A stretch of DNA of 64,000 nt from Hydrolagus colliei (Eukaryota): positions 4,588,001 through 4,652,000 of the forward strand of contig CM068748.1 in NCBI GenBank assembly GCA_035084275.1. Direction: 5' to 3'. Of the stretch, positions 1-64,000 are shown piece by piece. The notes under the pieces were generated by a model, which was not told where the DNA came from, ran no database searches, and worked only from the letters and a program-made list of their open reading frames with translations. Position 1 is the stretch's first letter; each line of letters begins with the position of its first letter. The position numbers and the translations under genes are program-made.

Positions 1-1102
1 CACATGGGTAGATCATAGCATGTCCTATTTTACTGTTGAGCATTAATTCTTCATATTCAATGTCTTGTGCCAATTGTTGGTCTGTGACTTTGCAATGACT
101 GTGTTGCAGAACTGAAGCTTATTTTTATATTTGACCACTGCATTCATCTTATGCGTGCGCAGGGTTGCAAAGAGTGTTATCACACAGAAGATAATTTGAA
201 GTTCAACAATTTGTAATGAAAAATTTACAGCCGCCAGGAGAAACACAGAGAGTAACGCTGTTTAGACCAGCCGCTTGCATGTCAGACTAAAAGTAATCAC
301 AAGAAAGCAAACACAGCTGAGTGTTAATTGAGGTTGGGTGCTGGGCTGCAGATCAAAAATGCTTTCATGTTGTAACCAAATTATTTGCATAGTTGATTGA
401 ACTGAGTGATCAACTGAAATGTTTGTGCCAACTTCACTGCTTACATGACCACATGTACACATTGTTAATGATGGAAGCATATGACGTTTATTAAACTGTG
501 TAGCATAGGATAGACCCATCAAAACTCCTCTGTCTTGCTTTCTCTGATGCATAAAAGTATAATTCATTGTTTCACAAGAAAAATAGTCCAGGAACAATAT
601 ACAGTATAACATTAGAGAATAAAATATATATGTAACGTGCTGGTCAGCACAGCAGGACATATTTTCTCTGAACCTATCTTAGAAACACTAAACTTTTTCC
701 TGGTATCCTTACATTTTATTAACTACTATGTGAACCGTCTGCTATTGCAAAACGTAGATAGTTAGCAGACATCAATGTTACATGTAGACAGTAAATTGCA
801 ACTTATTTTTTTGATGTGCAGGACTATCAATGGCATCTTACTGTAAAGGACAGACAAACCTTTTGGCACTCCTCTCTACCATCCTGCGTTTCACTCTGCT
901 ACAGTACTACACACAATGCCAACCTTTGATAGCTGCTCTTACTGAAGCTGGCAGGGTATCATGCCTGTAGAGATATTGGCATGACTCCTCAAGTACTCCA
1001 TGTGTCTGTGCCATTTTGGCCAGTGACCATATGTAAACTGGTAGCTAATATTGCAAATTCACAAACTGCAATGAGATGTGAAATACGCTTATTTTATGAA
1101 TT

Positions 1103-1351
1103 GATTTAGACAATCTGATGTTGTTGAACAATGGGAGATTTTTAAGCCGGTGATAGAAAAAGCACAGGAGAAATGTATTCCATTAAGGAATGAGGGAAAA
1201 TTAACCAATAATGGGATGCTGTGGGCGAATAAGGAGGTGAAGGCAAAACTTCAGCTAAGGAAAAATGCTTTTAAAAGTGTAAAATATATAACGGAGAGGA
1301 AATTTAGGAAAGAAGTTAGGAAGGCAAACAGGAAATCCAAGAGGAGAACAT
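1103..1351 (+). mobile_element. CR1 LINE ORF2 fragment, left part (endonuclease-RT linker)
   Basis: Translates WEIFKPVIEKAQEKCIPLR...W.NKEVKAKLQLRKNAFK...RKEVRKANRK, typical of the CR1 ORF2 linker. It continues at 2216 after a nested L2. Confidence 0.8.
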
Positions 1352-2215
1352 AACAACAACAAATTGCATTTCTATACAAATTTCGTGACAGGAGGACGTC
1401 TTGAGGCGATGGACAGACAGGGATTTGGACCTGAGAAGGGTTGGGATCAGGAGGGGTGGATGGCAAGGAGACCTGAGGTATGTGGCTGAAGGCACGGTCG
1501 AAGAGGAGGGTCTGAAGACGTGCCCTGTAATAGGAAAGGGAGGGAGCCAGGTACAGGGAAGGGACTGTTGGATGGAGTTCCAAAGGATGGGGGCAGCGAG
1601 ATTAAAGGCCTGTGGGGTGGTGTGGCAGACTGGACAGGGGTCGTGGAGCAGGCTGGAGCCAGCTGAGCAGAGGCAGGGGAAACGTTGACATGGCATCAAC
1701 AGATAACAGAGTTGGGAAGGAGCAAGTCCATGGAGGGCTTTGAAAGTGAAGATGAGGATTTTGAACTCCTGGAATCAAGGGCGGAGGCAGAGAGATAGAG
1801 TTGAATGTCATCCACATACAAGGAATCCTGTAGCACAGTGGTTAGAGCACTTGACTTACAAGCAATAGAGCTGGGTTCAATTCCAGACAAGTCAGTGCAA
1901 AACCTTGGGCAAGTTTTCTTACTCCACATGCCTGATAATAATCCCTAAAAAAAATTGGTCACACAATCCATGACTGTTTGTGGGACAGTGCTGCATGCCA
2001 TTGGCTGCTGCATTTCACCCACAAATATACAGCCAGTTCACTTTAAAGTATATTCTGTGAAGCGCTTTGAGATGTCTCGAAGACATGAAAAGCACTATAT
2101 CACATACCAGGATTATAATTATTATTATGTGGAAGTTTACTCCATGTCTGCGGATGATGTCACCAAGAGGGAGCACATACACGTTGAAAAGGCGAGGACC
2201 GAGGTCAGAGCCCCA
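1352..2215 (-). mobile_element. L2-derived element (5'-truncated, internally deleted), interrupted by a SINE
   Basis: (TTG)n tail at 1352-1362. Minus-strand RT motifs GSDLGPRLFNVYVLPLGDIIRRHGVNFH (2128-2214) and YVDDIQLYLSASALDSR (about 1768-1818) are followed directly by FKILIFTFKALHGLAP. Confidence 0.9.
1822..2127 (+). mobile_element. tRNA-derived Deu-domain SINE, full length
   Basis: A-box-like TAGCACAGTGG, B-box GGTTCAATTCC, core gactgtttgtgggacagtgctgcatgccattggctgc, and a 3' end tgtgaagcgctttgagatgtc...gcactatat with an (ATT)n tail. It aligns with the copies at 6757, 18050, 45112 and 46962. Confidence 0.92.
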
Positions 2216-2450
2216 ATAGCAAAAACACAAAAAGGTACAGCAAGATGCGACTGTAGAATATCCAATGTAATACCCATTTTGAAAGGTAAAGTTAATCCAG
2301 GAAACTGCAGGTCAGTAATCTTAACGTTGATTGTATACAAGGTATTTTACAAAATATAAAAAAATGAAGGAATTAGTCATCTGGAAAAGAAGAATATAAT
2401 TAAGAGCGGTCAGCATGGATTTACGAAAGGAAGGTCACGCTTGATCAATT
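2216..2450 (+). mobile_element. CR1 LINE ORF2 fragment, right part (start of RT domain)
   Basis: DCRISNVIPILKGKVNPGNCRSVILTLIVYKV...HLEKKNIIKSGQHGFTKGRSRLIN matches the CR1 RT motifs DW+.ANV.PIFKKG..PGNYRP.SLT and QHGF.KGRSCLTNL. Confidence 0.85.
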
Positions 2451-3760
2451 CACAAGGCAAAGAGGATATCATGAGGAGAACATTGCAACAAATATGGAAT
2501 AAGAATAGCAAGTAGTTACTGGTGAATGACCAGTGTAATACTGACATTTTATTGAGTATTGGAAGAATATTTCTTAGTAAAAACCACAGGTAACATATGA
2601 AAGGCAAGAGATGTTTCAGAGAACTGGGTAATGATTAAACTTGCAAATGCAATTGATTCAGTGCACATTCCAAAGTCTGTAGCAAACCCAAATCCTGTAT
2701 AATGGATGAGTATTTCAAAACAATGAAAGAGTGGTCCATGATATGAGGTGAACATGCAAACAATTGATGTGTTTGTGGTGTACATATCCTACTGAGCAGT
2801 TGGCAGTCATGTATTCTTCCTGCATCGCACATTTTCTGGGAATGTGGAGGCGTGTTTCTGAAACAATAAAAAACAATTCTGAACACAAACTATCATAATT
2901 ATAGACGTTTAAAAGTTTGGAAAATTTTAAATTAGAAAATGGTTAAACTAGGTAAAACATTTTTTTTCATTGAGTTAAAACAAAAACAACAAAGCAGAAT
3001 AGGAAAGAGGAAAGAATGGAATGAAAAACACATGTACTTACATAACGTATAAAAATGAATGGAAATAGTGTTATTGTAGTTTAGCACACAGGCTGGACAA
3101 TGTTGCAATGCAGTAAAACAACCAGGGATTGTATTACAAACAAAACCCATTGTGTTACTAAACAGTAAGTGTGAAGCTTAAATGATGCTTTCTAACATGT
3201 GGAGGTGAAATTCATACTGGGATTATGCTGTTTTAACAATTGGTTTCTTGTGCCAATAACAGACATGATGGACGATAAGTTCCCATGATCATTATGGTTT
3301 ACTGATTGGTGCAGGGAATGCTGCAGATTTATATATATATATAATATTTAAATCATAAGAGCAAAGGTGGAATCATTGATGTAGTCATCAGAAGCAGAGG
3401 TTTGTGTTGAAGCCCATGAAACACCTGAAGCTATTTTTATTTTTCATTCAATACTTAGCGGATATGTCAAGGGGCAACAGTATGAAGTGATAAATACTTC
3501 CACATTGAGAATGACCAGATAACTCATGAATGAATGCTGCAAATGTTTTGTGGTCGGCCTTTGCAGAAGCAGAAGGGTTCTGCAGTGATGGGAGTGTAAG
3601 TACTGTAATTCTTGAACGAGTGACCGCAATGTTTATTCTACGAGTAAACATCTTCTACTAGAATATATGGTGGAATGCTGTGTTACTGTGCATGCACAAG
3701 CAATATTTTGGATCTAAATACAGTAAAAATACAGCATGTGTTTTAACTGTCATTGGTCAG

Positions 3761-3796
3761 GTCCCGAGGGTGCCGGATAAACGGGCTTTTACTGTG
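3761..3796. mobile_element. Terminal inverted repeat of a Tigger/pogo-like DNA transposon (single end seen)
   Basis: The reverse complement reads cagtaaaagcccgtttatccggcaccc, resembling Tigger-type TIRs (CAGT start). It is CpG-rich against an AT-rich background. The partner TIR was not identified. Confidence 0.5.
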
Positions 3797-4243
3797 TATG
3801 AACAGTGAGATTACTAGCCCTGTCCTTAGAATAAATGTAGGGTATATTGGAGCATCTTTAGGAAAGCTAATACCTGATTAACCACAGGTATAAGTCATTC
3901 CTTAGATTAAGTGAATGTTTCACTGAAAAGGGTTCAGTTGTGTTTCTGAGGTGTTAAACTGTGGAGAGTGAAGCCACTTTGCTCCCAGCAGTATCAGGAT
4001 TGTGGGAACCAGAAACCCGTGTTATATTTCCTGATCCTCATTCAATCAGAGTGTAAACAAAACAGCCTAGGAAATACACGGTACACCAAAATTGGCTTCT
4101 TTAAAATTTTTAACAAAGAGCTGGTTGTACAATTGGCACTTTAATAACAGTCCATTAAAGGTTGGCTTAGAGGATGCCAAAAATCTTTCAGATGAGCGCA
4201 GTGTGAAATCACACCTGCTGTGTTTGTGCTGTTCACATTACGG

Positions 4244-4390
4244 CTGTCTGTGGGACATTGCTGTGCCTAAATTAGCTGCTGCATTCACCCGCATAACACG
4301 TAGTCACTACACTTTACAGTAAGATCTTGTAAAATACTTTGAAACAACCTTCCAAATGTGAATGGCGATATATCAAATGCAAGGATTATT
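4244..4390 (+). mobile_element. Older Deu-domain SINE, 3' half
   Basis: ctgtctgtgggacattgctgtgcctaaattagctgctgcattc...gtcactacactttacagt...tatatcaaatgcaaggattatt; a diverged version of the core and tail of the full-length SINEs. Confidence 0.75.
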
Positions 4391-5639
4391 TTTCAAATTA
4401 TTATCCAAATCAGACTGATCCTGAAAGCCTCTCTTCTCAAATGGTGTTGGGAGCAAGGGTCATGCTGGCTGAACCCTTATTTATACATTGGCTGCCAAAT
4501 CACAGCCTAAACGAAGGTGATTGGCATCAACATAGCATTGTGAACGAGGAAGCATGACTGGGGCCAGGGGGTTCTTCTTACTTAGCTCCTGTTAACCCTG
4601 CAAGCCAAAGCACCAATAGTTAAGGTGGCCTTTGCTAGCTAAGCAGCAAGAAGTTTGCCAGATTGTGTTCCCAATGGCAAGCTGTTGCGGATTTAACTGG
4701 TTAAACTCCAGCATTACCCCTAAAGCATATTCTGGGGTCCCCAAGCTTTAGTTCCTGCCAACCTGTGTCCAATCCTATCCGGAATTAGGTAATCAGGACG
4801 CTTTCCCTTCAAGGGAGAGAGTGTGATTTCATTCCAGGCATTGGAATCTCCATCCATATATGGCACACATATGTGGGACTCTGGATTGAATAATTGTAAT
4901 GATGGTGATGGGTATCTCCATGTGTCACACAATCAGCTGCCAAAATCAAAACCCTGTGGCATTAGATGTAAAATGATGGTGATTTGTAGAATCATTATTT
5001 TCTTCCCCAATCCTATATTTAAAATCATTTTCATGGTAGATGGTATTTGTTTGTGGGTTACTGTGATTCTGAGAAGGGTAATTGCTTTTAGTGGTGCATC
5101 TACACCACTAAGGTAAAGATCATATGCATTTTAAGATTTAGTGACCTTGAGTTAGTTACCTTCATATGGAATAGAGAAGAGATAAAGATCTTTGATGATC
5201 TTTCATATAACAAACAGGTAAGCAATAGTCAAATCAACAGGATGGATTCCGCCGAATTATACTTCAAATCTTGTATCAAAATAGAATTACAAAATTTGAA
5301 ATATGCTTAGCAATGTGTATTCCTAAGTGCATTTCAAAACTTCAGCAAATTTATTGGTCTGTTTCTAATACAGTATTAATTCAAAATTATAAATCAGAAT
5401 GATTTACTGGAACATTTGGTCCGTACCTGCAAATGTTAAACACCAAAGTGTTTTATGTGCTTTTAGCACAAAAGTGTATTCTGTAACTGTGTAAAAATGT
5501 CCTTTCTTAACAAATCGATTACATTTCTTTCATCGCCTTCATAGCTTTCATGGCCATTAATATCAAAGTAGTCAGTGTATGTGTATGAACAGTGGGGAGC
5601 TGGCTGTAAACCATCTGAACAGGGTTTTCTATTCTTCAG

Positions 5640-5779
5640 CTACCTTCACCTGCGGAGTGTTGTGGACCCTGCTGAGTAATGTGAAGTTTGGAGAGACGAC
5701 CTCTTACAAGCAGTTGGCAGCACAAGCCGGCAATTACAAAGCAGTGAGAGCGGTGGGAGGAGCAATGAGGAGCAATCCT
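5640..5779 (+). CDS. MGMT: MGMT penultimate coding exon (equivalent to human exon 4; helix-turn-helix DNA-binding region)
   Basis: Acceptor ttttctattcttcAG at 5638-5639, donor GTaagt at 5780. The exon is 140 nt with a phase-1 start and phase-0 end. It translates (x)[46 protein letters not shown], aligning to human [46 protein letters not shown], including the Tyr114 and Arg128 equivalents. Confidence 0.97.
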
Positions 5780-5833
5780 GTAAGTTTCCGCTACATGTGA
5801 AATGCTGAACACACTGGATGCTTCATACACATT

Positions 5834-5915
5834 ATAATAACAGTAATAATCTTTGCATTTGATATAGCACCTTATGGCATTCGAGACACACCCAACTGCT
5901 TCACAGAATATACTA
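5834..5915 (-). mobile_element. SINE 3' tail fragment
   Basis: aataatctttgcatttgatatagcacctt...gcttcacagaatatact is the reverse complement of the SINE 3' end. Confidence 0.7.
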
Positions 5916-6059
5916 TATACTAGGGTTCATTTTCCAGCTAGGACTAGCCCTGCTCGTCAGCTTCCAGGGTCAAAAGCCTGGGTGGGGATCATCTAATACC
6001 TCAAGTGGATGGTCAATCCACTCAAGCTAGTCAACTATCAACAATGCTTTTGATTACTG

Positions 6060-6347
6060 CAGTCCTACTCTGACTTCACTGGCTCCCTGTCACAGAGTGG
6101 ATAGACTTCAAGATCCTGACTCTTGTGTTTAACTCCCTCCCCTTCCCACCCCCCCCCCCCCACCTATCTAATCTCATCTCCCCTCACAGCAGTACCTGCT
6201 GCCTATGCTATACTGGGTCTGGCCTCCTCCTAGTCCCCCGAATCCTCCACTCCACCATCGACGGCCGTGCTTTAGGTCACTGTGCCCCAAAGCTCTGGAA
6301 CTCCCTTCCTCAAGGTGCTACATAAATCCAAGTTGTTTGTTTGTTTG
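6060..6347 (+). mobile_element. L2 LINE 3' fragment
   Basis: LHWLPVTEWIDFKILTLVFNSL...DGRALGHCAPKLWNSLP (L2 ORF2 C-terminus), then the tail ggtgctacataaatccaagttgtttgtttg. Confidence 0.85.
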
Positions 6348-6756
6348 ATTACTAAAGAACTCCCTGGTCTTGCTAGAGTCTCTCTACATTCAGTTCACCC
6401 ACAGGGAGATCAGCATGCCTGTTCTACTCCCGAACCACAGAAGAAAATATGTAAATATGATCTTATTTACATATTCACCTTGAAAAGGTTGAAACCCCAA
6501 AGGTTTGTACGCCCAAAGCTTCCGGCCCCAAGTCGGCAACTTCATATACAATGGTGATAACACTTGGAATTGATGCTTTACCACATCATTTTGTCTATAC
6601 ACATTTAAGCCACATTGAAAAAGAAAGTTAATTAAAATATTTTCTTCTGGAAATAACCTTTATACTTTGTGGATTATAAGAAAATACAGTACACAAGAAC
6701 GGTAGACTATAATATGAGAAATGCTGTAAATGTCATCTTGAACTGCCAATCTACCC

Positions 6757-7081
6757 TAATAATAATAATAATAATCCTCCCATTTGATACAGCGCTTTTC
6801 ACATCTTATCGACGTCTCAAAGCGCTTCACAGAATAGACTGTAAAGTGAATTGACTGTATAAATTTGTGGGTGAAACATGACAGCCAATTGCGCACAACA
6901 GTGTCCCAACAGTGGTGTATTGAAATTACCAATTTTATTATTGTGTTTTTTTTTGAGGGATTATTATTAGGCATGTGGCGTAAGGAAACTTGCCCAAGGG
7001 TTCGCCCTGATCTGCCTGGATTCGAACACAGAGTCTCATACTTGTAAGGCAAGTGGTCTAACCACTGAGCTACAGGAGCTC
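6757..7081 (-). mobile_element. tRNA-derived Deu-domain SINE, full length
   Basis: The reverse complement begins gagctcctgtagctcagtggttagaccacttgcc, with B-box GTTCGAATCC, Deu core and an (ATT)n tail at 6757-6775. Confidence 0.92.
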
Positions 7082-10000
7082 AACAGGAGCTTATAAATCC
7101 TTTTGCTTTTGTTCCTCCAACACACACTCACTCATACACTTTATCCGTTTTTGTCATCCCACTCTGCTTCCACCAAACAATCATGATTATGAAGTACCTA
7201 GTTTATACTAAACTAAGAATTTTGAATTTGTATGTAAATTTGTATGCATTTGATGTCCAATCTCTAAACTAGCCAGAGAGTAACTGCCAAACTTTGAATT
7301 GAGCCAGACCAGCTCAGAAGCATGAGGAATGAACTAACACAGAAATTCAATATCCAAAGCCCAAGGCAAAAAAAAAATGACTCCCAATAATTCTCAGTTT
7401 ATCATGCCAGGGTTCCCGCTCTGTCATTTTTCTCTACCTACTCTGTGCTTGTATACAAGCAGTAATTTCTCTGCAATTTCTTTCACCCAAGTTCCTTTAC
7501 TAGCTCATGCATCTTGAAATATGTTGAAGGCTGTGTAAAAAAAAAAAATAGTGTTACAATGGGCAAGAGTAGAAGCCACCTTTTCTCCCCCTAACATCTC
7601 ACGAACCCACCCTTGCATATATGTGATATGGATCTGAACATCAGATTCCTCCAATGAATGCATTGGATATGGACTGCATTGCAGTTACAACCAATGTCCT
7701 CGACAAATAGATGGGGCAAATACTGCTCCATCAAGATTGCGGGGAGAAATGACCCCAGTGAAGGCATCCATATTTCAAGTCACTTGGGACAGGAATTTAA
7801 ACCACATGCCTCCTTTCGAAAGTACTGTATAACAATGAACTGCTAGGATTACTGAGCTACTATTCTACATTTAAACTTAAAAATCTAGAAATAAATGTTA
7901 CAGTTATATTGCCTCGCTGCAATTTTGCTTTAACATATTTTCCTTTCTAAGCCAGTTTACCCTGCATTATTATATTCACGGAAAACGCAAAGTGACCTGT
8001 CAGATTTTGTTGAATTTGCACCTTTTCACCTTTAAAAGATTGTCTATTCATTTTTTATAAGATGCACACATTTGCCAGAAAATTGCATCCACTTATCAAG
8101 AATGTGCACTGAAAGTTGAGATTTATTTTGCGATGTATTTTAAGATATACTACTCAGGTATATCAATACTGTCGGTTTCAATGGTATCTGTAGTGCAAAT
8201 CTTGAGCGCTACCTCAAGCACTAGTTATTCACTGACTGTGAATACATAATGTGATGCATATCTAACCCCAAATAAAAGCTGATACTATCTGAGAGATATT
8301 TCTTTTAAACTAGTATTGTACTAAGAAACGGTTTAAAAAGTCCACTTTGTTTCTTGCACGTATAATATGGTCAGAGGCTAAACTGCTTCCATTTCTAATC
8401 ATGATGTCTGAGGTTACCAAATTCCTTCGTACACTTCTACAAGTTTTCCTTTGTAGTTATCTCGCTACGTATAATTCATACAGTGACCTTCAACTTTATG
8501 AGAAGGTAGATGAGGTGTTGGCAGTAGCTGAGAGATGCAATGTCTTTGCTACAAATTATGCCAAGGACAAAGCGGAGCAACTCACCTTTGCAGCGAAGAA
8601 ACTTCAAATACTTTGCTGTATTTCAGATTGATTGTGAGGTCTGTGGTCCTCAAAGGGCAAACGTAGAGTTCAATTAACAAGCTCATTAGAACAGTACAGG
8701 AGGCCCATAAAAGAATCATAAAGGCTCTTGGGAGTAAGGGAATGGAGGACTGATTAGTTCAAGGTCATCTTAAATGAGTACCATACAACTTAAGCAAGAT
8801 GTCACTGACGACTGTAATTGTCTATAATGATGAAACTAAATAAAGAGCTTTCTTTGTGAATTCATCTTCTTATGTAACCCAGAACTTACTGTTCAAATTA
8901 AACTAAGTGGTCACTGGCCTAGGTAAGGTACATTTCAAATGTTGGCTGCCTTATTAATATTCCAAGTAATGAGGGAAGTGTGGGGGCATTTTGCAATTTG
9001 TAATTTACTTGTATGATCCTCTTGTGTAGATTTTGTGACTGCGACTTATTTTTACGTGGAGAGAGCAGAAATACGTGGGGCTTGGGAAAACAAACCTGTC
9101 ACATCTGTTTCCTTACAAGTCCAGGGTTGTTCATCACAAATCAGTTATGTATTTTTCCCCAAATGCTGTTTTTAGAATTTAAATGATAAAATCCCAAAGT
9201 GCCTAGTGTACTGTTCTGTCAATTACTAGAATATATATAGATATATAGATATACCACTTTTGGAAGCTTTACAATATCCCAGTTCAGCACCCTGCATCAT
9301 ATATTGAAACTGACACATGCAAATACTGCAGAGATATCATATAGTTGGATTAGTCAATTTTGCACTGCATTGTGATGATTTGGGAAATGAAACAATGAGA
9401 AGCCTTCTGAGAGAAATATTTCACCTACATGTAGGTTTGCCAAAGCTCAACCTAAAACTATTTGTACCTTGATAACCCACAGAATGATAAGGAAAATGTA
9501 AATTGTTTGTCAGCATTCGAGTTCACAATGTATTTGAGACCAAATTATAAAGGAAAGGGCAATTGTGATGGATGCCAGAATAGCTGGACAGATGAGGTTT
9601 GCTGAATGCAAGGTTATCATTTCCATTAATAGAAATGTTACTTATTCGGTTATTATTTGCACAAATAAATGTAGAAAACTACTGACTAACTTGCTTAATT
9701 CTAGATAAAGAGACAAAATATAACAACAACAAAATTATATTTATAGAGCACCTTTCACGTTGGGATGTTGAGCATTAGTAAAACATTTTTCAGCAACCTC
9801 AAATGGAATTAGAACGAGTAATATCAAGACAATTAAGTTTAGAACAATTCTATATTTTACTATAACCTCACAATGTACATGGGCATTTTCCACTTGTTGG
9901 CTACTAAGACCGTTAGAATCAAAAGCTGGATTTATGCTGCAGATTTCTGAATATGGGAAAGTTGCGAGAGTCTTAAAAGCCCCTTTGCTGATTTATATTT

Positions 10001-10320
10001 GTTTCATCTTAATAATTAGTGAGGGTCAGGGTGCAGCACTTAATGGACTCACAATCAGCAGCTAATAAGGCCACAGAGAAACTTCTAGAACAATTACAAC
10101 GGAAACCATTCCAGCTCTCGCGTTTGTTTTTTAACCTGATTTTAATTGTTGGCTATCTTGGAATTTCACACATTCTTACAGGCATTGGTTACCCTCAATT
10201 TACAATTCATAGCATGTTACACCATACTCCTCATGTAAACATTCACTACCTTCTTTACTAATCTTGTATTTCTTTATCTGCCATCCTCTACTCTGTAGCA
10301 GGGTTTCACATAGCATTTGT

Positions 10321-10434
10321 TCTGAGGAAAGGTCAAGCACATTGGCATCTTACAAAGATGCTCTTACAAATTGGCTAGTGGATTTCTAGCATTTCGATTT
10401 AAGATTTCCTGTATCTGTCGTTTTACTTTTTATT
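10321..10434 (+). mobile_element. Degenerate Penelope-like terminal repeat (hammerhead-bearing type) relic
   Basis: tctgaggaaaggtca...agatgct...tttctagcattt...agatttcctgtatctg..ttttactttttatt follows the layout I recall for fish and shark Penelope pLTRs. Its 3' end matches the reverse complement of 58052-58090. Confidence 0.45.
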
Positions 10435-12523
10435 GTAAGCTGTCAAAGAAACCTGGTGTAGGGAACTTTGGAACCGCAGAGACATTTACAGCTAAAGGTG
10501 AATATGGTTTGGGCAACTCAGCTTAGTGTCTTCAATTTCTTGTGAGACAGGATAGTGTAGGCCTATAGTAGCTTCAACGCATCAAGAGTTGTTCACTTTA
10601 AGCCCCTTATTTCATATTTATCCCTTTCCCCTTTGAATAAAACAGCGGTTGCCATCATTGAAGCACATGGAATTTATTAATACAGTAGCACTATCAAAAG
10701 GTGTAGCCCTTAATTAAAAGGGTTCATACTTAATACTCACTCAGATCTCAATAAAATGTATCATATAGGGAGTAATGCTCAGTGTATTCACTGCTTAGCG
10801 TATTTCACTAAATATAACAGCAACAACTTGCATTTATATAAGCGCGCCTCACGCAGGATAGTGTCCCGGGGCACTGCACAAATTAAGATGTAGTTAAATG
10901 CAGTAAAATATACACCATGTGGCATATTTAATTGAGGTCTATGTTGGGTATAACATATGTATGTATTGCATTTATTGGTATGTGTTTTTAAATCTTTCCC
11001 ACTGGAATGCTAACGTTTTCTCCCAGGAATTTGTCCTAGCACTGCAGCTAGGACTTCAGATATTTTCCTATTGCTTTCTTCCAAATCAGTTATAATCATT
11101 ATGATGTATTGGCCTTGTGACATTTTAGTTGGCTGGTTGCAAGGCTGCAAGTTTCCAGACTTTTCAGCACACACTTAAAAAATATTGGACTTCTGGAACA
11201 TCCTGACTTCGTTGGATTGCATCAGGAGATGGGAAAATAGTGTGGGAAAATTGTGAACTTCTATGAATGGAGTTCACAGTACTGAACAGCAAATGGATGA
11301 TTTGGCTTTGTAACCCAGCTTGTTGACAATTGAAGATGGATTTGGAAATAGATACGGTTATGTACCTCAATTAAGTCAGTTGGCCATAGTGGAATGGTCA
11401 CTTTCTACTGTATAAAGCCTAAAACAAGTAATGAGTTTGACACCACTGTTGAACAGTGCACCATTCAGTCTACTGACAGGATTTGCTAAATGCAGTTCAA
11501 AGACAATCAATACATGGTACAGAGAGTTTTTTCTTTACCTTTTTTTTTAAACAAGAGCTTTATAGGGAGTTAGTTTATTCACAGATTGCCACAAGCATTA
11601 ATGACTGCCAGCATCTTGTTTTGCCAGTCACCTAGATGGCTGTTGATAAAGATTTAGCATCATGTTCTAAGTGTCAGGGCTGTCAGTAGTGCTGAACCAT
11701 TTGACCAGAAGAAAAAACGCACAGGGAGCTATTGATTACAGCTTCTCAGTGTCACTTGTTCGCCAGGATTTAGGTATTGATGAGGCCTGGAGTGAAAACA
11801 AGTCCTTTCCCTAGTGGGCTCTACCCAGAAGTGCAAAATGCAAAGTTAGAGAGAATATTCAGCTGTTACCTGAATCTAAGGGATTCCAGTATTGATTGAA
11901 AGACTCCTTCATGTTATTTTTTTGTTCAGGACAAATCTATGGTTAAAGAAGTTTGCAATGCATGAAAAGGTAAGGCTATCTGAACAGAATTAACAGGGTT
12001 CATAGAAAAAGTGTGGCAGAAGTCTGACAAACCAAACTACCTCAAATTATATTAACTTGCAGAATAATACCGCCAACAGCAATAACAATTTCTTCAATGC
12101 AAAGCAATTTTTTCAATGTTCATTTTATATCTTCAGATTGTTCTGCTTTATATATTCACATGCACATTTGATTACTACTAATTTTAAAGGATAGAGAAAG
12201 CAGATAGCCAGCAAGCATAGAGGTCTTTGCCGGTGCCTCTGTAAGCAACCAATTGGTGTTCCTCAACATTACAGGTTTATATCTTCTCCAAGGGCCTGAA
12301 TCTTCTCATGGTTTTAGCCCTGAGATCGATTTAGGAAAACATTTCATGCTTAGGAGAAACTTCTTTGCATGTAGTTTGTTGCTGTTTATGCAGAAGACGA
12401 TGAGAATGTGCAACTCACTGCTAGAACCTGTGGTTGGAAGCAAAAAGTATTAACATATTTTAGAGGAAACTTGATGCACACTCGCAATATTGTAAGAAAT
12501 AATCCTTAAACTGAAGTCACTGT

Positions 12524-12690
12524 CTACCTGCTGGTGGATATTAAAAGATCCTGTGACATTATTCAGATAGCGAAGGGAGTTTCTCCTGGTGTCCCGGCCA
12601 ACAGCCTCCCTGATAAAATTAGTCATTAATTTCATGGCTATTTGGGAAGGCATTGCTGTATGCCAAATTGGCGCAAAATCCGACGTGGTA
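12524..12690 (+). mobile_element. Ancient DeuSINE (AmnSINE1/SacSINE1-like) core relic
   Basis: ggtggatattaaaagatcctgtgacattattc...agggagtttctcctggtgtcccggccaaca...gtcattaatttcatggctatttggg...ttgctgtatgccaaattggc resembles the Deu domain and aligns in-window with 39311-39548. Confidence 0.7.
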
Positions 12691-13965
12691 AGGCACAATA
12701 TCAAAATGCAAGGATTACAGTATTATATTCACTAAATACAGTTTTTGAATGGTCCAGCAGAGAATTCCAGCTTCATTTGGGAGAAAAAAGAGACACCAAC
12801 AACTTTTGTGGAACCCACAAGTTGCAATGTTGTGTAGTGCCATCAGCCTGCCTGTTTTACACCAGTTTTGTATTAAAAAAAAGCTGAAGCTCTAAGGTTA
12901 GTGGCACAATAAATATTTTAATATTCAATGAATTTGCTCTCGAGAGAGGCTATCAATCAAAATGAAACCATATTTCACAGATAGAAACAATCAATGACTT
13001 CTATTTGAAAAAAAAGCACAAAACAAGTGAAGATTGAACAACAAGGTTGAAGCTGGCAAGATACTGTTTAATCATAGAAATAATGTAATTCATTCAATCC
13101 TTTCTTATGAGGTTAGAATAGTTTTTTTTTACTCTGCTGGACAGATGCACTAAAACATATTAAGAGTTTAATAAAACAGTTTAATTTAAGCAAAGCATTC
13201 TGTAAAATATCCATAAATGTATATTTTTCAAATCTAAAGAAAAATGATGTTAGGTATGGAGAAATGCACCGAGTAGAATGCGGAAGAAGAACACATTGAA
13301 TACTATTTAAATATTGATTTTAAAAAAACTGGTGCAGTTATATTGTTGCAACTATAATGTATTAAAGCATAAGTCCATGGGGTAAAAAAAATTGCATGGG
13401 AAAGAAAGGAAAGTTCAAGGGTTATAGTTGTTCATACAATCTGTCATTGCTTTAGACACAAGGCAATTTTAATGGAAATGACAGTGATGAAAGGAAATTA
13501 TATTGGTTCATCTGGTTGAAGCTTCATTCCTGCTACACTCAATACTCTTGATTCCAGGCCTTTTAGAACTCTTTTAACTGAAGTGTTTAATGCAATATCT
13601 TGTGATTACAGCAGCTATGACAAATGAATTTCCAGAATTGACTAAGGTCATAACATATAGTGCATTCTCCCAAAGTAAGCCATGCACTCATCATAATGTT
13701 GCACTGAATAAAAGGTGAAGTGTTAAAGCAAAGTAAAATATGGCTAAATTTCACTGCGAATAATCCTTTTGTTTTATCGCAGTAAAACATCTCAAAATTA
13801 TTATATTTTTGCGATATTGGATAGTGACTGTATTCATTAATGAAATGAATGGATCTGTTTCCTTGTAGCACCAATGAAGCAATGAATATAATTCACCTGT
13901 GTTTTACTGATTAGTAGCTACATTTCTGCTAGACCAAATATAGAAACTGAAACAGTGATGTCTTT

Positions 13966-14035
13966 AACAACAACAACAAAATTACATTGTAGAACGCTTT
14001 TCAAGTCAGGAGGACATCCAAAGGCGCTGAACAGT
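13966..14035 (-). repeat. Solo L2 3' hairpin+tail insertion
   Basis: aacaacaacaacaaaattacattgtagaacgcttttcaagtcaggaggacatccaaaggcgctgaacagt. Similar solo tails lie at 9722-9772, 10816-10880, 17531-17591, 35444-35498, 36562-36623, 48131-48190, 53547-53612, 55740-55792 and 63974-64000. Confidence 0.75.
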
Positions 14036-14423
14036 TAAAATCGAATATTGCTCTTACCTAGTAGAGCACTTTCACAATGAATGAACCCATTACTCCAAGT
14101 GATACCTTTTTTTGGCTAACAATGATTGTGACAGGTGTTAGAGGGGCAATTCAATCAAAATTTGCATATGCTATGTTAGGTTGCAGAACAAATTACAGCA
14201 TGAAGAATAAAAGAATTATGTATAAGTATTAAGAAAATCTTGCTGAAGATTACAGACAAATCTAGGTAAATGGAAAATATGGGCAGATGTCTGGCAAATT
14301 AAAGTACATTTAGGGGGATTAAGAATCATATAAGTCATAAAAAACAACTTTGCTACAGGAAAACTGGAAAAAATAATTTTAAAATTTGAGCAAATGGCCA
14401 GCACATTTGAGTTTGAAAATTGC

Positions 14424-14725
14424 GCTTTCACCTCTGGGCCCTTTGTTTTAAATCTAACCTAAACTGCTGAACACCTTTCATCTAGCTGTAACTGTCCTAT
14501 GTGAAATTGGTTTGAAGGCATTCTCCACCCAGTTGCTAATGAGTGTGAGTCCACAGCACAAAAGTGCTCATAATTTAGCACCAATTGGCTCTAAATTGGT
14601 AGTGTCACACAGAGGAGTCATAAAGATGGCTAGTGCAGAAAAGGAATGGTCACACTAATAAGAGCGTATTCTTCTGAGTTATGGGTTAAGGTGGATTGTT
14701 TCAGGGAGGGAGGGGAACTTTGCCC
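14424..14725 (+). mobile_element. LF-SINE-like relic
   Basis: Ordered matches to the recalled LF-SINE consensus: ctttcacctct, gctgtaa..gtcctatgtgaaattggtttg, cccagttgctaatg, gtccacagcacaaaa, ttagcaccaattggc, ttggtagtgtcacacagagg, gggttaagg, ggggaactttgc. Confidence 0.7.
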
Positions 14726-14864
14726 TAAATGTTGACACTAAGGATGAGAAATTCATCAGCCCTTAATGTTAGCAAGCTCGTCCCAATTGAGAAAAAAAGT
14801 GTGGAATAACAGGAGTTAGTACTGACTAATGCTCTCAATATTCCTCCCTTCAAATTCTAAAATT

Positions 14865-15713
14865 AACAACTACAAAATTACATTTGTATATCACCATTCA
14901 CATCGGGAAGCGTCACAAGGTGCTGGACAATCAGTGTTTCCGACACAAGCTGGGGGCCAGGATCGGCGGGGGAGGGGGAGAAGGAGAGTGATTGGAGGCC
15001 CGGTCAAAGAGGAGATTTGCGAGACTGGTCGTGAAGGCATCAAGCGAGGGAACAAGGCGGAGGAACTATGGGATGGAGTTCTGGAGGGGGCAGAATGGCA
15101 GAAGATCTGCCAAATAATGGTGGAGTGGATGAGTGGGTCAGGGGTCATGAAGCAGGTTGGAGCCCACTGAGCGGAGGGGGTGAGCAGGTTGGTAGGGCAT
15201 TAGAAGATCGCAGAGGTAGGGAGGAGCAAGGCCATTGAGGGCTTTGAAGGTGAGTACCAGCATCTTGAACTGTATCTTCTGTGTGATGTAATACCAGTGA
15301 AGTTGGGTGAGAATGGAGGTGATAGGGTTGATAGGTTCTGGCTGATCTCCACCCTATGGAAGGAGTTGTTGGGACGGTCAACAAGCAGAGAGTTTACATA
15401 GTCGAGGCTGGGTTTTATGAATGTCTATGAAGCCTTCATTGTGAGACTGTGGCGGAGCCAAGCAACGCTGCAGAGGTGGGGGAAGGCAGAGCGAGGCAAT
15501 GCACAGATATGGAGTAGAATGGATAGTTGAGGGTCAAAAAAGACACCAAGATTCCGGACTGGCTTAGCAAGGTGGAGTGTGCATCCATGGATGGTGATGC
15601 AGTCAGTGTCTGAGGTGTGGAGGTGCTGATGGGAGTCAATCAGCAGGGCCTTGATCTTGTTGATGTTCAACTTCAGAAAGTTAGCTTTCATCCACGATTT
15701 GATGTCTGGCAGA
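14865..15713 (-). mobile_element. L2 LINE 3' portion (RT thumb region to tail)
   Basis: Minus-strand DIKSWMKANFLKLNINKIKALLI...VRNLGVFFDPQLS...SLDYVNSLLV...LHWY...QFKMLVLTFKALNGLAPPYLCDLL, followed by the L2 tail with (TTG)n. Confidence 0.9.
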
Positions 15714-16496
15714 GTGGTGGAAGAGAAGAGTCTGAAGACGTGTCCTGAAGGAGGCAAGGGAAGGAGCGAGGCACAGGGACTGTCGAATGGAGTTCCAAAG
15801 GGTGGAGGCAGAGAGGTTAAAGGCCTGACCACCGATTGTGGGGCAGAGTAGACTGTGGTTATGGAGCAGGCTGGAGCCAGCTCAGTGGAGGCAGCAGGCC
15901 TGTTGATTTGGCATTAGCAGGTAACAGAGTTAAGAAGGAGCAAGGAAGCAGACGGCTTTAAAGGTGAGGATGAGGACTTTGAACTCTACTCTCCTGGAGT
16001 CAAGGGTAGAGGCAGAGAGATAGATTTGAGTGTCATCCGCATACATGTGGAAGTTGACCCCATGTCCGTGGATGATGTCACCAAAAAGGAGCATATAGAT
16101 GTTGGAAAAGTGGGGACCATGGACAGAGGCCTGTGGAACTCTGCACAAGATGGTGCAGGGGCTAGAGGAGAAGCCTTTTGTGGAGATGGTGTGAGAGGTA
16201 GGATCTGAACCATTCCAGGACAAAATCATGAAGTTTGAGGTGAGAGGTGTGGAGGGTGGAGTTGGATGGGGTGTGAGAGGTAGGTTGATAGTGATTGATA
16301 GGATAGAGGAAGTTGAGTGGATCACCTCGTCTTTGGCTTCAAGGTAGCCCAGCATCTCCTTGCAGTTAAGAGTTGGAGGCGAGCAAGGGCGAGGCATGAG
16401 AGGATGGATGGAGGAGCCGGTTGTTGATGAAGAGGAGGAGCCTGGATTGTCCTTGGCCTCTAAGATTATCTTGAAGTATGAGGACGGTTTAGCAGA
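15714..16496 (-). mobile_element. Internally deleted L2-derived element (same family as 1352-2215)
   Basis: ORF 15930-16526 reads SAKPSSYFKIILEAKDNP (linker), jumps to ILSW...VPQASVHGP...HGVNFHMYADDTQIYLSASTLDSR, then jumps to VEFKVLILTFKA. Its 3' part is colinear with 1495-1820. Confidence 0.9.
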
Positions 16497-18049
16497 TCTG
16501 AAGCTTGTGTTTGTAAAATCAATCAACCTTGTTAAGATCTAGTTAAAATGCATGGAGTGGGAGAAGAGGGCAAATTTCCACAACTGAGAATCATCTTTGT
16601 CCATGGAAGATTTGAAGAGTTGTCCTGGCAACTAATTCTGTGATGAACTCATCAGGTGTTAAGACTTTCAGCTCAAAGGATTCATCCTTTAGTTGAATTT
16701 CAGTTTAGCCTCTGAGTGTAAGGAATCAGACAGATCGATTTTCTGTGGAGATGAGAATTACAGATTCTAACTGGACCATATCTAGATTGGCCTTTTATGA
16801 GTTCTAGAGACATCTACATTGATTCCAGTTGGGTCTAAATTATTGTAATCATTAATGTCATCTTATTTGCTTCCTTCCTCTTCTTGGCTCAAAATGTTAG
16901 GAGTTCAGGTTCGATGTTGGGAATTTGCATTCAAAGTCTTGACTAACACTGGTTTAGAAGTGGAGAGCGTTGAAAAGTCAGAAGAGCCAGTCTTCCAATG
17001 AGACATTAAACAAAATAGGCACAAAGTAAATGTTGACTGAGTATAGAGGACTTTTAGACAAATTCCATCTTCTTTCCAAATAACACCAAAAGATGTTTAA
17101 TAGACCTGGACAGACATCCGTTTAATGCGCTCTTCACTGGCTTCCCATCTCTGAAAAGTTCAATTTACAGAGAATTTAGAAAGGTCTCATGGAGCCAGTT
17201 CTTACTAAGCTTCACTTGTTCCCAGTTCCACAGCATACCAATTTGAAAATTCTCATTTTGAACGTCCTCCATTGCTGCCCTATTGCTGTAATCTTCAGGT
17301 TTCTGCATTAACAATGGAGCATGCACCTTCAGCCATCATACTTCTGCCCCATGGAATTCTTTATAAAATTTATTTTCTGCCTCTCTGTATACAGTACTAT
17401 CAAACAAATGTTCTAAAAACATCACTTTTATCATACGTTCGGTTGCCTCTGCATTTCTCCCACTTCCTGCTCAGTATCCATTGTGCTGTATAGTTGGGTT
17501 ATTTTAATATTTGAACAGTTGTATATAAATAAGCACTCCAGGATACAGCCCCATATGAAGGGTGCTATATAAATGCAAGTTGTTTTTGTTGTAAATACAC
17601 ATTCGTGTTCATAGAACCAGTCCAGCCCGACGAAAAAAAGGTTTGAAATGGTAGAGAGAAATGTTGTCATATGTCCTGCATGTACAAATGTTGTTTTATT
17701 TTTTTTAATATTATTTATTATTTTACACTACATTTCTTCAACTAGTCTTCATTGCAGTCTGGATTGAGTAAGTAGGGGGTAAAAGACAGTTACAGGGGGA
17801 GCCATGGTGTTTTCTGAAAATAGCAGGAATATGGCAAGCAGATTCCGGTGAACAGTATTCCTATCATTTGTTTTAAACAGTAAAAAGTGACATATACCTC
17901 CCCTCAACCAAACTAGATTTTTTTTTGTATAGAGGGCAAGTTGAATTTCAAGTACAAATCATTACCACGTGTATTGCAGGTACCAATATCAGCCCATTTC
18001 ATTCAATCTTGCCCTTCCATTCTAGAAATCCAATTTACAGAGCATAGGA

Positions 18050-18335
18050 AGTTTAGAGCACTCACCTTGCAACTGAGAGGTTTGATTCCTGGCAAAACAT
18101 TGGGCAGGTTTGCTTTCTCCACAGTCCTGATATTAACCCCTGAAGAAGAAAAAACAATAATAAATAAGTCATTTCAATCCACAAGTGTTTGTGGGACACT
18201 GCTGTGCTTAATTGGCTGCCACGTTTCTCCCACAAATATACAGTCAATTTACTCTACAGTGTATTCTATGAAGCGCTTTGGGACGTCTAGAAGAAGTAAA
18301 TAGTGCTATATCAAATGCCAGGATTATTTTATTAT
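18050..18335 (+). mobile_element. tRNA-derived Deu-domain SINE (degraded head)
   Basis: ttagagcactcaccttgcaa head, core gtttgtgggacactgctgtgcttaattggctgcc, and tail gtgctatatcaaatgccaggattatt. Confidence 0.88.
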
Positions 18336-18567
18336 GTTTGCTGTAGTTCTGTAGAGCACATAAAATAGAACTACACCTAGGAGCTAGTGGTGGTGGGGGA
18401 GGGCGATTGAAGAGAGCAGACAAGTGGTGCGCTGTGTTGACATTATTTATTTATGTTAGATGACAAAAACAAACAACTATTCGCCTTAATCCTAATATTG
18501 AAATGGATAAAAATAAGACTGTACTGCACATATATAGAAGGTATCTAATTATTTGTCTATTAAAGTT

Positions 18568-19096
18568 ATTTGTCGGCCCTCCTAACTCCTCTCTCTGTAG
18601 GCTGCAGGTCATCCAGAACTCTGCAGCCCATGTCCTCTCCCGCAACTATCTCCGCGACCCAATCACCCCCATTCTCAGCCGACTCCATTGGCTTTCCATC
18701 ACCTAGAGGATTCAATTAAAGATCCTGGTCCTCACATTTAAAGCCCTCCATGGCCTTGCTCCACCCTACCTCTGCAACCTCCTAACACCCCAGCAACTTG
18801 CCACCTCCATCCGCTCATGTCCCCCGACCCATCCACCCCGCCATCAGCGAGTGAGCCTTCAGCCACTCTGCCCCTAATCTCTAGAATTCCATCCCTCATC
18901 CCTCTTCCTAGCCTCCTTCATGTCCCACCTCAAAATCCTCCTCTTCGATGGTCCCATTAGTCATCCAAAATGCTCTCCTTTCCCTCCACCCTCCCAGATC
19001 CCAACCCCAGCTCGGGTTTGAAACACTGACTGTCCAATGCGTTGAGACGACCTCCCAACATGAAAGGTGCTTTACAACTGTAATTTTGTTGTTGTT
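18568..19096 (+). mobile_element. L2 LINE 3' fragment
   Basis: GPPNSSLCRLQVIQNSAAHVLSRNYLRDPITPILSRLHWLSIT*RIQLKILVLTFKALHGLAPPYLCNLL, with tail tgaaaggtgctttacaactgtaattttgttgttgtt. Confidence 0.9.
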
Positions 19097-20295
19097 CCTG
19101 TATAGAATCAAATTGTTATTTAAATAAAAGTCATTTTTAATTATGGAGGACCATATCTCTATGTACCAGGAGACCTTAGAATTAGCTTGTACTTATACGA
19201 TGAGAATGGTGCAATGCTGCCGGTTTCGATGTTAATTTGAAACATTGTTGTATAACTAACACACGCGGATTTCATGGCCTGATTACATTGTCCAGCACTG
19301 CAAAACAAATTGCACCAAGATTCTTGCACTATATCTATATATGTCACAGTGCTAAAGTCATTTTAAATTTAAGTTCGTTTTTTATTCCTTTATAATGGGA
19401 AGTGTAAATGTTGTTTTAGTGTTAATCAGCATAATATCCATAGATTTTGAGATGCACAGCAATAATATCCGATGTTTGCATTGGGCTTCTGTTAACAAGC
19501 AGTGTTAATATAAGCAAGTCCAGAGTGATTGAAAAATTAAGTTGCATAAAATTATTATTTTCAACTCATTTCAACCACAACACAACAGCATTTAACTGTC
19601 ACTTGTTATTTATACAGTTAGTATAAGGTAAAACTATTGTGCTGTGTTCAAATCTGGCTGTAAGCATCATCCTGACTCACTAACTATAAAAAATTTGACT
19701 TTATGATTTTCTGTATTTCTATATACAGTATGTGGATTACAGTCACGCCTGTATATTTTGTGAAGCTTATAATCACAGAGGATAAAACAGATTGCAATAT
19801 ATCTACTAATAAACTGTATAATGTTTCAGTGTGATTTACTGCAAAGTTACAATTCTGATAAGTGAATAAATAATATACACTGATTATGACAAATGTTGGC
19901 AATCAACAGTGGATCCCAAATCAGTAGAATCCTTTTATGAACACCAGCATGTTTCAAGGACTTAATCTTTGCTGTCAGCTGCTACCAGTATAAATACATC
20001 TCAAACATGGAACTAAAAACACCTTTTTTTAAAAAAAAAGACTGAATGAGTTCAAGGTTGAAATAATTTTTTCATGTATAGATAACTATTATAAACTGCT
20101 CTCACTGCTTTGTCACATTTTAGGATGTCATGTGAAACTAGCCTTATAACACATTCCCAAATATCTAGTCTGCAGACTTTATTTTTATTGCGACTCTGCA
20201 AAATTGACGAAAGCTGTTTACAATAGCTTGGAGGTGAATTTTTATAAGTAAAATTTAACAGATGTGTAATGAATTTTCTTTTCCATTAATCTCAG

Positions 20296-20466
20296 GTGCC
20301 AATTATTGTGCCCTGCCACCGAGTGATCTGCAACGATGGACAGATTGGTAATTATATGGGAGGAAAAGGAAATCACCTCAAACAATGGCTACTGACACAT
20401 GAGAAGCTCCTGACAGAGAGCCGAGGAACATTTCAGGGACTTTGTCCAATCCTGCCACACAGCTAG
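20296..20466 (+). CDS. MGMT: MGMT final coding exon (active site)
   Basis: Acceptor ttttcttttccattaatctcAG ends at 20295, phase 0, continuing the NP of the previous exon. It translates VPIIVPCHRVICNDGQIGNYMGGKGNHLKQWLLTHEKLLTESRGTFQGLCPILPHS with stop TAG at 20464-20466. The PCHRV alkyl-acceptor motif and downstream KxWLLxHE are present. It is absent from the ORF track. Confidence 0.97.
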   Translation: MPIIVPCHRVICNDGQIGNYMGGKGNHLKQWLLTHEKLLTESRGTFQGLCPILPHS

Positions 20467-20488
20467 AGCGCCTGCTGATGATACTCTG

Positions 20489-20494
20489 AATAAA
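20489..20494 (+). promoter_or_regulatory. Candidate polyadenylation signal of MGMT
   Basis: AATAAA 22 nt after the stop codon. Alternative ATTAAA signals lie at 20603-20608 and 20752-20757. Confidence 0.5.
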
Positions 20495-23400
20495 ACAAGC
20501 TCTTAACACATCCACTATTATTTAGGGAATTTGTAAATATTTGAGTGATTTAAAAAGATAAAGGAAATTTGAACGTCAGATATGTGGTGGCACCACTACT
20601 ATATTAAAAAGGCTGTATGCATCCTGAGGGACTCTGCGTGTATGGCCTTTCTTGTTTTTACATTTTACAGAAGAATGACTACAGAGGACTGTGCCTGTTG
20701 TGTATATATTTTGTTCCCATCTACAGCCTTTTTGTTCTATTTTTAATGCCCATTAAAGCAAGGATAAGGGAATGGGAGGGGCATGGCAAATGTTAGGTGC
20801 AACTGCCCCTGGAAGGAAGCATCTGGCTCACAGAGGGGACAGCCAATAGTCTGGAGCTTGCGTGTTACTGGGAGCAAAATGAAATCCTGAGGCTTCAGCA
20901 CACACCTCCTTATTCCTGCATTGCATTGAATTTGTCCAGCTTGGAAAACTGTACCTCAGCCAAATTACTGTCAAATGAGTGGCCTGCTCGCTTTGATGTT
21001 TGAGCTGTTGAAATATTTCTTTTCATAAACACTTTTGACAAAACGGTCACAAAATCATTCATTTTTTTTGTGCTCCAGAAATGGTTTCGTCATTGTTACG
21101 ATTTGATTATTGCCCTTCAGTTTTTATTGAATACAGGTATAAAATGCAACAAATGCAATTTTCAGGGGGAGGGAGGGGATTATTTTCTAATAATTATTTC
21201 AGAAATTGTAAAAAAAATTAAACTTTCCCTATGTAGTACATGTGAATTCTGAATTTTTTAGTAACCATAACTTGCTTGCTGCTTAAGTGTAGAGAGACTA
21301 TACCTGTTTAGTTAGCAAGAGGCGATTTCAACCATAATAATAGAATATTGGCTCAAGCTATCGTTCTGGGATGAGGGATGGATCACTGATATGAGCTGCA
21401 TCTTGGAGTAACATTTTGAAGACCGTGATTTCAAATGTTAAGTCAAGTAAATAAATGGTGTTTTTGGGGGTAGGATTGTTTTTTTTCCATGGGAATAATT
21501 TTTTTGGTTCAATGTTTGGGTCACAGAAAGGAAGAGAGAGAGAGAGAGTTCTCATTGCAACTCTCTTTTCCCACTGAAGACAATGTTTGAGCAATGGCAC
21601 TTATCCTGCCCAGGGGCCATTTCATGCTCCCATTTGCTCCCATTGTTAGTCACTGAGAACACATGCAAGGATGTGATATAATTAGTACATTCTGAACAGA
21701 AATAAAATGGAAAAATATAACCGGGCAGTGCAGTTTGGGAAAATAAAGCAAAGCTGCTACTGTTGCATAACCACATATTATGTCAAATGTGATTAATCAC
21801 AGAATAATCAATTAAAGGTCACAAGCTACCACAATTTTTCATCAGCTTGCAGCTCTTCCTTTAACAACTTAACTTACCATCAAAATAAAAGGAGAACAGA
21901 TGAGTTACTCCCTGCCATACATTTGAAACAGCAAAAGTTCAAACTGTTACAGAGACCGAAAGTGAAAATGTTTTAAATCATATTAATGGATGAGACTATT
22001 TTTTGTTTGGCTATTTTCATTGCAGGAACACACATATGGAATAGAAACTGGTTTCTGTCCCCCACACAAATCCGAGTTTAATACTACCAGTTATAGGAAC
22101 GCAACAGATTTTACATTGCATTTTAGTTTTAATATGATGCTATAGGATATTCATTGTGGCATATGCCTTGGGATAACAAGCAAGTTCAACTATCAGAAAT
22201 GACATTATAATGGAAATAGAATATTCCTATCCATAGAAATCAAGGTACATAAGATAGTGGGTAATGTTTAAAAATGCTGGTATCCTGAGGCCAATTACAC
22301 AATGTAACATATGTGTCCCAAACAATTAAAGACATTCACTATTTTGCCACACAAAGAAATTAAGTAGCACTGACACAGGTAAGCATGGAAATGCTGAATT
22401 TACACCATTAAAATTGAGTTTGTGTAAACTATTAAGATGCAATTATTAAGATAGTTAGGCAACACTTAAATGCATTGATGTAATCACATTGTGTGTTTGG
22501 GATGGCATTTGTTTTATTGTGTAACATTTTGCAAGTTTTTGTTCCCTTTGTTGTTAAAATAGAAATCTTCAATGTTTTCACTTGTAACGCAGACCATTTG
22601 ATATTGAGAATTTTGGTTTGGGGAAACGGTTTTAACATAATATACTGTACTCTCATTCAACTGATAATTTGTTATGATAGTTTCTCAAATAAAAGACAAC
22701 TTTGACTTATAAACATGTCATTTGCTTTTCAGTCTCATTTCAGTCCACACTTTCTTCTGCTGACACATTAAGAATGGTATAGGCTCCGTGAGACTTGCTC
22801 TTCCAATAGAGGGCAGTAGAGTTTAGTGGAATTACATTACAAACCAGAATATACTCACAGCGGGTAGCTTTACTCTCAATTATTTCAGTTTTAACCTACA
22901 ACTAGAACATAGAATAGCTCAGCAGAAATTTACAAACTGATTTATGTTGCGTATTTGCAGACAAACTGCGTCACAAGCTAGTTTCTTTTGTATGCGGTGG
23001 GAGTTGTTTTCAGCAGCTACACATACAGAGAGAGGAACTTGCAGCAGTCAGTAAGATGAAGAATGGCCCTTCTTTACCCACTGATTTCTGATATTGCTAA
23101 TGATGCCCAGGCTGCAGACTGGAGTGAGCGCTAATGAAGGGTGCTATGACACGAGAACCTCTTGGGGTTCTATTTAAAAAGAGAGGCAAATCTGCACTGC
23201 CACTTAGGTGTACTTCCAGCGTGCCCTCTTCAACCATTATTGCTGATTTTTTTTTAACATTGTACATTATTTGGCATGATGATCATCCATGATGAAATAC
23301 TTAACTCTCTTGTGAAACTGCAAGGTGGTAGAGGAGCTAATGGTGATTTTGTTAGTCCAATTGTTGAAAGAAAGCAATGTCCTTCAGCCCTGGATTTGGG

Positions 23401-23823
23401 TTCCAGTGACCTATCAGATTTCCTCCCCTTCAGTCTTCCAGTGCTTTGAACTGCTGACATTGAGACACTGTGTAGTCAGGCACGACAGCTGTTTCTGCAT
23501 CATCTAATACCCACACATGCTGTTTTAGAGCATTTTGAGAATGAAAGATAATCAAAGATTCAAAAATAATATTTGTTTTGGCGGAGTTTTCTCTACAATG
23601 AAAAGAGATGCCCTCGACCGGATGGGGAAACTGGATTTGGAGAGAGTGCGGAGCTTATTGGATGTGCTGCATGTTAAGGTTGCAAATAATTCTGAATATT
23701 TTCAGTGAAAGCTGCTAAATAGTTAAAATAGAGGACAACTATGTACTTTTTTAGTGTGATAAATCAGTTCATTTACTAAACATATATATATTGACCTTAG
23801 CATACTAATCATATTTTGCTTAG

Positions 23824-24004
23824 TTACTCCACATGCCTAATGATAATCCCTCAAAAACAATTGTTCATTTCAATCCACGAGTGTTTGTGGGACATATATA
23901 TATATATATACAGTCAATTCACTTTACAGTATATTCTGTGAAGCGCTTTGAGATGTCTAGAAGACCTAAAAAGTGCTATATCAAATGCAATGATTATTAT
24001 TATT
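23824..24004 (+). mobile_element. 5'-truncated Deu SINE with core replaced by (TA)n
   Basis: ttactccacatgcctaatgataatccc...gtgtttgtgggaca(ta)n cagtcaattcactttacagtatattctgtgaagcgctttgagatgtc...(att)n. Confidence 0.88.
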
Positions 24005-27000
24005 GTTAGTTATAATCATTCCTTGGGTAGAAAATTATATCATATTTTGATCCTAGCTGGATGCAACATTAAAGGTGGGGAGGGGAGAATGTTTTTAGGG
24101 TGAAGGAGGAAGAAAATTTAAGAAGGTCTTGGGTCACACATCAGCAGTCCCCAGCAACACCAACGCTTCCTGTCCATGGTGCAGTATCACAAATGGCTAT
24201 TAAGATGCCCATGATCCCCTACCTCCTCCTCTTCACAACCAGGGTTCACAGCCTGGAAGGCCACAAAGGGGATGAAGAAGAGATCGAAATCCATTATAAT
24301 CATGTTAAAAAATATATACGCATACTTAGTTTATACCAATGTTTGTGTTAAGCTTGTGTTACATTTCGTTTGGATTCAAAACATTCTTTTTATGACCTAT
24401 GTACTATTTTTCTGGAGGGTTTTCTCACAAAAGCAAACTGTAATGTAACCTCCATAAATTTTGATAGCTTTTGTACTGAATAAATGATACCCGGTCACGT
24501 CCTAAGATAAATAATACATTTCCAGTGATAGGTACGGTACTACTTTGAAAGTAAAGTAGGACATACACATTTATGAAGTCATTTATAACTTAGCGGTGGG
24601 AGGAGGGGTATGTTTTCACTAAGCCCATAAGTTAGGACTGTTCTCAAAATGTACACAAAGGTATCAATTATTAACATGTAACTTGCTATTGTGCTGACTT
24701 GGCTCATAGATTTGACAAGAATCCTATACTGTTTGCTTCCGATTAATAAGAAAAATCTATTGTAGCCATACTTTCCTCACTAACAAACCTGTGAAGTGAG
24801 TACGTGGTGACAGCACATCATTGCACACAGATCCAGGAGAATGGCAAAGTTAGCAAAGACAGCACAACTTTCCTTATAATATCCTAAAATGGTGACTCTT
24901 TTGGGGTATTCAGTTACAGGCACTAATATTTCATTGACACCAATATTTTTCTTCTTGTTGCTGGAAAATATTTTCATTCTATCGCAAATTTCTAAGAATG
25001 TTAAGGCTTGAATACAATGTGGGAAAGTGGTTGCGGTTATTTTAGCTGCATCCAAATTTAGAGATAAAGTGGATAGTTTTTTAAGCAACTATTTTGAATC
25101 TTTTTAATGCTATTGCATATTTGTACCTTTTTTTTTTCCAGAGTCTGATTGATATGTTTGGCCAGAACAGGCTCTAGTCTGTATGAAACTCTGTAGAGGT
25201 GGTAGTAAAATACTTAAGTAGAGGCTAAGTAGTGGAGAAATTGCAGGTACTGATGTGTCTTTAAGTGACTGAGGGCAGTAGTCCAAAGTCTTCTGGACCA
25301 AGTGGCACCAGCTGCAGACAGATGGAGCATGTCTGGGCTCCATCACCCTCAGGTCTGCAGCAGACAAGAATCTATATATTAGGGTGGGAAAGTGGATAAG
25401 AAAATAAGAAATGGCCAATCTGCTGTAAGGTGAAAATTGAAATGCTCACAGCATTGGAAATGATTTATGAATGATTATTGTTAACCACGCTTCAAAGTTT
25501 TACATTGACTGTCGTATCATTTAAAAGCGATGCAGGAGAAAATGTCACATGCAGAGATTAAGATCAATCACATACAGTACTGCATACAAGCAGGAGTCTG
25601 AAGTATTTACAAAGTGTTCTGTTTTCTTTCTTTTTGAATACACTCATTCTCCTATTATAATTGATTTCAATGTTCTTCCAACAAAAAAAAATGTTCTCCA
25701 GACCCATTTTTCTTTTGCCATCGACAATTAAACTCTCCATTGGCATTTTGGGTAAAAACATTATCCCTTGATTTTATATTTTATTGTTACTGCAGAAATG
25801 AGCACTTACCCATATATTGTTTGTATTTTCCTAATCTCTGTTTACTCTGTATTATGGTTAGTAAAAATAGTTACCCAGTCAAGCTGTTACTGATATGTTA
25901 CAGTACTACTAATAAAATTCATCCATGTGTATGAAACTATAATTCATTGTTCCCTACACGTGCTTCCACTGAAGTCACAGAAATGCGTGAGACCAATAGC
26001 ACAACAGGTTTTGAAGCCTCACCACAGTTGAACCTAAAGCACCAACGTTGGTTTATTGAACAATGTAAAATAGTTCAATATAATTTTCAGCATTCACTAC
26101 TTGAAAATCATTTTGCTTTATCCACTACTTCCACTTTGAAACTCTAATTGGTTTATAATGAATGCAAAATTGCCCTGAAAAATCATTCACTTTTGTGGTG
26201 CTCATGAAAAACTCACAAACCTCCTAATGCAGTTTCCTCTGTTTATTATCTGAGGTGTTAGTAATGTGCCCATTGCCCAAGAAAGTGATGCGTAACTGCA
26301 GTGCATCTAAGAACAATATCTAACCGCAGTTCATTCCCACTTAATGACCCACATCTTTTAAAGACGGCAACCACGTAATAAATAAAGCATTGCAACATCG
26401 GTGACTAGTTCTGGAGGTTGTTTACAAAGCACATCATAAATCATGAGCTCATTTTTTTTATTCCTGAGACATTAACTCACGATCCATCGTCTTTTGTACA
26501 CTAACCTTAACTATACCAGCCTACTTGAGAGTTTGCAGTTCAATGCTTTGGATGGTGAAACCTAGAGGCAATTTTTATTTTATGCCAGTTTCGAAAACCC
26601 ATTCACAAAATGCAGACATGTCGTCCTTTAGGCTGATACAATACTGCATACAAGCGTGGGTGCAGAATAAACACCAATCCGAATGACATTGGGTTTATCC
26701 CTGTCAGATCAACAAAGCTGACACCACAATACAGAAGCCTGCAGCCACACCAGCATCCAGTATATATCACATTATTATTGTAGTTGTTGCCCTTTGGTTC
26801 ATCTTCCCAGCAACAGACTATAATATCTCAGCTGAGCTTGTAGAGAGGTAACTGGAGGAGGTGGTGCCCACCATTTCATTCTTGTCCCTATAAATTGTAA
26901 CCATTGTAGGCTGTTTGCAATGATGTCAATCAATAACAGCATGTAGTTTACACAAACATTAGCCAAAATGGATAATTCATGCTATTCACCCAGTATGACC

Positions 27001-27530
27001 AGTGTCACCAAATACACCAGACAGACCTCTTTGGCAATCTTAGTGTCTTTTTCTTTCAATTGCAAAGTGTTGAGATAAATCCCTGTGGGGAAAAGCTCCC
27101 TCTCTTTCCATTCTCAGTGATTCTATCACTATTTGTTAAAATGTTCATGTAAGTGAATCTATTAAATGTCTGAATTTGGGATCTTTTATTGCAATGATTG
27201 CTTAGGTATTTTATGCCAGTAGAAGGCTACAGTACTGCTATCGAGCACATAGATATCAAAGCCAATAATCCAAGAACAGTCAAAAAATAAAGCCCTTTTC
27301 ATAAAAGTTTATTTCAGCGTGATGATTCTCAATGTAATGACACCTCGCTCAAAACTATTTAAATTTATCACCCAATTTTTTAATATGACTGGATTTCTCA
27401 TGAATTATATTTCACAAAAATTGGAGAAACTTTGCCTTTTATGTAGGATCCTCTCTATACAACAGGCAGCTCTCTGTGAAGTTCACCAATATCCTGATAG
27501 CTCAATGGATGAACACCCATGACATTTTGG

Positions 27531-27832
27531 CACTGAGCTGCATGAATCAGAACTGTCTCAGTTTTGATGGCTGAACTGTGCTGAGGTATTGATTTGAGTC
27601 ATACAGGGGTATGTCCTCTGATTAGGGGCAAAAAAGATTAACAAAGGTTCCTGCCCACAATCACTGTCCATGGTTCTCTACAGCATAGGTGGTCAGGCAC
27701 AAGAGCAGGTCTGATACCCTCAGTGAGGTGATATGTTTCACAACCCTCAGTTTTTATAAGCTCAAACACGATGTCTGTGGAACTATATGCCAGCATGAGT
27801 TGCTACCTTCAAGAGAGCAGCAAGAGATATGG
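27531..27832 (+). mobile_element. AmnSINE2-like ancient SINE relic
   Basis: cactgagc...ctgtgctgag...aaaggttcctgcccacaatcactgtcca...ctgtggaactatatgccagcatgagttgctaccttcaagagag follows the recalled AmnSINE2 order. Related copies lie at 55471 and 59385. Confidence 0.55.
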
Positions 27833-29988
27833 AAAACATTTGGGTATACAGGTAGTTAGGACATTCTTGCAAATTAGTTCATTTTCAAATCTATGAGGAA
27901 ATGGTGCACAACGGAGAATGTAAATAGTGATTATAATTGATTCACCCACAAAAAATCACGAAATACGAATACTAAATTTTGAGGCCTTCGCCACATCTGG
28001 CATTCACACTAAATGTTACGAATAGCTATAATCCCAATGTGTCTTTTCCCTATAAGTACCATTGAAAACCTAATACTCTACCATAAGTAAGTGAATGCCT
28101 TTCTAAGCCACAAGAGTTTGTAGAAAATTTCAATGTTGGTTTGTTTACTTTTTTGTTTTCTGGAGTACATATTTTTCCATGTACAATCTTTCATATAAAA
28201 GAACAATTCATGTTACTTGAGGGATTTATTGACTTAATTTATGTTTCCTTTTTTTTAGAATTCAAGACGTGAAACATTTTCTGCACAAATCCTAGAAATG
28301 TGAGTGTGTAAACAATATCTAATTTTAGTCCCAAACCAAGCCTAAAATCTATGATTGCTTTCTAACACATTAAACAGTACTTAGTTTAAAATGTGGATTT
28401 GTGCAGCAGTCTGTTAGACTGATAATGTAATATTGAAAATGGCAACGTTGAAACCATCTTAAGCTCTTCTACAGCTATGCCTTAATGCATCTATGCAATT
28501 GTTAATGGGCTGCCCTAGAGATTGTGTATTAAGGTAAAAAATATTAGAAGCTTCTAATTCAAAATAAATCTACTTAGATGACCTTTCTTCAGTTATAATG
28601 CAGTCCATATTTTAAGAGCGGATGCATTGAACTACAGTATTATTTTTCTTTAAATTGTATTTAAGAATAAAGATAAAATTGAACTTGCCAGCATGGACAC
28701 TGGATAAGAATATAATACATGGTTACAACTATGCTGAGTAACTAGAAACTCCCTTTAAAAATACATTCCGATATTAAATATAATATGGATGATACATTAA
28801 TGTCACATTCATTTAAGGAGGATGATGATATAAGCATTCAGTTAATACATCAATAGTTGCCTTGCAGGGACAAAATATAAGCAGATATAATAGTCTTTCA
28901 GCACTTACCTATCAAGGTACAAACTGTTTGCACAATTGATCACTGAAAGCAATTACCTTACAATCATTACTTTTTTAAAATTGCTTCAATTTATCAACCA
29001 ATTATATTTCTCAAAATTGTTCACCCTTGATCTGCACTCATTGTTATGGGTGTAGACTGGTCCCTGTATAATATCTTGAAGGTAGACAAGGATTTTTATG
29101 TTAGAAATGAAACCAATTGTGTTGTAACATTTCATTGGGATGGAAGATATGAAAACCATTAATAATCAAAAGGGTTTATTTCATAGTCGTTTGATACAGA
29201 AGATTTCAGCAAACATGTGGAAATTTAATTTTTCAGGTCAAAATAGCTTTTCATATAATACTTCGTGCTCAGAGTAACTTCATTTTCACTTTCCCTATAA
29301 ACATTCTGACTCACACAATGGTCTCAATCTACTGAGGATTGTGCTTATGAGAACTTGTACTTTATTCCTGTTCAAATTAATTGTGTACTCAATCTTGTTC
29401 AATTAAACTTGATCTTTTTTTAATTAAACTTAATATGGTGAATCATATTCAGACCAGATATCAAGCAGCAACATTATTTTGTTGAAGCTGATTTGTTTTA
29501 ACTCTGTGAAAGCATGATGTCTAATTCTGTGTGGTGTAATTACAAATTCTTCCCAACATTTGACTTTGTTTGCTAATACTACATTAATTAATTCGGCACT
29601 AGTTGCACTAAGACTTCTTCAAACTGCAAAAGGTCAAAGCTCCTTCTGCTCATAAAAGCACAGAACGTAAATGTTTTTAACAACTGTACACATTTGGCAA
29701 GAACATTTTTCGTTAAAAAAAACAGATATGTTTCAAAAGTTAGTTTGCTCAGAGACAGACAAATCTTATAAAAGCCAGAGACACTGCTGTGGCAGTACTT
29801 AAGTGGCTAATCCACATGATCTCTGACCTTCGTAGTGTCATGTGACTATAGATTTTCAATACTCCTAGGATCTGTGTCACCCATTGCATGTTTTGCTGCA
29901 CATTTAGAAATCTATCATAACAGACGCTGAATACTCATACATGAGGACACAAAACCTAGACTGAAATGCATATTCTTTGGGCAGTGTT

Positions 29989-30085
29989 CAACAACAACAG
30001 CAGCAGCAGCAGCAACAACAACAACTTGCATTTATATTTTGTTGTTGTTGTTGTATAGCGTCCTTCGGCGTCTCAGAGCACTTTA
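29989..30085 (-). repeat. L2 3' tail with CAA/CAG microsatellite and an inverted (TTG)n insert
   Basis: A CAA/CAG run, then cttgcatttata + ttttgttgttgttgttg + tatagcgtccttcggcgtctcagagcacttt. Confidence 0.75.
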
Positions 30086-31027
30086 ATAGAAAAGGGATTA
30101 GAAAAATATATGTTCATTCTTTAATAGCAAGGGATTTGGCAAAATATATGAACCGATATGAATGTAAAGAGATGCTCTTCTCTCTGCAATCAATAGTCAT
30201 GCTAAAAGATGAAGAATGTATATTTATTAGGACTCTTTAAGATATCGTGGATCAAACCAGAGTTGTATACTTTTCACTATACTTCACGAAACAGAACCAT
30301 AAGTATTATATTTTCTTTGCATTCCTCAAACATAAATCTAGCCACCTAGAAATTATTGAGGGACTTTTAATAAAAATACACAAGAGTACAGTATTGTAAT
30401 TTAACATTTACAACTCTCAAATGAAAGTACCTTTATGGAAGAAATGTTGTGGAATGTGGTCCACATTTTCCGTTCCTCCTTGGAGATACTATACTGCCAA
30501 GTTCAAGCCATTATTTTAGCAGTTGTTTAAATACGCACTATCAGTGTACTTGCATCTTTTGCTCTCTTTCCTCTGCCAGAGGTACATTTGTTCTGCCAGT
30601 TGTGGCAGAAGAAGATGCACTAGTCCAAAAAGGAATGGATTAACCGGAAGAAACAATCTTCATAAGCAATAGGTTGAGCAAGGAACAGCTGGAAGCTAGT
30701 CTTTATTGAGGTTCAGATTTTTTTAAAACAAGTTTAACGAAAAATGACTCCATATACAGTATCAGGAAATTAAATCTTGTTGATGTTGTGGCATTTTATT
30801 AAACATCTACTACACTAGGGGCCTGGATGGATTTTGTTCTGAGCAATCTCAAGTAATGACCTTCTTGGAAGCAACCCACAGCATAAATCTACTCAGAATT
30901 TGGCAATTGTTCAAGGAGAGCATAAAAATTGGTTAGTGTTGCTGGGTGGGGGTGGGGTGTGGATGGAGTGAAAGGGGGAGAGATTTACACTGGTTAGTTG
31001 AAGAGTGCCTCCAACTTTGAGCCAAGC

Positions 31028-31445
31028 ATCAATCAATCAAAACTTACATTTATATAGCGCCTTTCACGCCAAGAAGATGTCCCAAGGCGCTGTACAGTTA
31101 GGTAGGGACAAGAGCAGGTGGGGAGGGGTCGAGGCAGGATGAAGAAGAGTAGGAAAATTGACTGTATATTTGTGGGCGAAACGCGGCAGCCAAATTGCGC
31201 ACAACAGTGTCCCACAAACAGTCATAGAAGTGGGATTAAGGGAAAAGGTGGGGGGAAAGATGGCAAGGGGAGGGGTTGGGGTAGGGGGGTGGGAAGAAGG
31301 AGAGCAGGAAAGCCAGTTGGCGAACCGCAGCAGCCAGATTGCACACAGCAGTGTCCCACAAACAGTCTTGGAAGTGGGACTAGGGGAAAAAGGCGGGAAA
31401 GAGGGCAAAGGGAGGGGTTGGGTAGAGCACGTTGGGTACAGGAAG
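31028..31445 (-). mobile_element. Composite retroelement, 5'-truncated copy (duplicated Deu core + pyrimidine linkers + L2 hairpin tail with (TTGA)n)
   Basis: The reverse complement is colinear with about 61780-62140: two Deu cores, linker ttttcctactcttc...cctgcc.cgacccctcccc..ctgctcttgtccctacctaactgtacagcgccttgggac, and tail atataaatgtaagttttgattgattgat. Confidence 0.9.
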
Positions 31446-32769
31446 TTTTTTGATGCACCTGTTTGTATTGTTTTAGACCTGATACTCACTCTGGTACCCC
31501 AAACTGAAAAGGAATTTCATTTTCCATTTCTCATATTGATAAAGTAAAAAAAATTATATTGTAAGAACTCCCCTGTGTTTACATAAAACAGAAATGTTAC
31601 CTCTGGGCTGCTTAATCAAACAACTGCAATTTGACACAGTGATAAATTGTCCTAAGTAGCATAAAATATCTACAAAGTAATGTTAAATAAGGGTAAACCG
31701 CTCTCTAGTTCACAGACCCTGTTCCAGATTAGTTTAAAACATTGAGATCTGTACATTAAATTTCCTGCAGGCTACATGCTTATCATGTACAGGCTTATTT
31801 CATATGTTTGGTGGGTGATTTTTATATTGGCTGGGACATCACAATAAATGATACAGTACCTAAATACCCTAGTTTGGTGCATGCTAAAATCTCCAGAGAA
31901 TAAATTCTGATGTCCTGCCCTATGGTACTGCTCTTTGTTGTAACCTGGACTTTCAAACAGACAAACATTTTGCCCCTATACAGGAGTAAGTCAAAGAACT
32001 CAAGGAAGTCTTCCTCAAATTATTCATTTCCCTCAAACTTAAGAGAGTATTATCATAAGAAAAGGTCCCTAATCAATACATATGAGCATTCATATACAAA
32101 GCTAATGGATTTGCCAAAAAAGGAAGTATCTCTTTGGATGATGCCTCAACTAGACCATGTTTTATTCACATGAGTGTTGTCAGACCATAAATTGTTGAGG
32201 CATCAAACAATACTGCCTTCTTTCCTATGGAATGTCTCATGGTACTAATAGTCAAGAAAGTGAGGGGATGGAGCCTGGATGATCTGATAGCTCTGCAGCT
32301 GTCTCCCTTGCTCTGCTTTTCAGACATGGGACTTGGCACTTAGGAGCCAATCTCTCTGCTGTGGTCCTTAACTCTGCTTCGCCTTTGCTTAATCACCTGG
32401 CTGAGAACAAGCTAAAACACCAAAAGTTTGCAAAATGTATGGAAGTATTTTTGGTTCTAATACACGCCACTGACAGCGATAAGTGGGGAAATTTTACCCT
32501 CTAGAATGAGGACCATGCTTCATTCGACTGAATAATCAATGTTAACATTAGGTTAACATTTTTTTCATAAAATTTTATATGATATATAAAAAAATCACTG
32601 ACGCCAGGTTGATCTCTCAGCTCAAGAAAATAATAATTTATTTGAACATAGCACATGCTAGCAGCTGGTAGTGTGTAATTTCTCAAACAATCAACTTTGC
32701 CAACTCGTGACTTTGATATCTAGTTATTTTGTGATCTAGTTCCATCAAATAAAAAAAGATAAGACACCA

Positions 32770-33215
32770 GGAATTATCAGGAGAGGCTGCAGAAGATGGG
32801 ATTATTTTCCTTGGAGCAGAGAAGGTTAGAAGGAGACTTGATAGAAGTTTTTAAAGTTATCAGGGGATTTGATAGGGTGAACATGGAGAAACTATTTCCA
32901 CTGGTGAGTGGGTTGGTGACTCGGGGACACTGATTTAAATAGTTGTTAAAAGAAACAGAGGGGAGGTGAAGATAATTTTTTTCACATAGTGAGTTGTGCG
33001 GATCTGTAATGCATTGCCTGAAAAGGTGGTGGAAACCAATTCGATAATAACTTTTAAGAGAGAAATAGATAGTTATTTGGGGAGGACAGGTTTGCAGGGC
33101 TATGGGGTGAGAGCAGGGGAGTGAGATTCATTTGGACAACTCCTTTCAAAGAGCCACTCAGACATGATGGGTCAAATGGCCTGCTTCTGTGTTGTATAAT
33201 TCTATGAATTTATGA
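32770..33215 (+). mobile_element. CR1 LINE 3' end
   Basis: RLQKMGLFSLEQRRLEGDLIEVFKVIRGFDRVNMEKLFPLVSGLVTRGH...FFT..VVRICNALPEKVVE, then the 3'UTR atgatgggtcaaatggcctgcttctgtgttgtataattctatga with the CR1 ATTCTRTG terminus. Confidence 0.92.
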
Positions 33216-35667
33216 CTTTGCAACTATGTGTTCGCAATTTCATTAAATAATTAAAACCATCTTAACAGGATTAAAAAAAATTTAAAGCCTATTTTGTTAA
33301 ATTGCTTGTTTTGGGGGAAATAATATTTTGAGGAGTATATTCTGCTGTTTCCTAGGGTGATCATAGTTTGTATTAATCTATGTAAAAGTAGAGATTATCA
33401 TGGTATTTTACAGAATATACGAAACATTTAACAAGCACATTCCTGCAGGGCAAAGGTGTGGAGGAAAGTAAACAGCAAAATCCACTTTGTGGGTTAATAT
33501 TAGATCAGAAACACGTGCAATTGTAGCAATGTTCAAACTTCTGTAAAACATTACTTTGAATTTACCACTTTTCCAGTACCTGTTTATTTGGCAGGTTAGC
33601 TGCTGTTCTCAGAGCAGAGGGTGAAAGTCATGTCCCTGGTGTGTGTCAATGTATTGTGTACATGGGGCTTCCTATCTCCTGAGGATGCAATAGCACTTTG
33701 AGGGTGGAGATTCCCCATGTGCAGAGGAGACCTGAAGAAATGAAAAAAAAGGACAGGTTACATACTAAATCTGTAGTAATCCTTGTCCTCTGAATGCTGG
33801 TTTCTTCCGCATATTTCATAGGCTTTAAAGTTCAGTGGAGCTAAGATGGACAAGGGAAGGTGAGGTTAAATAAACTATAAGTCAAGGAGATCATGCACAT
33901 TTTCAGAGAGTGTGATTTTATACTCTAAAAATAAATTTTAAAGGAAGAAGCAAGATCAAACATGCTATATGGAATAGATCACTGTCAGGAGCTCAATGAT
34001 TACAGGACCTTAAATAAATTACCTTCTTATTTGTGAAATTATAAAATAGGTTTATTCACAGAATACTGGACATAATTGTTTGTGATATGTTGCTGTTTGC
34101 AGGATTCCACTATAATCCTAGTTCAATTGAAGACTTAACTATTGCAAATTCATTATGTGCAAGGTGCATTTTGTGCAAGAGGAACTGATATAATAAAATT
34201 AGGCCTTTGACCAAAACAACAGGGAACAAGGCCAATCTTTTCCTCAAATTGCTGTCATTGTAGTGACTCACTTGAACTTATTTCAGTGTGTAACTGCAGC
34301 CTAGTTGTTAGTATTGACTAAGATTTGGCAGAACGACAGCACTCACTATATATGTGTGATGGGGGTACTTAAGGAAAAAGAGCTACTGGTTTGGAATTCT
34401 AATGCTTTGTTTTTAAGATGTTTGTAGCGGTAAAAGCATGAGTCATATGAAGAATAATTGCCTACAAAACAATGCTATTTGGACATTAGCTGTAACAATT
34501 GCCTGCCACTTTCTATCAGTGGTATCATTCAATCCCCTCTTTGTGCTTTTTGGACATTGTGCACCGTACCAGAGTCATATAAAGCAGATTGCAGTAACAG
34601 GCTGACAGTTAGGAGCTAGCTCAGCAGTGCTGGGTGCAAACTGCCACCTTCCTGTGGATTTACAGCTGCCACTTATGCTACTTCAATTAGTTCTATAGCA
34701 CACAGATGTTGCTTAAATGTTTCTGCTAATGATACTGCAATAAGCGTAAGATTCATGCCATATTTTGAGGCATGTAAATTTCTCAAGTGGCACAATTAAA
34801 GCGAAAATATTGGGTAGGGAGAATGTAGCAAACTCTAGAAGTTGGAAAGCATAAATGCTGTTTAATAATGAGTCCGGAATCCCGGATTCATTCAACTTGG
34901 TCCATGGTCAAACTTTCCTCTAAAGTATTTTCACAGTTGAATGCAAAGTAGCCAAATCTGTGCACGTAGAGATGAAACTCCTGCTCTATAATTCAGATAT
35001 TTTCATTTAAAATTGTAATGACATGCTTCCCTTTACTGCTGATGAGCACTGAATTTTAAATGTTAGTTCTTAAAAGCATTTTAATCTTTGAAAATTTTGA
35101 AACTCACTGAGAAGGACTAAGTGGTGGAAAAAAATATGAGTTCAGCCAGAATTTTAACAGGCTATACTTTGAATGCACAATCAGTGATATCAATGGTAAC
35201 ATTTCAAATGGATTAGAAGACCTTATATCTGGCAATGTTTGACAGATTGCTACACTGGAGTTTTGACAGAAATTGTGCATGATAATGGTTAAATATGTAT
35301 GAGAAGAGTAAGTACATTTTTGTTTTAGAAGACAGATATCCAACTAGGAAGAATTTATTCTTCAAAATGTGTACTGTATGATCCTGAAGCATCTTCCTTA
35401 GAGAAATGATTGTGTATGTGAACTGAGTGATCAATTTGGGATATTGGGATGTCCTCCTGACGTGAAAGGTGCTAGACAAGTGTAATTTTGTTGTTGTGGT
35501 ATTGCAATATCCTTTCACTTGGACACTCAAAATCTGTGTTAAAATTGATATTCTGGATATACAATGGTAAAAGGTGAACAACTCAGTTTATTTCATGAGT
35601 CAGAAATCTGAACAGCCATAAATAATGAAAACAATAGTGAATCCAAGCCATCTTTATGGGTTGAATA

Positions 35668-35960
35668 CAACAACAACTTGCATTTATATAACACTCTCCA
35701 CGCGGGGCGGCATCTCGGAACACATATAACTCGACCTGAAGATGGTAAATCAGGGGGCGAGAGGTTGAGGGAGGGAGTTCCAAAGTTTCAGGGTGTAGTG
35801 GCTGAAAGCACAGCCATCTATGGTGGTGCGGAGGATTCGAGGGACAAGGAAGAGGCCGGACCCTGTCGAGTGTGGGCAGCGGGTACTGTTGTGATGAGAG
35901 AGGAAGTTAGAGAGGTGATGGAATGCAGAGGAGTGGAGGAGTGGGGATTTTGAGGTTGAA
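35668..35960 (-). mobile_element. L2 LINE 3' fragment
   Basis: Tail caacaacaacttgcatttatata, followed by gagggagttccaaagtttcagggtgtagtggctgaaagcacagcc (minus strand: GCAFSHYTLKLWNSLP). Confidence 0.85.
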
Positions 35961-36407
35961 TAAACTATCTATTACACTTGTTGTCTATCTTAAAAATGTT
36001 TGAAATGATGAGCTTTGTCTTAGTTTAAGTGCAATAATCACTTTTTTTTAAATGCGTTCATTTAAATGGGGATTGTTCTAAGCATAGGAGGGTTCCAGTT
36101 TTGCCCATTATGTCATTCAAGATACTTTTATCTTCCTCTAGATGTGACTGCATCTTATCTTTTAAATTCACGGAGTAAAAATGAATTAATTGCTTTCTTC
36201 AGGTCTTTACAACTTCAAATATTATTTATTTCACTAGCACTTTAGACCAGATGGGGAAGAGTTTCGCATTTACCATTGGCCAGTGTAATTGAAGGAAAGC
36301 TGTTTCCTTCACTTGGATTCTGTGCAACAGGTGGTTAGATGGTTAGTACTACTATATAAGGCATAACTGCAGATTTACAGGGATAGTCAGTTGGAGAAAA
36401 AGATGTA

Positions 36408-36497
36408 GTAATAATAATAAATCATAATAATTGTTGCATTTGAAATAGCGCCTTATCATGTCTTCTAGATGTCTCAAAGCCCTTCACAGAATATACT
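36408..36497 (-). mobile_element. SINE 3' tail fragment
   Basis: (aat)n ttgcatttgaaatagcgccttatcatgtcttctagatgtctcaaagcccttcacagaatatact. Confidence 0.8.
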
Positions 36498-38578
36498 AGT
36501 CCATAGTTCTGGTTGCGATATTATCAAATTACACAATAAAGTGTATACTCATGTAATAATGACGCTTTATCATTCTCTTGACGTGAAAAGTGCTATACAA
36601 GTGTAATTTTGTTGTTGTAGTTGTTTACACCATGTTAACTATCAGAACATGGGTAAAATAAATGTTCTACATTCCTGTGCTTTATTCAGATTTACATATT
36701 TCTGATTTGATACACACTGGGTAAGAATGAAGTGGACTATTGTTTGGTTTCCCTTGGTACATGGTACAGTTATGCCTTATCTGACTGATATCTCGCATCT
36801 CTGTGGTTGGGCAAGGAGACCATTTGCAAAAGCCTGGGAGCAAAACACCTGCTCAGCATCTGCGATCACAGGCCAGGCTGATCTAAGATTAAAAGGTGAG
36901 TACATAAATTCTTTTTTTAAAAATAAATACATTATTTTAATTTAATGATATTAGATGCCAGTCTAAATCTAAATTGGTCTGCAGATATAATGATCAATAA
37001 TGTTTCCTTGAATTCACAAAAATTGAGATGATTGAAAAGTGTATATTGTACTCTTTTTGCTGGGAACAAAACACCATGTCATAAATGTACCTCTTTTGTC
37101 TGATATATGGTGTTCGCTTCAAATATAAGGTTTTGCAAGTGTCATGTTTACTTTCTGCAAGGCAGCAAAGAATAAAGTTAAGCTGTCCTCAAACCAAAGA
37201 AACATGTGATAATATATGTTTTTTATTGGCAGTGAAAGTGTACTTGCTATGGAAAGAAAAATGTCACTGCATCCTTTTTTGTTGACACTGCACTTTATGA
37301 GCAGAGTGTTTGTGCTGAAGTGATGCAAAACAGCCTGGCAAACAGAAATGAGGGTAAGTGTGGACATGCTCAGTGCAGGTCAGCTGGCCAAGCACAACCA
37401 AATTGTGTTGTCTTTGTTGAGCCAATACTAGTCCAAACATTGAGATCAAATGCCAAATTGTGAGCCATTGAACAAAATTATGTTGGGAAGGGCAGTCAAT
37501 GTAGTCAAATCTAACAATATGAAAATGTAATATCAATGATCAGTTGTGAATTAGAAACATTAGTTATCTATATTTTTGAAAGGTCATACTTGAGGCTGAG
37601 TCTACTGCTAACAGTAAATTCTAGGCTTTTTTTTGCAGAACCTGAGAGGACCCTTTGATAAATCCTTTATTCTTTGCAGTACTAAATCATTTGTTTCAAA
37701 CCCCACTAAGATTTTTAGGATATGTGAATATTGCATTCAATAGCACTCTTGGGGTTGGATATTTGATATTAAATTCATTGTCAGAAAACTAAACAATACC
37801 AAGACTGAAGGGATATCATACTCATATTGTTCATAGTTAGAATGCAATTTTCTAATAGCCCTGTTACAAAATGCATTGTAATTAATGAAAACAAAATTTT
37901 ATAAACATAAACTGAGCAAAATGTGAAAAATCTGCTGGGCACTTACGAAGAATAGTAGAAAGTTATGCAAAGAAGGTGACTGAACTATTCAAGGTGAATC
38001 ATCTGGAGGAATTAACCTGTGAAGACGTTTATTAAACAAGCTTTAATTTGGTTGACTTGAAACCTGGTTTGAATCAATACTTCCTTTTTAGGCTTGAAAT
38101 TGAACCAACTTCTGTGGCTGGTGATTATTTTATTTTAAAAACTGTTAACTTACTAAAGATGAGAAGGCGTAGAATTTTGAAATTAGATGTGCATTATATT
38201 TAATCCATAAATTTATCATGTTCTGTTGTAGATGGTGGAAGGGGAGAAGGGTACAAGGTTTCTTGGAATTATTGCCAACTGTCCATTAACACCTCGTCAA
38301 ACATGTGCTTGTGTGTATCAGATCAGACACGAAGGTTGTTACATTTGTGATGTGGATATCTAATGTAATAATGGGGGTGATTATTACAGAATGTTGCAAA
38401 AATATCAGTCAAGCACATTGGGGGAAGGAGGAACAGCGGATCCAATTAAATTGGGCCACATTGAGGTTTCCAATCACTTAAATGGGCTTGCAGTAGCTGC
38501 ACATATGTCTCTCAGAAATTCAGCTCAGACCTGGTGCTAACAGAACAAACTCATCGTCAAACACAGCAAGAGAGGAGC

Positions 38579-38840
38579 ATGGATTTTGCTCCTATTCTGG
38601 CTGCTATCATCCTGTCAGATCAGCAACAGGATGAATGGTAGGCAATGGCACACAGGCACAGGACTCTCACAGGAAGACCTGAGGGAAAGGGTCTAACAGC
38701 GGCAGAATGTCACAGCGAGGAGCAGTTCTACGGAGGTTGAAGCTCTCAAGGGAGGCAATTACTGAACTATGTCTCCTCTGTGACTAGAACCGCTCTACCT
38801 GTGGCTGTAAAGGCCACAGCTGCCCTGATATTTTGTTCAA
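38579..38840 (+). mobile_element. PIF/Harbinger transposase pseudogene fragment (N-terminal region)
   Basis: With one frameshift, 38714-38778 reads SEEQ(C)LRRLKLSREAITELCLL, then TRTALPVAVKATAALIFC (38783-38836). This matches the Harbinger/HARBI1-type pattern SEEQCLRRLRxSRExxxELCxLL...TALPVAVKVTAALNFYA. Confidence 0.7.
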
Positions 38841-39310
38841 TCGAGTCAGCTGGTAGTGGTTTAGTGGGCATTACCCAGAAAATACAAGTCCCTGTAGTTC
38901 TCCTCATATCGTGGCTCTGTACCTATTATGATGCCCTCTATATTCCACCCAATAGGTATACAAGTGGAGGATGGGTCTTCATCTGAAACAGGACCTTCAG
39001 GTGTTTCACATTGATTGAAGGAGGTTTATTTCTTTGGCTACTAGTGGGCCATAACTGGCCATAAGATGACACTGATACAATCGCCTTTCTTTGCCAGAAT
39101 AGTCACTTTAAGATCCTGTCATGGTATTAGGTTTGGATCAGTTTATGTTCTTTTTTAATTCGAAGGAATTTATTCCTGACCTTCTGCTAGGTTTCATGGG
39201 TGATGGACACCAAATTGATCCAACTGGCAATAACATAATTTATCTGTTGTCTTGGCCTTGTGGCAGTGTTCTTGCCACTGGTTCATAATCCAAGCAGATA
39301 CTTCAGATCA

Positions 39311-39548
39311 AACATTAAACTGAGGTCCCATCTGCATGTTCAGGTGACATTATACAAAAATAGTAGGAAGATTCTCTCAGTGCCCTGGCCAACAAAGCTT
39401 CAGATGAATTGGTCATTCATCTCATGGCTCTTTGCAGGACCTTATTGGTGCAAATGACTGCCACATTTGCCATAAATACGGTTATTAGACTGTGACAGTA
39501 ATTATATTCTGTGACAGGTAAGGCACTGTATAATGTAAGCTATTTCTT
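39311..39548 (+). mobile_element. Ancient DeuSINE relic
   Basis: acattaaactgaggtcccatctgcatgttcaggtg...ttctctcagtgccctggccaaca...ggtcattcatctcatggct...gcaaatgactgccacattt...aaggcactgtataatgtaagctatttc; aligns with 12524-12690. Confidence 0.65.
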
Positions 39549-41474
39549 CAATCTTACAAACATTTCTGGCATGTAGATCAGGGAATTTTGCACGTAAGCC
39601 AAATATTTGATGGCCAGTATTTCTTCTACAATAATAGATATCTCAATGTTATTAAAATGCTGTGTTCTCAAGCTTACAATCACCATAACTGGATTAGCAG
39701 TTAGTTCATTTCATATGGGGTCAAGAAGCTAATTTCTTGCTTCTTAAGGTGTTAAAATTGAATAATCACAGAATCACTGTAACTGGTTCATTAAACTACA
39801 TGAGCAGCAGACAACACAGAACTGCTCAGAAAACAATGAAGCATTCCACATGTTTTCTATTGTTCTCTTTGCACAACCAGTTCTTAAACATTAGGGCCAA
39901 AACTCAGTAAATTAACAAAATGGTGTAAGTCCAAAAGAAAAGGATTACAACTTTTAAAAAAAATTATATTACACTATTACTCAAATCAGATTAATCTTAA
40001 CTGTATTTGTGTGGAATTCAACATTAAAAGTAAAGTTGTGCAATATTTGTTTATAATATTGAACAAGTTGTGAAAGCATTTAATTCTAATCCATGTAATA
40101 CCATTTGTTTACATGTAAATAGTGTCTGCCAACCTTGTATACACACACAGATATTTATCCAGTTTGTGGTCTATCTGTGTAGTGCCTGCCACATATTAAG
40201 AAGAATGAGGGTACTCAGCAGGGAGTAAACCAAAGTCATTCATTCTTTGTGTAGTTAAATGGGTTTGCATAAGCAAGCTTCCACTGGTGATACTTAATGG
40301 CACCTTTCAATCGATTTGTTTGACAGATCGTTCACGGAAGTTTGCTTCCGTGTGGCACAAGGATTGCTCTGTGTATCCAGTGTCTTTCTTTATCTCCCTT
40401 TATTCTACAAACCATCTAGCTAATAAACTTCATTTAGGTGTAAATATCTAGGCTGAGAAATGAACGATTCTGATTGAAAACACAGTGTGGGTATAATTAG
40501 AAAAATCCTTTTTTTTCAATCAGTTGTTAAGATATAAAGATGTTCAGTATTGCACCGACGTCTCACTGTGAAGTTATCTTCGTGTGTGTATTACTGATAG
40601 CCATCTTGTAAATTTGCTGAAATACTTTTATTGCATTCTTTTTAGCATACAATTTCATTCATCAAAGAATAAGTGAGATGTGAACAGTGTTTTCTTAAAT
40701 TGTAGGAATAACTTCATGTTGGTAAAGTGATTTACATGACTGAAAAAGAAAACTGAACTATACGAAAACTGAAAACGAAACATTTGAATAATTATTTTTC
40801 TGATGCGACTTTTATGTTTGAATAGTAATACCTGTGTCTGTGAACCTGCTGATGGCAATAAAATTCTCAGTAAATTCAGAATATCATTATTGTCCTGGTG
40901 GACATATTTCTTCACACAATACACAGTTATTGTTATAGCTATAAAAAGTATTCATTTTATACTTGTCCATCATAAAACAATACAGAGAAAATCAGTTATC
41001 CAAAAGCAAATGAGATTTGCACTCAGAAGAAGATGAAAATCTGAATGAACAGTGAAAATAATGACAGATGAACAAAGATTAAATTCTAAATGGAATGCAT
41101 TATAAACATCACTGGCAGCTTAAAGGAAAAAGGTGAGAAGCAAATTCTGGATTTGTTATAGAAGCCACATAAATGCCATTTTGTAGTTAAATTTGCATTG
41201 GACTAATTCTTATTCATTCTATCTAAGGTGATCCAAACTTTGTTAAAAATAATGATGTTACCTTTCATAATGCAATTAATAATAAAATAATATCATTAAT
41301 AAATAATAAATGATAAATTCCATCCTTTCTACTAATCATGATTTAATCTCTATCTGATTATTCTGATATCTCCCTTCTTATCCTGAAGGTGCTCCACGGA
41401 GATCAGCTGGTTATTGTACCTCACCTCATCTCACTCAAGTAAGGAGGTAATGTAAATATGGTATTAAGTATCAG

Positions 41475-41996
41475 CTTTTGATCTGCCTTAGTTAAAGTCA
41501 CCAATGACATCCTGAACAACCTGGTTCATAGCTCAACTATTTCCAGCAATGTTGACCTCTCTAATCTCCTCCATTCCCTGTCTTTAGTGGTCAATTACCA
41601 TATCAGTAGTAGATTCTCCTGTGCTCTCTTTGGCCTCTTTGACTTTACAGTACTGGAAACAAAATTATCTTCATTCAGAACTTCTCAGACCAAGTCTTGT
41701 GCCCAAATGATTACATACTCTAATTATCCCTGTTCTTGCCAAGCTCCACTGAATCCATGTCCCACAGTGGATCAAAATAAAGATCTTTGTCCTCATTTCA
41801 AGTGTTCAATGGCTGCACTCTATTCTCTGAAATCACTTCCAAAACCATTTTGCCTTTCTACCTCTCACTGCACAAAAACTGTAGAGGCTTCTTTCAGACA
41901 GTCATCCCTATATTTCTCCCACACCTTGTTAAACACTTTGAAACATTCTTTTATGTAAATGACACTATCTAAATGCAAGTTGTGTTGTTGTTGTTG
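41475..41996 (+). mobile_element. Highly degraded L2 LINE fragments
   Basis: gccttagttaaagtcaccaatgacatcctg encodes ALVKVTNDIL (L2 RT motif). The region ends in the L2 tail gacactatctaaatgcaagttgtgttgttgttgtt. Confidence 0.6.
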
Positions 41997-42740
41997 GCAC
42001 AACTTATTTCAGCTTGACCTACAAAGTTGGCCTTGTGTCATATATCCTGCATGAGCAATTTTGTGCTGAGTATGTTCATGTTTTGCATTTATGCTATTGT
42101 TGTGTACTTGTTATCAACTCTACACCTGCCTTCCTTCTTAAATCCCAAGCTTTTTTACACGTCTCATCGTAAGGCATAGGCAAATCGTTCCTTTCAATGT
42201 TGTTGCTGTACACTTGACAACTTGGTAGTGAATTCACAAGTTCCAGGAAAAATCAAACCTGAAATTTTCAGTATAGCGGAGTATCTACTAGAATCGATAC
42301 CCCAATTTTGCTTTCTGCTAGTTGCTCCAGAAAGAAGGGAAAGAAGCACGTTGTGTTGGTTTCAGTATGAACGAAGTCTGGCCAATTTAATTATCCAGTG
42401 TGAGCCTGACCCCTCCCTGGGGCTAATAGATTGTCACTGCTAACTAGATTGATGTGCGTATGGGCATGGGAATTCAGCAACACACAGTGAGTGCTCCGGT
42501 TTTGCCCAAAACACAAAGTGTGCCAAATATAACATGTCAGAAGCAAGTGAAGTGCCACTGTTTAAATACTGTTTCACCTGCTCAACATTGACATTCCTAA
42601 TCTGCTCTTGCAGAATTACAGCAGCATTGAAAAGCATGCACGTGTGAAGTTAGCCTCTCTGCCGCCTACATTCTTTTTTCCCCCAAGTAAACTTTTGGGG
42701 TTCTTATATAACCAAACTATGTTTAACATGCCTCTTTTAT

Positions 42741-42804
42741 CAGCGCCTTGGGATGTCCTTCTGACGTGAAAGGCGGTATGTAAATGTAATTTTGTTGTTG
42801 TTGT
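42741..42804 (+). repeat. Solo L2 3' hairpin+tail insertion
   Basis: cagcgccttgggatgtccttctgacgtgaaaggcggtatgtaaatgtaattttgttgttgttgt, flanked by unrelated sequence. Confidence 0.8.
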
Positions 42805-44479
42805 AGCATTTTCTCACAAACGGCTCATATCTGTAAGTATTGAATAACTTGTTCTCTTTGTAGAAAGAATAGCTCTCTATCTCCTCTGCAGTGTCAAAGG
42901 TTATATAAATAGGTTTAATGTATATTTACTCCTTGTTGTTATTAGTATTATTATTGTTCCTTCCATAAATTGGGGTTGAAAATTGCAGAATTTAATGTGA
43001 TAATTCTCACTAGTGATTAATAGCACATCAAACTTCTAAAAATGTATCCCCTTCTTGCTACAGTAATAAGCCAATTTTAGACAGTCTAAAATTAGGCCAG
43101 GAATAGTTTTTAATTGAAGATCCTGCTTTGTAAGGAGCTTTTTCTAACACCTCCCAGATATGCCTAATACTCAAGGTAGATTTATTCTTTCCCACACCTG
43201 CATGTCAGCAGCACTCATTGTCCATTATCCTCCAGTAAAAGTGTGGTAAGTTTAAATCTTACACACATACAATTTCAGTGGATCCAACTTCATTCCAAGT
43301 AGTTTTTTTCTCTTGTCTAATCATTGAGCCTTTTCTTAATATTTACTTCAACAACATTTGCATATTAATCAAAAAATAATTTGTCCCTATATCTGTGTAC
43401 AATATGGTGAAAGTTATTTTCTTTTGCTTTCTTTGAAGATTGGGAATCAATTATGGAAAGAACAAAATATGTTTTGTATTAGTTTCACATAATAGGTTTA
43501 CCATTTATTGCACTAATATAAAACAAATAATAGTGTATACCAAGAAGTGAAGTAAAATAGGAAATTGTAGCATAATAGCACCAATAATAAGGGCACAGTA
43601 GGACAACAATTTACTGGTTGAGATTATTATAGAAAAAAGTTCATTGGCACCTACCCAATAAAAATAGTTTAAACTTAGATGATATTTCTTGGAACCACAA
43701 TTGAGCTTTTCTATACCAAATATGGGAAAGATTAGGAAAGCAGAAGGAACATAGAGAAGTGCAGTTACTGTGTTGAGTAAATAATATTTACTGACATAAA
43801 TATTAAGCAATCATAAAACAGTCAGACATGTGTGACAAGGTTTCACAGCTATGAATATATATAACCACTAAAGAGTAAGAATCCCATTTAGTATGAGCAT
43901 GACCATGATAGATAGAAGTAATGATAAATCATGATATTTTATCCTGAGGAAAATAAGGTTTACATGTTAAAGCATTTACCGTTAACTCTTTACTTCCAAT
44001 CAATATAGTGATAAATCACTGTTTGAATTTATAGTGCTAAACATTTCTGACAGCTGTTTTGACAAAGTGTTAATAGGCTTCCGCCATAGGGCACCAGTAT
44101 CACCTTGCTGTAGGAAAGATTCTTAACAGATTAATGCCCATTCCAGCTACTATGACTGGAGCTGATCTAACTCTGCTAAGGGATAAACACTGAGCTGATC
44201 ATTAGCAAAAAATACATTAAATACAATTCAAATAAATTGAAGTATTCTGCAAAGGATGTAAAACAAAAGGCAAATGGGTGGGATAATACTTGCCAAAAGA
44301 GAAGTTAAAAAGGACCCTGGGACATTGGTAACTTGTTGCTCTGTCAAGTTGACACAGAGTGAGGCAGCAATAAAAAGCCAAGCAGTTTGCTGGGCAACAT
44401 TGAGCCACAAGCTCTACAGTGCTCTGGTTCCATTGAATGTGGGCCACTTCACACAGTCAACATAAAAGAACACACAGGA

Positions 44480-44581
44480 GACACTTAAGAAACAGCTTAA
44501 TGTTGAAATGGGTATGCTTGATATTGAAGAAGGATGAGGTCAAATAGGCCTTTTTCATCTGAAATTCTCTTGTGATCCTGT
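44480..44581 (+). mobile_element. Old CR1-type 3' tail relic
   Basis: aagaaacagcttaatgttg...ggatgaggtcaaataggcctttttcatctgaaattctcttgtgatcctgt resembles CR1 3'UTR ends. Confidence 0.45.
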
Positions 44582-45111
44582 AATTACCTTGATCATGGAC
44601 TTCGACAAGAATTTGATACTATTTCAAGCATAATATTTTGATCGCAGTCATTTGAGTTCTCCATATAATTCCCTAATCGAGAAGTATAGAAGGGGCTCCT
44701 CAATTAGACAGTGAGTATTCACTCCATCCTTGGAGAAAATATCTGAATTTAGAATTTTGGATATTCAGCATTCCACAAAGACACTTTGCAAAGCAAATAT
44801 GGCCTGTAACTTGAAACAAAGAAAAGTTGCTTGCTTATAGTTAATTTGCACAATTTTTATTCCAAAAATGCAGAACTAAACACACCCTTGAAACACTCTT
44901 TATGTTCGACCCCTGACTGGTTTAGAGCAGATTTGTACATATTGGCTTACTTGGCATTAAATTAATTAATCACCACAGGTGTGCATCCTGCATGCTTCAG
45001 TACAATCCTGCAATTAGCTTGCTGTTCACCAATTGCTCCTTGGATGTTTCACCACATTTGCTTAAAAAATAGAGCAGAAGGGAATAGAGTTAAGAAAAAT
45101 GGTGTGTGAAT

Positions 45112-45445
45112 GGGCTCCTGTGGCTTATTGGTTAGAGCACTTGTCTTGCAAGCTGGGGTGACCTGTGTTCGAATCCAGGTAGGTCAGGTTGAAACCTTGG
45201 GCAAGTTTCCTTACTCCACATACCTAACAATAATCAGTCCAAAAAAAACACAATAATAAAATTGGTCATTTCAATCCACGATTGTTTGTGGGACACTGCT
45301 GAGCACAATTGGCTGCCGCGATTCGCCCACAAATATACAGTCAATTTACGTTATAGTATATTCTGTGAAGCACTTTGGGACGTCGATAAGATGTGAAAAG
45401 TGCTATATCAAATGCAAGGATTATTATTATAATTATAATTATAAT
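45112..45445 (+). mobile_element. tRNA-derived Deu-domain SINE, full length
   Basis: A-box TGGCTTATTGG (45121-45131), B-box GTTCGAATCC (45167-45176), core gtttgtgggacactgctgagcacaattggctgccgcgattcgcccacaaatatacagtc, and an (ATT)n tail. Confidence 0.93.
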
Positions 45446-46961
45446 GAACAGACTTGGCACTTTCCAATTCAATCTGAACAGTACATAGAAATGATAAGTT
45501 GATTAGATACAATACAACAGTTAAAGAAAATGACACCGGTAAAATACCAAAGTTGAATAAGTAAGATCCATGTATGTATTTTCAAAAAGCATTGGGTAAT
45601 GTGTCACATAAAAGGAATACTGTATATGGCAAATGTTATGGCATTTGAAATCAAGGGGAGTGTGGCTATATAAACAAACAAATAGTTAGAGGGCAGTAAT
45701 CAAGATATAAAGGAAAAGCTGGGTAATTCAGGATCTGACTACGAAACTGGATTATCATTGTTGCACCCAGTCCACGAAATATGCCTTTTCTACTGAGCAA
45801 AAGTACTGTTAGACAAGAAACCGACACGTTGAAGATTGGGTTCAATCTTAAACAGGATACTGACAACTGTGTAGGACAATTCAGATGAACAGTTGGGAGA
45901 AAATCGATCAAAACGATATTAACTTAACATCACCAAACCTTTACGAGATCCACAACATGATTAACAAACTCAAGAATAAGAAGTGCACTTGATTGGACAA
46001 ACATTAGTTGCTGACTGGAGATGGATGAGCTGATGCCCACTGTCACATCCTTTATGCCTTGTGGGTGGAAAAAAAATCAAAGTAAAAAAAAATCAAAAAA
46101 GTAAAAAGCATTTATTGGAGGGAGAAGTGCTGAGATAGTTGATCATCAGCAATATGCCTTGTTACCTATTAGATTGAACCTGGTAGCTTTCACAGCCCAT
46201 GTTTCGTGAAAAATCCATAAATACTTCAGGAGAACCTATGCTGAATGTTAATGCATTGTGAGAACAGACGAAACAACATAAAACCGCTTTCATATAGAGG
46301 CTAGAGTACGATAAGGATACATCTGGTTATCCTTCTTATTTGATGTTCTGACTGACTAGGTATGCACATGTCCTGCATGTTCATCATATTGTTGTATTAT
46401 TCAGAGAAATAGCAATCATCTCTAATAAGGTTATCTCATCTGAACTTTCCAGATTGCATATTGTTAGAAAAGTAAATGTAAAGTATACTCTACAGAAATC
46501 AATAATTACTGAATGAGCAGAAGTAGAGATTGGTGATTATTGATTTTTTTTATTAAAAAAAAACTGCAAATAAGAGAAGAGTTGATCGGTGTTATTTGCA
46601 TGACCAGGTAAGAAAACGTGATAGAATCCTGGGTTTATTTATTTTCTTTCCTATCCCTAACCTATAGTCATGAACGTCAGGCAAATAGAACAACAGAGAG
46701 GCTGGTTTGTGAACCTAATGAGCGTGTATATACTGAGAGGCTATCTATTTACAGCATATGCAAAAGTACACCTTCATTTCATATTTTGTTGAATTACTTA
46801 GGTTTAAATTGTGCAGTTTATGACTGGAGTTGTTAGTAGCAACACAGTCACCAATGGGAAATCCTGCCTGTAACTAGCAATACGTCATGGCCGACTTGTG
46901 GTATCTCCGTTTCAAATTGCTGGATTTAGATTCCCGTGAATTTTCCATAACCAGAGATATA

Positions 46962-47248
46962 ATAATAATAATCATAATAATAATCCTTGCGTTTGATATG
47001 GTGCTTTTTACATCTTCTAGACGTGTCAACGTGCTTCACAGAATATACTGGAAAGTGAATTGACTATATATTTTGTGGGCGAAACGCAGCAGCCAATTGC
47101 GCACAGCAGCGCAAACAGTCATAGATTGAGTGACCAGGCGTGTGGAGTAAGGAAACCTGCCCGTGGGTTTGCCCTGACCTGCCGGTAATCAAACCCAGGT
47201 CTCTCACTTGTGAGGCAAGTGCTATAACCACTGAGCTACAGGACTCCA
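46962..47248 (-). mobile_element. tRNA-derived Deu-domain SINE lacking the A-rich linker
   Basis: The reverse complement begins ggagtcctgtagctcagtggttatagcacttgcc, with Deu core and (ATT)n tail. A possible 7-bp target-site duplication AGATATA lies at 46955-46961 and 47250-47256. Confidence 0.9.
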
Positions 47249-49790
47249 CAGATATATAAGGGTATATCATGCATTAATCACAAAATAATAATCTCATCAT
47301 TACCATTTTAAAATGGGATTTCCGATTAAAAAGATGTAATGAAAAGGTTCCACCTGATAATAATGCCAAAGCCATAATGAAAAGATTGTTATTTTTAGTG
47401 ATTTGCATATGATATACCCCTCAACCTGTAATTGAAGTCTCCCACATTTCTCGTGTGGTATCTCTTCAGAAAAGGTAGAATAGTATGTCAAACTCTGATG
47501 CAGAAGGTGGATTGACAACATATCTTTATTTACAAACAATAGGTATAGATTATTTTGTATTCCAAGTCTAGATTCTCAGGTATCTACACTCATCTGTTCA
47601 TTATGGTCTGTTTGCCACAGCTTCCTTTGGCTTCCACATTCAAGATATTTTCAGTCACTGAAAGGTAAAAGGGAAAAGGAAATTGAACAAACTGAGATTG
47701 AGATCCATCTTAATTTAGATTCTAAATAATTGACAATTAAACTCTGGTGCCATTCAGGCAGAAAAGTAATACAGTTATCTGGTTCAGTAAAATGCCTGAA
47801 TCCTTAGGGGAAAGGTTCAACTTGGATTGAACACTCTTTAAAAAGAACTGTTAGATCTGCTCATATTACCAGATATGAGAAAGAAGTACAGATGCCCAAC
47901 TTACAGACGTTAGATGCATGAAACGTTCTTTTGTGAACATGCTTTTCCCTTTTGGCTAATTGTAAGGGTGTCTTAGTTAGGTGGCAGCCAAACATTAAAA
48001 AAACTATGCAAAAGTATAAGATACATATTAAACCATGACATCTAATAAAATGTGCTTAAAATTGAAGGGCCATGATAAATTCTACCAGTCAACTGGATAC
48101 ATTATTGTGTTAGTGAATAATAATTATCAGAATAATAATCCTTGCACTTGATGTAGCGTCTTTCACATTGGGAGGATGCAACAAAGCATTATTCTTTAGA
48201 TGTTGTATTCCAAAGGAAGAACGTGTAGAGCCAAAAAAAGAAATAGCTTTGGGGTGTATAAGCAATTCAAAGATCAATCATTGGAAAAACAGTGGCCCCT
48301 TTGCCAGAAAGATGTATCTGAGGGACTAATGTGCACTTTCAAATTCCTAAAGCAGTGTGAGGGTGATGGAAACATGACTTAAACTATCTATTAGTTAGTC
48401 AGTTGCTTATTATATAATATAGTTCGTTGAAGTCAAAGAAGAACTTATTGAGATATGTGGGGACAGTCTCATGCCACTTGGGTAGAAGCGGATTAATTTA
48501 TGATTACTTTATTCTGGACAATTGTGGAAGGCACACAAGATAAAGAGACCACAGAGTGTTTTGCTTATGGAGTTATTAGTGTTTGTGTGTAATATTGGCT
48601 AGAAGAATTCTCGATGGTATTCTAAAACTCACCTACACCTTTGTGATTTTTACAGTTTTATTTTCAAATAAAGTGAAGCATCAATATTTTTGAATCACTG
48701 TACAACGCATTCATTCCTGACCTGCTGAGAAAGATTAAAAAAAAAACATTTTCAGTGTGCTTCTTAATACTGTTTAACTAATAAATGCATGTTATTGCAT
48801 GCTACATATGTGATAGCACATGCGATCAATAGTTTGGTAGATTAGTTTGAATGTGCTCAAACCAATCAATCCTGACCAGATTACCTCTAAAACAGGTAAA
48901 TATGACTCTGATAGTTTTGAGATTTTTCTTTATTTAGCCTCTGTATACAGGTATTGGATGCTGTCTCTCTCAATTCAGAGAAAGCTTTTGATAGAGATAA
49001 ATGACCTTATCTGTTTCTAGTGACAAAAGAGTTGAACTTTGGAACCAATTTTATTCAATGAATAGAGATGTTGTACTGTTTCCAGAAAAGACCCATGACA
49101 CAAGATTGGCCCATTGCCCATTTCTCATTTTATTCTGTTTTAGTGTTAGAACCCCTATCTGCTGCTTTCGGGCTGAACAGTGTCAAAGAGATACAGAGTG
49201 GTTGTGGGGTTCACAATACTGACTTACTTAAATATGTTCCATTGGTAACAGACACACATCACATTTGTGTTATCAGTATGAATCTGAATGTCAAATTAAT
49301 TGGAGTAAAGGTTATGGCTCGATCTTTGCCAAGCAATTGATTTCTATATCACTTTTAGAATATGCCTTCAGTCCATCAATGGTTCAAGTGTCCAGGTCTC
49401 GATTTGCAATGGAAGTATCTTTTCAAAAAACAGAGACTGAACATGCCAGATGGGTAAGGCTCATTTGGATCCCATCGATCAAGAGAGGTAAGCCTTCTCA
49501 AATGTTGTGTTATCAAGAAAATGTGTTTTAAAATAAATGCCTTTTTGGTACTCCTCAGAAATAGTGTCAGTATGGTTAAAAACCCAGATGGTTGGGAAGC
49601 TAACTATGGAAAGCATCATAGACATTTCAGGTGTACCCATCTAAACCCATTTAATTTATTTCAATGACATTTTATGTAGTAACTTCATTCTTCAACCAGC
49701 TACCTGGTGAATTAGCATCTGGTCATTGTTGTAAATTTGTCCTCCATAGGAAATCTCACTTGGCTCGATTGACATTTTTTTTGTGTGTGT

Positions 49791-50165
49791 AACAACAACA
49801 ATTTTGATTTATATAGTGCCCTTCACGCCGGATGGCGTCTCAGAGCGTTTCACAGTAGCGGATCCCGGGACCGAGCCAGGGGCAGGGGTAGAAAGGTGAC
49901 CAAAGACGCTGTCAAAGAGAAAGGTCTTTAGCTGTGATCTGAAACAGGGAAGAGAGGGGGCTAGACGAAGGGAGTGAGGAAGGGAGTTCCAGAGCCTTGG
50001 GACATAGTGGCTGAAGGCACGGCCGCCGAGGGTGGAGCAGAGAATTCGGGGGACATGGAGGGGGCCAGACCTGGTGGAGCGAAGGCAGCAGGTGCTGGTT
50101 TGGGGATAGAGGAGATCAGAGAGGTAGGGGGGTGCAATGGAGTGGAGGGATTTGAAAATAAGGGT
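49791..50165 (-). mobile_element. L2 LINE 3' fragment
   Basis: Tail aacaacaacaattttgatttatatagtgcccttcacg. The minus strand reads ...HSTPYLSDLL...LGGRAFSHYVPRLWNSLP...FRSQLKTFLFDSVF. Confidence 0.88.
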
Positions 50166-51780
50166 GTATGTGGTTGGGGAGGCGGTGAGTGGAGAGGGCT
50201 GTGCGGGGGGAGGGGTGGATGTTGGGTGGAAATGCCAATTAGCTGGGCACTATTTGAACCATAGGAAATTGTTTGAGTAGATGATAAATATTCATATAAT
50301 AATATATACTCTTAAGCCATACAAGTATAATTTTGTTGTTGTTGTTAAGAAGCTTCTAGATAAGTTTTAGTCGATGTTTATGCTTTATGTAAATGAAGGT
50401 GATGTTGGGGAAGATTTATGTCAGGAGGAATCACTTTGCCCATGTCCCAGCGTAGCAATTTGTGAATTTTATTGTACTGAATTAAGCTAAAAGCTATTTA
50501 GTGTCACAGCTGTTTTTTGGGGTAACCAGAATTTAATTTGGCGAACAATAGCATTCTTTAATTGAACAATACTCTCTTAAGTATTGGGGAGAAAAAGTGA
50601 CATAAAACCAGATATACTTTAGATTGGCAGCACTAATTGATGTATACCCTGAACAGGATTGATGCTGGTGAAACATACCTGTTAAAATGTTTTCTTTCCA
50701 GCACTGTCCATTAGGAAGAAATTCAAGTTGTCACAGCAGAAACCAATTTTAGGAACATGTGGTTTGTGTACTTGTGTTGTTGACCTCTGCTCTTTGGCTT
50801 CTTTTAAGTTAGACCTAGAACTTTAGCTATAATACCATGCTCCATTTTCTTCCAGTTAAAATACTAAATGGGTGGTACAAAAATCATGTACGACTCATCT
50901 TGCTGGACTTGGGTAAGAGAAGGTTTTATTTTGTTGGGTGGGGGACTTTTCACCCAAGTAGCATTCCTTCAATCGAACAGATATATTACGCCACAGGAGC
51001 TGGTTAAAAACATTTTTTTTTAACCTATCCCTAAGGATTTCAGGAAATCTTTAACACTGCAAAGGTCAACTCACATAACATATTGAATCTTGATCAGTTG
51101 TTCCTCACTTGGAAAACTATTTCTAACACTGGAAATCTCATTCAATTAATAGGCCTCCGACTAGAGATACTGTTATTTCAGTGGGTAACGTAAAACTAAA
51201 GCGGCAATTTTGAGAACGTAGTTATCAGTGGTGTAAAGTTTTACACTATTTGTATAGGGTATATTTCTTTATATCATGCATGTGCATATATAAACAGTCC
51301 AAATTATTTTTCATTGATTCCCACTGCAAAAATACAACTTTCATGTCTTAATTCACTGGTGCATCACCACATTTGCTCAAGCATCACATGGCTAACAGAA
51401 TTTGGACCCCTATCATTTCTTAAACCTGCGAGTATCACATCTTTACATTATTGAATTACTTCTAGCTTTGGTTAATAAATATCATCACTTAGCAGGCTTA
51501 TTCAAATATATTCATTATTATCTTGGTTCCTCTGAGTATGATGACAGCAGGAGAATGTAAAATCAAACATTTTAACTGAACAATTCACTGAAAGGAGTAA
51601 ATTAGTAATGAGCACTTGATAATACACTTGTCCTATCAATCCATTATTACATCTCAAATGAAGTGGGCAGCTTCGCTGAGGAAGTCTGTTTTTAAATGTA
51701 GTTTAAATACTGGATCAATGTGAAAATTATTTTTAGTTACTAAAAATATAAATGCTTAAAAATTGTAAATAGCAATCCCC

Positions 51781-51930
51781 TCATTCACTTCATGACTGTT
51801 TGTGGGGCATTGTTGCCTGCAGATTGGATGTCACATTTCCTACAAATACAAAGTCACTACACATTACAGTAAAATCTTGTGAAGTGCTTTGATGTGTCTT
51901 GAAGTCTTGGTAAAGCACTGTAATAAATAG
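51781..51930 (+). mobile_element. Older Deu-domain SINE, 3' half
   Basis: catgactgtttgtggggcattgttgcctgcagattgg...aagtcactacacattacagtaaaatcttgtgaagtgctttga; same subtype as 4244-4390 and 63119-63310. Confidence 0.7.
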
Positions 51931-54734
51931 GAGGGAAACATTTCAAAACCTACTACTGTATGTTGCAGAGTCTTTCAACTATTCTGAGATTTAACTAATT
52001 GTGCCACATTTAAAAGTCTCTCTGTGCCCATAGAAGGGTTGCAAAATCAGCTCTTTTAATCCACTGGTGCATAACATCAAATATCCTCCTAAAAAAACTA
52101 TGAAAAATTATTTATATCACTAGTTTCTTAGTAATGTTAACTGTGCCAGAATTAATTTGTTTCTTGCCAGAACATGTACGTACATTTAATCTGCCCTACA
52201 GATCCTTAACACATGTTAACATAGGCTGGGGGAATAAGAAGGGATACATAGGAGAAGAATAGGGATGGCTTCTTAACATAATGTCAATCGGTATTACAGT
52301 ACAGTACTTCTATTACAAGACAAGGAGAGGAAATATACTGTGGATACATGAATTGTAGTTCAATAGGACACAGTATTAGTTTTGGTCTACTGGTTAGATA
52401 CATGGATGGGATTGTGATCAATATTTTTTTCTGGTATTTGATCATTCCGTTCAACTGTAAATATGCAATAGTCATGGTTTGTAATTTTACAACTGTCATA
52501 TTTCCAAAGAGGTTTAGCTGGTGCTATGCTAATAACTTCATTAGTCGAGACCTGAACTGCAGCTTTAGCTCCTCAACTGACTATAATAAAAGCTTAAAGC
52601 TGTTCAGTAAAATAACAATCACAGACCAAAATCAAATCATTTCCTCCATCACAATATCTATGCCTAGCATTTTAAAAGCCTATAGTGCCTGCAATGGAGC
52701 TAATGGTGCTTATTTTTACACTGTTGAATATTTTTATTAGATTTAAGATTCGATCGCTTGCTTCAGAGATTTTAAAAGTTTATTGCCAAATAAAAACATT
52801 GTACAATGGGTATTGGGATTTGGGGAACTACTCGTAATCTGTGGCATAGTCTGCTGGCTTTATGGATAAGTGTTCTGTTTTGTACTTCAAGATTCAACTA
52901 CTGCAAGAACAGTTCTTTGATTCTGTAGTCATCACCTACCAATTACTCCTGCTCAAGGTTTCTACCCTCAGATAGCTAAGTACAGCACTGCCATTATCTG
53001 CATTTGTTTGTTCGGACTAAAACTCTTATAAAGAACACAGTGGTAGCCACTATATTCCATACTAGAGCCCTGTAGCTTGAAGATGCTCAACAATCATTGA
53101 TGGTCAACTATCATTGTTGGTTCCCTTTTTTCCAATTTAGAATTCTAGTGGCTGATTTTTTACTTTGTTGTTACTGCTATTGCTGATACTTAGATCAATT
53201 TTCAAACTTCTCAAATTTCCAGATCCAATATACAATACTGAATCATGCAGCCAGCAGTTTTTGATTATTTTCCAAGACAAAAGTAGATCCATTCAATTAA
53301 TGACAAACTACAACCTGCCCAAACTACAACCAAGTTTCTTTCATTACAAACTGATTTCAAACATACTTAAATTTAATTTTGTATAATATATATCTCTTGT
53401 ATAATACTGTACTGTATATTTATCTTTCTAGCCCTCATTGACCAAATGCCATGCTATGAAAATTGTTACTTTTGTGTTGCCTGGGAGACATTCACATGAT
53501 TGTTATACATATCCTACCTGTCTTGTTTTGCAACATTTGAAATACGTAATAATAATCCTTGCATTTAATATAGCAGTTTTCACATTGGGAGAACTTCTCA
53601 AAGAGTTTTACATTATATAATTGTAGTTTTGTAGTTGTGTTAGGGATTTAGTCTTTTGCAGACTCCAGACCAACGCTTCATTTATTTACATTTATATTTT
53701 ATTGCATTATACAGTATTTACATTTTATCTGCATTGCTAAATTGGGATGTTGGGATATTGAATACAATTTTGATAGGAACAAAAGTAATTCATTAAACTA
53801 CAGGTATAAGCAGATTTGGGCTACACTTACAGCCATGCTACAAACCACTAAAGTTCACACGTTACGCTTAGCTTAGTGCCAATACTCTCTCCAGTCAGTT
53901 TCATCTAGGAGGGAATGAATAATCTTTCACCCCAATACCACAATGAGCTAAAGACCTAGAATACAAGTTCAGTGAAGGACAGTATCTCTGACAATACAGA
54001 TGGAGGTTTTTCATTAAATACTGGACTTTAATTCCAGCATCTATATACAGTAGCATGTTGCAGGATCATAGATTTGGAGTCCATTTAAGGCATAAAACAG
54101 ATTTTTAATTTGCTTGACTTTCAGAAATCAGCAGGAGGGTGAAGATGCATGGGTATGTTTGCATATGTGTGACAGAATCTTTACCAGAAAGAATGAGGAT
54201 TACTGGTAGGTAATCTAGCTATGTCATTCCCAGCAATAAATTAATGACTCAGACATGAAGCCAATACAGGGGAATGCTTGTCTCAACAAACTCAGAAAGA
54301 GTCTTACAGACATTTTACTATATACGGTATACAACCTGGTAAATTCAGCGATTGAGAACACAGTGACAGAAAGAGATAAAGAAGACAATTTTGTTCATGA
54401 TCTTCCCAGACATAATAATTACATGCTACAATGCAGTCTAAATCATAGAGGTTTTACTCTTGTTAGCCGGCACTATGACTCCTGACTTTCTGTACAACTG
54501 ACTTTCTGCAATTTTATATGTATTTCTTGGGATTACACACTCAACTGAAATAGATATGCTGTCAATAAAGCCATTGGAAACATTTTTGAACTGCTATTAA
54601 TGTTTAAAGTGTGTCTTTTCTAGGCTTTAACAAATAGCTGAAAAATACACAGATCAGCGTGTACAATAGTAAGAATGGGCTTAAGAACTGGGAAGTAAAA
54701 CCTTCATTAATTTCAAATGCTTTGGCCCATTTGA

Positions 54735-55100
54735 TCGGGGAGGGCAAGGAGATGGAGGAAGGTCTTGAGATGGACTTTGCAGAATGCAAGAGAGGGGGCA
54801 AGTCAGAGCAGCTCAGGGATGGAGTTCCAGAGGGTGGGGGAGAAAAGTCAAAGGCTTGACCACTGATAGTAGAGCAGTCAGGGCAGGAGATATGGAGTAG
54901 GCCAGTGCTTGTGGAGTGAACGGAAAGTCCGAGTGGTGATGTTTTAATAGGTTGCAGAGGTTGGGTGGAGCAAGACCACGGGCTTTAAAATTGAGGACAC
55001 AGACCATCCTATGGCCAATAGGGAGCCAGTGAAGCCGGGCAAGGATAAAGGTGATTGGTTCATGAAGGTTGCTATAGGAACGTCTGCTTGATTGCTGATC
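54735..55100 (-). mobile_element. L2 LINE 3' fragment
   Basis: Minus strand EPITFILARLHWLPIGHRMVCVLNFKARGLAPPNLCNLL, plus a WNSIP-equivalent gggatggagttccagag. Confidence 0.85.
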
Positions 55101-55470
55101 TGATTTACATTCATGTAAAGTCCGATTGTGACCAAAGTAATCTTTCAATGCACGACAAGAAATAGGCAGAGATCAGACTCCACGTGAAATTCCAACAGGT
55201 GGCCTTCGATAACTGACCTCCAGGCTGACGTCATGGTTGATATTCTGTGCAGCGCCTTTGGCTAAACTGATTATAATGGGGAAAATCCTATTAGTGGCCA
55301 CCATTGCAATATTGCTGTATGTAATGCTGACCAGAATTTCAGCCCATTAGTGGATAAGGACAATTCATTTGCTATAATTTACATATCTATTACCCTATGG
55401 GTCAAAAATGTCTGCTCTTCATTGATCACTTACTTACTTACTTACTTTGTAAACCAACGTAGATGAAAAG

Positions 55471-55735
55471 TGAGCCTTACAGATCCAGAAGGTCCCATGT
55501 TTGATCCCTGATCTATGTTACGTTAATCTCAGTTGGGGCAGGAATAGTGAGGTTACAATTGATGTCAGTGGCAATTTGGAGTAGGGAGGAGAAAATTAGT
55601 CATGGCTCTTAGTTCTTATTACAGTACTATCTCATTTGAAACTATAGGTGTGTGTGTGTGTGTACAAGCACATGTGCATGTGTGTGTGTGAGAGAGAGAG
55701 GCCATTACATGAGGATGATCAAAGCTTTTGGTTGA
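55471..55735 (+). mobile_element. AmnSINE2-like relic with (TG)n/(AG)n expansion
   Basis: tgagccttacagatccagaaggtcccatgtttgatccctgatct...ggttacaattgatgtcagtg...tagggaggagaaaattagtcatgg. It matches the reverse complement of 59541-59570 (aggttgcctgttttgattcctgatct). Confidence 0.6.
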
Positions 55736-55889
55736 CATTACAACAAAATTACATAATGCCTTTCACATTGGGAGGACATCCCAAGGCACTGTTTAAGATC
55801 ATATATGAAAAATGTTCACATGAGTGAAGTATCAAAGAAGGTCATATGAAAACTTTTTTGTGTCTTGAGACATGAGGGGAGTAAAAAAA

Positions 55890-56110
55890 AGCTGGATATA
55901 AAGAAAACATTCTGCTTTCCTTTCCTTTTTTTTATCCTGACTTCCTAATTGTTAACTCGTGTCCCCTGCTATATTTGAACTTTCCACCTGGATCAACTTT
56001 GTCACTTCCCCTCATAATCTTGAGAATTTAGTTCACCTCGTAGTTTCCTGTTTTCTAAAATATCAAATCAGACTTTCCTGACCCTTTCTCATAACATAAG
56101 TTCATTGCAA
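55890..56110 (-). mobile_element. Old CR1 ORF2 C-terminal relic
   Basis: Minus strand, frameshifted: LCYEK...ENRKLRGEL..KIMRGSDKVDP...SRGHEL, resembling CR1 LSYEERL..LEKRRLRGDLIE.YKIMRG.D+VD...TRGH.L. Confidence 0.6.
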
Positions 56111-58051
56111 TCATGACGCACGCAATCATTTTGTGGCTCAACACTTTCAAGCACAATAATACATTTGCTAACATTAGCCAATATGATACATTATAAGTGG
56201 CCAGACCAGCAACTTATATAGCAGCCATGCAGACTCTTAAGTCATACCATTCCTGTATGAGGTATATGTTATCATTTTCTTAATGACGCTAAATAAAATA
56301 TTCACTGTGCTTTCGGCTACCAAACACTCACTCTACTGCCTGTTTTGTAGATTTATCTACGATATCTAAAATGGGGGAAGTGGGGGAAGTTCCAGGTCAG
56401 CTGTGTAAATCACTTTAAGATGTTCTCCCAATGATACAGGCATTAAACAAATGGAAATTATGGTTGTTTGTTGGTTTCACCAACCTGTGCCTAATAATCT
56501 CCAAAAGTAGATAGCACAGAGTGTGTCCTTCCAGGGAGAAAGTATGCATTCTATTCCAGACCTGGGACATTCCATTTACAGGTGGCATGTATATGTAGAA
56601 CTCTGTCTGGTATGAATGCTCTTGAGTATTTTGATGGGTTTCCACATGTGTCAGACACCTGGTTGACCAAACAAAATTGCCCACCATTGTCAGTAATTTA
56701 CTGGCAATCAAAGAATCTCCCCCTTCCCCTTTGTCTTCTATCTACAAGTTAAATAGATTAAAGAGTTGCTGAATATACTGTCTAGTAACAACCTCAGTAG
56801 GTGAATTAAAACAATTATAAATTGTGGGATTGTGGAATGTGTCATGCTTTCAATCAAATTGAGATGTGTTTTATTATTTCATTTCCTTAAAGCTTATTAT
56901 CTTTAATCACTTCTCCAACCAATCATCTCATCTTTCTAAATATGACCACAACCTAATTATCCAATCAATAATACCGATATGATAGTTATTTATAATAGGT
57001 GGATTCTATAATTATGTGAAATACATTGGCAATTTCTGCACCCTGCTCAGTGATACTAAAAACAAATGGACATGATGTATGTAAAGGTGCTACATTTGAT
57101 AATAATGGTGAAAGAATTTTGAAGTAAAGTTTGCAAGATTTCATGAAGTGTTGCTTGTGCACATGGTGCATGTTATGAAATGTCGTAAATTTTACCGCAT
57201 TCAGTGAAGCCACGGTTAGTGTGCAGTCACAAAGAGTTAAAGGATTTGCTTTCTTACAAGACGAAAGACCGATGGTTGCATTCAAGATAATGTTTTTATA
57301 CTTTAGATATGCCTCCAGGCAGTGAGTATAAATTGATTAATTTTCGTCATTCAGTAGCTGGATTATAGATTGTCAGTGTCCTGCCTTGGCCTTGGACTAA
57401 CCCATTTGGTTATCTGATAGCCCGCAAGAATTATTCTATTCATGGCTCAACAGCCAAACAATGAGGTGTCGGGTATAGCCACAAGACCAGAGAAGCTCAT
57501 GAGAATTCATAAACCAGTAATGTTTAACTGCACACTGATCATTTGCTGCACTACAATTTACCAAGTCGTCTGACCATACGTTCTGGAGAATTGAGTTGTA
57601 TATAGGGTCTACAATTTCAAGCCTTCTGTGTAAGTGTTTAATAAATGTAAGTACTATATCTTGTTTGTAGCTGTTAATGCCCCCTTGGTTATGGAAAGAT
57701 GAATGCCTCAAATTATTATCCAGGCAGGGACATAATGTTTTTGTGACACTGGTGTTGGTAAGTTAATTACTTAAACTGGCCATTTTAAAGAGCAAGATTG
57801 AGCTATGTATCCTGCGCTAATAAATGTTATACTGTAGCATGTGCTGCTGGTACTGGTCATGGACACAAAGTAGAGCCAGAAAGAATGATGAGATTTTCCA
57901 AAATTAAACCATTTATTTTAATGAAACAATAAGCAAACTTCACAATGTATGATTTGAGGCACTTTGAGACATCCTCCCTGCGTGAAAGGAGTGGTATCAA
58001 ATGTAAGCAGTATGGGCTAACGTTATATAAACAACATTGCAAAAATTCTAC

Positions 58052-58140
58052 AAAAAAGTAAAATACTGCAGATACTTGCAGAAATTCTGTTAATTCTCTA
58101 GAATTGCCAAACAGAATCATAACCTCAGAAAGATGGTAAA
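58052..58140 (-). mobile_element. Penelope-like terminal repeat relic
   Basis: aaaaaagtaaaatactgcagatacttgcagaaattctg; the reverse complement matches the end of 10321-10434. Confidence 0.35.
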
Positions 58141-59384
58141 AGGTGGAATAAAATAAACAAAAATCATATGTCTACTGGAATGCTCACTTGATTTTCCATC
58201 CATGACATGGTATCAAGACACTGTTCATCTGACGTTTAATTCAACATTTATACAGTTACAGTCAAGTCCATGTGGATTACTCACTGGTAAAACATGTTTA
58301 TAAAATGAGTTTTTTGGAGCATTGATAGCATCAATTTCAATAGTGGCTTAGCAATTTATGTTGGAGGTGTTCATCCCAACTTTGTAGAGGCCAGTGGAAC
58401 TGAATTGCAATCTGAGCCCTGTCTTTACTTATCCACTTCTTGTATTGTGGTCCTAAGAAGCCTCTTGCAGGTCTACATCTGAAGAATGTACAGTATTTAG
58501 AAACTTCAGCTTTTTCGAGATAACAGGAAACCTTTTTCTCTTCATAGGATTTTGCTCATAAGGTGTCAGTTGTGCAATTTTGGTGATCAGAGAGATAGAC
58601 CTGGAAGGATGAATTGACAAAGGAAAACATGACTGCTATGAATACATAATTACCTTTTCTAATGTGTATAGATTTCAAGACCAATTTCTTGCTGAACACC
58701 AATAATTGTTTAAATAGAGTTTAAAGCCAGTGTGATTTGTCACACTATAAGAGTTCTGATGATTATTCTGAATGTCTTGTGCACATAAGGAGATTCACTC
58801 AGAGCTCTGCAGGTTTGTTACTACTGCTGGATTCATCATTATAATGAAACATCATCTGGATATAGTTAAACCCAACAATTATGTACTTCTCTTAAAATGT
58901 TTGGCTACTTAGACTGACTAGACTCCTCCCTCATTGTCACATTAAGTTCATGGAGAGTGTCTTTTCAGGAGTTCTATGCCAAAAAGCTGAAAATCTAAAA
59001 TAAATCTTTTTTTGTGCATTTGCACTCTTGTCTAACACAACTTATTGTACAAAAAGCTTTGCAGATGTCTGGGCAAAATTCCAGTGAATGTTTCATAAGA
59101 TGCAAATCGGTGACAAATGTCACTGTAAAATAAATCCCATTAATGTCAGAAAATGACGCCTCTCTATTTTATCTCAGATAAGGAAGACAAGGGCAGATAT
59201 TCTGACCATCAATAATTTTACCACCAATTATGATGTAACAGATTTTTTCTTCTTTCCTCATACTATCCAGATTGGGCTAAATGAATAAGCAACTCTTGAT
59301 AAAATCATGTAATTTGGTAATTTGATCTTGCAGCCTGCCCGATTTATTATCCTACATATGTGAGTCAAGATACTGGCACCCTCG

Positions 59385-59613
59385 ACAATCACTGAGGGCA
59401 TTGGGGCTGAGCATTTTCCTACAGTGAATAATTGGATCTCAGAAACCCCGAGTAACATTTCCTTCTCCATAGCCAATGAACACCAAGGCCAATTACTGTA
59501 GATTGCCCCAAATGCAATCCAGCTCTCATAAGACAGCTCAACTCAGATCAGGAATCAAAACAGGCAACCTCTGCTGCAGCTTGATATAGCTTGCTTTAAA
59601 CCACCGATTGAGC
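59385..59613 (-). mobile_element. AmnSINE2-like relic
   Basis: gaaaccccgagtaacatttccttctccatagcc...caaggccaatta...cagatcaggaatcaaaacaggcaacct is the reverse complement of the motifs seen at 55471-55620. Confidence 0.55.
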
Positions 59614-61189
59614 AGAGGAACTATATAATGTGTCCACATTTAATGGCAAAATAAGAAATGACGGTTGAAGAATGTAATAACGTTTTAATATTATTCTATT
59701 GCAAAAGGTGTGCAAATGTTTTCATATGAGGAACTTCCTTCCAAATCTCTGAAGAGCCTCCGCAAGGTCACACTCTCCTGCAGTGACATACCAGAGTCAG
59801 GGGGGAAAAATAAACTGGATGCTTGCCCACAATCCCCACAGACCAAGCCAGCTTCAAAAGAGTCGAGAGAGGAATCTGAGAGGGAGGATGCTCATTTCTC
59901 CTGCGTGTTAGTTATGTTATTTAATTAATGCTAACAAGCTTTGCCTCCTTCAATCAGCGACTTTTCATAAATGTATGCAACGCTCAGGTTTAATGTGTGG
60001 TATCAACAAATTTCTGAACAAGAAATGTCTAATTATTAGATTTCTATTGAATGCCCTGAAGATTGGTTTCGTATTCAGAAATCTGTTAAGAAATACCACA
60101 ACTTACAGACATATTTGTATTTATCTGTATCTATTTTAAGCAAAATTAATTTCTACCATTTCAAGGATGTTTTAGACGTCTTCATGCAAAACCAGTGGGA
60201 GAGGATGTCAACACATTGCGCATGCACGAAAGGCCTCATGCCATGGTAAATAGACAGCTTGGTTAGGTAAATTCATAGATTGCCTGAGGAAGTGGGCCTC
60301 AACCTGTCAAAATGGTTACTAGCTGCCATTGCCTCAAATAGCAACCTCTGGGCATGTGGTAAAAGTGGTGAAAAAGCAGCATCTAATCTACTGTGACCAA
60401 CATACTATTATGTCTTTCGAGGCAAATTTATGACTCTATCCTGAGGAAGGTAATGCTTAGAGCTGAACACCATATGTTTGGATCTGGATTGCTTTCCTTT
60501 GGTGTGTTTTCCCTGTCAGATATTGCATCATTACCCTCATCTTCTATGCTCTGCATCTTCAGACAAGGTGCTGGGTAGGATTTGGAGGAAATCAATGTGG
60601 GGAATCGGAGGAATCTTTCCATTGATTGACTGTTCAAATTATCGATAAATTATAGATTATTTTATCAAACATGTTCCAGGAACTGTCACTAATTTATTTT
60701 CTTTAAGAATAACAAATGATTATGGGCATAATAGGATGTGTTGAAACAAGATTGGAAAGACTTTTGTACAATTGGCAAGCCTATTATAGAATCTGTATGA
60801 ATAGTGCTAAGACATTATTTCTTATTTATGAGGAGCTGGGAAAAAAAAAAATTCGCCACATTGGAACAGTTAGAAGATGTGCTTGCCCAGAATCTTGATG
60901 TGATTAGTATCAGTTTTCTGGCCGTGCTTAAGAATCTCTGGAAAGATTCCTATGCGAGCTGTTGTGTGCTACTCAATGCATTTTTTCTTATTGTTTGTTA
61001 TTTTATACATAGCCACATAATTTAAATCATTAACCCTCTGAGTGTTATGCTTTTCTTTCACATGCTATGGTGAACCTGCTACCTCCTCTCTTCGTCTGGG
61101 CTGATTTTTTGTTGTGCACAATTGCTATGGGTCTCGAAGGTACTTAGAATGATGAATTGTGGACAGTATTGAAAGCCAATTCATATTAG

Positions 61190-62123
61190 GTGAACTCGCT
61201 CGACGGCGACGTCTTCGGGCGGTCCCCCTGCGAGGCCTTTCACCTGGTCCGGTGCCGTAAGCGGTGGATCATCTCGTCGCGGGAGACCATCTTGTCTCGG
61301 GAGATCCGGACGGCGATCGGGCTGCTGCTGCTGTGCGCACTGGCCTGACACGCCGTGTTCGGGTACACCGGCTGAGGAGACCGGTCGGTTTTCGGGCCTG
61401 TTGCCACACTGGGCCCTGTTTCGAAGATGGTCCAGGCAGGCGGCGGGGAAAAGGAGCAGTTGCTGGACTATTGTTAGTTGTTGATTGTTATTGTTTTTAT
61501 TGTTAATATTGTTGATTTGTGTTGTTTATTGTTGTTGTTTGATTCCCCCCCCCCTGTCCCCTGGCCTTTTCCCACCCCCCCCTTCTTCCCTCACTCCCTT
61601 TCCCCACTTTCTCTTCCCCCTTTTCCCCTTCTCTACCTCTTCCCTCTTGCCTCCCTTTCTCCCTGATTTTGCCCCCCATCCACCTTTCCCTCCCTCTCCC
61701 CTTTGCCCCCCTTTCTCCCCCCTCTTCCTCCCTGACCTTACCCCACACCACTTTCCCTCCCTCTCCCCCCTTGCCCTCTTTTTCCCCTTTCTCCCCTGGC
61801 CCCATTTCTACGACTGCTGTGAGCAATTTGGCTGCCGCGTTTCACCCACAAGTATACAGTCGGCTTTCCTGCTCTCCTTCCCCCTGCCCCGACCGCTCCC
61901 CTTACCATCTTTTTCCCCACATTTCCCTTATCCCACTTCCATGACTGTTTGTGTGACACTGCTCTGTGCAATTTGGCTGCCGCGCTTCGCCCACAAATAT
62001 ACAGTCAATTTTCCTACTCTTCTTTGTCCTGCCCCGACCCCTCCCACACTGCTCTTGTCCCTACCTAACTGTACAGCGCCTTGGGACGTCCTCTCGACGT
62101 GAAAGGCGCTATATAAATGTAAG

Positions 62124-62154
<31 letters not shown>
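61190..62154 (+). mobile_element. Composite non-autonomous retroelement, longest copy (about 965 bp)
   Basis: CpG-rich head 61190-61470, T/G-rich linker 61470-61542, polypyrimidine tract 61544-61808, Deu core 1 (61811-61861), linker, Deu core 2 (61941-62006), L2 hairpin 62075-62110 and (TTGA)n tail 62126-62154. A second copy lies at 31028-31445. Confidence 0.88.
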
Positions 62155-63118
62155 ATCTTCCTGAGATGATTGTTGGCAGTTTAGCTAGGCGCTTCCTGGT
62201 AAAATGCATTGGCAATGTTTAGTGGACTTTGCAGTTAAACCGTGCATATTTGTGAGGTGGAATTCAAGTTCTAAATCATTCCAAATGTTTAGCTCCAGTG
62301 CAGGACTGACACTGGATGTGGCATGAAACAGTCTTGACAGAAACCAAAATGTGTTAGATCACAAATGCATAGTACTTCAAGGAGAACCCAGTCACCCTGA
62401 CACTAAATGATTCCCTTCCTCCAAATCATGATGATCTAACAAATTCCATTTGAGTAAAAGAGAAAACAAAACACAACTTTAGGTTCAAAATTTCAAGAGT
62501 AATCAGCAGGAAAACAGACGTGGGGAGTGATTTTTTGTCTGCTCTTTACAACAGTTATTTATCAGTCAGTGTGCTTCACTACTGCCCACACAGGAACACA
62601 GCATTTTCCAATCAGCAGCCTTGTGACTTACAGCCAGGCACCCAAATAGAGCTCAGCCCGAGATAATCACAGTAGCCAGGAAATGAGCCTCATGTCCCCT
62701 ATAACATACCAGGCAGGCAGTAATCCAGATGTGCTGATCGGAACATTGCAACTTAATGGTGCAGAAAGCACAGAAGGTATGTTTTACTGAATTGGAGGGC
62801 ACCCTCCTCAGAGAGACGGTTCTGTAAAAGAGAATGGGGAATCTTCAGCATCTCCAGGTGTCCTGAGAGAATGAACAGGGTATTGAATGACTGCAGGACT
62901 TGGCAGGGGATCTGCAAAAAAAAAAGTTTGATGTTAAAGAAGTTCTTTTTATTAATAAAAAAGTAGCAATCTACTGCCAGCTAGAAGGACCAGAAGAGAA
63001 AGACCAAATGTGATTCACAGCAGATCAGAAATCCAAACGTGTAGCCACAAAATCATTGAAGAGGATATGGCATTTATATGACAATATTCAACCAGCCAGA
63101 GCCTTTCTAATACTATGT

Positions 63119-63310
63119 AACAATAATGCTTGCATTTGATACTGTGCCTTTCATGTTGTGAGGATGCTTCAAAGCGCTTCACAGAATTTATTGTAAAATG
63201 GAGTGACTGTGTATTTGTAGGCAAAAGTGGCAGTCCAATTATGTACAGCAATGTCCCACAAACAACCATGAAATAAATGACTAAATTTACTTGGGGGATT
63301 GTTGGTTAGA
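63119..63310 (-). mobile_element. Older Deu-domain SINE, 3' half
   Basis: aataatgcttgcatttgatactgtgcctttcatg...aaagcgcttcacagaa...gtgactgtgtatttgtagg...cagcaatgtcccacaaacaaccatg. Confidence 0.78.
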
Positions 63311-64000
63311 ACTTGTTAGTTTCAACGTAGACTATTTGAGTACATGTCACGAATTGGACCTTGAAAGTGTTCTCACTGAGCCAGACTGAAAACCTTCTGT
63401 GATTTAGCTTAAGGTAGTTAATCAAGGTAATGAGAATGTGTCTCTACTAAGTAAAATAATTGCTGAACTGATTAGCTACTAGTTAATAAGAACAATGTAA
63501 GAAAAAAATGGGTTGAATATGGAGTGCAGACATCGATGTTGAATGATTATATAATGAGAGACGTTTGCAAAGTTAACCCTAAACAAATCCAAAATAGTTT
63601 GAGTGAGCATTCATGTTTACCTCGTACGTCGATTTTCTGAAACTAATAAAGGAAAAAAATCCATACAGTTTTATACCATTTAATGCTATTTCTTCTGCTT
63701 TGAACGCTGATACCAAATTCCCCCAAATTACAAATTGAATGTTGTTTAGTTCCTTCTATACCCTTTCCCACTTGGTTTAGCACTATTACGGAGTTTTCAT
63801 CAACTGTTTTAATTGATAGAATTGTGATTTTATAAAAACGAGTTTAAAAAATAATTTGCTCCTGAATTAGCGCTGTTTTAAACAGTTCAGTTCTTCGTTT
63901 TAGGGCTGTGCTCAAATGTGGCTAAGAGATGAAAGTTTCCCATTTCTGATGACTGCTAAGCTAAATTGAATCCAACAACAACAACAAAATTACACTTGTA

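Follow-up and report, generated by a model that had tools for sequence, protein, structure and literature searches.

A dispersed L2-tailed retroposon family with host-gene heads in the chimaera Hydrolagus colliei

We find that the composite element at positions 61190–62154 (plus strand) of the DNA analyzed here, a 64,000-nucleotide stretch of the Hydrolagus colliei genome (the window), is a 5′-truncated copy of a dispersed repeat family. The identity of its parts and the existence of the family are close to certain. As a full explanation, we consider it likely that the stretch is a copy of a non-autonomous retroposon with a head taken from host genes (an H2B variant and RUNDC1) and an L2-type hairpin tail, probably copied by the resident L2 reverse transcriptase. 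A first-pass annotation, made from the letters alone, had proposed a mobile, composite, non-autonomous family, and genome-wide searches (1.0 Gb) bore this out, with 781 exact matches to a 32-base tail pattern, 305 to an 18-base head-junction pattern, and none for the controls; these counts are lower bounds on copy number.

Anatomy and dispersal of the element

The head of the window copy had been described as holding about 30 CpGs in a CpG-poor window. We counted 30 at 61190–61450 (observed/expected 1.06, compared with 0.29 for the window), the highest CpG density of any 260-bp stretch in the window. The source of this richness is decayed coding sequence for a histone H2B variant at 61190–61373, 5′-truncated and covering the C-terminal half of the fold, of which 61191–61368 aligns to an intact gene (L091:1476–1916, on G000:C194). 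A RUNDC1 exon 1 coding remnant follows at 61374–61466, in two pieces (about 61374–61416 and 61425–61466) around an internal deletion; older copies keep the whole piece. Downstream lie a T/G-rich, (TTG)n-like spacer at 61467–61545 (22% GC, no CpG), which is found directly 3′ of the RUNDC1 piece in the oldest lineage too, and a CpG-free polypyrimidine tract at 61546–61810. Two units, with approximate boundaries at 61811–61940 and 61941–62069, each combine a 3′ block shared with SINEs and a pyrimidine linker; the block of unit 1 is partly deleted here. The units are spaced 145 bp apart, with 84% identity between 61813–61900 and 61958–62045. An L2-type 3′ stem-loop with a tail stem at 62070–62125 (stem 62075–62110), assigned by its fold and its likeness to young L2, and a (TTGA)7.2 tail at 62126–62154, the mark of the window's lineage (lineage C below), end the copy. 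All of these modules are on the plus strand, and the spacer, tract, two tandem units of about 145 bp, hairpin, and TTGA tail fall where they had first been placed. The sub-repeats of roughly 60 bp seen in the tract are real, but they amount to exactly two copies of 67 bp (2.0 units at 61655–61787), that is, to one duplication.

A second copy in the window, on the minus strand at 31028–31445, is more deeply truncated at its 5′ end and retains the end of the tract, two units, the hairpin, and the TTGA tail. It had been read as a 5′-truncated relative, and indeed 31028–31412 aligns to the window copy at 81% identity over 396 bp; its hairpin folds no better than shuffled sequence (z = −0.04). ARAGORN found no tRNA in the element, and the heads of full-length copies are gene-derived, in line with the reported lack of a tRNA head. 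The true 5′ end of the element lies about 185 bp upstream of the first base of the window copy.

Beyond the exact patterns, a first look gave 745 candidates for the head and 5,875 for the 3′ part, the latter including ordinary SINEs with the same core; 40 of each were scored. The core unit was reached in 26 of the 29 other loci from the head search, so that head and core module co-occur. The 5′ ends also coincide: among about 50 distinct head-bearing loci, a sample that favors long copies, 15 separate insertions with unrelated flanks begin at the same AAGATGG-type position. Thirty tail-anchored loci contain 55–846 bp of element each, and head sequence was present in one only. Frequent 5′ truncation and the absence of reverse transcriptase coding in the dispersed copies match an L2-dependent non-autonomous retroposon, and no convincing target-site duplication was found in 12 full-length copies. 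Whether unit number varies had been raised as a question, and it does so for the cores (one in 11 of 36 copies, two in 25, and three in L129) but less for the tract, whose length ranges from 166 to 395 bp (median 274; 36 copies) and is mostly steady, at 259–297 bp in 25 of the 36. Some copies (L004, L006, L010, L160, L174) carry a SINE-type (ATT)n tail in place of their own, a sign that tails may be exchanged or that copies inserted into the tails of SINEs.

The L2-type tail named in the first-pass annotation is well founded. None of 200 shuffles is as stable as the 3′ hairpin of the window copy (z = −3.9), and 3 of about 55 positions separate this hairpin from the one that closes young L2 copies. 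There it is followed by (TTG)n, which the oldest element lineages carry as well. Members of this L2 family carry endonuclease and reverse transcriptase domains; no complete intact L2 could be assembled from any single locus. Because the ORF2 protein of L2-clade elements recognizes the stem-loop in the tail of its own element (PMC4176376), we infer that the resident L2 reverse transcriptase very probably copies the element in trans. The window also holds hairpin-only L2 stubs of 30–60 bp with (TTG)n tails (42741–42793, 13978–14037, 35444–35489, 55749–55792, 36575–36610, and 9731–9760).

In local tRNA SINEs, the counterpart of the core block lies in the 3′ part, 75–150 bp from the SINE 3′ end; unit 2 is 74%–88% identical to seven SINE copies in the window over 61–74 bp. 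The block falls inside a 3′ region of about 160 bp that is common to CORE-type and Deu-type SINE families (PMC5499810), so that its earlier description as a SINE-shared block stands, while the name "Deu core" is unproven.

Source genes and lineages of the head

Rather than being an unknown promoter, the CpG-rich head derives from protein-coding DNA that has since decayed, namely from a single H2B variant gene, after which comes what is left of RUNDC1 exon 1. A sister copy matched H2B in the PDB with an E value of 5e-16. Matches of the window copy alone were weak (single-domain E 0.012–0.036), and H2B chains made up all 60 matches listed. The Pfam Histone cut-off was passed by one of ten tested frames, with two more matching weakly. 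The source is a single intact H2B variant gene, that on contig C194, which has diagnostic residues in common with the element and is 97%–98% identical to two Callorhinchus milii proteins over residues 40–147; no second copy of the variant was found on that contig. The variant has a Ser-run and an Arg-rich N-tail and sits in a small cluster of divergent histones that includes an unusual H1 (G000:C194). Other candidate sources were rejected: the canonical H2B clusters by diagnostic residues and the tree, and an L2 ORF end or L2 5′ UTR by the translations, which match H2B. An Arg-rich stretch considered as a UQCC2 remnant was likewise discarded, as lineage D, described below, joins far further downstream.

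A tree of 76 rows, comprising 71 element copies (mostly 150 bp or longer) and five H2B genes, with the rows of lineage D left out as too short, places the variant gene nearest the elements and all 71 element rows on its side of the other H2B genes. Lineage C forms one clade (100/100), with the window copy in its most derived subclade, and lineage B does not resolve as a clade (46/0). An 18-bp tandem duplication within the H2B part (61270–61304, plus strand, in the window) occurs in identical form in L002, L007, L008, L015, L016, L018, and L019, on different branches of the tree. Among 81 aligned copies, the window copy keeps the highest share of consensus CpGs (24 of 27), with an ordinary non-CpG divergence of 6%. 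Its head may be unmethylated in the germline, although this CpG-retention figure is biased, the consensus having been built from copies found with this same head.

For the RUNDC1 part, an older copy matched residues 1–110 of C. milii RUNDC1 at 63% identity (E 3e-21), and all 33 genomic RUNDC1 matches fall within residues 1–115. A protein search of the whole genome gave no match beyond residue 115 among 56 scored candidates, and no RUNDC1 host gene was found near the lineage A first exon on contig C6. The absence of the remainder of RUNDC1 reflects either an assembly gap or gene loss.

The copies fall into four lineages. Lineage A, which has no H2B, opens with 62 bp that are 89% identical to a host CpG-island first exon and stop at a donor-like site. 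A further piece, the RUNDC1 leader with codons 1–110, the spacer, a longer tract, a single core, and (TTG)n come next. In lineage B, the H2B variant replaces most of the front of A and is joined at the EEP codons of RUNDC1; there is one core and mostly (TTG)n. In lineage C, that of the window copy, the middle of the RUNDC1 piece is lost, the core is often doubled, and the tail is (TTGA)n. In lineage D, exon 1 of UQCC2 is joined into the H2B part of C, and the tail is (TTTG)n. All 150 scored matches of a UQCC2 search pass the Pfam cut-off; one of these is the gene itself, and the 14 other loci that were fetched all run on into family sequence. Two short frames, from one copy, of a PEBP4-like piece upstream of UQCC2 hit no Pfam family and gave one weak, unrelated PDB match. 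The CpG-island first exon of lineage A is present twice in the genome, in inverted orientation 30 kb apart (L240 and L241; G000:C6, 67.57 and 67.60 Mb). One copy points toward an MBT-repeat exon of the SCML2/SCMH1/L3MBTL group, and the other toward an ORF that may resemble CDKL5; an atlas search with the ORF downstream of L240 returned no match at 0.9. An 82-bp piece of the lineage A leader matches a single locus at 95% (L236, G000:C30), right after a pyrimidine tract and an AG.

The lineages probably arose in the order A, B, C, D; the relative order of UQCC2, RUNDC1, and H2B rests on nested structure and divergence rather than on a rooted four-lineage tree. Over the 3′ 210 bp, the median distance to the group consensus is 14.5% in a mixed A/B set (11 copies), 7%–10% in lineage C (two sets of 21), and 2.7% in lineage D (12 copies), with the window copy at 7.1%. 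At a rough rate of about 1e-3 per site per million years (PMC5499810), a divergence of 7% would correspond to some 65–70 million years. The element had been taken to be young, and this part of the first-pass annotation does not hold for the window copy, which lacks about 185 bp of its 5′ end and is about 7% diverged, compared with the 2.7% of lineage D and the 0.3% separating the best-matching 20 L2 copies, a best-hit sample, from their own consensus.

Origin of the family and of its changes

Two rival accounts are disfavored. The element might be the 3′ UTR of a catalogued L2, as its near-identical hairpin could suggest, or an existing Repbase or Dfam entry, an outcome that had been named at the outset as one that would overturn the annotation and that we now regard as improbable. 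At 20 of 20 L2 loci, the ORF runs directly into the hairpin with neither tract nor cores, and the element is therefore not an L2 3′ UTR; family sequence precedes the hairpin at 27 of 30 TTGA-tail loci (the other three being too short to tell), and the 5′ end of full-length copies is constant and foreign to L2. We found no description of the family in the literature, where coverage was mostly of titles and the starts of abstracts, with Repbase and Dfam outside the comparison; a recent chimaera genome paper, in the parts covered, mentions repeat-class totals only (PMC12952989). Alternatively, a single chimeric host transcript could have given rise to the copies as ordinary processed pseudogenes, passively copied without a self-propagating lineage. 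Such an account would fit a head of host coding sequence that opens, at its 5′ end, with a genuine first exon. It is nonetheless largely refuted, and very improbable, given nested subfamilies with shared changes and stepwise structural change, donors on separate contigs (C194, C29, and C6), and an H2B gene whose own 3′ end carries a histone stem-loop and no element sequence.

For the self-propagating retroposon that we prefer, the heads would have been gained serially, and splicing is somewhat the better supported candidate for the main route: host read-through transcripts would have been spliced into a downstream element copy, creating new heads. Host DNA could be read against the captured piece in three cases, and each time a GT lies at the end of that piece or no more than 1 nt from it. 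The break falls at a donor-like site for UQCC2 exon 1 and for the C6 host first exon (L240/L241); for H2B it falls at a cryptic GT immediately ahead of the stop, and the sequence resumes directly after an AG in the RUNDC1 part. The H2B acceptor is purine-rich and without a pyrimidine tract, a clean splice would leave one base fewer at the UQCC2 junction, and the 67-kb contig of the H2B gene (C194) contains no RUNDC1-headed (lineage A) copy. Moreover, the 5′ end of the H2B gene is missing from the H2B head, which starts as lineage A does though H2B lies between, so splicing alone does not explain this head. The heads could instead have been acquired by template switching of the reverse transcriptase between element RNA and abundant germline mRNAs, with H2B replacing an internal segment through two switches. 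Double template switches have been described (PMC2104539), 17 of 18 bases agree between the H2B gene and the host first exon exactly where the H2B piece starts, lineages A and C begin at the same motif, and the 3′ H2B junction shows 1–3 nt of microhomology. Short GGC-rich matches arise easily, however, and the 5′ ends of lineage C align to the host exon and to H2B with similarly low scores, which do not separate these sources. As a GT lies at or beside all three readable 3′ junctions, of which two are exon ends that look like donors, we hold template switching to be possible but distinctly less likely than splicing.

The head has also changed in a directional manner. Compared with the H2B gene, fixed A-to-G changes number 5 of 66 in lineage B (T-to-C 2 of 45; six copies; p = 0.70), 15 of 65 in basal lineage C (T-to-C 4 of 45; nine copies; p = 0.07, not significant), and 25 of 61 in the window subclade (T-to-C 5 of 44; 14 copies; Fisher p = 0.001). 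In single copies, A-to-G affects 6%–10% of sites in lineage B and 15%–44% in lineage C, with 14 of 34 in the window copy. These sense-strand changes are fairly likely to be ADAR edits, in which case ADAR would edit the RNAs of master copies and reverse transcription would fix the A-to-G changes. A non-ADAR mutational or selective bias, such as an error-prone reverse transcriptase or transcription-coupled asymmetry, is in our view unlikely. It could draw on the lack of a significant ADAR neighbor preference: A-to-G occurred at 5 of 18 sites after G and at 20 of 43 after other bases (p = 0.25), a bias that runs in the ADAR direction. Against it, the odds of A-to-G over T-to-C are fivefold on one strand, and the excess rises along the master line and is absent in lineage B. 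GC-biased conversion is symmetric between strands and would give no such one-stranded excess.

Combining these elements, we give an even chance to a long-lived, L2-driven lineage without a Pol III head that serially captured host 5′ pieces (the CpG-island first exon, RUNDC1, the H2B variant, and UQCC2) as promoters, left a record of each stage, and fixed ADAR edits in its master copies over generations until about 40% of head adenines had become guanines. In the explanation we prefer, too, Pol II would transcribe the element from the captured CpG-rich 5′ end, as had been suggested at the outset. If the full reading is true, a stringent LINE would have supported SVA-style evolution of independent origin, and RNA editing passed on by inheritance would be a main driver of element sequence change. 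The preserved stages make both questions testable, splicing versus template switching for the heads and the fixation of ADAR edits through retrotransposition.

Comparison with known retroposons

Among amplified retroposons, heads of protein-coding origin have been described chiefly in primate SVA subfamilies, which rely on the relaxed L1. If a stringent L2 drives a comparable lineage, the design would be a general one: a transcript of any kind could turn into a master by acquiring the right hairpin. SVA elements comprise a 5′ CCCTCT hexamer array, an Alu-like domain, a GC-rich VNTR of many units, a SINE-R, and a poly(A) tail, are flanked by target-site duplications, and depend on L1. The element had been called an SVA-like composite; it is not an SVA. 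It has no hexamer array, its 5′ parts being H2B, RUNDC1, and a host first exon; it has a degenerate C/T tract without CpG and with one 67-bp duplication instead of a VNTR array; and it ends in a stem-loop and (TTGA)n, with no convincing target-site duplication in the 12 copies inspected.

The comparison is apt in how the element works, which resembles SVA_F1. In SVA_F1 (MAST2 exon 1) and the chimpanzee pt_SVA_D6 (STK40 exon 1), host exons serve as retroposon heads (PMC6139936). Like the element, these are non-autonomous and form an amplified subfamily whose 5′ part was replaced by a GC-rich host piece ending at an exon end. In the element, such host pieces end at a donor in UQCC2 and the C6 exon and at a cryptic GT in H2B. 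The element differs from SVA_F1 in its tail, a stringent L2 stem-loop with a microsatellite rather than poly(A) for L1, in having no hexamer, Alu-like, or SINE-R parts, in its cartilaginous fish host, and in its several serial captures, one of them from an intronless histone gene.

Among the CmiSINEs (SINE2-1_CM and SINE2-1B_CM) and SacSINE1-CM, with their partner L2-2_CM, both SINE families have the 3′ region of about 160 bp and the L2 tail (PMC5499810). The core block of the element resembles theirs in matching the 3′ part of local tRNA SINEs, but the element has no tRNA head with A and B boxes, the hallmark of SINE2, its block is often doubled, and its hairpin is nearer to young L2 than to the local SINE. 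The sections of PMC5499810 covered here describe no such element family. The snoRTE and PlatSINE1 elements share with it the fusion of a cellular RNA to a LINE tail, amplification, and a uniform chimeric structure, although the heads there and in similar elements are non-coding RNA or of unknown origin, whereas those of the element are pieces of several protein-coding genes (PMC7245038). Bipartite and tripartite chimeric retrogenes made by template switching similarly fuse pieces of different transcripts directly and in one orientation; those described are mostly single events, whereas each chimera of the element founded an amplifying lineage (PMC2104539).

Hundreds of H2B-like, RUNDC1-like, and UQCC2-like fragments of this origin can inflate gene counts in chimaera annotation. 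Segmental duplication has additionally multiplied one old lineage B insertion, of which at least 14 copies with shared flanks are present on one contig (G000:C28, 8.41–8.70 Mb; L108–L120).
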